Positions 1 to 64,000 of a DNA stretch of 64,000 nt are shown here, piece by piece. The notes below the pieces were generated by a model. It ran no database searches and was not told the DNA's origin. It worked only from the letters and a program-made list of their open reading frames with translations. Position 1 is the first letter of the stretch; each line of letters opens with the position of its first letter. The stretch is from assembly GCF_001194135.2 (NCBI RefSeq), contig NC_068983.1, forward strand, positions 21,711,804 to 21,775,803, written 5' to 3'. Position numbers and translations under genes: made by a program. The DNA is from Octopus bimaculoides (Eukaryota).

Positions 1-1496
1 AATAATAGTATTATATTGTGATGATTAAAGTGTATTCTGAAGCCAATTTGATGTATTTTACGCTACTGATCATAACTATAAGTTGGTACCTAATACTAGG
101 TTTAAATAAATAAATAAATAAATAGATTAGTTATCTAAACTTATTACATAAGTAATTAATTTATGTCTGCATTTAATATTACGTTGATCGTAGGAGCTTA
201 TCAACTTTTTATTAGCTAATAATATCTCTTTAAATTCGTTAGTACACAATAAGCAGAATTTATTCCCTATCATGTACGTTTACATAATAGGCAGAATTTA
301 TTCCCTATCCTATTGTTTACTATAATATTATAATATTTTTAGATTGTAACTCTTAATAATTATATTAATACCGTTAATGTAGGGATTAGTTTACAGATTT
401 TGTCTCTTTATATATATTTTTATTTCTGATGTTTATGTTTATTCCTTGAATGATTTTAGGTATTTTCTGAGTTGTAGAGTGGTGGTTCGTCTCTAAATTA
501 GTTATATATATATATATATATATNNNNNNNNNNNNNNNNNNNNNNNNNNNNNNNNNNNNNNNNNNNNNNNNNNNNNNNNNNNNNNNNNNNNNNNNNNNNN
601 NNNNNNNNNNNNNNNNNNNNNNNNNNNNNNNNNNNNNNNNNNNNNNNNNNNNNNNNNNNNNNNNNNNNNNNNNNNNNNNNNNNNNNNNNNNNNNNNNNNN
701 NNNNNNNNNNNNNNNNNNNNNNNNNNNNNNNNNNNNNNNNNNNNNNNNNNNNNNNNNNNNNNNNNNNNNNNNNNNNNNNNNNNNNNNNNNNNNNNNNNNN
801 NNNNNNNNNNNNNNNNNNNNNNNNNNNNNNNNNNNNNNNNNNNNNNNNNNNNNNNNNNNNNNNNNNNNNNNNNNNNNNNNNNNNNNNNNNNNNNNNNNNN
901 NNNNNNNNNNNNNNNNNNNNNNNNNNNNNNNNNNNNNNNNNNNNNNNNNNNNNNNNNNNNNNNNNNNNNNNNNNNNNNNNNNNNNNNNNNNNNNNNNNNN
1001 NNNNNNNNNNNNNNNNNNNNNNNNNNNNNNNNNNNNNNNNNNNNNNNNNNNNNNNNNNNNNNNNNNNNNNNNNNNNNNNNNNNNNNNNNNNNNNNNNNNN
1101 NNNNNNNNNNNNNNNNNNNNNNNNNNNNNNNNNNNNNNNNNNNNNNNNNNNNNNNNNNNNNNNNNNNNNNNNNNNNNNNNNNNNNNNNNNNNNNNNNNNN
1201 NNNNNNNNNNNNNNNNNNNNNNNNNNNNNNNNNNNNNNNNNNNNNNNNNNNNNNNNNNNNNNNNNNNNNNNNNNNNNNNNNNNNNNNNNNNNNNNNNNNN
1301 NNNNNNNNNNNNNNNNNNNNNNNNNNNNNNNNNNNNNNNNNNNNNNNNNNNNNNNNNNNNNNNNNNNNNNNNNNNNNNNNNNNNNNNNNNNNNNNNNNNN
1401 NNNNNNNNNNNNNNNNNNNNNNNNNNNNNNNNNNNNNNNNNNNNNNNNNNNNNNNNNNNNNNNNNNNNNNNNNNNNNNNNNNNNNNNNNNNNNNNN

Positions 1497-1541
<45 letters not shown>

Positions 1542-1749
1542 ATATATATATATATGTATATATGTGTGTGAGTGTGCACACGTGAGTGTGTGAGTGTGTG
1601 TGTGTGTGGGTACACGTGAGTGTGAGCGTGTGTGCACACGCGAGTGTGTGTGTGTGGGGGCACACGTGAGTGTGCGCGTGTGTGCACACGCGAATGTGTG
1701 TGTGTGTATGTATGTATGCATCTAGGTATTTATGTATGTATATATAAAG

Positions 1750-1912
1750 TGTAGCTAAGTGGCTAAGAAGCTTGCTTCCCAACAATATAGTTTCAATTTT
1801 AGTTCCAGTGCATGGCACCTTGAGCAAGTGTCTTTTACAAAAGCTCAAGGCTGACCAAAGTCTTAGGAGAGAATTTGCTAGGACAGAAACTGGAAAAAAT
1901 CTATTGTGTATA
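1750..1912 (+). mobile_element. SINE A, diverged 5' half
   Basis: agaagcttgcttcccaac...ggcaccttgagcaagtgtctt. Confidence 0.65.
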
Positions 1913-2605
1913 TATACATATGTATGTGTGTATGTGTGTGCTTATGTGTACCCTGGTCTTGACATTATTTAATGATTATAAAAAAAGCATTACTGTCATC
2001 CAAGTGAAGTTCATTTGAAGTCTTCCATAAAGAACATGCCTGACCAAATGTGAAAGATGGTCTGGCCAAAGGTGAAGGATGATGAGAGGAAGGGTATTAA
2101 CCCATGCAAGCATGGAAAAGTGAATGTTAAAATAATGATGACGGTGATAACGCTATGTGTGTAAGTGCATGTGTATGTCTGTAATCTATACACTCATACA
2201 CATATGCATTTATGTTCATATACATGTTATTCACATCATAATAAAAGCATTGAAGAAAGAGAGAACATGACTAAAAGCATCATTTTCTTCTCTCCTTCTG
2301 TGACTATTAATACTACCTAATGGAAGAACTTTTACTTAATCCCTCGACTCACTTAATACAGCAGCCACACCTTGAGCAAGACACTCATTAGCACCTTCAA
2401 CGCGAGAATGCCATAACACCATATCTTCAAAGCTAAATCTTAGAGGAGACATCATGGTGTTACCTACTTAATAATGGAAGGACAAGATTAGAAATACTGA
2501 GCATGCTTTGTTTATTTGTTCAACTCTACGTCTAAAGTCTTTGGAGAGTGGTTGTTCCATATGGTCATTCAATTTTGCTAGAAATAACAGCCAGTGAGAT
2601 TTTCT

Positions 2606-2820
2606 TTGACCCTTTATCACTTAGATTATTCTGTCAAGTGTAATAATCAAATTTAATTAATCATGCTTTATCTCATAGTTTTTAGATTTTAATGATGTGA
2701 CTGTATATCTTTAAAATGATATTGTTGGGTAGGTGAGAGAGGCCAGATCTGGCCAATTTGAACATCTAATGAGTAGAATACTTTGGTTAGATACAGCTGG
2801 TATAAATGCTAAAGGGTTAA
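2606..2820. mobile_element. Second copy of the TTAA-type MITE
   Basis: ttgaccctttatcacttag ... aaatgctaaagggttaa. Confidence 0.6.
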
Positions 2821-3004
2821 CCCACACATCGTAAAGACCCCTTTCAGTCATGAATAGCCATGAGATTGCACCTAGAAAGTTCCCCTCCAAGATATAAGTC
2901 CAGGGAAGGTTGTTTATGGAAGACCAGCAGTCACCCATGCATACCAGCCTCTCTTTTCCATGCCACCGATAATATTCAAGGGAAAGGCAAATGTCAAATG
3001 TGTG

Positions 3005-3590
3005 TGTGTGTGTATACCCGTCAGAGTGTAAGTATCTTGAGAGAAAAGCTGAACATTAGAAGCATCAGTTGTGGTGTGCAAGAGAGACGATTGCGCTGGT
3101 ATGGACATGTGGTGAGAATGGATGAGGATAGCTGCATGAAAAAGTGCCACACCCTAACAGTTGAGGGAACCCGTGGAAGAGGTAGGCCCAGGAAGACCTG
3201 GGCTGAGGTGGTGAGGCAAGACCTTCGTACATTGGGCCTCACCGAGGCGATGACTACGGACCGAGACCTTTGGAAATGGGCTGTGCGTGAGAAGACCCGG
3301 CAAGCCAAGTAAGATCGTTNNNNNNNNNNNNNNNNNNNNNNNNNNNNNNNNNNNNNNNNNNNNNNNNNACCATTTCGAGCGTGGCCATTTTCGTGCGGGT
3401 GACACGTAAAAACACCCACTACACTCTCTGAGTGGTTGGCGTTAGGAAGGGCATCCAGCTGTAGAAACTCTGCCAAATTAGACTGGAGCCTGGTGTTGCC
3501 ATCCGGTTTCACCAGTCCTCAGTCAAATCGTCCAACCCATGCTAGCATGGAAAGCGGACGTTAAACGATGATGATGATGATGATGATGAT

Positions 3591-3592
<2 letters not shown>
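3005..3592 (+). mobile_element. 5'-truncated RTE-clade LINE (ORF2 C-terminus, 3' UTR, (GAT)n tail)
   Basis: RLRWYGHVVRM...GRGRPRKTW...DRDLWK, stop at 3312; UTR motif GGAAGGGCATCCAG; (GAT)n tail. Confidence 0.88.
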
Positions 3593-3627
<35 letters not shown>

Positions 3628-3664
3628 GTATATATATACGCACGTATATATATATATGTATTCC

Positions 3665-4602
3665 ATGTAAAATATATGCATTAACCTTATTTTTTTGTTT
3701 ATGTACCATTCTACTAATATACATATATGTATATATATACACAATTTAATTAGAGGATATGTTAACCTTGTGAAGGGATGGTTGCATCCAAGGAAATACT
3801 GGTTCAATACCTGGTATTGTTGGGGAATGAAATTCCCTTAAAACAATAAGTATATATTAAGCATACAGTTTATATCCAGTTAAAAAAAAAAAACAGAAAA
3901 GAAAATGGAGATAAGGAAGTTAACAATTATTTATTATTAACAAATTGGTCATCTTTGCTTCTTACAGTCGTTTCAATTAATACTCAATAATTTAATTACA
4001 AGTTTGTACATTAAATTTACATTTATGTGACATGAGCATAATTTCATCAGAGAAAAAAAAAACATCATGATCTTGTCACATAAATGTAAATTTAATGTAC
4101 AAACTTGTAATTAAATTGCTGAGTATTAATTGAAATGGCTGTAAGAAGCGAAGACGACCAATTTCTTATTAATAAATAATTNNNNNNNNNNNNNNNNNNN
4201 NNNNNNNNNNNNNNNNNNNNNNNNNNNNNNNNNNNNNNNNNNNNNNNNNNNNNNNNNNNNNNNNNNNNNNNNNNNNNNNNNNNNNNNNNNNNNNNNNNNN
4301 NNNNNNNNNNNNNNNNNNNNNNNNNNNNNNNNNNNNNNNNNNNNNNNNNNNNNNNNNNNNNNNNNNNNNNNNNNNNNNNNNNNNNNNNNNNNNNNNNNNN
4401 NNNNNNNNNNNNNNNNNNNNNNNNNNNNNNNNNNNNNNNNNNNNNNNNNNNNNNNNNNNNNNNNNNNNNNNNNNNNNNNNNNNNNNNNNNNNNNNNNNNN
4501 NNNNNNNNNNNNNNNNNNNNNNNNNNNNNNNNNNNTATATATATATATATATTAGTAGAATGTTACATAAACACATGTAAGGTTAATGCATATATTTTAC
4601 AT
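3665..4602. repeat. Nested inverted repeats (fold-back element) spanning a gap
   Basis: Inner arms 3925-4032 / 4074-4181 (108 bp, about 92% match); outer arms 3665-3721 / 4548-4602. Confidence 0.8.
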
Positions 4603-5100
4603 AGCATACAAATGCATACATTAAGCTTACATGTCTCTCAGCCATTTTTCTTTCATACCTGCACAATGAGGATCATTCACTGAGGTGCCAGCGGCACCAG
4701 CCCAGGATGAAGGAATTGCATTTTAAGTTCTCATCCTATCTGAGCACTATTCTATGTTATCTTTACCATGCTTACTTTCCTTTTTCCCCACTACACACAT
4801 ACACAGATACTGTGTGTGTGTGCGTGCATGTGTTTGTGTGTGTGTGTAATACATATATAGATACAGAAGGACAGGGACAGATAGGGGACAAGAGATGCAG
4901 TGGAGATGGGTGTGAGAAACAGATGAGTGTTTGTTTAAATTGCTCAGATCAAGCTGACACATGACAGAAGGCAACCCTACCATTTCCATCTGTTTCAATA
5001 TTCAAAGAGTTGGACAATACAACTGGACATTTCGAACATTACACCTGGACATTTAAGATTGCATTCTGTAATAAGCTCTTCCATTTCTGTTGATCTAGAG

Positions 5101-5470
5101 CAGTGGTTCTCAACCAGGGTCCATATGGCCCTTAGGGGCCCATATGACTCTTGGGGGTTCATATGGTCTTTGGGGGTTCATATGGTCTTTGGGGGTTCAT
5201 ATGGCTCTTAGGGGTCCATCTGGCCCCAGGAGGTCCACACGATACTTGGGGGTCCACATAAGATTTTGTTGTTAAAGTCTATGTGCAATAAATTGGTTAT
5301 ACTTCTACAAAACACAAAATATTTTAACAATTTTTTTAATACAATTCCTAATTATATTTAATTATAAAAATATAATAGGAATTTTTTAAACACTGAATGA
5401 CTATGCGGGTCTATCTGAGTGAAACAGGGTTCAAAGGTATCCATAGGTTAAAAATGGTTGACAAACACTG
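5101..5470. mobile_element. hAT (Charlie-like) MITE with internal about 19-bp minisatellite
   Basis: TIRs CAGTGGTTCTCAACC / GGTTGACAAACACTG; 8-bp flanks ATCTAGAG / ATCAAAAG (6/8 match); tandem ggggttcatatggtctttg at about 5120-5260. Confidence 0.8.
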
Positions 5471-6129
5471 ATCAAAAGGTTTGTTTAGAACCAGGTTGAG
5501 TCCAATTGAACAGACCTATGATTGGTCAATACCATTCCAAGATTAACCACTCCATATTAAGACCATTCTAAGATTAACCACTCCACACTGGGCACCTGGA
5601 ACCAGGCTGTCCAACATGTCCTAGATTTTCTTCGCTTTTTTTTTCTTGCGACTATAGAATGTTATTTGGGAAATTTTGGTATCTATTTCGAATAGGTCAA
5701 ATGACTCTATAGAAGCTCTCTCATTGGCTCATCTGTCCTTCATTACTGTTTCTCCTTTTTAGTAACATTGTAAGATGTTACCTGAAGGAGATTTGGCTAT
5801 TATTCCTAGCAGATCTAGTAACTGCATACGGGCCTTTTTGTTAGCTCATTGGCTCCAAAGAGATTAAATATAGATAGGAAGTTGTGACAATCAGTATCTG
5901 CTGCAGTAGCTGTAGAAGGATCACAGAGACAAAAAAAATATGAGTTTGTAGTATGGCTCTGAATGTTTTACTGATAATGCTTTTCTACCAGATCTAAAGG
6001 AATATAGCACTTTCTATTATAATGGGTCCTTTAAGGAGTCTATAGAAGGTTTTGTGTGTGCGTGTGTGTGTGTATTAGAGAGAGTGTGTGTGTGTGTGTT
6101 CATATATATATATATATATATATCGAATG

Positions 6130-6390
6130 CATTGTTCACTATGCATGGGTAGAATGCATGTAGCACCATGGTGGTGCTATATAGAGAGCACACATACTAG
6201 CACCACGTAGAAAACACCATGTATGCCATATAAAGTGGTTAATGTTAGGAAGTGCATCCAACCATAGAGACCATGCAAAAAACAGATGGCTGGAGCCTCG
6301 TGCCACCCTCTGGGTTGCCAGCTCCTGCCAAACCATCCAACCCATGCCAGCATAGCAAATAGTTGTTAGTTAGATGATGATGATGATGAT
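6130..6390 (+). mobile_element. Diverged RTE 3' UTR fragment
   Basis: ggttaatgttaggaagtgcatcc...aacccatgccagcat followed by (GAT)n. Confidence 0.6.
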
Positions 6391-6416
6391 ACATATGTAC
6401 ATATATATATCTTATG

Positions 6417-6478
<62 letters not shown>

Positions 6479-6618
6479 TTATATATATATAAGGGCATTA
6501 CTATAGATGAATGCTTCACGCTAAGAGGAACTCTAAGGTCAAACTACCATAATAAACACATTTTTACCAAATGCGAGGAAATGCAACTCTCAAAGCTAGC
6601 TCCTTAGTCTGCCCCTTA

Positions 6619-6670
6619 GCCTTGTGAGTGGATTTGATAGACGGAAACTGAAAGAAGCCCGTCGTATATA

Positions 6671-6701
<31 letters not shown>

Positions 6702-6850
6702 GTGTATGTGTGTGTCTATATGTTTGTGTGTCTGTGTTTGTCCTCCCAACATCGCTTGACAACTGATGGTGGTGTGTTTACATCCCTGTAACTTAGCGGT
6801 TTGGCAAAAGTGCCTGATAGAATAAGTACTAAGCTTACAAAGAATAAGTG
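6619..6850 (+). mobile_element. SINE A, partial
   Basis: gccttgtgagtggatttg..gaaactgaaagaagccc..acaaagaataag. Confidence 0.8.
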
Positions 6851-7082
6851 TTTAAAAAATTCCTATTATATTTTTATAATCAAATATAATGTAGTGGAGG
6901 GGGGTAGATAGATATAAATATTATTTAAAACAGTTTGATTTGGCTCCATGTAACTGTTTTAAACAATAATACATGTAAGTCCTACTAAATGTATGAGTGC
7001 CTTTTTTCATATGTTCACTTATATGTATATGTATGTATGTGGATGTATCCATCTGCATATGATTACATATATATATATACGC

Positions 7083-7145
<63 letters not shown>

Positions 7146-7331
7146 TGTGTGTATATATATATGTATACACACATATATCATTCTGATACATATATGTAGA
7201 TGTTAGTAAGTAGAATCAGCACATGTAAACTAATAAGTCTGTGTCTATAAATACATCAATGCATCAGAATTACGCATGCATACATACATACATACATATG
7301 CATATATATATATAGAGAGAGATATAGGCAC

Positions 7332-7389
<58 letters not shown>

Positions 7390-7632
7390 NNNNNNNNNNN
7401 NNNNNNNNNNNNNNNNNNNNNNNNNNNNNNNNNNNNNNNNNNNNNNNNNNNNNNNNNNNNNNNNNNNNNNNNNNNNNNNNNNNNNNNNNNNNNNNNNNNN
7501 NNNNNNNNNNNNNNNNNNNNNNNNNNNNNNNNNNNNNNNNNNNNNNNNNNNNNNNNNNNNNNNNNNNNNNNNNNNNNNNNNNNNNNNNNNNNNNNNNNNN
7601 NNNNNNNNNNNNNATATATATATATATATATA

Positions 7633-7697
7633 CTTTATTTAAAAGCAGCAGAAATATAACAAAAAAAACGTTATATTTCTGCTGCTTTTAAATAAAG
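7633..7697. repeat. Perfect 28-bp inverted repeat with 9-nt loop
   Basis: ctttatttaaaagcagcagaaatataac / gttatatttctgctgcttttaaataaag. Confidence 0.95.
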
Positions 7698-7940
7698 CAT
7701 ATTACTCTACCTCTGGTATTTGAGTACTCTTTTTTCCACCTTGTTGCACATTTCATGTGCTTACTCCGGTATATATATATATATATATAGATAGATAGAT
7801 AGATACATAGATACATACATACATATACATGTATATATACATACATATATCCATATATACATATACATTTATTTACATATATATACACAGAGAGAGACAC
7901 ACACACACATATATACATAAATATATGTATATACTTACAT

Positions 7941-7982
<42 letters not shown>

Positions 7983-8176
7983 AGTTGTTCTTTTCCTTAT
8001 CTTTGCACTGTTAGATGATGCATGCCACTGTCTTCTGTCTTTGAGTAACAAAAACTTGCAGTGAAAAGACTGACACAGCAATACACTCAGGTGTTACATT
8101 TGGAACTGGTATCTTGTTCTAACAGAGATGTGTACTATAAAATATTGGTTTTGGCATCAGCTGCTTGGCATTTGTC

Positions 8177-8196
8177 TCATTTATTTTCAGAACGCA
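8177..8196 (-). CDS. KIF6: Candidate KIF6 terminal exon giving ...LLQ-MRSENK*
   Basis: Acceptor caattttatttccAG with TTGAC upstream. The phase fits the 17885 donor (A|TG) and gives a short tail like vertebrate KIF6. Alternative acceptors (e.g. 14136) cannot be excluded. Confidence 0.4.
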
Positions 8197-8700
8197 CTGG
8201 AAATAAAATTGATAGTTTGTCAATGAAAATATTTTAAAAGAACAGCAAAAGGTGGTAAAATATACATATACATATATATATATATAAGAAACTATATATA
8301 TATATAATGAACAACAACCTCCTCTACAAATGTAACACAAGCCTTTTGTAGTTTTTTCTCTCTTATTATCTTTTATATATATATATATAANNNNNNNNNN
8401 NNNNNNNNNNNNNNNNNNNNNNNNNNNNNNNNNNNNNNNNNNNNNNNNNNNNNNNNNNNNNNNNNNNNNNNNNNNNNNNNNNNNNNNNNNNNNNNNNNNN
8501 NNNNNNNNNNNNNNNNNNNNNNNNNNNNNNNNNNNNNNNNNNNNNNNNNNNNNNNNNNNNNNNNNNNNNNNNNNNNNNNNNNNNNNNNNNNNNNNNNNNN
8601 NNNNNNNNNNNNNNNNNNNNNNNNNNNNNNNNNNNNNNNNNNNNNNNNNNNNNNNNNNNNNNNNNNNNNNNNNNNNNNNNNNNNNNNNNNNNNNNNNNNN

Positions 8701-9141
8701 GTGCGGGTGACACATGAGGTTTTTCGAGCAAGATCGTTGCCAGTGCCCCTGGACTGGCTCTTGTGCTGGTGACACATGAAATTTCTTCGAGCGAGATCGT
8801 TGCCGGTGCCCCTGAACTGGCTCTTGTGTGGGGTTGTTGTAGGATTTTCGAGTGAGATCGTTGCTGGTGCCCCTGGACTGGCTCTTGTGCGGGTGACACA
8901 TGACGTTTCTCGAGCGAGATGAGCGTTGCCGTAGCCAGTACCGCCTGACTGGCCTTCGTGCGAGTGACACGTAAAAGCACCCACTACACTCTCTGAGTGG
9001 TTGGCATTAGGAAGGGCATCCAGCTGTAGAAACACTGCCAAATCAGATTGGAGCCTGGTGTAGCCATCTGGTTTCACCAGTCCTCAGTCAAATCGTCCAA
9101 CCCATGCTAGCATGGAAAGCGGACGTTAAACGACGACGATG
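8701..9141 (+). mobile_element. RTE 3' UTR copy with about 65-bp tandem array
   Basis: Repeated unit cgagatcgttgc(c/t)(a/g)gtgcccct(g)gactggctcttgtgcgggtgacacatg, then the common UTR and (GAC/GAT)n tail. Confidence 0.8.
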
Positions 9142-9503
9142 ATATATATATGTATATATAAGAAACTGTATATATATATATAAGAAACTATATATGCATA
9201 TATATATATATATATATATAAGAAACTATAACGAAGTATATAAAATGTTTAAAAACAAGGAAAAGAAAGAAAGAGAAAAGAAACTGAAAGAAAAATGAAA
9301 ATGACAAATGGAGATAGCTGCAAATTAAAAAGACTATATACAGACATGTAGATATATGTACACATGTATACACACACATTTATACATGCATACTTGTACA
9401 TTTGATGATAGTCATATATATATGTGTGTGTGTATATATGTATGTATTAATCACATTCACATACATAGAAATACACAAATTACACAGACATGTAGAAGAA
9501 GTT

Positions 9504-9542
<39 letters not shown>

Positions 9543-11689
9543 ACACATATATGTATATATGTATGCATGCATGTATGTACAGAGAGAGACAGTGAGAAAG
9601 AAAGAAAGAAAGAAAGGAAGGAAGGAAGAAAGAAAGACAGGAAGCTGTATGCTTATATATATGTATATATATATTTTTGATTCAACATGACAAGCTGATG
9701 AACAGTGATCAGTTTATAAAGCATTGTGTGAGAGACATTTGCATAGCTTCTTCAATTATCACAATCCACATAGTAAAGTGTGCGGAAAATACAAAAAAAA
9801 AAAAGAATTAACAAAAAAAAAACAATGTAACAAAAAAAAAAAGAACAGCAGTGGATGGCTAATATAGGAAAAGTGGATTTTAGTTGCCACTTTAATAGAC
9901 TCACACAAGCAAAAAGAGATGGCATAGCAATGGATAGTGGGCAGTAAATGTACCAACAAAACAATATAATTCACTCTGTATNNNNNNNNNNNNNNNNNNN
10001 NNNNNNNNNNNNNNNNNNNNNNNNNNNNNNNNNNNNNNNNNNNNNNNNNNNNNNNNNNNNNNNNNNNNNNNNNNNNNNNNNNNNNNNNNNNNNNNNNNNN
10101 NNNNNNNNNNNNNNNNNNNNNNNNNNNNNNNNNNNNNNNNNNNNNNNNNNNNNNNNNNNNNNNNNNNNNNNNNNNNNNNNNNNNNNNNNNNNNNNNNNNN
10201 NNNNNNNNNNNNNNNNNNNNNNNNNNNNNNNNNNNNNNNNNNNNNNNNNNNNNNNNNNNNNNNNNNNNNNNNNNNNNNNNNNNNNNNNNNNNNNNNNNNN
10301 NNNNNNNNNNNNNNNNNNNNNNNNNNNNNNNNNNNNNNNNNNNNNNNNNNNNNNNNNNNNNNNNNNNNNNNNNNNNNNNNNNNNNNNNNNNNNNNNNNNN
10401 NNNNNNNNNNNNNNNNNNNNNNNNNNNNNNNNNNNNNNNNNNNNNNNNNNNNNNNNNNNNNNNNNNNNNNNNNNNNNNNNNNNNNNNNNNNNNNNNNNNN
10501 NNNNNNNNNNNNNNNNNNNNNNNNNNNNNNNNNNNNNNNNNNNNNNNNNNNNNNNNNNNNNNNNNNNNNNNNNNNNNNNNNNNNNNNNNNNNNNNNNNNN
10601 NNNNNNNNNNNNNNNNNNNNNNNNNNNNNNNNNNNNNNNNNNNNNNNNNNNNNNNNNNNNNNNNNNNNNNNNNNNNNNNNNNNNNNNNNNNNNNNNNNNN
10701 NNNNNNNNNNNNNNNNNNNNNNNNNNNNNNNNNNNNNNNNNNNNNNNNNNNNNNNNNNNNNNNNNNNATATATATATATATATACACTTTATTTGTGTAT
10801 TAAGACTTCCATCGGTTTCATGTTAAGGAATCCAAAATGAAGACAAACACTGATGTTCCACATGATAGGCATGATAATTGTTGAGGCATTCCATAGCATG
10901 AAACTAATGGCAACCTTAACCCATAAAGAAAGAATTTTTATCCACCAATGTGATGTTGAGCACACATTCACATTATTCGATATTTGCATACATACACTCA
11001 TACACACATACATACATGCACCCATGCACACACACACACATATGTCTCTTCTAATTTTTAATTATTATACATCTTCCACTGAAGAGGGAGATGGTTTCCA
11101 GCAAAGATACAAGGCACCATCTTTGGGATGTAATTAACACAGATTCACATTTGGAACTTGAGAAAAGTCTTGCATATTTTTACTGTTCCACTCACAGATT
11201 GCACTTATTATGTATGAATTAGCCGGTTGATTTCTCTTTCTGAAAATACCAGTTTATCCAGATTCTCCTTTACGTATTTACTAACAAAACCTAGTGCTCC
11301 AATTATATATATGTATGTATGTATATGTGTGTGCATGTGTGTTTGTTTGTGCATGAGTGTGTATATGCATATGTGTGTCAGTGTATGCGTGTTTATGTTT
11401 CCTCCTCGCATTGACTGTCGCACTAACAGTGTCATTCATTTCCAGTAGTCTGTGGAAACATGTCTGGTCATAGAGAAATGTTATCTTGCTTGGAAATGGG
11501 TGATAGTTGGAAACAGGAAAAGTGGCTGGCCACAGAAAATCTCATCCAACACAAGTGAGCATAGAAAAGTGGATGTTAAAATGATGATGATGATATGCCT
11601 GTATTGGAAATCAATAAGTATCATCAAGCAAGGAACACATAATTTGTGATTATGAACATGTTTCAAAGCCACATAAACTACCAGTAATA

Positions 11690-11950
11690 TATTGGTGTTA
11701 ACTTTTTCAATGAACAAGATTATGGCAGCATTCACCAACTTAAACAAGGAGACCATCCAGAAGAGTTGCAAAAGATTCTGAAGTCATCTGGAGGCCATGG
11801 TTGAAGCCAATGGCAATTCTATTGAATAAATTTACTCTTTAGTATTTCAAGATGTTTTTATGTAATTTTGGTAAATATATCTACTAAAATGAGATGTCAA
11901 TGTTATTTTCATTTTTGTGTAATCTAGACGACAATTTATTCACCGCACTC
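11690..11950 (+). mobile_element. Tc1/mariner-superfamily transposase 3' remnant with terminal repeat
   Basis: KIMAAFTNLNKETIQKSCKRF*SHLEAMVEANGNSIE*; ends in a TIR-like gacaatttattcaccgcac. Confidence 0.6.
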
Positions 11951-12520
11951 CACTATCTCTCTCAGATGCCTATTCAGTCCCACTGCAAATGGTTTGAAGC
12001 ATAGGTTACTGATGAATGCTGTATCATCCACTGGATTGATTGGATCACTTTGTGAGATATCATCACTGTGAACTGCTATATGTCTCTTCAGAATCAAAAC
12101 CAACTTGTAAGTCCCTTTCACATACTACACAAGTCGAATCACCGATTTTAGGAGGAAGGGTATCACATACAGATGATCTTTCATGGAACATCAGATGGTT
12201 GGGTATACCCAGCCTTGGAAAAGAGCACATGCCAACATGTTTCACACACCAACACTTTATGTTCTCATTGAGGTTCTGATGAGAGACTCCCCCCACCCCA
12301 AAGCCAACACTTTAGGCTGTCATGCTTCTTGCAATCCTCTTCAAAATTTTTACAGAGCCTCCTATATGCACTCTCTCCACTCAACTCTTTTCAAATGTAG
12401 TTCTTCCCAGTTTTTTACACTGATCTGCAGTTCCTTCAGGTTGCTTTTTGAATAGAACTTTTGACTACTCTGGTACCTGAGGTTTCCTGCTGATAGAGAT
12501 CAGCATTTTTTCAACCAGAA
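11935..12520 (-). mobile_element. Degenerate RTE-type LINE 3' fragment with C-terminal Zn-finger-like motif
   Basis: NLKELQISVKNWEELHLKRVEWRECI; CVVCER..(frameshift)..LKRHIAVH. Confidence 0.55.
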
Positions 12521-12939
12521 TTTATAATACAAATGACACTCAACCATTAAGGTTTAAGCAAATATCATTTACCATAGTCTTGAATCAACCCACGCCTCTT
12601 CAGTGAAATTAAGTACACAGAAAGAGTAAAAGCTCATTGAATTGATTGTACCTGTAATTCTAATGTATTTTGAATTCTAGTTGAAAAAGTGCTAACCTAT
12701 GTCAGTATGAAACCTCAGGTAACAGAGTAGCCTTCACACATTATGTCATGTTGATTTTCTGTGATAGTTATGTTATGAGTTATATATATATATATATATA
12801 TATCTGTGGAATATTCAGCCACTTACACAGTAATTAAATGAGTCGGTGGTAAAGTTAATGGAGCAATCAGAATTCTCATTATTGAAACCGGCAGATATTA
12901 ATTTATTTTAAGGATCTTGGGAAGTATTAAATTTCCAAC

Positions 12940-13001
12940 AATCATGATGATGATGATGATGATGATGAAGGCAGCAACACTGGTGGTGGTGGTGGCAATG
13001 A

Positions 13002-13041
<40 letters not shown>

Positions 13042-13255
13042 GAAGATGATGATAGCAGCAGCATTGATAGTGTTGACAACAGCAGTAATGGCAGTGATGA
13101 TTACGATATTTCTGACGGGAAGCAGCACTGGTGATGGTGGTGGTGGTGGTGTTGGTGGTGGCAGTGGCAATGATGATGATGATGATGATGATAGCAGTGA
13201 CGGCAGCAATGGTAGTGGTGGTGGTGTTGGTGGTGTTGGTGGTGGTGGTGTTGGA
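12940..13255. repeat. Compound (GAT)/(GGT)/(GCA) trinucleotide microsatellite
   Basis: Direct reading; explains the overlapping low-complexity ORFs. Confidence 0.95.
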
Positions 13256-13875
13256 AAGAGGGAGAATACTGTTGAACATAACCGAGAAACATTGAATTCT
13301 AAGACTTCTCAAAAGTGTAAATCAATGTGGTTAGATAGCTTAAACTTACAAATTACAATGTTAATACACATTAAGATTCCATATTTTTGGGGGGGAAAAA
13401 AAGAAGAATTTTACATTTTAAATAATGAAATAAATTAATAAGAGAGATAAAAAAAAAAAGCAATTGAATGTAACCATTCGCAATCAAGATATTCATTAGA
13501 GAATTTAGTTAATTGATTTTTTTTATTTATTTATTTAGTCATTTATTGAATTCTAGGAAAATTAATTATTTTAAATGATCTGCAATTATTTAAATAATTG
13601 TGATATATATCTCTTTTTCTTTAAATTCTTCTGTATTCTGAGTTTTGTTTTAAAATACACCGAGATTAGAAATATTATTTCCTTTTCTTTTTATTTTTCC
13701 ACTTTTTATTTTTTATTTTTATTTAAACAATTTTTGTTATTCTTTTCTTTGGTATTATTCCACATGATCAAAATGGACAAATCTATAGCAATATAAAACC
13801 ATTAGAATCCTGGCTCCAATTTCTTCCTTTTCTTCTTAAATGAGATATTTATTTATATATTAATACTACTACTAC

Positions 13876-13932
<57 letters not shown>

Positions 13933-14636
13933 GCAGGATTACAAAATATAAAGAAATATGTGCTATGTGCTGCTAGTGGCTGGTGACAAGTATATAGCAA
14001 CATCAGAAATAATCAAGAATAATTGCAGCGAAGAATTACTCCAAGACAAAAGTTTGGCGACAACCTACTTAGAGTAGTCGTTTCATTCCTCATTACCGAG
14101 TTCAGCAGCAAAGATGCTTCAGTATCAATGAAACCACTAGATTATGCAATGCCAAAAAAAAATCTAAAAAAGAATTTTATTTAACATTTTCATTCTCATA
14201 GAATTTTCATCTTAATCTTATTTCTTTTTTTTTCTTTGCTAAGAAAACTGTTTTGTCTTTTCGTTGTTTTCTTTTTTTTTTTTTTTTTTTTTTTTTTGTT
14301 TTTCTATATTGTTGCAATATTCTTTTGATGTTACTTTGATCCTGTATACAATTACAATCCTTACAGATTTGCTAGTTTGCTGTTAAGCAGAAATTTTATG
14401 GAGCAAAATCACAGAGGCAATAAAAGTCATAAATTTGACTTTAAGAAAAGAAAAAAAAGAAATGTTACAGGAAAAAATATCACATAACATTTAAATGTTA
14501 TCTAAAAACAAATATGGTTAAAGTAATTAAACAAATGAAATTTTGAGTCACTTATTAAATGAGAATATATGACTTGTTCACAATGAGAAAACAATTTTAT
14601 AATGATGATCATGCAATGATATGTATATATGGTGAA

Positions 14637-15036
14637 GGAGTGGCTGTGTGGTAAGTAGCTTGGTTCCCAACCACATGGTCCCAGGTTCAGTCCCACTGCG
14701 TGGCACCTTGGGTGAGTGTCTTCTACTATAGCCTCGGGCCGACCAAAGCCTTGTGAGTGGATTTGGTAGACAGAAACTGGAAGAAGCCCGTCATATATGT
14801 ATATATATGTGTATGTATGTGTGTACATGTTTGTGTCTGTGTTTGTGTGTCCCCCCGCCAACATCGCTTGACAACCGATGCTGGTGTGCTTACGTCCCCA
14901 TAACTTAGTGGTTCGGCAAAAGTGAATGATAAAATGAGTACTAGGCTTAGAAAGAATAAGCTCCGGGGTCGATTTGCTCGACTAAAGGCAGTGCTCCAGC
15001 ATGGCCACAGTCAAATGATTGAAACAAGTAAAAGAG
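14637..15036 (+). mobile_element. Full-length tRNA-derived SINE family A (CORE-like segment, internal (TA)/(TG) microsatellite)
   Basis: A-box-like TGGCTGTGTGG, B-box-like GGTTCAGTCCC, accttgggtgagtgtcttc, tail gaaacaagtaaaagag. Confidence 0.85.
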
Positions 15037-15106
15037 AATATGGAACCAAAAAAAGCAAGAAGAAAACCTTCCATTCAAACACCATCCTGAAGTCAAACTA
15101 CAAAAT

Positions 15107-15147
<41 letters not shown>

Positions 15148-15153
15148 TACATA

Positions 15154-15643
15154 CTCTTTTACTCCTTTACTTGTTTCAGTCATTTGACTGCTGCCATGCT
15201 GGAGCACCACCTTTTAGTCGAGTAAATCGACCCCAGGACTTATTCTTTGGAAGCCTAGTATTNNNNNNNNNNNNNNNNNNNNNNNNNNNNNNNNNNNNNN
15301 NNNNNNNNNNNNNNNNNNNNNNNNNNNNNNNNNNNNNNNNNNNNNNNNNNNNNNNNNNNNNNNNNNNNNNNNNNNNNNNNNNNNNNNNNNNNNNNNNNNN
15401 NNNNNNNNNNNNNNNNNNNNNNNNNNNNNNNNNNNNNNNNNNNNNNNNNNNNNNNNNNNNNNNNNNNNNNNNNNNNNNNNNTATACGACGGGCTTCTTTC
15501 AGTTTCCGTCTGCCAAATCCACTCACAAGGCTTTGGTCAGCCCGAGGCTATAGTAGAAGACACTTGCCCAAGGTGCAACACAGTGGGAATGAACCCTGAA
15601 CCATGTGGTTGGTAAGCAAGCTACTTACCACACAGCCACTCCT
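15154..15643 (-). mobile_element. SINE family A, inverted relative to 14637-15036
   Basis: Reverse complement of the same head and tail; gap in the internal microsatellite. Confidence 0.85.
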
Positions 15644-15649
15644 TTACTT

Positions 15650-15885
15650 CATGTAAAGTAAATATAACAAATGAAAAATCCTTCAAGAATCCATAAAAAA
15701 TCCCAGATCAATACCAAAATTTCATCATCTGTTCCTTGTGTCATTATCAACTTTTTCTGCAAGTTTCATCAAATACTGTTCACAACTTTTTGAGTTCTTT
15801 TGCACACAGACGGACAGACAGACAAACCAACGCTGATGAAAACATAACCTCCGTCCGTGGCAGTGGTAATGATAATAGAAGCAGT
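15650..15885. repeat. Interspersed repeat ending gacagacaaaccaacgctgatgaaaacataacctcc
   Basis: Resembles from memory a widespread non-autonomous element of aquatic animals; class not determined. Confidence 0.4.
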
Positions 15886-16134
15886 AATGATGGTGATCAG
15901 AAAAATTAAATAAATAAACAAACAAACCCTATGATGATAATATAGTAAGACATAGTATAGTAGTATGGTATAGATAGGTGAAGGGTCAGAGATTACTAGG
16001 AGATATCAGTAGGGCAAGCCAAGAAATATAACCTAGTGGTGAAAATGATAAATTTGATGTGAACTATTGTTGTTAGGTATGTATTCCAATGAAGCCTGTT
16101 AAAGTAGATTAATATAGAATAGACATAGTCACAT

Positions 16135-16560
16135 CATCATCATTTAACATCTGCCTTCCATACTGGCATGGGCTCAATGGTTTGATAGGAGCCAGCCAGA
16201 TAGAAGACTACCCCAAGCTACTGTGACTGTTTTGGCATGGTTTGTTTTTTTTTATGGCTGGATGCCCTTCCTAACACCAGTCACCCTGTAGAGTGGAATG
16301 AGGGCTTTTTGTATGGCACCAGTACATGTGAGGTCAGTTTTGGCATGGTTTTTACAGTTGGATGCCCTTCCAAATGCCAACCACTTTACAGTGTGGACTG
16401 GATGCTTTATTATGTGCACCAGCACTGGCTGAGTCACCAAGCAACTTGCAAGACAAGGAATTTTGAGAGGGGAGGGAGCATTAGAGGAGGTGATTGCGTG
16501 TCAGATGATGAAAGATTAGAGTGTGACAGAGAGACAGAGAGACAGAGAGGCAGAAACAGG
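16135..16560 (-). mobile_element. RTE-tail-related repeat with doubled TGGATGCCCTTCC motif
   Basis: (CAT)n tail, two motif copies, (GA)n at the far end; homologous to 30360-30704. Confidence 0.6.
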
Positions 16561-17884
16561 TGTGAAAATCAACAGAAAAAGGTGAATGAATGGAAAAAGA
16601 TAAAGACATTTAAAAAAATGGAAAGGGAGTTCTTCAGAATGAGAGAATTAATGAATGAAATAAATTTAAATAAAATTATATTTTAGCTTGAGGAAGTATT
16701 AAGTAAACGAATGGCTTATTTATATTAGCCAATTAGTAAGTTAAATATTTTGTATCTGAACGAAAGAGTTAATCATATAATTACTTGAATGGTGGAAATG
16801 AAGGACAGGAGGGAATGATAAGAGGTGATTATAATAATGAGTCTCTGTTGCTGAAGCATATTGTACGAAAATGTGAATGAGATAAAGATTTAAGGAGAAG
16901 CGATAATGATAACCAATTTAAGGGGACACTGGTGAATAATAAGGGAATAAAAAGAAGCTTGTAAAACCATAAAAGCAGAAAGCCAAATCTCCAGGATATT
17001 GGAAATGAATGAAATTGTGTGAAGGATTGTTGATTAAGGTGTGAGTACACTTCAAAATGAAATTAAGAAGTAAAAGGCAAAGATAGGGTATTGAAGATTA
17101 AGGGTGAAAGAAAACCTGAAATTTATAGGGAAAAAAAACTAAATATTAAAAGATGGAGTAATATAGGAATGTGAGGGTAAACGAGCGAAACTTATGAAAC
17201 TGTTCAATCATCAATCTTCCAATGATTTTTACCTTTTATTCGTTTCAGGCATTTGACTGCAGCCATGCTGGAGCACCACCTTGAAGAATTTTTAGTCAAA
17301 TGAATCGACCCCTGTATTTTTTTTTCAGTCTGGTACTTATTCTATCAGGCTTTTTCTTTTTTTTTTTTTGCTGGACTGCTAAGTTACAGGGACATAAACT
17401 AACCAACCCCGGTTGTCAAGCAGTGGGATGGGGTGGGGTGGGGTGGGAAGACAAATACAGACACAAACACACACACACATATATACATTTAGTAATAATA
17501 ACAATAATCCTCGGATGGAATTTATAAACATTTAATGCATTGCTAAGCGCATTTCCACAAATCACATGTCTCTTCAAATCACATGTCTCTTCAAATCACA
17601 GTCCATATTCCTGGGAGGATTACAGTGTAGTCTGTAGTATCCATGGGCATTAGGTTGATCACCCGCAAAACACTGGTTCACCAGTCAGCATCATTAGACT
17701 ATAGCTGACATAATGGAATAGGACCTTTATTTACATGTTCGCTTAGTATTTGGGTTTATTTTCTGATTTGTAGGGTAGGTGCGAGAGATTAGAACTGGCT
17801 TGCTCAAACATAAAACAAATAGAATATTTGGGTTGGATATGGCCAGTTTAAATGTTAAAGGCTTAATGACTGTTAATTACTTAC

Positions 17885-17976
17885 TTTGTAACAAATTTCT
17901 TCTAGCTTGAACAAAGGCTTTAATATCAGAATCAACTTGTGCGTCTCCAGTCAATGGAATGTTTCCATGTTTTAAC
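17885..17976 (-). CDS. KIF6: KIF6 conserved C-terminal exon: (R)LKHGNIPLTGDAQVDSDIKAFVQARRNLLQ
   Basis: Acceptor atttctgtgtctAG. Matches the recalled KIF6 motif SIPLTGDSQTDSDIIAFIKARQSILQ. Ends at a consensus GTAAGT donor (phase 1), or reads through SK to TAA at 17879-17877. Confidence 0.92.
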
Positions 17977-19212
17977 CTAGACACAGAAATGAGAAATAAG
18001 TAGTCATGAGATTGTTTATTGCAGAGACACAGGGGTCGAAATACCCAGAGGTTCAATTACTTGTATTTAGGGCCAAAATTTGGAAGTGGAAAATAGCCCT
18101 GACTTCAAGGTAGACAGCTTTGTCTGTTTGCTTACAATCTACATAGAAAGAAACTAAATCACAATCACAATAAATGCTAGACTAGGTGAAACCAACTTCT
18201 TCATTGGGATAAAATTAAATGTTTTTATATCGTTAAAACAATATTCATATTCATTTGTAACACAATAACGTTTTTGCAATTAGCATCATGACAGTTGCTC
18301 TTCACCCTTTTAAGGTAGCAAACAACTTTAGAGCATATATATAGTTAGATGTTCCCTCCACTATAAATTCATGGTGTTATGAAACCAGTTAGCTGCAACA
18401 GTAGAAGTCGCTGTAGTAGTGATAGAAAAGGCAGAGAGATGAGATTTCATATCTGTGGGCCCCAGTGACTGGATTATGTTGGTAAACAACTTCATGCTAA
18501 TCAGTTAGGTGACCTTGTGTTTGGATATCATCAACAACATCTGTATTGTAATACTATATTTATTTCTATATGTCTCAGACAACTTTTATGTCTGCAGCTG
18601 TTACTTGTGGTAGACATATTCAGTTCAGTAGGAGACTTATCTTTCATCTGCAGGCATCCTCCGTATTATGGAAGCATCACATTCCTGGAATCTTGCCATA
18701 ACAAGGAACTTCAGAACACAAAACATATTTTCTCCTTGACTTCCATATTCATTGACATGAAATTGTATGGTAAAATAGGTTTCAAGTCATGAAATTTCAC
18801 ATTTTAACATGATTTTTCAGGAAGCAACACTTTTCATAATGAGGGTGAAGCCTGTACTTTATAATATAAAACCCCAAATGAGCCTCTTGGCATAGCTGCA
18901 GGTATTTAAATGTCATTTATCTTAAATTTATTGGTATTAGAATTGACAGTTGGAAGTTTTATAAAGATTTGTTATGAAATGAAAATGCAAATTTACAAAC
19001 AAAAAATGTGTGTAAACTTTAAAGTCAATCAAACCAGGATTATATTAATTTTTTTTTTTTTTTTTTGTTTCTCATTTTTAAAATTGTTCTGGAAAAAAAT
19101 CTGAACATTAAAATACAGCCATAACGCATCAAAGTTAAGGTTTTTTTTTATCCACAGAAATATTTTTCCAATACCAATGAGTAAAATATAAAGTGGATGT
19201 GTTTGATTGTTC

Positions 19213-19520
19213 AGGCGTAGGCACAGTTGTGTGGGAAGAAGTTTGTTTCTGAGCTATATAGTTCTGGGTTCAGTCCCATTGCTAGGCACCTTGGGCAAGT
19301 GTTTTCTACAATAGCCTCAGAACAATCAAAGTCCTGTGAGAGGATTTGGTAGACAGAAACTGAAAGAAGCCTGTCATATTTGTATGTGTGCATGTGTGTT
19401 TGTATGTATGTGTGTGTGTGTATATTTTGTCTTTGTCTTTGAGTTTGTCCCCACCCCCACCCCACTTGACAAATGGTGTTGATGTGCTTACATCTCCATA
19501 ATTTAGCAGTTCAGCAAAAA
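19213..19520 (+). mobile_element. SINE A, diverged
   Basis: gggttcagtcccattgctaggcaccttgggcaagtg. Confidence 0.75.
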
Positions 19521-19657
19521 AATAAGGGATCTTTCTGATTTGGCAGACACCATTTGTTTTCTAACGAAACACTTTCAAACTTGGGACACTGGTAGAATGT
19601 GTCATATAAAACATCCTTTACTCTTAGTATTGTTGAGAAAAGTTTATATTTTTAAAG

Positions 19658-20065
19658 TTATTTCATGTTAAAATTGCCGTATTTCGGTAATTTCAACCAA
19701 TCACTGACGTCTATTGAGGTGAAAACAATTACTGCTGTGGATTGTCAACAAAACGTTGTGGTGGTGTAATGGGATCTTTTTCCTTGAATAAAATTAATGC
19801 CATTGTTTGTCAACAACTATCAGCAGTACTGTTATCTATGACATCGTTCATGCGTTTGTACTGGTTTTAGCTTTAGGGTTTCATAAATAACAGTACCATC
19901 GATAGTTGTTGTTGACAAACAACGGCACTAATTTTATTCAAGGGAAAACGTCCCATTACACCGCTAGAACATGTTGTTTACATTCCACAGCAGTAATTGT
20001 TTTAACCTTAATAGACGTCAGTGATTGGTTGAAATTACTGAAATACAACTTTTAACATGAAATAA
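19658..20065. repeat. Long fold-back (about 178-bp arms, 51-nt spacer)
   Basis: 19658-19835 versus 19887-20065, e.g. aatttcaaccaatcactgacgtctatt / aatagacgtcagtgattggttgaaatt. Confidence 0.9.
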
Positions 20066-20173
20066 AATGGTGTATTTTACGTGCCACCTGCACAGGAGCC
20101 AGTCCAGTGGTACTGGCAACGAACTCGCTCGAATATATATATTTTTTTTAAATAATCAAATATTTGACTTTAC

Positions 20174-20463
20174 CTCTGGTAACTGACAGGAGCAGAACTC
20201 ATTCTAGCAACGGTAAGAGGTTGTTGTCCAGTAGAATATGGAGCAGAATGTGTGTTCAAGGCAGTGGAACTTAGTCTTCTTGGAAGATCTTTAGTTGGGG
20301 GACCATTACTGTTTATGGATTGCATTGATAAAAGTGAAGACGACTGTGACAATTTTGAAGTTGCTTGCCCTGGAGACACCGAGTTGTGATAATACTGAGT
20401 CTGTTGCTCTTGCTGTTGTTGTTGTAGTTGTTCTTGTTGCTGCTGCAGTTGCTCTTCCTGCAG
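20174..20463 (-). CDS. KIF6: KIF6 low-complexity tail exon, phase 0-2: LQEEQLQQQQEQLQQQQQEQQTQYY...MSSAPVSYQ(R)
   Basis: 290-bp open frame (part of ORF 20170..20529). Acceptor ttttgtttcatgccaacAG and donor GTAAAG. Phases link the 25452 and 17976 exons exactly; the position matches the poorly conserved KIF6 tail. Confidence 0.85.
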
Positions 20464-20551
20464 CTGTTGGCATGAAACAAAATTAAAATGTAAAATTATA
20501 ATTGTGTGTGTGTGCATGTGTACTTGCACATGTGTGTGTGTGCAAACATGT

Positions 20552-20611
<60 letters not shown>

Positions 20612-21394
20612 GCACCTGGCCAAGGGGTTACAGTGTTGGGCTCATGATCCTAAGGTCATTAGGTCAATTCTTGGGCCAAGTGGTGTGTTGTGCCCTCAAG
20701 CAAAGCACTTCCTTTCCCACAGCTAAAGTTCACTCAGCTGGAACGCAGACCAATTAAGTAATGGTGTAGCCTTCTCTTTCTCAAGCTGTTACATCCTACA
20801 TGCTCCACTGGATCACAGGTGAGATAGGCAAAAGGTATCTATTGATAAAATAATTAGGAAAAACATGGTACATGCTATCAATCAGACATCTGGAGATTGA
20901 GAATGAGACAAATTCCAGATGGCTTCTAGATGTCAGGCTTCTGTTGATTGACACAAGTCTTGTGGTGTAACTGGTTTGGAACTGACCACAGTTCTTTTGT
21001 CTGTCCTTAGCCCATGTGGTTGGACAAGATGTTAGTAGATAGTTGTCATCAGAATGTCTGGAAGCTGCGGTATTTAGCAATGACAGTTCATTGCATTTGT
21101 TGCCACACATGGTAGAGCAGGTTGTTATCATGGCTTAGCAGAAAACAAACACTATAGTAGTGATTTATTACTCTAAGTTGCATGTGGCGAAGTAAAACTG
21201 TTATTAAATAATACAAGTAGCTCCTATCAAATGAGTTGTTGAATGCCACCTTCTTTTGTTTGTTGTCTCACTAGTGTAAGTATATATATATATATTCTTT
21301 TATTCTTTTACATGCTTCAGCTCTATGACTGTGGTCATGCTGGAGCACTACCAGTGACATATATATGTATATCGTCGTCATCATATACATACAC

Positions 21395-21576
21395 ATAAGA
21401 TGATAATTTATTTTCGAATGCAGAGACGCTGTTAGAACAGCAGAATTATTGGGTAAATCACCCGTAAAAGTGGAAAAATTTGTTAGCAAATTTTTCTGCT
21501 TTGTAAGGGGGATTTATCCAATATTTATGCTGTTCTAACGGCATCTCTGTGTTCGAAAATAAAATTATTATCTTAT
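21395..21576. repeat. Fold-back with about 88-bp arms and 4-nt loop
   Basis: 21395-21482 versus 21487-21576, roughly 85% complementary. Confidence 0.88.
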
Positions 21577-21649
21577 TTGTATCTATATACACATTTCAAT
21601 GCTTATAAAAAATAAATCTTAGTTTGTTTATATTTATGATTATATCATC

Positions 21650-21905
21650 ATCATCATCATCATCATCAACGTCCGCTTTCCATGCTAGCATGGGTTGGAT
21701 GATTTGACTGAGGACTGGCAAGCCAGCAGGCTGCACCAGGCTCCAATCTGATTTGGCAGAGTTTCTACTGCTGGATGCCCCTTCCTAACGCCAACCACTC
21801 CGAGAGTGTAGTGGGTGCTTCTACGTGCCACCGGCACGATGCCCAGTCAGGCGGTACTGGCAATGGCCACACTCAAAATGGTGTTTTTTACATGCCACCC
21901 GCACA
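21650..21905 (-). mobile_element. RTE 3' UTR fragment
   Basis: (CAT)n followed by ctggatgcccttcctaacgccaaccactc; same family. Confidence 0.8.
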
Positions 21906-23039
21906 GGATCCTGCGTGGCAGCTTGGGCAAGTGTCTCTTCTACTATAGCACCGGGCCAATCAAAGTCTCATGAGTGGATTTGGTAGGCAGAAACTGAAAG
22001 TACATACATAAGTACACATACATNNNNNNNNNNNNNNNNNNNNNNNNNNNNNNNNNNNNNNNNNNNNNNNNNNNNNNNNNNNNNNNNNNNNNNNNNNNNN
22101 NNNNNNNNNNNNNNNNNNNNNNNNNNNNNNNNNNNNNNNNNNNNNNNNNNNNNNNNNNNNNNNNNNNNNNNNNNNNNNNNNNNNNNNNNNNNNNNNNNNN
22201 NNNNNNNNNNNNNNNNNNNNNNNNNNNNNNNNNNNNNNNNNNNNNNNNNNNNNNNNNNNNNNNNNNNNNNNNNNNNNNNNNNNNNNNNNNNNNNNNNNNN
22301 NNNNNNNNNNNNNNNNNNNNNNNNNNNNNNNNNNNNNNNNNNNNNNNNNNNNNNNNNNNNNNNNNNNNNNNNNNNNNNNNNNNNNNNNNNNNNNNNNNNN
22401 NNNNNNNNNNNNNNAATACACACACACACACACATACACTCACACATGCAAGTACACAAACACTTGTCTAAATGGTGTTTCTAAAATCCCCTTTGACACA
22501 TATAACCAAATAATACTCTAATGTAATTTCAACATGAAATGCAATTAGTGAAACAAGTTCCTATCTGCAAAAGGAAACAGAACTTGTGGAATGGAGGAAC
22601 AAGAGCTTTGGAATGAGACTGCATTGAAGCATGTGAAGAGAAATGGGGGGGATGGGGGGGGGACCGGTTAAGGTGCAGACAAATTATAGGAACTGGATAA
22701 GAGAGAAATCACATGCATAGAATAATGAAACAAGTGTGGTGGATGCTAAAGCGATGGGTTTTATGTCTTGGAAATGTATAATGAAGAGGAATGTTGGTTA
22801 GATGGGCAGGAATGTGGGTGAGATAGACTTGTTGGAATTGTAACTGGTGAAATAGTCACATAGGAAGTAGAAACAGAAGCTTTGTCAAAAATTCCTGTTA
22901 TTTGTGAAGAAGTGGGTTGTGCTACAGGCAAGACTCAAATCAAGGCAAAGATCTGTCGCAACATAAACAGGTGAACAAGGTGTGCTTGTAGTAGGAACAA
23001 TAAAGAAGTAGTTTACTGTAATGCCAACATATATCATGC

Positions 23040-24760
23040 ATATTGTCACTGCTGCAACAGAGTAGTATGAGATGCTATCTGCAAAAGCAATTCACAATAT
23101 CAATGCATGTCGTGGATATATAGTAGTAAAATATTGAATCACTGAAGCGAATAAATGCTGTCAAAAGATGTTCATGCTACAGTAGCAAATTAGCAACAGA
23201 ATCTATAAATAGTAATAATAGGCATTGTTGACATGTATCATCACTACAATAAACAAATAGCAACCTTATTGCAACAGATATTATCTATAATAGCAACAAG
23301 AATTACCAACAGAGGTCTTATTCATCATCATCATCGTTTAACGTCCGCTTTCCATGCTAGCATGGGTTGGACGACTTGACTGAGGACTGGTGAAACCGGA
23401 TGGCAACACCAGGCTCCAATCTAAATTTGGCAGAGTTTCTAGAGCTGGATGCCCTTCCTAACGCCAACCACTCAGAGAGTGTAGTAGGTGCTTTTACGTG
23501 TCCCCTGCACGAAGGCCAGTCAGGCGATACTGGCAATGGCCACGCTCGAAATGGTGTCTTTTATGTGCCACCNNNNNNNNNNNNNNNNNNNNNNNNNNNN
23601 NNNNNNNNNNNNNNNNNNNNNNNNNNNNNNNNNNNNNNNNNNNNNNNNNNNNNNNNNNNNNNNNNNNNNNNNNNNNNNNNNNNNNNNNNNNNNNNNNNNN
23701 NNNNNNNNNNNNNNNNNNNNNNNNNNNNNNNNNNNNNNNNNNNNNNNNNNNNNNNNNNNNNNNNNNNNNNNNNNNNNNNNNNNNNNNNNNNNNNNNNNNN
23801 NNNNNNNNNNNNNNNNNNNNNNNNNNNNNNNNNNNNNNNNNNNNNNNNNNNNNNNNNNNNNNNNNNNNNNNNNNNNNNNNNNCTTGGTCAGTAGTCATCG
23901 CCTCGGTGAGGCCCAATGTACGAAGGTCTTGCCTCACCACCTCAGCCCAGGTCTTCCTGGGCCTACCTCTTCCACGGGTTCCCTCAACTGTTAGGGTGTG
24001 GCACTTTTTCATGCAGCTATCCTCATCCATTCTCACCACATGTCCATACCAGCGCAATCGTCTCTCTTGCACACCACAACTGATGCTTCTAATGTTCAGC
24101 TTTTCTCTCAAGATACTTACACTCTGACGGGTATTCACATTGACATTACACATCCAACGGAGCATACTGGCTTCATTCCTTGCGAGCTTACGTGTAGTAA
24201 CAAAAATAGTTATAGATATTATAGACAGCGGTAACAGAGACAGTTTCACATATATCATTATGAATGCAACAGAAAAGCAAATCAACAGATGCTATCTATA
24301 ATAGCAACAGGAATTACCAGTAAATGTCTTATTACAATAATAAAATCGCAACAGATGTTATAGACAATAGTAACAGACAGTATTACACATATTATTATTA
24401 TGACAGTAACAGAATAACAAATCATTGTAGCAAACAGATGTTATCTATAATAGTAATAAATATTATCAACAGATGTGATACTATATGCAGTGAATGGTAA
24501 CAGATGAAATCTACAATAGCAAGTGGAAATATCAACACATATCATCCATAATGAAACAGAACATCAAATACAATCCACAATAAGCAACAGGCCTTATCAA
24601 CAGATGCAATACATCAGTAATAAAATAGCGACATGTAATTGCCAACAGTAACAAACAAAATCAACAGATGTGATTACGATAGTAACACAACAGCAAATAA
24701 TTATAGTAATTGATGCTACCCACAGTAGCAATTGACAATTCCAACAGATGCCGTCAATGC
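23040..24760. repeat. Degenerate minisatellite with (C/A)AACAGATG..ATCTATAATAG core, interrupted by the RTE insertion
   Basis: Core recurs near 23270, 24284, 24349, 24433, 24467, 24498, 24598, 24661 and 24742. Confidence 0.65.
23322..24193 (-). mobile_element. 5'-truncated RTE LINE, same young family as 3005-3592
   Basis: Same ORF2 end peptide; (CAT)n tail at about 23322-23335; gap falls in the internal tandem array. Confidence 0.88.
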
Positions 24761-25290
24761 ATTGGCATAGTGGCACATAAAAAGCACCAACCGATTGTCG
24801 CCGTTGCCAGCCTCCTCTGGCCCCTGTGCCAGTGGCACATAAAAGCACCCACTACACTCTATGAGTGGTTGGCATTAGGAAGGGCATCCAGCTGTAGAAA
24901 CTCTGCCAGATCAGACTGGAGCCTGGTGTGGCCNNNNNNNNNNNNNNNNNNNNNNNNNNNNNNNNNNNNNNNNNNNNNNNNNNNNNNNNNNNNNNNNNNN
25001 NNNNNNNNNNNNNNNNNNNNNNNNNNNNNNNNNNNNNNNNNNNNNNNNNNNNNNNNNNNNNNNNCGCCGTTGCCAGCCTCCTCTGGCCCCTGTGCCAGTG
25101 GCACATAAAAGCACCCACTACACTCTATGAGTGGTTGGCATTAGGAAGGGCATCCAGCTGTAGAAACTCTGCCAGATCAGACTGGAGCCTGGTGTGGCCT
25201 CCTGGCTTCTCAGACCCTGGTCGAACCGTTCAACCCATGCTAGCATGGAAAACAGATATTAAACAATGATGAAGATGATGATGATGACTG
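24752..25290 (+). mobile_element. RTE 3' UTR fragment; 135 bp duplicated across an N gap
   Basis: 24799-24933 is identical to 25065-25199; (GAT)n tail. Confidence 0.75.
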
Positions 25291-25451
25291 ATGAATCAGA
25301 GCTGACCTGGATCTAAACACCAGCATCAAAATATATTGTTAATTAATTACAAATAAATTTTCACATTCTTGTCATGCAGTATTACTCATATTGTGATAAA
25401 ACTGCCACACTCAATCTTTCTCCAATCACAACCACCCAATGTCATACTCAC

Positions 25452-25587
25452 CATGACCAGATTTACTTGCTCAGCCCACCATTCTTCAAAGGCTTTCATT
25501 AGTTGAACCTTTTCTTTCTCTAGCAGATGCTGACAATGTTCTATTTCAGTCTTCAAATTCCGGAGGGAGTTGAAATTATCTTTGTAC
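25452..25587 (-). CDS. KIF6: KIF6 internal exon, phase 2-0: YKDNFNSLRNLKTEIEHCQHLLEKEKVQLMKAFEEWWAEQVNLVM
   Basis: Acceptor ttctgttacAG and donor GTGAGT; 136 bp. Strong by-eye match to recalled KIF6 YKTMFTRLKALKVEIEHLQLLMDKAKVKLQKEFEVWWAEE. Confidence 0.93.
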
Positions 25588-25629
25588 CTGTAACAGAATA
25601 TATATATATGTATATATATGATATATCAT

Positions 25630-26020
25630 ATTCTTTTATAGTTTTACTTGTTTCAGTCATTTGAATGCAGCCATACTGGACCACTGCTTTTAGCCGAACA
25701 AATCAACCCCAGGACTTATTCTTTGTAAGCTTAGTACTTATTCTATCAGTCTATTTTACCAAACCGCTTAGTAACCGGGATGTAAACACACCAACATCGG
25801 TTGTCAAGAGATGGTGGGGGACAAGGATACAAACACACACACACACACATATATATATACGACAGGCTTCTTTCAGTCTGCATCTATCAAATCCACTCAC
25901 AAGGCTTTGGGTGGCCCGAAGCTATAGTAGAAGACACCAGCTCAAGGTGCCATGCAGTGGAACTGAACCCAGAACTATGTGGTCAGGAAGCAAGCTTCTT
26001 GCCACACAACCACACTGCAC
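25630..26020 (-). mobile_element. SINE A, about 45 bp upstream of the KIF6 25587 acceptor
   Basis: Full reverse-complement match to family A. Confidence 0.85.
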
Positions 26021-26128
26021 CTATAATATATAATGTAATATAATGTAATATAATATAATATAATATATAATATAATATAATATGATATAATATAATATAA
26101 TCTAGTATAATATAATACATATATAATG

Positions 26129-26162
<34 letters not shown>

Positions 26163-27044
26163 CAATGAGAGAATGGAAGAGAATATGCAGTATCCATCAA
26201 CTTGCAGACAGTGTATTCCGTTGATTAATCTGTTTATTTTATAACTAAATTGACAAAAAACACAATATACAGACACTTATGACAAACCATGTCATATTAA
26301 CAATTAAGATTTCAAATATAAAGGACATTTAGCAATTGGAGAAGGGACAGAAACTTACAGCTGTTTCGGCCTAGCATTGGCATGCCCCATTCCATCTCTA
26401 TAGCTCCTGTACGCCGGAGTAATTAGTNNNNNNNNNNNNNNNNNNNNNNNNNNNNNNNNNNNNNNNNNNNNNNNNNNNNNNNNNNNNNNNNNNNNNNNNN
26501 NNNNNNNNNNNNNNNNNNNNNNNNNNNNNNNNNNNNNNNNNNNNNNNNNNNNNNNNNNNNNNNNNNNNNNNNNNNNNNNNNNNNNNNNNNNNNNNNNNNN
26601 NNNNNNNNNNNNNNNNNNNNNNNNNNNNNNNNNNNNNNNNNNNNNNNNNNNNNNNNNNNNNNNNNNNNNNNNNNNNNNNNNNNNNNNNNNNNNNNNNNNN
26701 NNNNNNNNNNNNNNNNNNNNNNNNNNNNNNNNNNNNNNNNNNNNNNNNNNNNNNNNNNNNNNNNNNNNNNNNNNNNNNNNNNNNNNNNNNNNNNNNNNNN
26801 NNNNNNNNNNNNNNNNNNNNNNNNNNNNNNNNNNNNNNNNNNNNNNNNNNNNNNNNNNNNNNNNNNNNNNNNNNNNNNNNNNNNNNNNNNNNNNNNNNNN
26901 NNNNNNNNNNNNNNNNNNNNNNNNNNNNNNNNNNNNNNNNNNNNNNNNNNNNNNNNNNNNNNNNNNNNNNNNNNNNNNNNNNNNNNNNNNNNNNNNNNNN
27001 NNNNNNNNNNNNNNNNNNNNNNNNNNNNNNNNNNNNNNNNNNNN

Positions 27045-27300
27045 TATATATATATATATGTATGTGTGTGTTTGTGTGTCTGTGTTTGTCTCCCCCCCCC
27101 CAACATCGCTTGGAAACCGATGCTGGTTTGTTTACATCCCTGTAGCTTAGTGGTTTGTTGAAAGAGACCGATTGAATAAGTTCTAGGCTTACAAAGAATA
27201 AATCCTGGTGTCGATTTGTTCGACTAAAGGTGGTGCCCCAGCATGGCCACAGTCGAATGACTGAAACAAGTAAAAGAAATAAATGAAATAAAAGAAATAT
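27045..27300 (+). mobile_element. SINE A, 3' half
   Basis: caacatcgcttggaaaccgatgctgg...gaaacaagtaaaag. Confidence 0.8.
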
Positions 27301-27876
27301 GTTTGCTATTTGTCCTGGATCAATCCTAATCAACAGGACATATGCTCAAAAATATTCCATTCATGACCATCAAGTCTGACTCTTTTTCGCATTCTTTCTA
27401 TTTTGATACTTCACACTACGGTAGTGGGGTTTCTTTTTTAAGATGCTTGAGAGAGAGTGAGAGAGAGAGAGAGAGAGAGAGATTTAGTTGTTATTTCTTA
27501 CACATTGATCTACCATATGACAGTTTCCTTTTGTATGTAAAGTATTCTAAATGTCTTCAGCATTCAAAAGTTAGAGGGGTTTTTTTCTTGAATCTTTTTT
27601 TCTTTTTCCTTTTTGCTTGATTTAAATTCTTCAATCATTTTCAAATCTTAGACACTTTATTCAAAAGACAGAGTATTTCGTGTGCATGAGAGACAGAGAG
27701 AGGGAGAGATTTACTTTTAACTTTCTTCTTATTTCTTATTCTACTGAGGAGAGTGTTGTGCCCCATAGCTACAAAATAAAAGTTTCAATTTGATTATAAT
27801 TTTTTTTCTTCATTACCAGACACAGATATCGTATGTTTACATATATTTCACACAAGCATACACTATGCATACATAT

Positions 27877-28560
27877 CATCATCATCATCATCATCGTTTA
27901 ATGTCCGCTTTCCATGCTAGCATGGGTTGGACGATTTGACTGAAGACTGGTGAAACCGGATGGCAACACCAGGCTCCAATCTAATTTGGCAGAGTTTCTA
28001 CAGCTGGATGCCCTTCCTAACGCCAACCACTCCGAGAGTGTAGTGGGTGCTTTTACGTGCCACCGGCACGAGGGCCAGTCACGCGGTACTGGCAATGGCC
28101 ACGCTCAAAATGGTGTTTTTTACGTGCCACCTGCACGAGAGCCAGTCCAGCAGCACTGGCAACAACCTTGCTCGAATGATTTTCTAATGTACCACAAGCA
28201 CAAGTGCTAGAAGGCGACGCTGGTAACAATTACGCTCAAATGGTGCTATTTACAGTCCACTAGCACGAAAGTCAGATACCTGCTCTAGCAATGAAGATGC
28301 TCGGACAGTGCTGTTAGTGCTCCACTGGTGCAGGTGCCAGTCATCAAATATGGTTCAATTACGATTTCGATTTCACTTGTCCCAACAGGTCTTCACAAGT
28401 AGAATTTAGTGTCCAATGAAGGAGAGGTTGACATGGGTGCCAGTCGTTGGATTCGGTTCAATTTCAATTTCAGATTTCAGATTTACTTGCCTCAACAGGT
28501 CTTCGCAAGCAGAGTTTTTAGTGTCCAATGAAGTAAAGATACGTATAAGTGAGCTGGCTA
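27877..28560 (-). mobile_element. RTE 3' UTR with degenerate tandem repeats, including an about 100-bp duplication at 28334-28535
   Basis: (CAT)n tail, family UTR motif, repeated ggtgccagtc...aacaggtcttc..aag.aga.tt..agtgtccaatgaag. Confidence 0.7.
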
Positions 28561-28893
28561 CACTTCTGGCAAATATTTTAAAATCAACCTCATTGTCATT
28601 TTAACGTCCACTTTTCTGTGCTAGCTTGGGTCAGACAGAGTTTAAAGTGGTACAGATTTTCTATGGTTGGATGTCTATCCTGCTGCCAAACCTCACCTGT
28701 TTCCATGCAGCGTAATATCTCCCATGATCAGACAGACATGCTTCCATGAAAGATTGGAAATAAATGACACCACTTGTATAACAATGGCGCTTGTTTACAG
28801 CTATCATGTTATGTCAAGATAAGCAAACATCAACACACATGCATACATGCAACCATGTATACAGACATACATACATGTATAAATATATACATA

Positions 28894-29817
28894 CTGTGAC
28901 TGCTGAGGACATGCGTAAGCTCGCAAGGAATGAAGCCAGTATGCTCCGCTGGATGTGTAATGTCAGTGTGCATACCCATCAGAGTGTAAGTATCTTGAGA
29001 GAAAAGCTGAACATTAGAAGCATCAGTTGTGGTGTGCAAGAGAGACGATTGCGCTGGTATGGACATGTGGTGAGAATGGATGAGGATAGCTGCATGAAAA
29101 AGTGCCNNNNNNNNNNNNNNNNNNNNNNNNNNNNNNNNNNNNNNNNNNNNNNNNNNNNNNNNNNNNNNNNNNNNNNNNNNNNNNNNNNNNNNNNNNNNNN
29201 NNNNNNNNNNNNNNNNNNNNNNNNNNNNNNNNNNNNNNNNNNNNNNNNNNNNNNNNNNNNNNNNNNNNNNNNNNNNNNNNNNNNNNNNNNNNNNNNNNNN
29301 NNNNNNNNNNNNNNNNNNNNNNNNNNNNNNNNNNNNNNNNNNNNNNNNNNNNNNNNNNNNNNNNNNNNNNNNNNNNNNNNNNNNNNNNNNNNNNNNNNNN
29401 NNNNNNNNNNNNNNNNNNNNNNNNNNNNNNNNNNNNNNNNNNNNNNNNNNNNNNNNNNNNNNNNNNNNNNNNNNNNNNNNNNNNNNNNNNNNNNNNNNNN
29501 NNNNNNNNTGACTGGCCTTCATAGGATTTTTCGAGCGAGATCGCTGCAAGTGCTGCTGGACTGGCTCTTGTGCAGGTGGCACATAAAAGACACCATTTTG
29601 AGCGTGGCCGTTGCCAGTACCGCCTGACTGGCCCTCGTGCAGGTGACACATAAAAGTACCCACTACACTCTCGGAGTGGTTGGCGTTAGGAAGGGCATCC
29701 AGCTGTAGAAACTCTGCCAAATTAGATTGGAGCCTGGTGTTGCCATCCGGTTTCACCAGTCTTCAGTCAAATCGTCCAACCCATGGAAAGCAGACGTTAA
29801 ACGATGATGATGATGAT
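28894..29817 (+). mobile_element. 5'-truncated RTE LINE, same family, with long target-site duplication
   Basis: MRKLARNEASMLRWMC...RWYGHVVRM; 3' UTR and (GAT)n tail; 41-bp exact direct repeat at 28845-28885 and 29826-29866. Confidence 0.88.
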
Positions 29818-29895
29818 ACATACACACATGCAACCATGTATACAGACATACATACATGTATAAATACCTACATACATACAACATACATACATATA

Positions 29896-30335
29896 TCATC
29901 ATCATCATCATCATCATTGAATGTCTGCTTTCCATGCTAGCATGGGTTACACAGCTTAACTGGAACTGGTAAGCCAGAGAGCTGCACCAGGTTCCAGTCT
30001 AATTTTGCATGGTTTCTACATCTGCATGCTCTTCCTAACATTAACCACTCCAAGAGTGTAATAATGGGTGTTTTTTACAAGCCACCAGCACGGGTTCTTT
30101 TATGTGCCACCAGAACCAGTGCCAGTTATGTGACACCGGCATCAGCCATGATTCAATTTCACTCAGCTCGGTCACTAGTCATCACCTTTGTGAGAACCAA
30201 CATTCAAAGATCAAGCTTCACCACTTTATCAAATGTATTCTTGAGTCTACCTCTTCCACAGGTTCCCTCCACAGTTAGAGATCAGCACATCTTTACACAG
30301 TTGTCCTTGTCCATACACATCACATGACCATACCA
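29896..30335 (-). mobile_element. Older, diverged 5'-truncated RTE copy
   Basis: Diverged reverse complement of the ORF2 end (cctcttccacaggttccctccacagtt) plus UTR and (CAT)n tail. Confidence 0.65.
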
Positions 30336-30359
30336 GCATATATATATATAGCAACACAT

Positions 30360-30704
30360 TAGTTTCTGTCCTCTTTCTTGCTAACTCTCTCTCTCTCTCT
30401 CTGGCTTGGTAACTATGTACACTCCCTTTCCTCTCAAAGATTCCTTGTCTTGCACAACATTCAGTCCACACTGTAAGGTGGTTGGTGTTTGGAAGAGCAT
30501 CCAGTTGTAAAATCATATCAAAACTGACCTCACCTGTGCTGGTGCCACATAAAAAGCACTCAGTCTCCTCTGTGAGATGGTTGGTGCTAGGAAGGGCATC
30601 CAGCTGTAAAAACCATGACAAATCAGACACAGAAATCTGGTGCAGTTTCTGCCTGGCCAGTTCCTGTCAAACCGTCCACCCATTCCAGCATGGAAGGTGG
30701 ATGT
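30360..30704 (+). mobile_element. RTE-tail-related repeat with doubled GGAAGGGCATCCAG motif
   Basis: Two motif copies; homologous to 16135-16560 on the opposite strand. Confidence 0.6.
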
Positions 30705-30923
30705 TATCTGTAAATAATATGTGACAATTATTCGGTAGCCATGATAAAACTCTGAGTTTCGGACGTCGGGGTGGAAACCCATGCCACCATCTCTTCAGTT
30801 ATCTGAGCATTTTTGCGATGGCCAGATAACTGAAGAGATGGCGGCATGGGTTTCGACCCCGACATCTGAAACTCGGAGTTTTATCATGGCTACCGAATAA
30901 TTGTCACATATTATTTACAGATA
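30705..30923. repeat. 219-bp palindrome (101-bp arms, 17-nt loop); each arm carries a hammerhead-like motif
   Basis: 30705-30805 is the reverse complement of 30823-30923 with 5 mismatches. CTGAAGA...GAAACTCNGAGTT is present on both strands. Confidence 0.9.
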
Positions 30924-30944
30924 TATATATATATTGCATATACG

Positions 30945-31006
<62 letters not shown>

Positions 31007-31353
31007 TACATATATACACACATACACATACATGCATGCACGCACACGCACACACACACACACACACACATACATATATATTGAGATGGATTGAATGCAA
31101 TAAAGATTTTTTTCCCCTCTGTGTTTTTTCTGATGTAGCTGACTTCAAAATATTTAGCATAACAACCACTCCTCTTTTAGGCACCAAATATTCTTTTTTG
31201 TTCTGGTTTAAATTGATGTTGTTTAAGTTCCATATAATTGTTTAGTTCTTCTTTTCTATTTTATTTTGCTGTTTTGTTTTACTTTTTTTTTAACTTTATT
31301 TCGCTTCCATTTTACATATTTATTCCTAGAGAGCTTCTTGTTTTTGCTCTCTC

Positions 31354-31395
<42 letters not shown>

Positions 31396-31667
31396 TCTTT
31401 GATAGCAGAAAATTTAAAAGTTGTAAAATTTTTTTCAAAATGATAATAAAAGTTAATGTACCATGTTGATGAAAAAAAAAAAAAAAATAAAGAGGAGATA
31501 TTTTGCAGTTGATGTTATTTTATTGCTATTATTTACCAATTTAATGTCTTTTCTATTCATATTGATGCTGTTGTTCTTCTTCTTCTTTCCCCAGTTTAAT
31601 ATCCTTTTAACTGTCGTTATTCTGGTTGTTCTTGCTGTTGTCATTGGTATCCGTGAGATTTTTCTTT

Positions 31668-31698
<31 letters not shown>

Positions 31699-32394
31699 TC
31701 CATTTCTTTTTTTTTTTTTAACAACATCCTTCCTAAAGCTTTCATCCAGACATGCCAGAAGGCAGCTTACAGATAATTTAAAATTCAAAGATTAAAATTT
31801 AACAGCTGCATCGGCAGGGGAATATAAGTAGAGTTAAATGGACAAATAAAATGGCTGCAGTCTTCGAGAGGCTGACATAATCGACAGTACTAAATCGATG
31901 GCTTCTTAGTTGATAAAATATTTACAACCAGCTAATTCCCTTGGCAAAGCAACAAAGATGAATCTACAAAGTTAATGGCACTAAGACAAACTATACTACA
32001 GAATTCTCCTTGAAACAATAGTGGAAGAGATTTCCAAAGTAGTCAGCAGTCTGAAAACTAAGCAGCCAAAAGAATGAACAAATGTCTTTAGTTCACAAAA
32101 AAAAAACGAAAAAAAAAATCGATAAATAAATGAATAAATAATAAATAAATATAAAAACTACAAACAAACAGATAATAACCATAAAAATTTGTTTCTAACA
32201 CAGGCACAAGGCCAGAAATTTGAAATACAAGGTTAGTTGATTGTTGCATTTTCTGGCATAGAAATTGATGTAGTTTATAGGAGAATATTTAGGGTAAGCT
32301 TTCAAACATTACCACTATCTTCCTAAATCCTGTTGCATTTCTTCTGGAATTTTCCATTGTCTAAAGATGTCTGGGTGGGTGCATATATAGTTCT

Positions 32395-33736
32395 TTTATT
32401 CTTTTACTTGTTTCAGTCATGTGACTGCGGCCACGCTGTAGCACTGCCTTAAAGTGTTTTTTAGTCGACGAAATTGACTCCAGGACTTATTCTTCATAAG
32501 CCTAGTACTTATTCTATCAGTCTCTTTTGCCGAACTACTGATTTATGAGGACATAAACACCAAAATCTGTGAGAGGGGGGACAAACATGGACATATAGAC
32601 ACACACACAAACATATACAAATAAATATATAGGGCAGCCTTCTTTCAGTTTCTATCTATCATATCTACTCACAAAGCTTTGATTGGCCTGAGGCTATAGA
32701 AGATACTTTCTGAAGGTGCCATGCAGTGGGACTGAACCCAGAACCATGTGGTTGGGAAGCAAGCTTCTTATTATACAGCCACACCAGCATCTGTATGTCT
32801 GTGTTTTTTGGTTGTAAATTTTGGTCTGAAAAATTCAATTCGTATGCAGGAAAAAAAATATGCTATCTTTAATGTCTATTGTTTACTTGTTTCAATCATT
32901 AGATCATGGCCATGCTGGGGCACTGCCTTCAATAATCTTTAGTTGAGTAAATCAACCACAGTACTTATTCCTTTGTTAAGGCTGGTGCTTATTTGTTTGG
33001 TCTCTTTTGCAGAACCGCTAAGTTATGGGGATGTAAACACACCGACACCGGTTGTCAAGCAGTGGTGGGGGGGGACAAACAAAGACACACCTCATAGATA
33101 TATACAACAGGCTTCTTTCAGTTTCCATCAATCAAATTCACTTACAAGGCTTTGGTCAGTCCAAGGCCATAATAGAAGGCACTTGCTTATAGAGCCACGG
33201 AGTGGGACTGAACCGGGAATCATGTGATTGGGAAGCACTCCATGCATAAACTGCAGGAGAAACTCAGAGGCATAGAAAGCTCTTCTTCTGAATCCATCAC
33301 AATGCTAGGAACCCTTCCATACCATCAGCAGGTATCTCAGAGTCACAAGAGTCACATACATTTCACCAATTAATTGTACACTTTGCTTGAGTGGGTTAGT
33401 AAGGACTGAATAAGCCTTTGCTTGTGGAAGGGTTCCAACTGCTATCTCTTGCACATCACAGCCACCTTGAGCTGGTTTCTACTGTCATGCCTATCACCTT
33501 ATCTTTTTTTCTTTTTTTTCTTTTTACTTGTTTCAGCCACTTGACTGCGGCCATGCTGGAGCACCGCCTTTAGTCGAGCAAATCGACCCCAGGACTTATT
33601 CCTTGTAAGCCTAGCACTTATTCTATCGGTTTCTTTCGCCAAACCGCTAAGTTACGGGGACGTAAACACAACACCAGCATTGGTTGTCAAGCGATGTTGG
33701 CTGGGGGGGGGGGCAAACACGGACACATACACACAC

Positions 33737-33775
<39 letters not shown>

Positions 33776-33950
33776 TATATATATACATATACGACGGGCT
33801 TCTTCCAGTTTCTGACTACCAAATCCCCTCACAAGGCTTTGGTTGGCCCGACGCTAGAGTAGAAGACACTTGCCCAAGGTGCCATGCAGTGGGACAGAAC
33901 CCATGGCCATGTGGTTGGTAAGCAAGCTACTTACCACACAACCACTCTTG
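32395..33950 (-). mobile_element. Cluster of three same-orientation SINE A copies (about 32395-32790, 32880-33240, 33510-33950)
   Basis: Each runs from ttacttgtttca.. to ..ccactgc(a/g)tggcacc in reverse complement. Confidence 0.8.
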
Positions 33951-33984
33951 GTGACTTTCTTCACTTGTTTGAATCCCATATCAC

Positions 33985-34510
33985 GTTTCTTATTTCTTTA
34001 TTGCCCACAAGGGGCTACACACAGAGGGGACAAACAAGGACAGACACAGATTAAGTCGATTATATCAACCCCAGTGCATAACTGGTACTTATCTAATCGA
34101 CCCCCAAAAGGATGAAAGGCAAAGTTGACCTCAGCAGAATTTGAACTCAGAACATGGCGGCAGATGAAATGTTTATCGTGATATGAGATTAGCATGTCAC
34201 ACATGTATTGTTGTGATGCATGTGCCTGGTGTACCCTTATCAGACAGGTAGTTATGATGGGTATACTGAGCTTCATATATTTTACCCCAGTGCCACTCTG
34301 ATAGCATACACTGCTCTGTCATTCAATAATAATAATAATAATGATAATAATAACGTGGCTCTCATAGCTTCTGATCTCAACTGACTGGAAGTGTTATCAC
34401 GTACATTTTGTCTAAGTGATTGACCCCAGTATGCAACTGGTACTTAATTTATCAACTCCGAAAAGATGAAAGGCAAAGTCGACCTCGGCAAAATTTGAAC
34501 TCAGAATGTA
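33985..34510 (-). mobile_element. SINE B fragments (33985-34170 and 34420-34510)
   Basis: Same core and tail motifs. Confidence 0.75.
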
Positions 34511-34944
34511 ATAATAATAATAATGATAATAATAATGATAATGGTTTCACATTTTGGCAAAAAGGCAAACTCTCAGTGAGATTTCAATGCCATACATAAA
34601 GAGCCATGATTAAATAACACAAGGCATTTTGTCCAACACTGAAGTAGCTCAGTCAAAGAAGTGGTGGTGATGGTGATGGTGGTAGTGGTGGTAGTGGTGA
34701 TAGTGGTGGTGGTGTTGGTGGTGGTTTTGGTAGTGATGACAAGAACTAAAGTTCAGATGGTTGAATCAATATAAAATATCAGAGAGCCAGCTGAGAATCT
34801 GGAAGCGCCTTACATCACCTGCTGACAGGATATGACATCAATGCACCAATAGTGATTGCACTTAGCTCAGCATATCAAAGTTCCTTTAGGCCTACAGGGA
34901 TACAATCTTAAGCCATTACTGTACAAAGAAAGAAAAAAAAAATT

Positions 34945-35400
34945 ATCATGGCTGTATGGTAAGAAGCTTGCTTTCCAAACTTCATGGTTCAGGGTTCAGT
35001 TCCACTGTGTGACACCTTGGGCAAGTGTCTCCTACTATAGCCCCAGACCAGCCAAAATCTCATGAGTGGATTTGGTAGATAGAAACTAAAAGAACCCAGT
35101 GTATGTGTATGTGTGTGTGTGTGTGTGTGTGCATGTGTGTATATATGTGTGTGTGTCTGTATAGGTGTGTGTGTGTTTGTGTTTGCCTCCCACCACCACT
35201 TTGCAACTGATGTTGCTCTGTATAAGTCTCTATTACTTAGCGGTTCAGCAAAAGAAACTAACAGAACAAGTACTAGACTTCAAAACAAAAAAATAAATAA
35301 ATGGTGTGGCTGTGTGATAAGAAGCTTGTTTCCCAACTACATGGTCCCAGGTTCAGTCCCACTGCATGGCAACTTGGGCAAATGTCTTCTACTATATGTC
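34945..35400 (+). mobile_element. SINE A copy followed by a second head
   Basis: Two aagaagcttg..ggttcagt.ccactg heads. Confidence 0.7.
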
Positions 35401-35859
35401 CTTGTTTGTCTCCCCTATGTTTAGTCCCTTGTGGCCAATAAAAAAATAAGAAACATACACATGCACACACATACACATACACATACACACACACATACAC
35501 ACTCACTCACCCACTCACACACTCACACACACATGACTGAAGCCTTACAAATGAATTCGTAAGGCTTTCCTTGATTTGGGTTTATGAGAGAAATCACTTG
35601 CCCAAGGTGTTGCATAGTTAGACTGAATGTGAAGCCACAAGGCTGTGAAGTGAACTACTTAAACCACCAAGCCATGTCTGCAAATATGCAAAGAAAAAGA
35701 CTACAAAAAAATCATAAGAGGAACTGCAGAGGAAAAAAGAAGATAAAACTAGGGATATAAAAGGAATATGGTCAAAGATTCAGCCATGCTAACAAAGCTT
35801 TGCTATCAGCATTTCTTGAATGAAGGCATAAACCACAGCTTGCAACATAGACATTGCCA

Positions 35860-36210
35860 TAGCAGAATACTGGAGAATAAAAGTGTATGGTATATAAGAA
35901 TGCTAGAAGGAAATTTCAATGATAGGAGAAAAGAAAAGATATTGTACCCTTTGGACTAAACATTAATAATGAAAGAAGAAAATGGAAAGGACAAAGAAAA
36001 TAAGAAAAGAGAGAGAAGGATTGCTTAAAAGATATTAATGCTCGAAGAAATACATGAAAATAACCAGGCAGTTCCTTGAAAGTATCACAGCCAAGATCTT
36101 TCTTATGAGCAATATTTCAGCCTCCTTTCTAATATCTCAAAGAATGAAGCAAGGATGTATACTAGCTTCAATTTTGTTTGCAATATTTCTGGGTTCCACT
36201 AGCATACCAG
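35860..36210 (+). mobile_element. Degenerate non-LTR RT fragment
   Basis: ITRQFLESITAKI..SASFLISQRMKQGCILASILFAIF resembles the QGxxLxPxLF motif. Confidence 0.55.
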
Positions 36211-36466
36211 GTAGAATGCTTAATGGCATTTTGTCTGTTTTTTTACATTCTGAGTTCAAATTCTGCTGAGGTCAACTTTGCCTTTCATCTTTTTAAGGTC
36301 AATAAAATAAATAGCAGTTGAGCACTGAGGTTGATGTAAATGACTCATTCCTCCTGAAACTTGCTGGCCTTGTGCCAAAATTTGAAATCAATATTTCTAG
36401 ATTCCATGCATGGAAGCATGATAAGTGGAGTATAAACTTGCACGAGGCTGTTGAACCTATCTAGAA

Positions 36467-36672
36467 TTAACCCTTTAGCATTCAGATTACTCTGTCAAAT
36501 GTAATGCTTATTTATTCACACTGTTTTCAATTAATCATGCATCTTCTTGCAGCCTTGAGATTTCTAGAATAACAATGTAGAGTAGATGTGAGGGGTCAGA
36601 ACTGGCTGGTCTGAACATAAAACAGGTAGGATATTTGGGCTAGATATGGCTGGTTTAAATGCCAAAGATTAA
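36467..36672. mobile_element. TTAA-flanked (piggyBac-type) MITE
   Basis: TTAA-ccctttagcatt ... aatgccaaagat-TTAA; homologous copies at 2606-2820, 17721-17866 (partial) and 37333-37556. Confidence 0.65.
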
Positions 36673-36707
36673 CATCTGCTAGGAAATGTCATAATATGGA
36701 TATTTCT

Positions 36708-37124
36708 TGTTTCTTTATTGCCCACAAGGGGCTAAACATAGAGGGGACAAACAAGGACAGANNNNNNNNNNAAGTCGATTACATCGACCCCAGTGCGTAA
36801 CTAGTACTTAATTTATCGACCCCGAAAAGATGAAAAGGCAAAGTCGACCTCGGCAAAATTTGAACTCGGAACGTAACAGCAGATGAAATACCTATTTCGT
36901 TATTGCCCACAAGGGGCTAAACATAGAGGGGACAAACAAGGACAGACAAAGGGATTAAGTCGATTACATCGACCCCAGTGCGCAACTGGTACTTAATTTA
37001 TCGACCCCGAAAGGATGAAAGGCAAAGTCGACCTCGGCGGAATTTGAACTCAGAACGTCACAGCAGATGAAATACCGCTAAGCATTTCGCCTGGCGTGCT
37101 AATGTTTCTGCAAGCTCACCTAAC
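36708..37124 (-). mobile_element. Tandem dimer of SINE B within a single 12-bp TSD
   Basis: atggatatttct at 36696-36707 and 37125-37136; junction near 36893. Confidence 0.85.
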
Positions 37125-37332
37125 ATGGATATTTCTGCTGACATCTCATTGCTGATAACTCAACACTGATGATCAATTTCTGCGAAGATACTCAGAAAAT
37201 TATGCATCATTTTAAATGTGTGTCAACAGCCATCAGCCTATGGATTAGCAGAGTAAAGACTGAAGGCAAGTAACAATTTAAACCTGTGGGACTGAAACAT
37301 GAAATGCCAATCATCCTGATTCGATAATTAGT

Positions 37333-37556
37333 TTATCCTTTTAACATTCAGACTACCCAGTCAAATGTAATGCTTGCTTATTCGTATTGTTTTGAATTAT
37401 GCATTATCTGGTAGCTTTGACATTTCAACGATGTGATTGTTCCTCCTTAGAATGATACTCTAGAAAAGGTGTGAGAGGCTGGATCTGGTCAGTTTTACCA
37501 TACAAGTGGTACAATTCTTGGATCTGATATGAATTATTTGAATGCAAAAGAATTAA
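37333..37556. mobile_element. Third copy of the TTAA-type MITE
   Basis: Shares cattcaga.tac...tcaaatgtaatgctt..ttattc with 36467-36672. Confidence 0.6.
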
Positions 37557-38227
37557 TTAATCTTTGGGCAACACAATCACTGGTGACAACAGCCTAGATG
37601 TAGAGATGGCTTGCTACACCTTTTTTGTTCTGGTTGCATTAGAAAACCTCAAATGATCAAATGGGGAAAATACAAGGCATAAAACTGAGAACAAAATGCA
37701 GAGTTTACCAAGAAGTAGAGCAATCTTGTTTTTTCTTGTTCCCCGCTGAAACCTACACACCATATCACTGACATGTCAATAGGCTGAAGAACTACTAGTT
37801 ATGTCATTTATGAAATATATTGTAAATTTATTATCAACAGCACATCTCCAGCCAGGGGGTCCTGCAATGCACAAACAGGCCTAGTGTTAAGTCTATTCAG
37901 CTGAATTTGTAGCTCTAGTGTTAAGTCTATTCAGCTGAAATTATAGCTTTGCTGAGGTATGTGATTCGTATAAAGACACTAGGGTAATGGTTGGCAGCAA
38001 ACTGAAGAGTTGTAGATTATGATGAGAGTAACCGAGATAGGGATGTGATCAAGCAGTTTCTTGATGTGATGGATGAACTGATTGTGACTGCATGGGAGAA
38101 AACAGAAACAGCCCACTGATGGTGGTGCTGAGCTATAATAAGAAATTGCATAAAAGTTAAAAAGTAGAATAGAACAAAGCAAAAGAGGGAGAGGAAAAGG
38201 CACAGCAAGATCCATTACACTGGTTCT

Positions 38228-38460
38228 TATTTCTTTATTGCCCACAAGGGGCTAAACATAGAGGGGACAAACAAAGACAGACAAAGGGATTAAGTCGATT
38301 ATATCGACCCCAGTGCGTAGCTGGTACTTAATTTATCGACCCTGAAAGGATGAAAGGCAAAGTCGACCTCGGCAGAATTTGAACTCCGAACGTAACGGCA
38401 GACGAAGTACCGCTAAGCATTTCGCTGGGCGTGCTAACGTTTCTACCAGCTCTCCGCCTT
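38228..38460 (-). mobile_element. Full-length SINE family B with 21-bp TSD
   Basis: TSD aagatccattacactggttct at 38207-38227 and 38461-38481. Central gtcgactttgcctttcatcctttc.gggtcgataaattaagtaccag resembles conserved SINE central domains (Meta-type, from memory). Confidence 0.9.
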
Positions 38461-38926
38461 AAGATCCATTACACTGGTTCTGCAAAGAAAAGTCTATGAG
38501 ATTTTGCAGACATGGATGTAGGATGTCTCTGCGTCTTTGATCTACCGTCTAATGACAGAATGAAATATAAACGATGGGGTTTACTTCAAGAGCCACAGAG
38601 TGAAAGATAGAGACAGAGAGAAACAGAGGAGAAAGTGAGGGAAGAAGAGAGAAAAAAAGAGTTAGGGAGGGAGAGTGAGAGATGGGGAGAACTACCCAGT
38701 ATATCTGGCAGAATAATTATCTCTAGTTTGTTTGGAGTTCATTTGGGCATTTATCGAACTTAATTCTTTTAGATTTCCATAGTTTTTCTCTTAATTCTTT
38801 CCATGTTTATATATGTTTATATCAAATATCCTTGATTCTCATGTACATTTGTATTACAAACAAATCATCACCTTACATTTTTCTTATTCTATTGTCTGGC
38901 AACTCCAGGCTAAAATGGAAAAAAAA

Positions 38927-38979
<53 letters not shown>

Positions 38980-39896
38980 NNNNNNNNNNNNNNNNNNNNN
39001 NNNNNNNNNNNNNNNNNNNNNNNNNNNNNNNNNNNNNNNNNNNNNNNNNNNNNNNNNNNNNNNNNNNNNNNNNNNNNNNNNNNNNNNNNNNNNNNNNNNN
39101 NNNNNNNNNNNNNNNNNNNNNNNNNNNNNNNNNNNNNNNNNNNNNNNNNNNNNNNNNNNNNNNNNNNNNNNNNNNNNNNNNNNNNNNNNNNNNNNNNNNN
39201 NNNNNNNNNNNNNNNNNNNNNNNNNNNNNNNNNNNNNNNNNNNNNNNNNNNNNNNNNNNNNNNNNNNNNNNNNNNNNNNNNNNNNNNNNNNNNNNNNNNN
39301 NNNNNNNNNNNNNNNNNNNNNNNNNNNNNNNNNNNNNNNNNNNNNNNNNNNNNNNNNNNNNNNNNNNNNNNNNNNNNNNNNNNNNNNNNNNNNNNNNNNN
39401 NNNNNNNNNNNNNNNNNNNNNNNNNNNNNNNNNNNNNNNNNNNNNNNNNNNNNNNNNNNNNNNNNNNNNNNNNNNNNNNNNNNNNNNNNNNNNNNNNNNN
39501 NNNNNNNNNNNNNNNNNNNNNNNNNNNNNNNNNNNNNNNNNNNNNNNNNNNNNNNNNNNNNNNNNNNNNNNNNNNNNNNNNNNNNNNNNNNNNNNNNNNN
39601 NNNNNNNNNNNNNNNNNNNNNNNNNNNNNNNNNNNNNNNNNNNNNNNNNNNNNNNNNNNNNNNNNNNNNNTCATTGTTTTAATGCCCACTCTTTCATGTT
39701 TGCAAGAGGTGTTTGTTGAGATAGATTGTCTCTGATTGGATGCTCTTCATGTCACCAACCCTCATTTGTTTCCCAAGCAAGGTAATGTTTCCCCAAGGCC
39801 AGACATGCTTTCACAGAATATTGGAAGTGAATGGCACTGGTTTATGTGACAGCTTACACTCATTCAGAACCATCACACATTGGTCAAAACAAGGAG

Positions 39897-39935
<39 letters not shown>

Positions 39936-41034
39936 ATACCTTACTTGGAAACAGGTGAATGTTGGCAACTGGAAAGGCATCCAGGCATCCAGCTGGAGAA
40001 AATCAGTCTGATCCATGCAGAATAGTGGACATTAAATTATGATGATGAAGATGATGATGATGACAATGACAGTGATTTAACTTAGAAGGAACGACTACCG
40101 TGTCAGTTCAACACAAATAGTAGGCATTTACTGAAATATACATTGAACGTCATACATTGAATTAACATTTCAAAGACTCGTAATAATCACCATACATATG
40201 TATATGTGTGCAAGGTTATATACAACCCTTTACAATCCTGAACCTTTTTTGTTTGTTCGTTTGTTTTTTTTTTTTTTTTATTCCTGTGCATATTCTATGT
40301 ACTATTCATGCAATTTTGGTTATTTTTTCTGATTAGTTGTGGAGCACCTGAGCACTGTATACAATAAATTCCTTATCATTTCATTATTGTTATTTCTGCA
40401 TGACTCTCAGTTCCTCTTGTCTACTTGCTGCCTCCATAAACGCATCACTTGAGTTGGACCACACACATCCTTCATGGCCCTCTGCTCCTACCTACATTAT
40501 TGATACACTATATAAATGTTTCAGGCCTCTACTTCTAACATTCTAAGGGCCTGGCCACATCTAGATCATAACTCCAAGTACAGGGGTCAATATATTTGAC
40601 TAAACCCTTCAAAGTGATGTCCCAGCATGGTTGCAGTCCAATGACTGGAACAAGTAAAAGATAAAAAATAAAGACAGTCATACCTGAGATGCTTATGATT
40701 ACTGATCCGCTAGGTCAAGGGAAACATGAAGGAGGATTCTAAAAAGCAACAACACAATCAAAAGAAACCTATATATTGATACCCAACCAGCAAGAAATAG
40801 TAGTCAAATTACCCTCAAATTACACTCCCAACTCTTTTGAAAACCGAAGGAACATTAGATAATGTAGAACTAAGTCTGGTCAAAAAGGAATGGAAGTGAA
40901 TTTCAAAAGATATAATTTCAACTGGACTGGTACCATATTTTTGGTACCTTGGATCTGAGGTACCTTAACTATCCAGGAGGGTTGCAATGCAGACAGTAGT
41001 ACAGAATATGGTAGTAGAAGGGTATCCAAGAGTC

Positions 41035-41545
41035 GGTGCAGGTGTGTGGTTCAGTGGTTAGGGTGTTGGACTGGTGATCATAAGATTGTGGTTTTGATTC
41101 CGGGACCAAGCAACACATTTTTCTGAGCAAAGCACTTCATATCACGTTGCTCCAGTCCACTCACCTGGCAAAAACGAGTAACCCTGCTACAGGCCAGTGT
41201 CCCATCCAGGTTGGGAATATATGTACCATGGAAACTGGGAAACCATCCTTTATGGGTCAGCATGACTAGAAATGGAAACTTCACATTTTGTGGAGGTGCA
41301 TGGCTTAGTAGTTAAGGTATCGGGTTCGTGGTCATAAGATTGTGGTTTCAATTCTTGGACTGGACACCACATTGTATTCTTGAGCAAAACCCATCATTTT
41401 ATGTTCCTCAAGTCCAGTCAGCTGGCAAAAATGAGTAATCCTGCAATGGCCCTGTGTTCCATCCAGGTGGGGAATATATATGTCACAAAACTGGGAAACC
41501 AGCCTTTATGAGTCAGTACGACTCATGAAGGAATACTTTACATTT
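41035..41545 (+). mobile_element. Two tandem copies of tRNA-derived SINE family C
   Basis: ggttcagtggttagggtg / ggcttagtagttaaggta heads; ttgagcaaa..cacttc..gctccagtccactca.ctggcaaaaa. Related fragments at 20625-20760 (+) and about 47010-47280 (-). Confidence 0.78.
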
Positions 41546-41794
41546 TACTATCCAAGGGTCATGACCTAGATTTCACCAGGCAATCTTAGAATCCTAGAAG
41601 TTGAGGCCCGAGACATTAATATGAGGGGAAGGTGGGTGGGGCTTCTTCTCTGATGACCGTCTGCTGTTCAGCTCTTCCTCAAGCTTCTTAGTACTATGTC
41701 TGGCAAAAAATGTAGGGGCAACCAAAATACCTCTGATCACACTGGATCAGAACCACTGTTGACCGAGGGCTAGAAAAAAAAAACAATAACGGCA

Positions 41795-41840
<46 letters not shown>

Positions 41841-42044
41841 TGTATTGGGAAAGTTAGGTGTACTGGAGTGCTAGGTGGGGGAGGGAGTGTCGAACAAAAT
41901 GGGTTGTACTAAACAAAGGGCAAATGATACCTGAGTTGAGATGCTCAAACAGATATATATTAGTATCAAGTCAGATTTATATAAATTTAGTTTGACAGCT
42001 GCTAAAGTATATTTTAGATTTTACATTATTTATAGACATACTCC

Positions 42045-42046
42045 AC

Positions 42047-42103
<57 letters not shown>

Positions 42104-42354
42104 CCTACCTACCTACCTACCTATATACCTACCTATTTATCTATTATCTATATATTTATCTCTTGACAGATAGACAGACAGACAGACAGATAGATAGATA
42201 GATACATACATAGATAGATAGATACATACATACATACATACATAGATGGACAGATAGAATGATAGACATACATATATATATATGTATGTGTGCTTGTATA
42301 AATATACCTATATTTATATTTGCACACATAACACAATTGTATGCCTATATGTAA

Positions 42355-42418
<64 letters not shown>

Positions 42419-42496
42419 ACACACACACACGTGTACATAAATATACAACATATATATATACATGCACACACATTACATACATATACACACACAACG

Positions 42497-42536
<40 letters not shown>

Positions 42537-42778
42537 TATATATATATATATATATATAAAACACATGCACACATACACACACATACATACACACACACAT
42601 ATGTAATATATGTACACAAATGTATATCTCTCCCCAAGCTATAAAACCATAGATGATTCAGTTTTAAAGTAGATATTAAAATTTTCATTGTCTTCTTTTG
42701 TTGTTGTTATTATTATTATTATTATTATTATTGTTGTTGTTGTTGTTATTATTATTATTGTTATTATTATCATCATAA

Positions 42779-42818
<40 letters not shown>

Positions 42819-42830
42819 TTTCTTTCTTCC
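42045..42830. repeat. (CTAT)n/(GATA)n, (TA)n, (CA)n and (ATT/GTT)n microsatellite block
   Basis: Direct reading. Confidence 0.95.
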
Positions 42831-43009
42831 CTTGTCAATAAATAGCTTTGAAGCTCTCACTATGAGAGCAGCTGATGCTACATTAATAGGGGAACGGTCA
42901 GTGATGGGTCAAAGGTGACAAACTGATCTAACAATTGATGTCTACCTAGCCAAAGCTGGCTTGCTTGGGGAACACTAAGAAAACTAACTGGTCTAACTAT
43001 ATACTCAGC

Positions 43010-43567
43010 ATCACGATCACAATGATATTGATGACGATGATGTTGATGATGATGATAACGATGATGCTACTGCTGAAGACAGCTCTGATAGTGGCTGGAG
43101 TAGTGGCTGTAATGTTGATGATGATGATGATGATGGTGATGATGATATTGTTCGTAATGTCAGTCTAAGGTTATGAGGAGAAAAGGTGCTTTGTATTAGT
43201 GGATAGTGTCATTGAAATAGTTCATGTTGTTGTTGTTGTTGTTAGTGGTGGTGATGGTGGTGGTGGTGGTGGCGGCGGCGGCGGTGGTGGTGGATGGTGG
43301 CGGTGGTGGATGGTGGTGGTGGTGGTGGTATTGTTGTTGTTGTTTAGCCCCCAAGTACACACACACATATATACACACACATATACACACGTACCTATAC
43401 ACACACACACATATATACACACGCACATCAGTCCTGACTGAGAAGACATTTGATCGAAGGCATTTCAACCATGTCCACCTTGTCCTTTTTTTATTCTTAT
43501 CATCATCATCATCATCATCATAATCATCATCTTTCACCTCCTCTTCTTCCTCCACTTACTCTTCCTT

Positions 43568-43602
<35 letters not shown>
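43010..43602. repeat. (GAT)/(GGT)/(GGC)/(CAT) trinucleotide block
   Basis: Direct reading. Confidence 0.93.
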
Positions 43603-44274
43603 GTAATATCCGCTTTCCATCCTGGCATGGGTTGGATAGTTTTGACAAGATTGGGCAAGCCATAAGGTTCCTTTGAACTCCAATGCAAGCTTTGGCATCG
43701 TTTCTGGGACAGGATGTCCTTCCTAATGCCAACCATTTTACCATGTGTAGCGGATCACCATAAGTAACTTGCAAGACAATAAAATGAAAGTAAAAGTAAA
43801 AGTAAAAGGAAGACACTCCTTTGACTGAGAGGGAGTTTATTTGAGAGAAGGGGAAGTTGCTTTGTGCCAGATGTCAAGAGGCTAAAGTATGAAAGAGGAA
43901 CAAGCACAGGTCTCTTGCTATAAAGGAGACACATGGCCATCCTGCATTATATAACAATGGTAAGAAGATGGTAGTGACGGAGTGCTGGAGTAAGCTTTTA
44001 AGGGAGTAGAAGTTGAGAATAAGAGAGTATACAGACAGTGGATCAAGAGTGGAAGGAGGGGGTGATTAGTTTCATTGAAGTGTGAAGAGAGAGAGTAATA
44101 AGTGTGGGACAAACCCCCACCTAGGGTAAAACCTCCTAGAAAAAAAAAAAAACCTAGGAAAAATCCCTGAGGACAAAACCCCTTAAAACAAAAACAAAAA
44201 AAGCAATTTTTAAATCGTAATTTTAATTCCTATTATTTGTATTTTATGAATACTTCTTTGAGATGTAAAATACT

Positions 44275-44685
44275 GGTTTCAAATTTTGTGGGAGGAGTTA
44301 AGTTGATTACATCAACCCCAGTACTCAACTGGTACTTATTTTATTGACCCCGAAAGGATGAATGGCAAAGTCAACCTTGGCAGAATTTGAACTCAGAACA
44401 TAAAAACAGACGAAATACCGCTAAGCATTTCACCTGGCGTGCTAATGTTCCTTATTTCTTTATTGCCCACAAGAGGCTAAACATAGAAGGGACAAACAAG
44501 GATAGACAAAGGGATGAAGTCGATTACATCAACCCCAGTACATAACTGGTACTTAATTTATCGACCCTGAAAAGATGAAAGGCAAAGTCGACCTCGGCGG
44601 AATTTGAACTCAGAACATAACAGCAGACGAATGACCACTAAGCATTTCGCCCAGCATGTTAATGATTCTGCCAGCTCGCCACCTA
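44275..44685 (-). mobile_element. Two adjacent SINE B copies with different tails
   Basis: Two gaaaggatgaa.ggcaaagtc.acct cores. Confidence 0.8.
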
Positions 44686-45328
44686 AAACAAACACAATAT
44701 CGGAAACCTCATTAAGTGCTGTGGTTTATTTAAAGTTCAGTTTACTACAACTTGATGCAGTGTCTATTCAGAAATTCCTCCATGGTCTTCGTCTCATTCA
44801 CATAGTCTTGAGGCGGGTTTTTGTACTAGGGAGCTTTTTTCTGGACCTTCAAGAGTAACAGATGGTTGTAGATGGGGATAGGGGTGAACGTAGTCAGTGA
44901 TCAACAAGAACAGATGTGTGTTTGATGGAAAATACCCGTAGGCACTGCATTATTTAACATGCAAAAATCTGCAGAAACTCATTGGACCATACTGGTTCCT
45001 GCACAATGGTCCCAAATTAGCAAACTGCTTTGGTGCCTTTAGTAATGCCTTGTCTTTTGCAAGTATTAAAATCAGCCCTCTAAAGAACTAAATACTTCCA
45101 TATGCAGCTTCCTACGCTCAAAACACATCAGTCATGGTTTCTTTCACTTTTCACTGCCACCACACCAATCCCAGTGGAAGGAGGAAATGGAACAGTCATG
45201 ACCATTCCATTTCCTCCTTCCACTTAGCTATAAAAAAACAACCAATTCTTGCTTTTTATTTGCCTTTTCCATTTGCCTTTCTATTTGATTTTAAATTCCA
45301 TGACTGACACTTTCATGTCCATATTTCT

Positions 45329-45563
45329 TATTTCTTTATTGCCCACAAGGGGCTAAACATAGAGGGGACAAACAAGGACAGACAAAGGGATTAAGTCGAT
45401 TACATCGACCCCCAGTGTGTAACTGGTACTTATTTAATCGACCCCAAAAGGATGAAAGGCAAAGTCGACCTCGGCAGAATTTGAATGCAGAATGTAATGG
45501 CAGACAAAATACTACTAAGCATTTCGCCCGGTGGGGTAACGTTTCTGCCAGCTCGCCGCCTTA
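45329..45563 (-). mobile_element. Full-length SINE B with 11-bp TSD
   Basis: TSD tccatatttct at 45318-45328 and 45564-45574. Confidence 0.9.
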
Positions 45564-46104
45564 TCCATATTTCTAATAACTGCCCTGCCAATGTGTTCCA
45601 ATATGAAGCAGATTTTGAAAAAGGTTTAGTAAAAGATCTGTAACTTTATATATTAGTATATATTATAGTTGGTGCTAACCAAATATAACTTCATGTTATA
45701 TTCAGGTTTTGGGATTTTAACTGGAATGTAAAATGTAAATCTGAATACTTTTAGCACAGGTGGTCTCAGGTAGGTTGGTATTAAAATTATTGTTATTTTA
45801 TGTCCTCGTTGGCTGTATTCTATAAAAGCCTATTCAATGTGGTAGAATGCAGGGTCAAAGGATGAATGGAATATGAGTAGTAGCAGGGTTAAATATGCTT
45901 TGAAATATTAAGTTACATCCCTGAAATTCAAACAAGCAGGCGTCACTGTGCCTCATATCCCTCAAAAGGTTGATAATGTTTTAAACACAAGTAATGTTAT
46001 AAGAAGGGATTCTTACCCTTTTCCCTGCAATTCTGTAGCCTTGGCCTAATGTAAGAAATTATTATTTAAAAATGACCGAAATGGGAAAATGGAACGTATC
46101 TTAC

Positions 46105-46177
46105 TTGTTTTTTTCTTTCTCTATCTCATTCTTCAAACTTTGTTCTGCTTCATCGGGGTTATCAGGATCAAGCTTTC
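46105..46177 (-). CDS. KIF6: KIF6 internal exon, phase 1-2: (G)KLDPDNPDEAEQSLKNEIEKEKN(K)
   Basis: Acceptor aaacctttttcAG and donor GTAAGA; 73 bp. Resembles recalled KIF6 PDQQEEKLRSQLEEEKR. Phases match both neighbours. Confidence 0.88.
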
Positions 46178-47364
46178 CTGAAAAAGGTTTAAAAAAAACA
46201 AAAACAAGCATTACCATCATCACCTTCATCAAATCATAACAACAGCAACATCATGATGATGATAATGGTGGTGGTGGTGAGGATGATATCTAAATCAAAT
46301 ATTAAAAGATTTATATGAGGACATTAACAAAATAACAATAAATACAATAACAATGGAAGATACACTGGTATTGACAGAAATTCAAGTATATCTGAGAGAA
46401 CACAAAGCAAAAGCCTTGAATGCAATAAAGCAAAAAAAAAAAAAAAGAAAAAAAAACTCAATGGATCTGAATGGACAAAAAATAAACATTAAAAATCACA
46501 CTATCATCACAAATATGACTCACCACATTTAGCACAAAACCCACTGAACTGCAAATTACTGGAATGGTTAATCCCCTGGGTTTGTTAAGGTCTTCAATTT
46601 CAAGATGAAGCATCTGACCAGCATTCATGGCAGTGTTGCTGAACAAGCTCTTATGGACCTGAATCTAGCTCTTTTTTTTGTTTAATGTAATCAACTCAAG
46701 TTTTTTGTATTTTGCACTGAGTTCCTCCCTCAGATCTAATTTTAATAATTACGCTCTACCACTTGAAACCGGTGTGGGTTTATTTACATCCCCAAGACTT
46801 AGTAGTCTATCAAAAGAGAATAAACAGAATAATAAGTACCTAGGAGGTAATATACCAAGACATATTACCTCCTAGACTCAATGTACAAACAGAGGAGAGG
46901 TATAAGCATACATCAAGTACAATATATGAAAATGAACTGATTAAATTTGTTAATTAAATTGATTATTAACTGCAAAGGGATAAGAAGTGTAGCTAACTCT
47001 TGTGGAATTTGATCTCTGAATCTAAAAATCACATGATTACATTACCGACCAGACAATCAGATGTTGTTACACATTGCTGGTCACAGTGCACTTTGCATCA
47101 TTTTAGCCATCAAATGGTTAGGTGAGTAGACCAGCATTCCCCCTTGATCAAAAGGGGACTGGAGCAATGTGAAATGAAGTGTTTTGCTCAAGAACACAAT
47201 GAACCACCCAGTTTGGGAATCAAACCCATGATCTAAGAACCAGGAGTGCAACAGCCTAACCATTAGACCACGTGCCTTCACAAATCTAAAAATGGAGTAT
47301 TTAAATATACCAAAGTTACGTGTAGTTTGTACTCTGTTCCTGTTAATCTAATAATTTAGAATTA

Positions 47365-47594
47365 TTACTCTACTCTTTTTACTCTTTTACTTGTTTCAGT
47401 CATTTGACTGCAGCCATGCTGGAGCACCGCCTTTAGTCGAACAAATCAACCCCAGGACTTATTCTTTGTAAGCCTAGTACTTATTCTATCGGTCTCTTTT
47501 GCCGAACCACTAAGTTACGGGGACGTAAACACACCAGCATCGGTTGTCAAGCGATGTTGGGGGGACAAACACAGACACACAAAGACACACACAC

Positions 47595-47663
<69 letters not shown>

Positions 47664-47827
47664 CAACGGGCTTCTTTAAGTTTCTGTCTACCAAATCCAC
47701 TCACAAGGCTTTGGTCGGCCCGAAGCTATAGTAGAAGACACTTGCCCAAGGTGCCACGCAGTGGGATTGAACCTAGAACCATGTGGTTTGTAAGCAAGCC
47801 ACTTACCACACACCCACTCCTGCGCCT
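47365..47827 (-). mobile_element. Full-length SINE A
   Basis: Tail (tactctttt)n to head ccactcctgcgcc. Confidence 0.88.
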
Positions 47828-48050
47828 AGAGAATTATTTTTTAATTATTAGAGAATTATTAGAATTTTAGAATTATTACAAAGCTGTGCAGTTTTAGATG
47901 AGATGTATCTTCAATTGAGCTGATCCCTCACCAAATCCTTGATACTTATTGTATTGACACCAGATCAATCAGAATATGAAATTATCTGCAGAAAGATTTG
48001 AACTCAGATTAAAAGAAAGGAGATATCAAGTATGTGGATATGTAGATATA

Positions 48051-48452
48051 AGTTGGTTGGTTGGTTGGTTGGTTGGCACTCTGTCGATTACAATGACGAG
48101 GGTTCCAATTGATCCGATCAACAGAACAGCCTGCTCATGAAATTAACGTGCAAGTGGCTGAGCACTCCACAGACACGTGTACCCTTAACGTAGTTCTCGG
48201 GGATATTCAGCGTGACACAGTGTGGCAAGGCTGACCATTTGAATTACAGGCACAACAGAAACAAGAAGAAAGAGTGAGAGAAAGTTGTGGTGGAAGAGTA
48301 CAGCAGGGTTCACCACCACCCTCTGCCGGAGCCTCGTGGAGCTTTAGGTGTTTTCGCTCAATAAACACTCACAAAGCCCGGTCTGGGAATCGAAACCGTG
48401 ATCCTACGACTGCGAGTCCGCTGCTCTAACCACTGGGCCATTGCGCCTCCAC
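48051..48452 (-). mobile_element. tRNA-derived SINE family D with (CCAA)n tail
   Basis: Minus strand begins ggaggcgcaatggcccagtggttagagcagcggactc..ggtttcgattccc (A and B boxes). Confidence 0.82.
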
Positions 48453-49418
48453 AGATATAGGTTATGCAGAGGAGATATCAGAAATGTGGAGGAGATAAAA
48501 GACATGCAGAGGAGATATAGGAGATGAGACAAAATATTGTAAACTATTTAGTCTTCTCTTTTAATATTAGCAGCAATCATCAGAAGAATTATGCTGATGG
48601 TTTCTTTTGACAGAATGATAAAAGCCAACATTGTATGATGCCAAGAACATTCAGACTATTCTTTATGTCACAAATGTCAAGAAATGTCATCAAAAATGTC
48701 AGCAAAAGAAAGATATCTTTGCTGCTAAGAATAAACATCTCAACAAAAGTTTTCAAAGCTGTGTAGTGTATTTGACCAAAATAACTATGTAACTACACAA
48801 CTGATGAAGTATTTTCACATACATTTGCATCTCTTTGTTTCTTTGTCACTGCTATTGTTAATAAGATAAACAGGGTCTTCTATATGGTTGCTAGAACTGC
48901 TAGACATAACAGTCAAATTTCTCTCATATTGCACTCTAACATGATGTCATCTGAGATGACATCATGTTAGGGCACATTTTGTTTCTTTATCTTTTCTATT
49001 TACTTTTTTTTTAACTTTTTTACTTGTTTCAGTCATTTGGCTGCAGCCATGCTGGAGCATCACCTTTTATAGTCAAGCAAATCAACCCCAGAGCTTATTC
49101 TTTGTAAGCCGAGTACTCATTCTATTGATCTCTTTTGCCAAACCACTAAGTTACGGGGACGCAAACACACCAGCATTGGTTTCCTAGCGATGCTGGGGGA
49201 CAAACAGACACACACACATACATCGCCATGATAGATCGCTGACCACTACACACATTATTTTTCTCTCCTTTTTTTTCTCTCCTTGTTTCTTTCTGTGTTC
49301 CTTTCTGTTGAAAGTGTAGGCTTGAAACGTTAAAGACTTTCTCTATTCCCGAGCATTATACATCCATTTGTTGTCTACACAACCTGTCTTCGTCTGTTGT
49401 TTTTTCGTGAATTCTCCC

Positions 49419-50095
49419 TAATCCCCTGAGATTGCAGATAATATTTCTGAATCTCTTTGATTCTTTAGATGTGCTGGCCTCCTGATAATTAATCGATATT
49501 AATTAATATATGACTAATTACCAGATTTTATAATAATATTTTACCCATTGCCCATGTTCTCATACTGAATATATAAGATGCAGTAAATATTTTCTGCAGA
49601 TATATTCCTGGAATTAGAGCGCCAAAATGAAGACTTTTGAATTTTACCATTAAGTTGTAATTAGCAGAACCATATGCACGCGCACCCATGGCGGTGGGCA
49701 ACTCTGTATACGATTCTGATGATTACGGTTAAATTGCAAATCAGGCTGATGAGGAATAAACAAATAGTAAGAATTTGTTAAATCCGAAACTAGTTCCTGT
49801 TTAATAATGCTTTTTTAGGTGATTTTAAATGTCTTGCCCGCTCACGTTTTTGGTATGCTGCTATATTTCATGTTGAGAACAATTTAGGTCTTAATAGACA
49901 CAAGATGTGATCTATTTCTAGCGCATTAATTGTCCACGTTAGTGGTCGACGTTATTTTTTGAAAAATGTACCTTAATCCCCTGAGATTGCAGATAATATT
50001 TCTGAATCTCTTTGATTCTTTAGATGTGCTGTCCTCCTGATAATTAATCGATATTAAATAATATATGACTAATTACCAGATTTTATAATAATATT
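49419..50095 (+). mobile_element. Non-coding 555-bp unit with 122-bp direct terminal repeats carrying the hammerhead motif (retrozyme/Penelope-like non-autonomous element)
   Basis: 49419-49540 and 49974-50095 are direct repeats with 2 mismatches. No long ORF; the hammerhead lies between the repeats; TA run at the 3' flank. Confidence 0.6.
49742..49799 (+). ncRNA. Type I hammerhead-ribozyme-like motif
   Basis: CAGG-CTGATGA-[GGA..AACAAAT/ATTTGTT..TCC]-GAAA-CTAG-T-T-CCTG. Intact core; stem I CAGG/CCTG; stem II GGA/TCC plus a 7-bp hairpin; palindromic stem III ACTAGT; predicted GUU site after 49795. Confidence 0.75.
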
Positions 50096-50461
50096 ATATA
50101 GATATATATATATATATGCGACGGGCTTCTTCCAGTTTCCGTCTATCAAATCCACTCACAAGGCTTTGGTTGACCTGAGGCTATAGTAGAAGACACTTGC
50201 CCATGGTGTCACACAGTGGGACTGAACCCAGGACCACGTGGTTGGTAAGCAAGCTATTTACCACATTGCCAGCCACTCCTGCGCCTATTGGTAATAAAAT
50301 AAACAGGGTCTTCTATATGGTTGCTAGAACTGCTAGACATAACAGTCAAATTTCTCTCATATTGTGCCCTATCATGATGCCATGCATATACATTTTAGTA
50401 AACGAAGACAAATTGTCATAGATATAAGAATATATTATAAAATATTTGGTTCTGAACTCAC

Positions 50462-50512
50462 CTTGTAGTCCACACTGTAACCTGTGCTGTTCCATTTTAG
50501 ACTTCAACTGAT
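50462..50512 (-). CDS. KIF6: KIF6 (kinesin-9) internal stalk exon, phase 1-1: (N/D)QLKSKMEQHRLQCGLQ(G)
   Basis: Acceptor ttctttctttctcAG and donor GTGAGT; 51 bp. Aligns by eye to recalled human KIF6 GHLKEEITQRHIQQVALG. Its last G joins GA of the next exon to give Gly. Confidence 0.88.
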
Positions 50513-50569
50513 CTGAGAAAGAAAGAATCAATAGGGAGACATCGCATACAGAAGAGGGGACGATGTTAA

Positions 50570-51240
50570 AAGCAATGGTGGTCATTGTGATGATGATGAT
50601 GATAATGGTGGTGGTGGTGATGATGATGGTGATGATGATGATGATGACAACAACAGTTGTCGTAAGGGCAGTGACAGTGATAATGAGGATGATGAACTGC
50701 GCTATCATCATAAAGATGATGATCATAATGATAAAAGGTGACTATGAAAAATGATGGCAATGGCAATGATGATGATGATGATGATGAGGAGGAGGAGGAG
50801 GAGGAGGAGGAGGAGGAGGACAATGACTGTAATGAAGATAATGATAATGATGATGCTGAACAGCACCATAAAGGTGATGATCGTAATGATGAAGGTGACA
50901 TTGAAAATGATGATGATGATGATGATGATAATGGTGGTGGTGGTGGTAGTGGTGGGGGGGGAGTGATGGTGGGGGTGATGATGACGAGGATGATGATGGG
51001 GGTAGTGCTGGTGGTGGTGGTGACAGAGGTTGGTGACGGTGGTGGTAGTGAGGATGATGATGATGACAATGAAGGGGAGGAGGGTTACAATGAGGATGAT
51101 AGTGATGGTGGTGGTGGTGGAGGTGGTGGCGGCAGCGGCGGCGGCGGCGGAAGTGTCGGTGGTGTTGGTGGTGGTAGAAATCACAACAATAATGATAACG
51201 ATGATGGTGATGATGTCTGTTATAACTATCACCACCATCT
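50570..51240. repeat. Long compound trinucleotide microsatellite just upstream of the KIF6 50512 acceptor
   Basis: (GAT)/(GAG)/(GGT)/(GGC) tracts; all its ORFs are homopolymeric. Confidence 0.95.
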
Positions 51241-51989
51241 TTACAAATATGAAGAATGAATAAATAAATAAATAAAAAAGTACATGAAGTAACACAATGA
51301 CAGTCAGACAACATTTCCACCTCCACGTGGTGCCACCAGGAAGGATTCATTACTTCAGAAGCGATCCATTCCAAACATCCAACATGATAACAAAGACTCG
51401 TTTTACACATTGACAACATAATCTTGTATTTCAAGCAGCAAATATACTATGATAGTGAAATATCCACTTATCAGTGAGTTATGTTATAACTTAGAGGATA
51501 AGGTGTGTTAAGTCAAAGATGTAACCCCTTACATAGATGTTTGGTATGGTAGAAATAGCAGGTAAATCTTCCTTAGATCACACCTAGCCATCTTTAAAAG
51601 GGAAGGAGTCATATGTATTTAGAATACTGTTGTGCTAATGGAAGATAAACTGAGACATGTTTTTATTCGGTTTCCTTGCATGTCTCCACTGTCCTGTTTT
51701 TGTTCCCAACTTTGACCTTCCATAAATCCAAAACTTTATTTTGGTATTTATGAGAGCAACTGTCTTCGAAGACTCATATTGTTGTTGAATGCTCGAAATG
51801 AGGAGTAGATAGACAGCTGACAACTGATGAAGGGTCATTCTTTGTGTTACTTGTCCTGTTTTCCATTTTTTTCTCTCGTTGCTTGCATATTTAACTCATT
51901 TGTTTTTGTACTTCATATTGTTTACTGTTAGTGACGTCCTGTACCCATAAATGCATATATATTTATACACACACACACATAGATATATA

Positions 51990-52232
51990 TATATGTGCAT
52001 GTATATGTATATATCTAGGTATGTGTGTCCTTGCGTTTGTCCCCACCATCACTGCTTGACAACTGGTGTTGGTGTGTTTATGTCCCCATGGCTTAGCAGT
52101 TCAGTAAAAGAAACCAACAGAATAAGTTCTAGGTTTAAAAAAACATTAAGTCCTGGGGTCAATTTATTCAACTAAAACCCTTCAAGGCGGTGCTCCAGCA
52201 TGGCCACAGTCAACTGACTAAAACAAGTAAAA
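51990..52232 (+). mobile_element. SINE A, 3' half
   Basis: cttgacaactggtgttggtgtg...aaacaagtaaaa. Confidence 0.75.
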
Positions 52233-52504
52233 CAGCATTGTAGCCCATCTTTCATACCAAGACAAAACATGTACATGGTAACACTTCCAATCAGTCAAGA
52301 TCAGAAACCATGAGAGCCACTTATTCCACCAAGGTGAGGTCAGTTTAGCCTGTCATCCTTTCAGGGTCTGTAGAATATCGTGAGGTTGTTGATTGAAGAT
52401 ATTGTGTCTACTGGGTGTAAAATAAGTACCAGTTGAACACTGGGGTGACTGTAATCAACTACTCCCCTCCCAACAAATTTCAGGTTTTGTGACTTTAGCA
52501 GAAA

Positions 52505-52506
52505 GG

Positions 52507-52538
<32 letters not shown>

Positions 52539-52545
52539 CATTATC

Positions 52546-52592
<47 letters not shown>

Positions 52593-53168
52593 TATTAAGG
52601 TGGTGAGCTGGCAGAATCGTTAGCATGTTGGGTGAAATGCTTAGCAGCAGGATTTCGTCTGCTGCTACGTTCTGAGTTCAAATTCTGCCGAGGTCAACTT
52701 TGCCTTTCATCCTTTTGAGGTCGATAAATTAAGTACCAGTCAAGTACTGGGATCAAAATAATCGACTATCCCCCTGCCCACAAATTCCACTCCTTGTACC
52801 TATAGTAGAAAGGATTATTATTATTATTATTATTATTAGTAGTAGTAGTAGTAGTAGTAGTAGCAATAACAGCCACAGTAGCAGTAGTTAAGTTGGTGGT
52901 GGTGGTGGTATTGCTGTTGCTATAAGTTGATGTTATGTTGTTATTGATTGTTGTCACAGTAGTTGTGCTGTTGTTGTTGTTGTTGGGGGGGNNNNNNNNN
53001 NGGGGGGGGGTAATGCCACTGGTAATATTATTGCTATTATAAATGACGATGATGATGATGATGATGATGATGATGTTACTGCTGCTGCAGTATTTTTGTT
53101 TATTTAATGTTGTTTGTAGTGTTTGTTATTGCTGCTGTTTTGTTGTGTTTTTCAGGAATGTAGTTATT

Positions 53169-53225
<57 letters not shown>

Positions 53226-53320
53226 ACAGTATCAGCAGCAGTGATGGCAGGGGTGGTGGTGGTGGTGGTGGTGGTGGTGGTTTGGGTTGTGGTGGCAGTG
53301 GTCTCTGTAGTGGTGGTGNN
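52505..53320. repeat. (TATCAT)n, (ATT)n, (AGT)n and (GGT)n microsatellites
   Basis: Direct reading. Confidence 0.93.
52597..52815 (+). mobile_element. SINE B variant inserted in an (ATT)n tract
   Basis: aaggtggtgagctggcagaa..ttctgagttcaaattc..gtcaactttgcctttcatcc. Confidence 0.82.
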
Positions 53321-53942
53321 NNNNNNNNNNNNNNNNNNNNNNNNNNNNNNNNNNNNNNNNNNNNNNNNNNNNNNNNNNNNNNNNNNNNNNNNNNNNNNNN
53401 NNNNNNNNNNNNNNNNNNNNNNNNNNNNNNNNNNNNNNNNNNNNNNNNNNNNNNNNNNNNNNNNNNNNNNNNNNNNNNNNNNNNNNNNNNNNNNNNNNNN
53501 NNNNNNNNNNNNNNNNNNNNNNNNNNNNNNNNNNNNNNNNNNNNNNNNNNNNNNNNNNNNNNNNNNNNNNNNNNNNNNNNNNNNNNNNNNNNNNNNNTAT
53601 ATATATATATATATATGTATATAGAAAATGAGAATCTAAAAATAGGGGAAAAAGAAGGAAGCAAACAAAACTAAAGTAAAAATGAGAATAATTATCCCAA
53701 GTGAGAAAATTAAGGGAGAATATGTGACAGTGCATCTTGGAAATAATAAGAGTAAAAAAAAATATAGTAAACAAGTAAATAATAAAGTAATTAGTGTCTG
53801 TCTGTGTGTGTGTATGAATGTGTGTCAGGGTGTGTGAGTATGTGTGCATGTATGTATGTATTTATGTGGGTATGTAAGTGTGTATGTATGTATGTTTGTG
53901 CATGTGCTTGTAAATTCTACGTATCCATATATGTGTGTTAAT

Positions 53943-53988
<46 letters not shown>

Positions 53989-53999
53989 TATAAACTATA

Positions 54000-54043
<44 letters not shown>

Positions 54044-54555
54044 NNNNNNNNNNNNNNNNNNNNNNNNNNNNNNNNNNNNNNNNNNNNNNNNNNNNNNNNN
54101 NNNNNNNNNNNNNNNNNNNNNNNNNNNNNNNNNNNNNNNNNNNNNNNNNNNNNNNNNNNNNNNNNNNNNNNNNNNNNNNNNNNNNNNNNNNNNNNNNNNN
54201 NNNNNNNNNNNNNNNNNNNNNNNNNNNNNNNNNNNNNNNNNNNNNNNNNNNNNNNNNNNNNNNNNNNNNNNNNNNNNNNNNNNNNNNNNNNNNNNNNNNN
54301 NNNNNNNNNNNNNNNNNNNNNNNNNNNNNNNNNNNNNNNNNNNNNNNNNNNNNNNNNNNNNNNNNNNNNNNNNNNNNNNNNNNNNNNNNNNNNNNNNNNN
54401 NNNNNNNNNNNNNNNNNNNNNNNNNNNNNNNNNNNNNNNNNNNNNNNNNNNNNNNNNNNNNNNNNNNNNNNNNNNNNNNNNNNNNNNNNNNNNNNNNNNN
54501 NNNNNNNNNNNNNNNNNNNNNNNNNNNNNNNNNNNNNNNNNNNNNNNNNNNNNNN

Positions 54556-54598
<43 letters not shown>

Positions 54599-54738
54599 AC
54601 ATATTATATATTTATATATGTATATATATATAGATATGTATGTGCATATACACACACATATATGCATATATTTGAGATTGTACTTATGAATTAGTGCATG
54701 TACACCGTAGACTTTTTGTATGAACATGTAGACATCTA

Positions 54739-54774
<36 letters not shown>

Positions 54775-55259
54775 CATACACACACACACACACACACCTA
54801 CACATGCACACACATAGGTACACATTAAAATATATATGTAGGTCTGTCTGACTTTGTATATATGTTTGTTTGTGCTTCTATGAATCATCAGCAATACACA
54901 GTGTAGAAATAGATTAACTTCTATCTTATATTCATTCCACCCTTTCCATTACTGGAACTTTCATTTCCAATCTAGTCTTACTCACAACATAACTCAATTA
55001 ACCTCTTTTATTCATTTACCAATTTTTTTTTTTTTTTTATCATAAATATTACAGCCATTTTGCAATTTTCTTACCATCTTACATATCATGTTGAACAAGT
55101 AATTTTGTATTCCTAACTTAACATGTCTCTGACCTTTATGTGTTTCATGATTTAGTAGACACTTGAAATAACTGCTAAATTTTATTATCATCCAGTTTAT
55201 TAATTAATATTCAATTTTATTTATTCTATTACAGAGGTGAATGAAATTTTTGAGAAGAA

Positions 55260-55477
55260 GAGTTACTCTCTTTTACTCTCTTTTACTTATTTCAGTCATT
55301 TGACTGTGGCCATGCTGGAGCACCGCCTTTAGTCGAGCAAATCGACCCCAGGACTTATTCTTTGTAAGCCTAGTACTTATTCGATCGGTCTCTTTTGCCG
55401 AATCGCTAAGTTACAGGGGACGTAACCACACCAACATCGGTTGTCAAGCGATGTTGGGGGGACAAACACAGATACAA

Positions 55478-55528
<51 letters not shown>
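55260..55528 (-). mobile_element. SINE A, 3' half
   Basis: tactctcttttac..gtcgagcaaatcgaccccagg. Confidence 0.82.
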
Positions 55529-55927
55529 NNNNNNNNNNNNNNNNNNNNNNNNNNNNNNNNNNNNNNNNNNNNNNNNNNNNNNNNNNNNNNNNNNNNNNNN
55601 NNNNNNNNNNNNNNNNNNNNNNNNNNNNNNNNNNNNNNNNNNNNNNNNNNNNNNNNNNNNNNNNNNNNNNNNNNNNNNNNNNNNNNNNNNNNNNNNNNNN
55701 NNNNNNNNNNNNNNNNNNNNNNNNNNNNNNNNNNNNNNNNNNNNNNNNNNNNNNNNNNNNNNNNNNNNNNNNNNNNNNNNNNNNNNNNNNNNNNNNNNNN
55801 NNNNNNNNNNNNNNNNNNNNNNNNNNNNNNNNNNNNNNNNNNNNNNNNNNNNNNNNNNNNNNNNNNNNNNNNNNNNNNNNNNNNNNNNNNNNNNNNNNNN
55901 NNNNNNNNNNNNNNNNTGTGTGTCTGT

Positions 55928-55958
<31 letters not shown>

Positions 55959-55998
55959 CATGTGTGCATGCATGCGTGCGTGCGTGTGTGTGCGTGTG

Positions 55999-56039
<41 letters not shown>

Positions 56040-56043
<4 letters not shown>

Positions 56044-56262
56044 CTGTCTGCCTGTCTGTCCCCCACCACTGCTCAACAACTAGTATTGGTGTATTTACAT
56101 CCCTGTAACTTAGCAGTTTTGCAAAGGAGACTAGTAGAATAAGTGGTAGGCCTTAAAAAATAGGTCCATCCTGCAGTCAATTTGTTTGGTTAAAACCCTT
56201 CAAGATGGTGCTCGAGCATGGCCACAGTCAAATGACTGAAACAAGTAAAAGATAAAAGATAA
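56040..56262 (+). mobile_element. SINE A, 3' half, inverted relative to 55260-55528
   Basis: gtaacttagcagtttt..gcatggccacagtcaaatgactgaaacaagtaaaagataaaagat. Confidence 0.75.
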
Positions 56263-56268
56263 AACAAG

Positions 56269-56725
56269 ATGAATACCTCCCACCAGGCATCTATCATATT
56301 CTCCGCATGTCTTGCTTCCCTCGGCATGAACACAATAAAGCTCCGATGTCTGGAAACTGACTTGATAGACACCCACAAAATTATCCACCAGCTTTCCAAC
56401 AACACCCTCAAGCACCTTTTTGAATTCCATATGTCTAACACTCATGCACATGCTTACAATATCAAAAAACAACAGAGTACCCTTGACATTCAGAACCATT
56501 TTTTCACACACAGAATTGAAGCATTGAATAAACTATATGCATCAGTTGTTAGTTATCAGGACACATCCTTTGAGACTTCCATGCTTCCTGAATTTCACCA
56601 ACAGTACACCCGACTGATTCAGTGTTCATTTCCTGTGCATTATTCTATGTACTGTTCATGCACTTTTAGTTACTTTCCCTGATGCACTGTAGTGCACTTG
56701 AGCACTGTATACAATAAGTTCATTA
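56269..56725 (+). mobile_element. CR1/L2-type LINE 3' fragment
   Basis: LASLGMNTIKLRCLETDLIDTHKII...AYNIKKQQSTLDIQNHFFTHRI..LNKL; 3' end gagcactgtatacaataa, also seen at 40260-40385. Confidence 0.75.
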
Positions 56726-56759
56726 TATATATTCATGTGCAGTACATATTTTTTTTTTG

Positions 56760-58577
56760 ATTATATTTACAGATAAGGAGGGAATGAGACAGAGATAGAT
56801 CTTGTTTTGGTTGGCAGGAGAAACAGACAGTATTTGAGAGATGTGAAGACAATACCAGGGGAGTTGCAGCACAGGTTGGTGGTTGTTGACTTGGATAAGA
56901 AGAAAGTTAAAAAGTGTGTGAGAAAGGGAATGGTTCAGAGTGGAAACTGAAGGAAGAAGAAACAAGAGCAAGGTTTGAAGAAAGAGTTGGGGAGTTGGTA
57001 AGCATTGATGCACTGGATTTCTGAGTCTTTCAAAGAAGGGGTACTAAAGGGATGTGATGAAGTTTGTGGAAGGACGAAGGGTAGGAGAGATTAAGGAGAT
57101 ACATGGTGGTCGAATGAAGAGGTGAGGGATGTGATAGCGAGGAAAAAGGAGGGGCACAATGCTTTATATAATAATAGGACTGAACAAATGAAAGCCAGGT
57201 ATTATAACATGAAAAATCGTGCAAAGAGGGTGGTTGCGAGACCTATGAGGAAGGAGGCTGAAGAGAGATAGAGTGTTTGGGTTTATTAAATCAATGAAAA
57301 AAAGATGGCAGAGATGTTGAGAGAGGAAGATGCATGAGTGGGGAGTGATGGAAGGTTGAATTTTAGTGAGAAAGACAGGTGAAGAGTTTGGAAGGAACAT
57401 ATGGAGGGAATTATGAATGAGGAGAATGAATGGGATCAGAGGGTGGAAGTTGCTGTGGTGGATAGGCCAGTGGAGATGGTTAGTCAGGAAGAAGTAGTGG
57501 AGGCAATGAAGGAAATGGAAACAGGAAAGGCAGCTGGTCCAGCAGAAGTAAGTGTGGAAAGGATAACTGCAAGTGGAGAGATAGGGATTGTTGTGATGAT
57601 GGAGCTCTGCCTGGGTGTGCTGGATGGAAGAGGAATGCCAGATGATTGGGCACTAAGTGTGGTGGTACCGATCTTCAAGGGGAAGGGGGATGCAATGAGT
57701 TGTGGAGTGTATAGCGGAGTTGTGGGGCATATAGGGGAGTTGTGGAGTGTATGGTTGTAGGGTGTATATTGGAGCATGCAATGAAGATAGTGGAAAGGGT
57801 GTTGGGCAGGAGAATTCAGAAGGGGGTGAATGTGAATGAGATACAATTTGGTTTTATGCCAGGAAGGGGGACAATAGATGCAGTGTTCATTATAGAGAGA
57901 TTGCAAGAAGAATATCGAGATAAGGAGAAGAAGTATATGTGCTTCGTTGATCTGGAGAAGGCATTTGATAGGATTCCAAGAAAGGTGGTTGAGTGGGCAC
58001 TGAGAAAGAGAGGTGTACTAATGGTAGTAGTGAAAGCAGTGATGAGTTTGTATGAGGGGGTAGAGACAAGAGTTAGAATTGGATGAGAGCTGTTGGAGAA
58101 GTTTGCGGTGAAAGTTGGTGTGCACCAGGGATCTGTGTTGTCACCGTTGTTGTTTGCAATAATAGTTCATGCAGTGACGGAGAGTGCAAAAGAGGGATTG
58201 ATAATGGAGATACTGTATGCAGATGACCTTGTTTGATAAGAGAGGAATTGAGGACTTGATGGGGATGCTGGGGCTGGAGGAATAGGTGGAATGGCTGGCA
58301 ATGGCAAATGGAGTGTGGTGGTATGGGTATGAGTTGAGGAGCAATGAGGAAGTGTTTGCGTTTGAGGTAAATGGATTGCAAAAGCAAGGTAGAGCGAGGA
58401 AAAAGTGGAGGGGACAGATGGAGAAGGAGATTGGGAGGGTTGGCTTAAGAACAGAGGATACACAAAACCAGGCAAGATGATGTGAGGGTGGTAGATATGG
58501 CATTGAAGTAGATCTGGCCACCCCTGTTAACGGGGACAGAACCCAGATTTGAAATACTGAATGATGATGATGATGAT
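56760..58577 (+). mobile_element. Degenerate RTE-clade LINE ORF2 (APE endonuclease C-terminus, RT, 3' end)
   Basis: TEIDLVLVGRRNRQYLRDVKTIPGELQHRLVV; QFGFMPGRGTIDAVF; FVDLEKAFDR; GVHQGSVLSPLLF; YADDLV; WYG..; (GAT)n tail. Stops and frameshifts present. Confidence 0.92.
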
Positions 58578-58729
58578 AAGCAATTATACAGCAATATAGT
58601 TTTTAAATCACTAAAGCAGCTTGTTGAAGGATTTTAATTGCATTTTCGTTTTTGCAGTTAATACTTCAAGATTTGGCTTTTCAGGAAATTACCAAATATC
58701 TCAGGAGATGCACATAGTAGCTTTGAGAG

Positions 58730-58950
58730 CCACATGCAGCTGAAAGAAACCCATCGTGTGTGTGTGTGTTTTCCCCCACCACCGGCATTTAACAACCGGT
58801 GTTGGTTTGTTTATGTCCTCATAACTTAGTAGTTCGGCAAAAGAAGCTAATAGAATAAATACTGAGTACTGGGGTTGATTCATTCAACTAAAAACTCTTC
58901 AAGGTAGTGCCCCAATATGGCCACAATCCAATGACCGAAACAAGCAACAG
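58730..58950 (+). mobile_element. SINE A, diverged
   Basis: gaaagaaaccc..ataacttagtagttcggcaaaa..aatgaccgaaacaag. Confidence 0.7.
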
Positions 58951-60099
58951 GGCAGTAAAAGAGAAAGATGTGTCACTCATTCTGCCTGTGAATTACATCA
59001 AGGTTACACATCTGTAGAGTACTCAGCCATTTAACAAACTAACGCAGCTGACTAAACAACCAAACACTTATCAACATCTATTTACAATCCCCATTTCTAC
59101 TTATCATTAGCTAGATAGCTTCAATAAACCTTCTTCTTTTTCCTCCCTGTTACCAATTTAAATTTCATTAGTTAATGACTTCCTGATATCCTTCAAGTTT
59201 CAGATATCCAGAAGATCCCTCTATAATCCATACATTTCATAAAATCTCCTCCTTTACATCAGCCTCCATGCTGCCGCATATCAATGATTAGGAATTTTCC
59301 ACATTATCACTGCCTGAAGAGCTGACTTGGTAAAACTTTCATTTCTTCTGCATAATAAATATTTTAGACTTTGAAGAGNNNNNNNNNNNNNNNNNNNNNN
59401 NNNNNNNNNNNNNNNNNNNNNNNNNNNNNNNNNNNNNNNNNNNNNNNNNNNNNNNNNNNNNNNNNNNNNNNNNNNNNNNNNNNNNNNNNNNNNNNNNNNN
59501 NNNNNNNNNNNNNNNNNNNNNNNNNNNNNNNNNNNNNNNNNNNNNNNNNNNNNNNNNNNNNNNNNNNNNNNNNNNNNNNNNNNNNNNNNNNNNNNNNNNN
59601 NNNNNNNNNNNNNNNNNNNNNNNNNNNNNNNNNNNNNNNNNNNNNNNNNNNNNNNNNNNNNNNNNNNNNNNNNNNNNNNNNNNNNNNNNNNNNNNNNNNN
59701 NNNNNNNNNNNNNNNNNNNNNNNNNNNNNNNNNNNNNNNNNNNNNNNNNNNNNNNNNNNNNNNNNNNNNNNNCTCACTCACACTTAAAGAGGTTTTTAAA
59801 GAAATTGGACAATTGTAATTAAAATGGAAAAAGGAAACTGAAACACAAAATAAAGAAGATCAGTTTGCAGAATTAGGAGAGCATTGAACAAAATACAATA
59901 TGGTATTTGCTTATACTAGGAAGTCAAATCCTCTTCCATTCAGGCTGACTGTGGCATTCATATTTCTCAAGTCAATAAAATAAGCACCAGAAATGGGGTT
60001 GGGGGTCGATGCAGTTCTTAATGCCCTTAAATCCTTTTCATTTATAGCATTCTTGTGTAGCAGCCAACTAGCGTGTTTGATAATTTCTTGTCAGTGTCC

Positions 60100-60340
60100 A
60101 TGTTTCACTGCCATATAATAGCACCGATTCAATAGCCACATTGAACTGGATGCATCCAAATTAATATTGTGGGACCCACTCCATGGTGATGTAAGAAGAG
60201 GAAAATGTCATGCCTACATCAACAACTTGATCACAGACACTGGCCTGGAATGTTTCTAGGACCTTGAGGCAATGGTGTTGGACTTGGAAGTACAGCAGGT
60301 GAACTGTGTTTCTGTGGCCCAGGTTGGAACCTGGCCATAA
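60100..60340 (+). mobile_element. Second diverged 3' fragment of the 61165-62280 family
   Basis: Shares aacttgatcacagacactggcctg; peptide KLILWDPLHGDVRRG..YINNLITDTGL. Confidence 0.7.
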
Positions 60341-61164
60341 ATTTTTTTTTTAATTCTTTGTGTTACTATATTTCCTTTGAAATAAACTTCCTTTGTCTCA
60401 ATCAATCTTGAAGTTGATAAAAAATTTAGCAAAATAATTTTGTCATTATTAAGCTTTTCTTTATAACATAAATTATTGAAGTATTTTGATGTAAGACTTT
60501 AATTCAACCCATCTGTTACCATATTTCTGTTGAAATCATTGCATTTGTTTCATTAAATTTTGAAATTAATGAAGAATTTAGTAAAATAATTTTGTTGTTA
60601 TTAAGCTGGTGTTTAGAACAAAATGTTAACATGTAATTATGTTGGAAGGTTTTAAAGTAGATCACTTCAAAGTAGAAAAATTGTATTACAGAAGCAGAGG
60701 CAGTCCCAGGGAGGTTGGTAAAAAAAAGGATTAAAGCACTTAAAAACAGAAAGATTCTAACATAGAACTTGGGGTTGTGTCAGACAGGTCAATATCAAAA
60801 GAGTTTAGGTAATACACTAAGCAGAGCCTCGGTCCAAACATTGAAAATAAAGGTGAAATGTAAAAGATTAACTAAATTTTATAAAGGAATATCATCATCA
60901 TCGTCTTTATCATCATCACTGTCATCACCATCATCATCATCACCATTATCATCATTATTTAACTTCTGTGTCCCATGCTGGTATGGGTTGGACAGTTTAA
61001 TAGAATCTGAAGTGTCCAAGGAGTACATCATGTTCCAATTTCTGTTTCAGAATATATTTGTTTTTTTTCACAGCTGGATTCCCTTCCTAATGCCAACCAC
61101 TTTATAGTGTGGAATGGGTGCTTTTCTTTGTGCCACTTGCACTATTCATCTCCTGAAGATATGA

Positions 61165-62280
61165 AAAGCAGCGTGAACCTCAGTGATTTGATCTGAACAT
61201 GCATATCTGATGAAATAGCTCAAGCACAACAGCTGCTCAGCAGAGTAGAAACATCAACTGCCAGAATAGGACTACACACAAATGTCAAGAAAACCGAGGA
61301 CATATCTTTCAACCAATCAAGTAATGCTGAACTGTTTGCCTTGAACAATACCAAATTGAATGTTGTTGAAAACTTCAAGTAGTTAGATGATAGTTGGGGT
61401 TAGAAGATAGGAATATTTGATAGACCTCAACAATGAGTACGGCTGATGCTAGAGTTTGGAATGCCTTCTCTGATGTGGTGCTGATTTCTTTGGAAATAGG
61501 GTAGTTGACAACTCTCGAGAGATTGTGACGGAATTGCTCTTGGATGTAGAACGAGCATTAAATCGCACCACTTACACAGTCAATCGGGTGAGTTTCCAGA
61601 GAACCAGGGTGATGTTAGCGAAGAACAAAGTGAACACTTTCATCAAGATGTAAAAGTAATGGAAGAACACTACCAAGACCGATGGGATTCAAACATGATG
61701 GGAGATTACTGCTGGGGCTTGATAAGAGACATTCCAGAGCCATTCAGAAGCCAACATCAAGGTCAGAAGAGCATAAGCATTGACAGCCTGTCACATTCTA
61801 AAGAAGGTCTGGAACTCCAAATTGCCCGGGCAAATCAAAGTCAAACTATTCATTGCAATTGTCAAATCAGTGCTATTATATGGAAGTGAAACAAATGCTG
61901 ACAAAGAAATTATCAAGCATGCTGTCATACAAGGATGCTACGAATGGCTTTAAATGTGAAATGGCAGCAACATAAGACAAACGAATGCATTTATGGAGGT
62001 CTGCCAAAAGTTGGTGAGAAAATCAGGTAAAGACAGCTGTGACCATCTGGTCACTGCACACACCGCCCTGAGCTGGAAATTAGTTTTGTGGAACACACTT
62101 CACAATGATGTAAGGAGAGGTAAACATCATCGAGGTAAACATCATCACACTTACATTGGCAACTTGATCACAGACACTGGCCTGAAATATATCCTGGACC
62201 ACGAGGCAGTGATGCTGGATCAAGAAGTGTAACAGGTGGACTTTGTCGCTGCAGCACAGGCTGGAACCCAACCATAACAA
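61165..62280 (+). mobile_element. Degenerate RTE-like LINE, RT 3' half to C-terminus
   Basis: ISDEIAQAQQLLSRVETSTARIGLHTNVKKTE..NVVENFK*L; TYIGNLITDTGL..DHEAVMLDQEV. Confidence 0.75.
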
Positions 62281-63079
62281 TAAAATAAAATCATAAAGAT
62301 ACCATAAAGCATTTTGGATAATGGTCTGCTAATCCTTTCAAAACATCAACAGTAAAAAACCAAAAATAAAACATTGAAAAATTAATTTAAACAAGCAGTC
62401 ATTAATAGGATTAATATATTCAAGCTTTTGTGTGAAATAGCTTTTATTTATTTTAATCTCTGTGTTCATGAACTTGTCTATTTCTCTTCATTTTCTTTGG
62501 GTGAAAGACTGAAGGAATGGAGATATCTGAGTGTTTTGTTTCCTTTGAATCAGTTTTTGCGTGCAATTATACATATCCATATATACACTTATGTATATAT
62601 GTGCACACAAACATACACATACATATGAAATATATATATTATAGTATATATATATATGTATATATATGCACATGTGTATCTATATATTATAATTAACATG
62701 GTATTTTCTTTCTTTCTTTTTCACCTTCTTATAATTTCTTTTGTGAGAAAAACTATGTTCAAGAATTGGTGATGTCTGAGAATGAAACTTTACCTTTAAC
62801 ATCTGTTTCGAGAGACCAATGCAATTAATTAGTAATAATGAAGAAGTGAAGACAACATACACTAGCATACACATGCACACATAGCTATGTATTTAAATAT
62901 TCATACATACACAATGCACAAGGAACACATATACATGCACTCCTAAACTGTAATAGTTTGGCAGCAAAATAACAAACCAGTGTGTGAGTAGTGTATCAAA
63001 AACTATAAATACACATGAACCTAATTGATTAAAAAGGCAATTAGCCTAAATGAGATACAGTTTCTCTTTATGCTAGGAA

Positions 63080-63299
63080 TACAAGGGGTCGCTGAAAAGT
63101 TCCTGGCTTTAAGGGTATTGTGAAAGACCTGGTTGGAGGCCAAACTTCTCAAGTTCTTTTACAGGGCTTAGTAAAAATGAAGGACTGCTGCAATAAGTGT
63201 GTGTGAATCTGAGAGGGGAATATGTTGAATAATCATAATTAACTGACCCTCCTGTAATTTTTTTTACCCAAAGCCAAGAACTTTCAGCACCCCCATGTA
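63080..63299 (+). mobile_element. Mariner-derived MITE
   Basis: About 30-bp imperfect TIRs (tacaaggggtcgctgaaaagttcctggcttt / aaagccaagaactttcagcacccccatgta); TA at both ends; internal remnant of the mariner C-terminus (..KDCCNK..LRGEYVE*). Confidence 0.75.
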
Positions 63300-63493
63300 T
63301 ATACATACATATATATATATATTTCTGTGAGTTTTAGAGGTTAAGGAGCCCACCAGCTAAGGGATAGTACCTATCCAATATACTGCCGGTAGTGTACCCA
63401 ATTATTCATACTCAAATGCTGGTTATTGCGTGGCAATCTCACAGTTGAGAATCATATATGGGTGGGGATAAAAAGTAGTTTACCCTTGATTTA

Positions 63494-63980
63494 TATGGCA
63501 AATAGGAGAAAATGGAGAGGATACAAAACAACATACAACATACATCAGCTGGTAGACATTCCAGTGTGTCTATTTATTCAAAAGTATTAGAAAGTACTAG
63601 AAGAGTACATACACATGTAGCAACTATGTGTTACACACACATGTATTAATTAATACTACAGGAAAGAGTATAAGATCAATTCCTTACGGCCGTTTCTGCC
63701 AAGAGGCAATGAAATCCTTCATGCTATCTCCATCTCTTCGGTGTTCTGTAGGGATGGGCAGATAAAGTTTGGATAATGAGTGTACCTCTAGGCTTCTTCA
63801 GAGGGTCTAAATGGTTACGAGGGCTAATACATATAATAAACAGTTAACAATAGGTACAATGTATTTTAATAATGACTCTTCTAATACTTTCAAATACTTT
63901 TGAATAAATAGACACACTGGAATGTCTACCAGCTGTTGTATGTTGTTTTGTATCCTCTCCATTTTCTCCTATTTGCTATA
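63494..63980. mobile_element. MITE-like element with about 110-bp terminal inverted repeats
   Basis: 63494-63606 versus 63875-63980, near-perfect apart from a 5-bp indel; 268-bp spacer; TA-rich flanks. Confidence 0.75.
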
Positions 63981-64000
63981 AATATATATATATATATATA

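What the first reader, a model, noticed from the sequence alone, without database searches (positions are those of the whole stretch)
49419..50095. Retrozyme-like element: 555-nt non-coding unit with an intact type I hammerhead and 122-bp terminal redundancy
Seen: direct repeats at 49419-49540 and 49974-50095 (2 mismatches), i.e. 1.22 copies of a 555-bp unit with no ORF. It contains CAGG-CTGATGA-GGA(ATA)AACAAAT-agtaaga-ATTTGTT(AAA)TCC-GAAA-CTAG-TT-CCTG at 49742-49799: all core nucleotides present, stems I and II paired, self-complementary stem III (ACTAGT), predicted cleavage after U49795 (GUU). It is inserted in the TA/CA tract of a SINE, antisense to KIF6. Established: minimal type I hammerheads with palindromic stem III occur in Penelope-like elements and in animal non-LTR retrozymes, where they can act as dimers and yield circular RNAs. 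Inference: a greater-than-unit, permuted insertion is what reverse transcription of a circular or multimeric RNA would leave, so this may be a cephalopod retrozyme family. I cannot confirm that it is undescribed.
Basis: partly seen in the sequence, partly recalled or inferred. Interest (0 to 1): 0.85.

Follow-up and report, generated by a model that had tools for sequence, protein, structure and literature searches.

The report
Hammerhead-bearing retroelement copy inside a SINE
A young, non-coding 872-bp insertion in the microsatellite of a SINE carries a complete hammerhead-ribozyme motif and a 122-bp terminal redundancy, which fits the known Penelope-like/retrozyme class of animal retroelements; it is probably an ordinary member of that class, and whether it represents a family could not be tested.

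Summary
The sequence observation holds. Direct repeats 49419-49540 and 49974-50095 differ at 2 of 122 positions and lie 555 bp apart. The motif at 49742-49799 has every hammerhead core nucleotide, a 4-bp helix I, a stable helix II (-4.9 kcal/mol, G10.1-C11.1) and a palindromic ACUAGU helix III.

Simulation argues against chance. In 46 Mb of composition-matched sequence, 18 loci matched a relaxed descriptor, and none had helix II at or below -3 kcal/mol. Rfam, however, reports no hammerhead family here even at E<=10.

Alignment to an intact neighbouring SINE shows the inserted DNA is 49224-50095 (872 bp). It therefore includes 195 bp unrelated to the "unit", with a short tandem repeat at its outer end.

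Only one hammerhead is present, and it lies outside the repeat. The "555-nt unit" is an inference: a tandem of 5'-truncated 3' ends of a longer Penelope-like element would look the same.

No related DNA could be reached, so copy number, core conservation and the KIF6/cephalopod context remain untested.

Best reading (0.55): a Penelope-class, hammerhead-bearing retroelement copy, immobile at this locus. It would be a new member of a known kind, of modest interest.

The parts
49224..50095 (+). Whole DNA inserted into the SINE's internal (CA)n/(TA)n tract (872 bp)
   Evidence: The intact SINE copy 47376-47587 + 47640-47828 (halves 52 bp apart) aligns to 49009-49222 and 50095-50287.
49224..49418 (.). 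Extra 195-bp segment unrelated to the unit. It holds a 24-nt filler, a short CA run, and a pyrimidine-rich tandem repeat (TTTTTCTCTCCTTGT)x2.5 at 49258-49294.
   Evidence: Local and semi-global alignments to the unit score no better than shuffles. TRF row. No other copy in the window.
49419..49540 (+). Upstream partial copy R: the 3'-terminal 122 nt of the element
   Evidence: 120 of 122 positions identical to 49974-50095, spacing 555.
49541..50095 (+). The 555-nt stretch from the tandem junction to the 3' end (the putative unit); GC 33.5%
   Evidence: RNA fold z = -2.87 on + and -2.47 on -. No coding signal.
49742..49799 (+). Type I hammerhead motif. Helix I: 49742-45 with 49796-99. Core CUGAUGA: 49746-52. 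Helix II: 49753-85 (3 bp, 3x3 internal loop, 7 bp, 7-nt loop). G12-A14 and A15.1: 49786-89. Palindromic ACUAGU (A15.1...U16.1): 49789-94. U17 = 49795, with predicted cleavage between 49795 and 49796.
   Evidence: Sequence. Only descriptor match in the window; helix II -4.9 kcal/mol; none comparable in 46 Mb of simulation. Helices I and II appear in the MFE folds of the 83-nt slice and of the 555-nt RNA. No Rfam hit.
50037..50079 (+). 3'-proximal imperfect hairpin followed by a 16-nt A/U tail (50080-50095); duplicated at 49482-49524 in R
   Evidence: Self inverted match 49482-49524 and the MFE of the 555-nt RNA. A role in reverse-transcriptase recognition or priming is inference.
49974..50095 (+). 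Downstream copy R' of the 122-nt terminal sequence, abutting the SINE (TA)n
49009..49223 (-). Host SINE, 3' half ending in (CA)n (minus-strand element)
   Evidence: 87% identity to 47376-47587.
50096..50283 (-). Host SINE, (TA)n and 5' half
   Evidence: 86.5% identity to 47640-47828.
50470..50520 (-). Likely exon of the host gene (51 nt, CAG acceptor, GTGAGT donor), about 375 bp from the insertion. Its phase fits a second candidate exon at 46105-46177 (-).
   Evidence: Only one frame is open. Gene identity not confirmed.

Best explanation
This is a copy of a non-coding retroelement of the Penelope-like (PLE)/non-LTR-retrozyme class, inserted in + orientation into the (CA)n/(TA)n microsatellite of a SINE. 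Shown: it is an insertion, it is non-coding, its last 122 nt are repeated 555 bp upstream, and it carries a complete type I hammerhead motif. Inferred mechanism: an endonuclease nick in the (TA)n tract primed reverse transcription on the A/U-rich 3' tail of the element RNA (…UAUAAUAAUAUU). The reverse transcriptase copied 555 nt and then continued for another 122 nt from the same 3' end. It did so either because the template was circular or multimeric, or because it jumped to a second RNA. The 5' junction was then closed with 195 bp of unrelated DNA, by a template switch, by filler capture, or because an older insertion already lay there. The hammerhead has only a 1-bp helix III closed by the palindrome CUAG. 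As published for PLE and amphibian hammerheads, it should cleave (after U49795) only when two copies pair through ACUAGU/ACUAGU. With one hammerhead, this locus can neither release a unit-length RNA nor form a cis dimer, so it is most likely a dead-end 'monomer-plus' copy. I cannot tell whether the 555 nt are a true non-autonomous unit (a retrozyme) or the 5'-truncated 3' end of a longer autonomous PLE; I weight the two about equally. The 2 mismatches in 122 nt between the repeats suggest an event a few million years old if published octopus rates apply. That dating rests on the unverified taxon.
For: The motif is complete and unique in the window. In 46 Mb of matched random sequence, 18 loci matched a relaxed descriptor and none had helix II <= -3 kcal/mol; the candidate has -4.9. 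It shows features that Cervera & de la Pena list as non-random hallmarks and that no descriptor run required jointly: a G10.1-C11.1 pair, palindromic 15.2-16.2/loop 3, a short 4-bp helix I and an enlarged helix II (PMC4209133). The insertion is proven by alignment to the intact SINE. PLEs insert preferentially into (TA)n and (CA)n and form partial tandems with a 5'-truncated upstream copy (PMC8557442). Circular RNA has been proposed as a template for more-than-unit copies (PMC4209133; PMC7229834). Published retrozyme consensus lengths span 51-972 bp and monomers are common. GC is 33.5%, below the <45-50% limit. PLEs make up 6.83% of the Octopus vulgaris genome in 190 families, and 235 Rfam hammerheads were reported in the giant squid. 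The 555-nt RNA folds better than shuffles, and the hammerhead forms its own domain in that fold.
Against: No Rfam hammerhead model matches, even at E<=10 on a 141-nt slice. There is one sequence only, so no covariation and no evidence of a family. All routes to related DNA failed. The hammerhead is not in the repeated part, whereas PLE hammerheads sit in the pseudo-LTRs. Neither the insertion ends nor the tandem junction coincide with the cleavage site. The helix II architecture (33 nt with a 3x3 internal loop) is atypical, as is U at position 17. [quoted passage not shown] The local fold z-score is not significant (-0.81), and the minus strand of the unit also folds well (-2.47). The 195-bp segment has a tail-like tandem repeat on the minus strand, which would fit an opposite-strand element. 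My descriptor was written after seeing the candidate.
Confidence: 0.55

Rival explanations
1. Chance look-alike. The 872 bp are one minus-strand non-LTR retroposon fragment, or a retrocopy of a transcript from a tandemly repeated locus. Its 3' end would be the purine-rich (ACAAGGAGAGAAAAA)x2.5 repeat next to the SINE's (TG)n. The plus-strand hammerhead motif would then be antisense to the element RNA and without function.
For: A tail-like tandem repeat lies at 49258-49294, at the outer end of the insert. No Rfam hammerhead hit. The local fold z-score is not significant. Both strands of the unit fold about equally well. By my estimate a multi-gigabase genome would hold some chance matches to relaxed descriptors (18 per 46 Mb).
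Against: None of the 18 simulated matches had a stable helix II, and the candidate adds a G-C closing pair and a palindromic loop 3. The partial copy lies upstream in + orientation, as target-primed reverse transcription predicts. The tail-like repeat is followed by about 35 nt that are not tail. No LINE or SINE in the window shares sequence with the insert.
Confidence: 0.25
2. DNA-level event without an RNA intermediate. A break in the unstable microsatellite was repaired with captured filler DNA, and a 555-bp tandem duplication was later truncated at the (TA)n tract, leaving 122 bp.
For: Microsatellites are fragile. The left junction contains a 24-nt filler between two CA runs. No target-site duplication is recognisable, and no poly(A).
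Against: It requires several independent events. It does not explain the complete hammerhead motif or why the repeat ends exactly at the (TA)n junction in an A/U-rich tail. PLE insertions in microsatellites also lack recognisable target-site duplications (PMC8557442).
Confidence: 0.1
3. An active, circle-forming retrozyme locus: a locus that itself yields 555-nt circular RNAs.
For: The motif and the greater-than-unit arrangement. The RNA is more structured than shuffles.
Against: Only one cleavage site exists in the locus, so two cuts per unit are impossible. Helix III cannot form in cis. No tandem array.
Confidence: 0.05
4. A box C/D snoRNA-like gene, because CUGAUGA resembles box C.
For: Weak sub-threshold Rfam hits to C/D families (sR7 13.2 bits, snoZ188 12 bits).
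Against: No CUGA box D or terminal stem lies within 120 nt downstream. Scores are far below gathering thresholds. The motif is antisense to the putative host gene.
Confidence: 0.01

Closest known systems
Minimal and palindromic-helix-III type I hammerheads of Penelope-like elements (Cervera & de la Pena 2014, PMC4209133)
   Same: Type I topology, full catalytic core, short 4-bp helix I, enlarged helix II, G10.1-C11.1, a palindromic 15.2-16.2/loop 3 that implies action as a dimer, and host DNA that is a retroelement arranged as a partial tandem.
   Different: No RT/GIY-YIG ORF is present. The hammerhead is not inside the repeated (pseudo-LTR-like) part. [quoted passage not shown] Helix II is 33 nt with a 3x3 internal loop. 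Position 17 is U.
Metazoan non-LTR retrozymes (Cervera & de la Pena 2020, PMC7229834; Li et al. 2026, bioRxiv 10.64898/2026.07.22.740005)
   Same: Non-coding, low GC, type I hammerhead, head-to-tail redundancy, and a size within the 51-972 bp range of published consensus sequences. Monomeric derivatives are common, and a PLE origin or PLE mobilisation has been proposed.
   Different: Only 1.22 copies and a single hammerhead instead of a tandem array. At 555 nt it exceeds the 170-400 nt typical of invertebrates. Family, expression and circularity are untested. An extra 195 bp lies at the 5' junction.
Hammerhead-bearing SINE-like and satellite repeats (Schistosoma Sm-alpha, newt satellite 2, cave-cricket pDo500), cited from my own knowledge and from PMC7229834
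   Same: Short non-coding repeats carrying type I hammerheads with a weak helix III that work best as dimers.
   Different: Those are abundant, tandem or SINE-like families with demonstrated cleavage. Here there is one copy and no assay.
Plant LTR retrozymes (PMC4918200)
   Same: Non-autonomous and non-coding, with a direct terminal repeat and a hammerhead.
   Different: Plant elements have type III hammerheads inside both LTRs, a primer-binding site and polypurine tract, 4-bp target-site duplications and GC >55%. None of these is present here.

Membership tests
Hammerhead ribozyme, type I | Catalytic core C3-U4-G5-A6-N7-G8-A9, G12-A13-A14, A15.1-U16.1, and H17 (not G) | tested here: met
   CUGAUGA at 49746-52, GAA at 49786-88, A49789-U49794, U49795.
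Hammerhead ribozyme, type I | Helices I and II base-paired, open end in helix I | tested here: met
   CAGG/CCUG (4 bp). Helix II has 3+7 bp at -4.9 kcal/mol. Both appear in MFE folds.
Hammerhead ribozyme, type I | Match to a curated covariance model (Rfam hammerhead families) | tested here: not met
   No hammerhead hit at E<=10 on 6 kb or on 141 nt, and none at gathering threshold in the window. The long helix II and the missing helix III hairpin probably explain this, but I could not show it.
Hammerhead ribozyme, type I | Conservation and covariation among homologues | not testable with these tools
   No second copy in the window and no related DNA in any collection.
Hammerhead ribozyme, type I | Self-cleavage | not testable with these tools
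   Needs in vitro transcription of monomer and dimer constructs.
Non-LTR retrozyme | Tandem repeat with a hammerhead in each unit (at least two cleavage sites) | tested here: not met
   1.22 copies with one hammerhead; the repeat does not include it. This corresponds at best to the 'monomer' derivatives of Li et al..
Non-LTR retrozyme | Non-coding, low GC, a few hundred nt | tested here: met
   Longest ORF 57 aa with no domain. GC 33.5%. 555 nt lies within 51-972 bp but above the 170-400 nt range.
Non-LTR retrozyme | Multicopy family; expressed as linear and circular RNA | not testable with these tools
   No genome or transcriptome of the source organism is available.
Autonomous Penelope-like element | ORF with RT and GIY-YIG endonuclease between pseudo-LTRs | tested here: not met
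   No RT or GIY-YIG signal in the insert, and no GIY-YIG-like motif anywhere in the window. The only RT in the window is LINE-type (58216 YADD; RVT_1 at 57742-58086).
Penelope-like element insertion (any, including truncated or non-autonomous) | Partial tandem with a 5'-truncated upstream copy; microsatellite target; no poly(A); no clear target-site duplication | tested here: met
   R lies upstream of the 555-nt copy, with a shared 3' end. The target is a (CA)n/(TA)n tract. Criteria are from PMC8557442.
Penelope-like element insertion (any, including truncated or non-autonomous) | Hammerhead located in the pseudo-LTR | tested here: not met
   The hammerhead lies 201 nt after R and 174 nt before R'. 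A longer upstream copy would have included it, so the failure may be incidental.
Plant-type LTR retrozyme / LTR element | TG...CA LTRs, primer-binding site and polypurine tract, short target-site duplication, hammerhead in the LTR | tested here: not met
   R starts TAATCC and ends AATATT. The flanks TCTCCC and ATATAG are not duplicated.

The most novel reading that the evidence does not exclude
The 555 nt are the true unit of an undescribed cephalopod non-LTR retrozyme family. It would be larger than typical invertebrate retrozymes and have an unusually long, internally looped helix II. It would propagate through circular RNA that is primed at its A/U-rich tract by (TA)n targets inside SINEs and is mobilised by the abundant octopus Penelope elements.
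Probability: 0.2. Interest if true: 0.5.

Novelty: new member of a known kind. Interest (0 to 1): 0.27.

Why it matters
If a genome-wide search confirms it, this would extend hammerhead-bearing PLE/retrozyme elements to cephalopods. PLEs are reported to make up about 7% of an octopus genome, yet I found no paper in the searched library that describes their ribozymes. The locus would also be a clean natural example in which the insertion ends and the tandem junction do not coincide with the ribozyme cleavage site. That bears on whether circular, multimeric or uncleaved RNAs serve as templates. It would not change current understanding: hammerheads in PLEs and retrozymes are well established in many animal phyla, including molluscs. 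This particular copy is probably inert and lies antisense to its likely host gene.

Tried and rejected
1. **Rfam scans** of 6 kb, of 141 nt and of the whole window found no hammerhead. The sub-threshold miRNA hits are TA/CA microsatellite hairpins.
2. **Other copies in the window:** blastn with word size 9 found none.
3. **Public DNA scans** with CTGATGAGGA-N20-40-TCCGAAACTAGT found nothing in JGI metagenomes or IMG/VR. These collections are unlikely to hold cephalopod DNA, so the result says little.
4. **Spurious-ORF route:** I used ORFs of the unit to fish contigs out of the protein collection. The 57-aa ORF is not on record and has no homologue. Two unrelated window ORFs of 150 and 137 aa are also absent. 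The source genome is therefore simply not in the collection, and the negative is uninformative.
5. **Host-gene route:** a 40-aa product of two predicted exons found no homologue, so KIF6 and the taxon stay unverified. No kinesin motor motifs occur in the window.
6. **LINE reverse-transcriptase route** to sample related genomes: the best hits are <=75% identical. The two contigs fetched (L001, L002) contain neither the window's SINE nor the insert, so they are not close relatives.
7. **Homology between the 195-bp segment and the unit,** on either strand, scored no better than shuffles or random window pieces.
8. **Other element types:** the termini and inverted-repeat output rule out LTR, TIR and Helitron readings. 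The snoRNA reading fails because there is no box D.
9. **Assembly artefact:** rejected, because there is no gap nearby and R and R' have different right-hand neighbours.
10. **Supplements:** those of the PLE paper are not held. The octopus repeat paper's supplement contains no sequences.
11. **Cofold of two motif copies:** the active double-hammerhead cannot be represented as a nested structure, so the result was not used.

Full report
**What is in the sequence**

The two direct repeats are real. Positions 49419-49540 and 49974-50095 are 122 nt long, differ at two positions and lie 555 bp apart. Similarity stops abruptly at both ends.

Helix I is CAGG/CCUG. The core is CUGAUGA. Helix II is GGA/UCC, then a 3x3 internal loop, 7 bp and a 7-nt loop. 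Then come GAA, A15.1, the palindrome CUAG, U16.1 and U17, so cleavage would follow U49795.

The 555-nt stretch has no ORF longer than 57 aa. None of its ORFs has a Pfam domain or a homologue.

**Is the motif more than chance?**

A descriptor scan finds this site as the only match on either strand of the window. The descriptor required the core, helix I of at least 4 bp, a closed helix II, an A-N(2-8)-U helix III, and H17.

Composition-matched simulated windows gave 0 strict matches in 400. Relaxed descriptors gave 0.0075-0.04 matches per window.

In 46 Mb of Markov-1 sequence, 18 loci matched a relaxed descriptor. None had a helix II at or below -3 kcal/mol. The candidate has -4.9 kcal/mol, a G10.1-C11.1 closing pair and a palindromic loop 3.

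The G10.1-C11.1 pair and the palindromic loop 3 are among the hallmarks that Cervera & de la Pena gave for non-random PLE hammerheads. They also describe a short helix I and an enlarged helix II in PLE minimal hammerheads (PMC4209133).

Against this, Rfam reports no hammerhead family at E<=10, even when only 141 nt are searched. The local fold is no more stable than shuffles (z = -0.81). My descriptor was also written after seeing the candidate, and real genomes contain more hairpins than a Markov model does. On balance I judge the motif probably genuine, but it is not validated.

**What the surroundings show**

The element sits inside a minus-strand SINE. An intact copy of that SINE lies 1.5 kb away, at 47376-47828, with its two halves separated by a 52-bp (CA)n(TA)n tract. 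Those halves align to 49009-49222 and 50095-50287.

The inserted DNA is therefore 49224-50095, or 872 bp, not the 677 bp reported. The additional 195 bp (49224-49418) resemble the unit on neither strand. This segment begins with a 24-nt filler between two CA runs. It also carries a 2.5-copy tandem repeat, TTTTTCTCTCCTTGT, at 49258-49294. Read on the minus strand, that repeat looks like the 3' tail of a non-LTR retroposon.

The 99-nt repeat flanking the SINE (48852-48950 and 50285-50383) has a simple explanation. The SINE landed in the second copy of a roughly 144-bp tandem duplication.

Two well-formed, phase-compatible minus-strand exons lie at 50470-50520 and 46105-46177, on either side of the element. 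The hammerhead strand is therefore antisense to a likely host gene. Their 40-aa product found no homologue, so neither 'KIF6' nor 'cephalopod' could be verified.

**How it most likely arose**

PLEs insert preferentially into (TA)n and (CA)n tracts. They lack recognisable target-site duplications there and typically form partial tandems with a 5'-truncated upstream copy (PMC8557442). Circular RNA has been proposed as the template for such more-than-unit copies of PLEs and retrozymes (PMC4209133; PMC7229834).

The + strand arrangement here fits that scheme. Priming would occur at the (TA)n tract on the A/U-rich tail that ends the element. That tail is preceded by a 43-nt hairpin at 50037-50079. 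Synthesis would proceed through 555 nt and then through another 122 nt starting again from the same 3' end.

Neither the insertion ends nor the tandem junction (49540/49541) coincide with the predicted cleavage site. If the hammerhead defined the ends of a linear template, they should coincide. The template was therefore circular, multimeric or uncleaved, or else the hammerhead plays no part in defining RNA ends. This step is inference.

Only the 3' end is defined by the data, so '555-nt unit' is not established. A reverse transcriptase that copied the last 555 nt of a long PLE RNA and then jumped to a second 3' end would leave the same structure.

The 555-nt RNA is more structured than shuffles (z = -2.87), and the hammerhead forms its own domain in that fold. 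The minus strand also folds well (z = -2.47), however.

**What this locus can do**

Very little. It has a single hammerhead, outside the repeat, with a helix III of 1 bp. Published PLE and amphibian hammerheads of this type cleave only as dimers, and weakly in vitro. The locus cannot excise a unit-length RNA. It matches the 'monomer' derivatives that Li et al. regard as non-transposing offspring.

The two mismatches between R and R' correspond to roughly 2 million years, with a wide error. This uses the rate implied by the O. vulgaris repeat paper (Jukes-Cantor distance 0.09 = about 25 My) and holds only if the taxon is right.

**Family-level evidence could not be obtained**

- The window holds no second copy.
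- Pattern scans of JGI metagenomes and IMG/VR were empty.
- Neither the unit's ORFs nor unrelated window ORFs are on record in the protein collection.
- A LINE reverse-transcriptase bait returned only relatives <=75% identical. The contigs fetched for two of those hits (L001, L002) lack the window's SINE, so they are not close relatives.

**Comparison with what is known, and verdict**

The element works like, and most probably belongs to, the PLE/non-LTR-retrozyme class.

- It meets the hammerhead core and helix criteria and the PLE insertion-architecture criteria.
- It fails the retrozyme criterion of a tandem array with at least two ribozymes.
- It fails the PLE criteria of an RT-EN ORF and of a hammerhead within the pseudo-LTR.
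- It fails the Rfam model test.

PLEs are reported at 6.83% of the O. vulgaris genome in 190 families. Rfam-level hammerheads were counted in the giant squid (235). A hammerhead-bearing PLE relic in a cephalopod intron would therefore be unsurprising.

I found no paper in the searched library describing cephalopod retrozymes or PLE ribozymes. If confirmed, this would be a new member of a known kind. Confidence in the PLE-class reading is 0.55, and in a chance motif inside an unrelated insert 0.25. Interest is 0.27.

Noticed in passing
48834-49000 and 50285-50383: A 99-nt direct repeat (93% identity) flanks the SINE, and a 23-nt repeat (48834-56 and 48978-49000) precedes each copy. The SINE evidently inserted into the second copy of a roughly 144-bp tandem duplication. 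A 28-nt inverted repeat (48925-52 and 48954-81) follows the first copy.
   Followed up: partly
49258-49308: A pyrimidine-rich short tandem repeat (TTTTTCTCTCCTTGT x2.5, then a 12-mer x2.1) lies at the outer end of the extra 195-bp segment. On the minus strand it looks like a retroposon 3' tail, which raises the possibility of a separate, opposite-strand insertion.
   Followed up: partly
50560-51300: About 750 bp of imperfect trinucleotide repeats (TGA/TGG/GAG) give long low-complexity ORFs in several frames, directly beside the candidate exon at 50470-50520.
   Followed up: no
57401-58230 (+): A degraded LINE reverse transcriptase (RVT_1, E = 2.7e-09, YADD at 58216) is split over three frames. 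The closest proteins in the collection are <=75% identical, and the named ones are from Acropora corals.
   Followed up: partly
2860-3312 (+), 23494-24285 (-), 28791-29627 (+): Three copies of the same LINE C-terminal ORF fragment (…RRLRWYGHVVRMDEDSCMKKC…) are present, each interrupted by or next to N gaps.
   Followed up: no
whole window: At least 15 copies or fragments of the same SINE are present, each with an internal (CA)n(TA)n tract. The window also has 7,050 N, and the gaps inspected in the ORF listing abut microsatellites, which suggests a short-read scaffold assembly.
   Followed up: partly
47583-47744 and 51934-52038: Sub-threshold Rfam 'miRNA' hits (mir-297, mir-3149, mir-1277; 31-39 bits against gathering scores of 81-100) fall on TA/CA microsatellite hairpins and are artefacts.
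   Followed up: yes
46105-46177 (-) and 50470-50520 (-): Two phase-compatible candidate exons encode QLKSKMEQHRLQCGLQ-G-KLDPDNPDEAEQSLKNEIEKEKN. No protein in the 5.8-billion-sequence collection shares even three 5-residue words with this product.
   Followed up: yes
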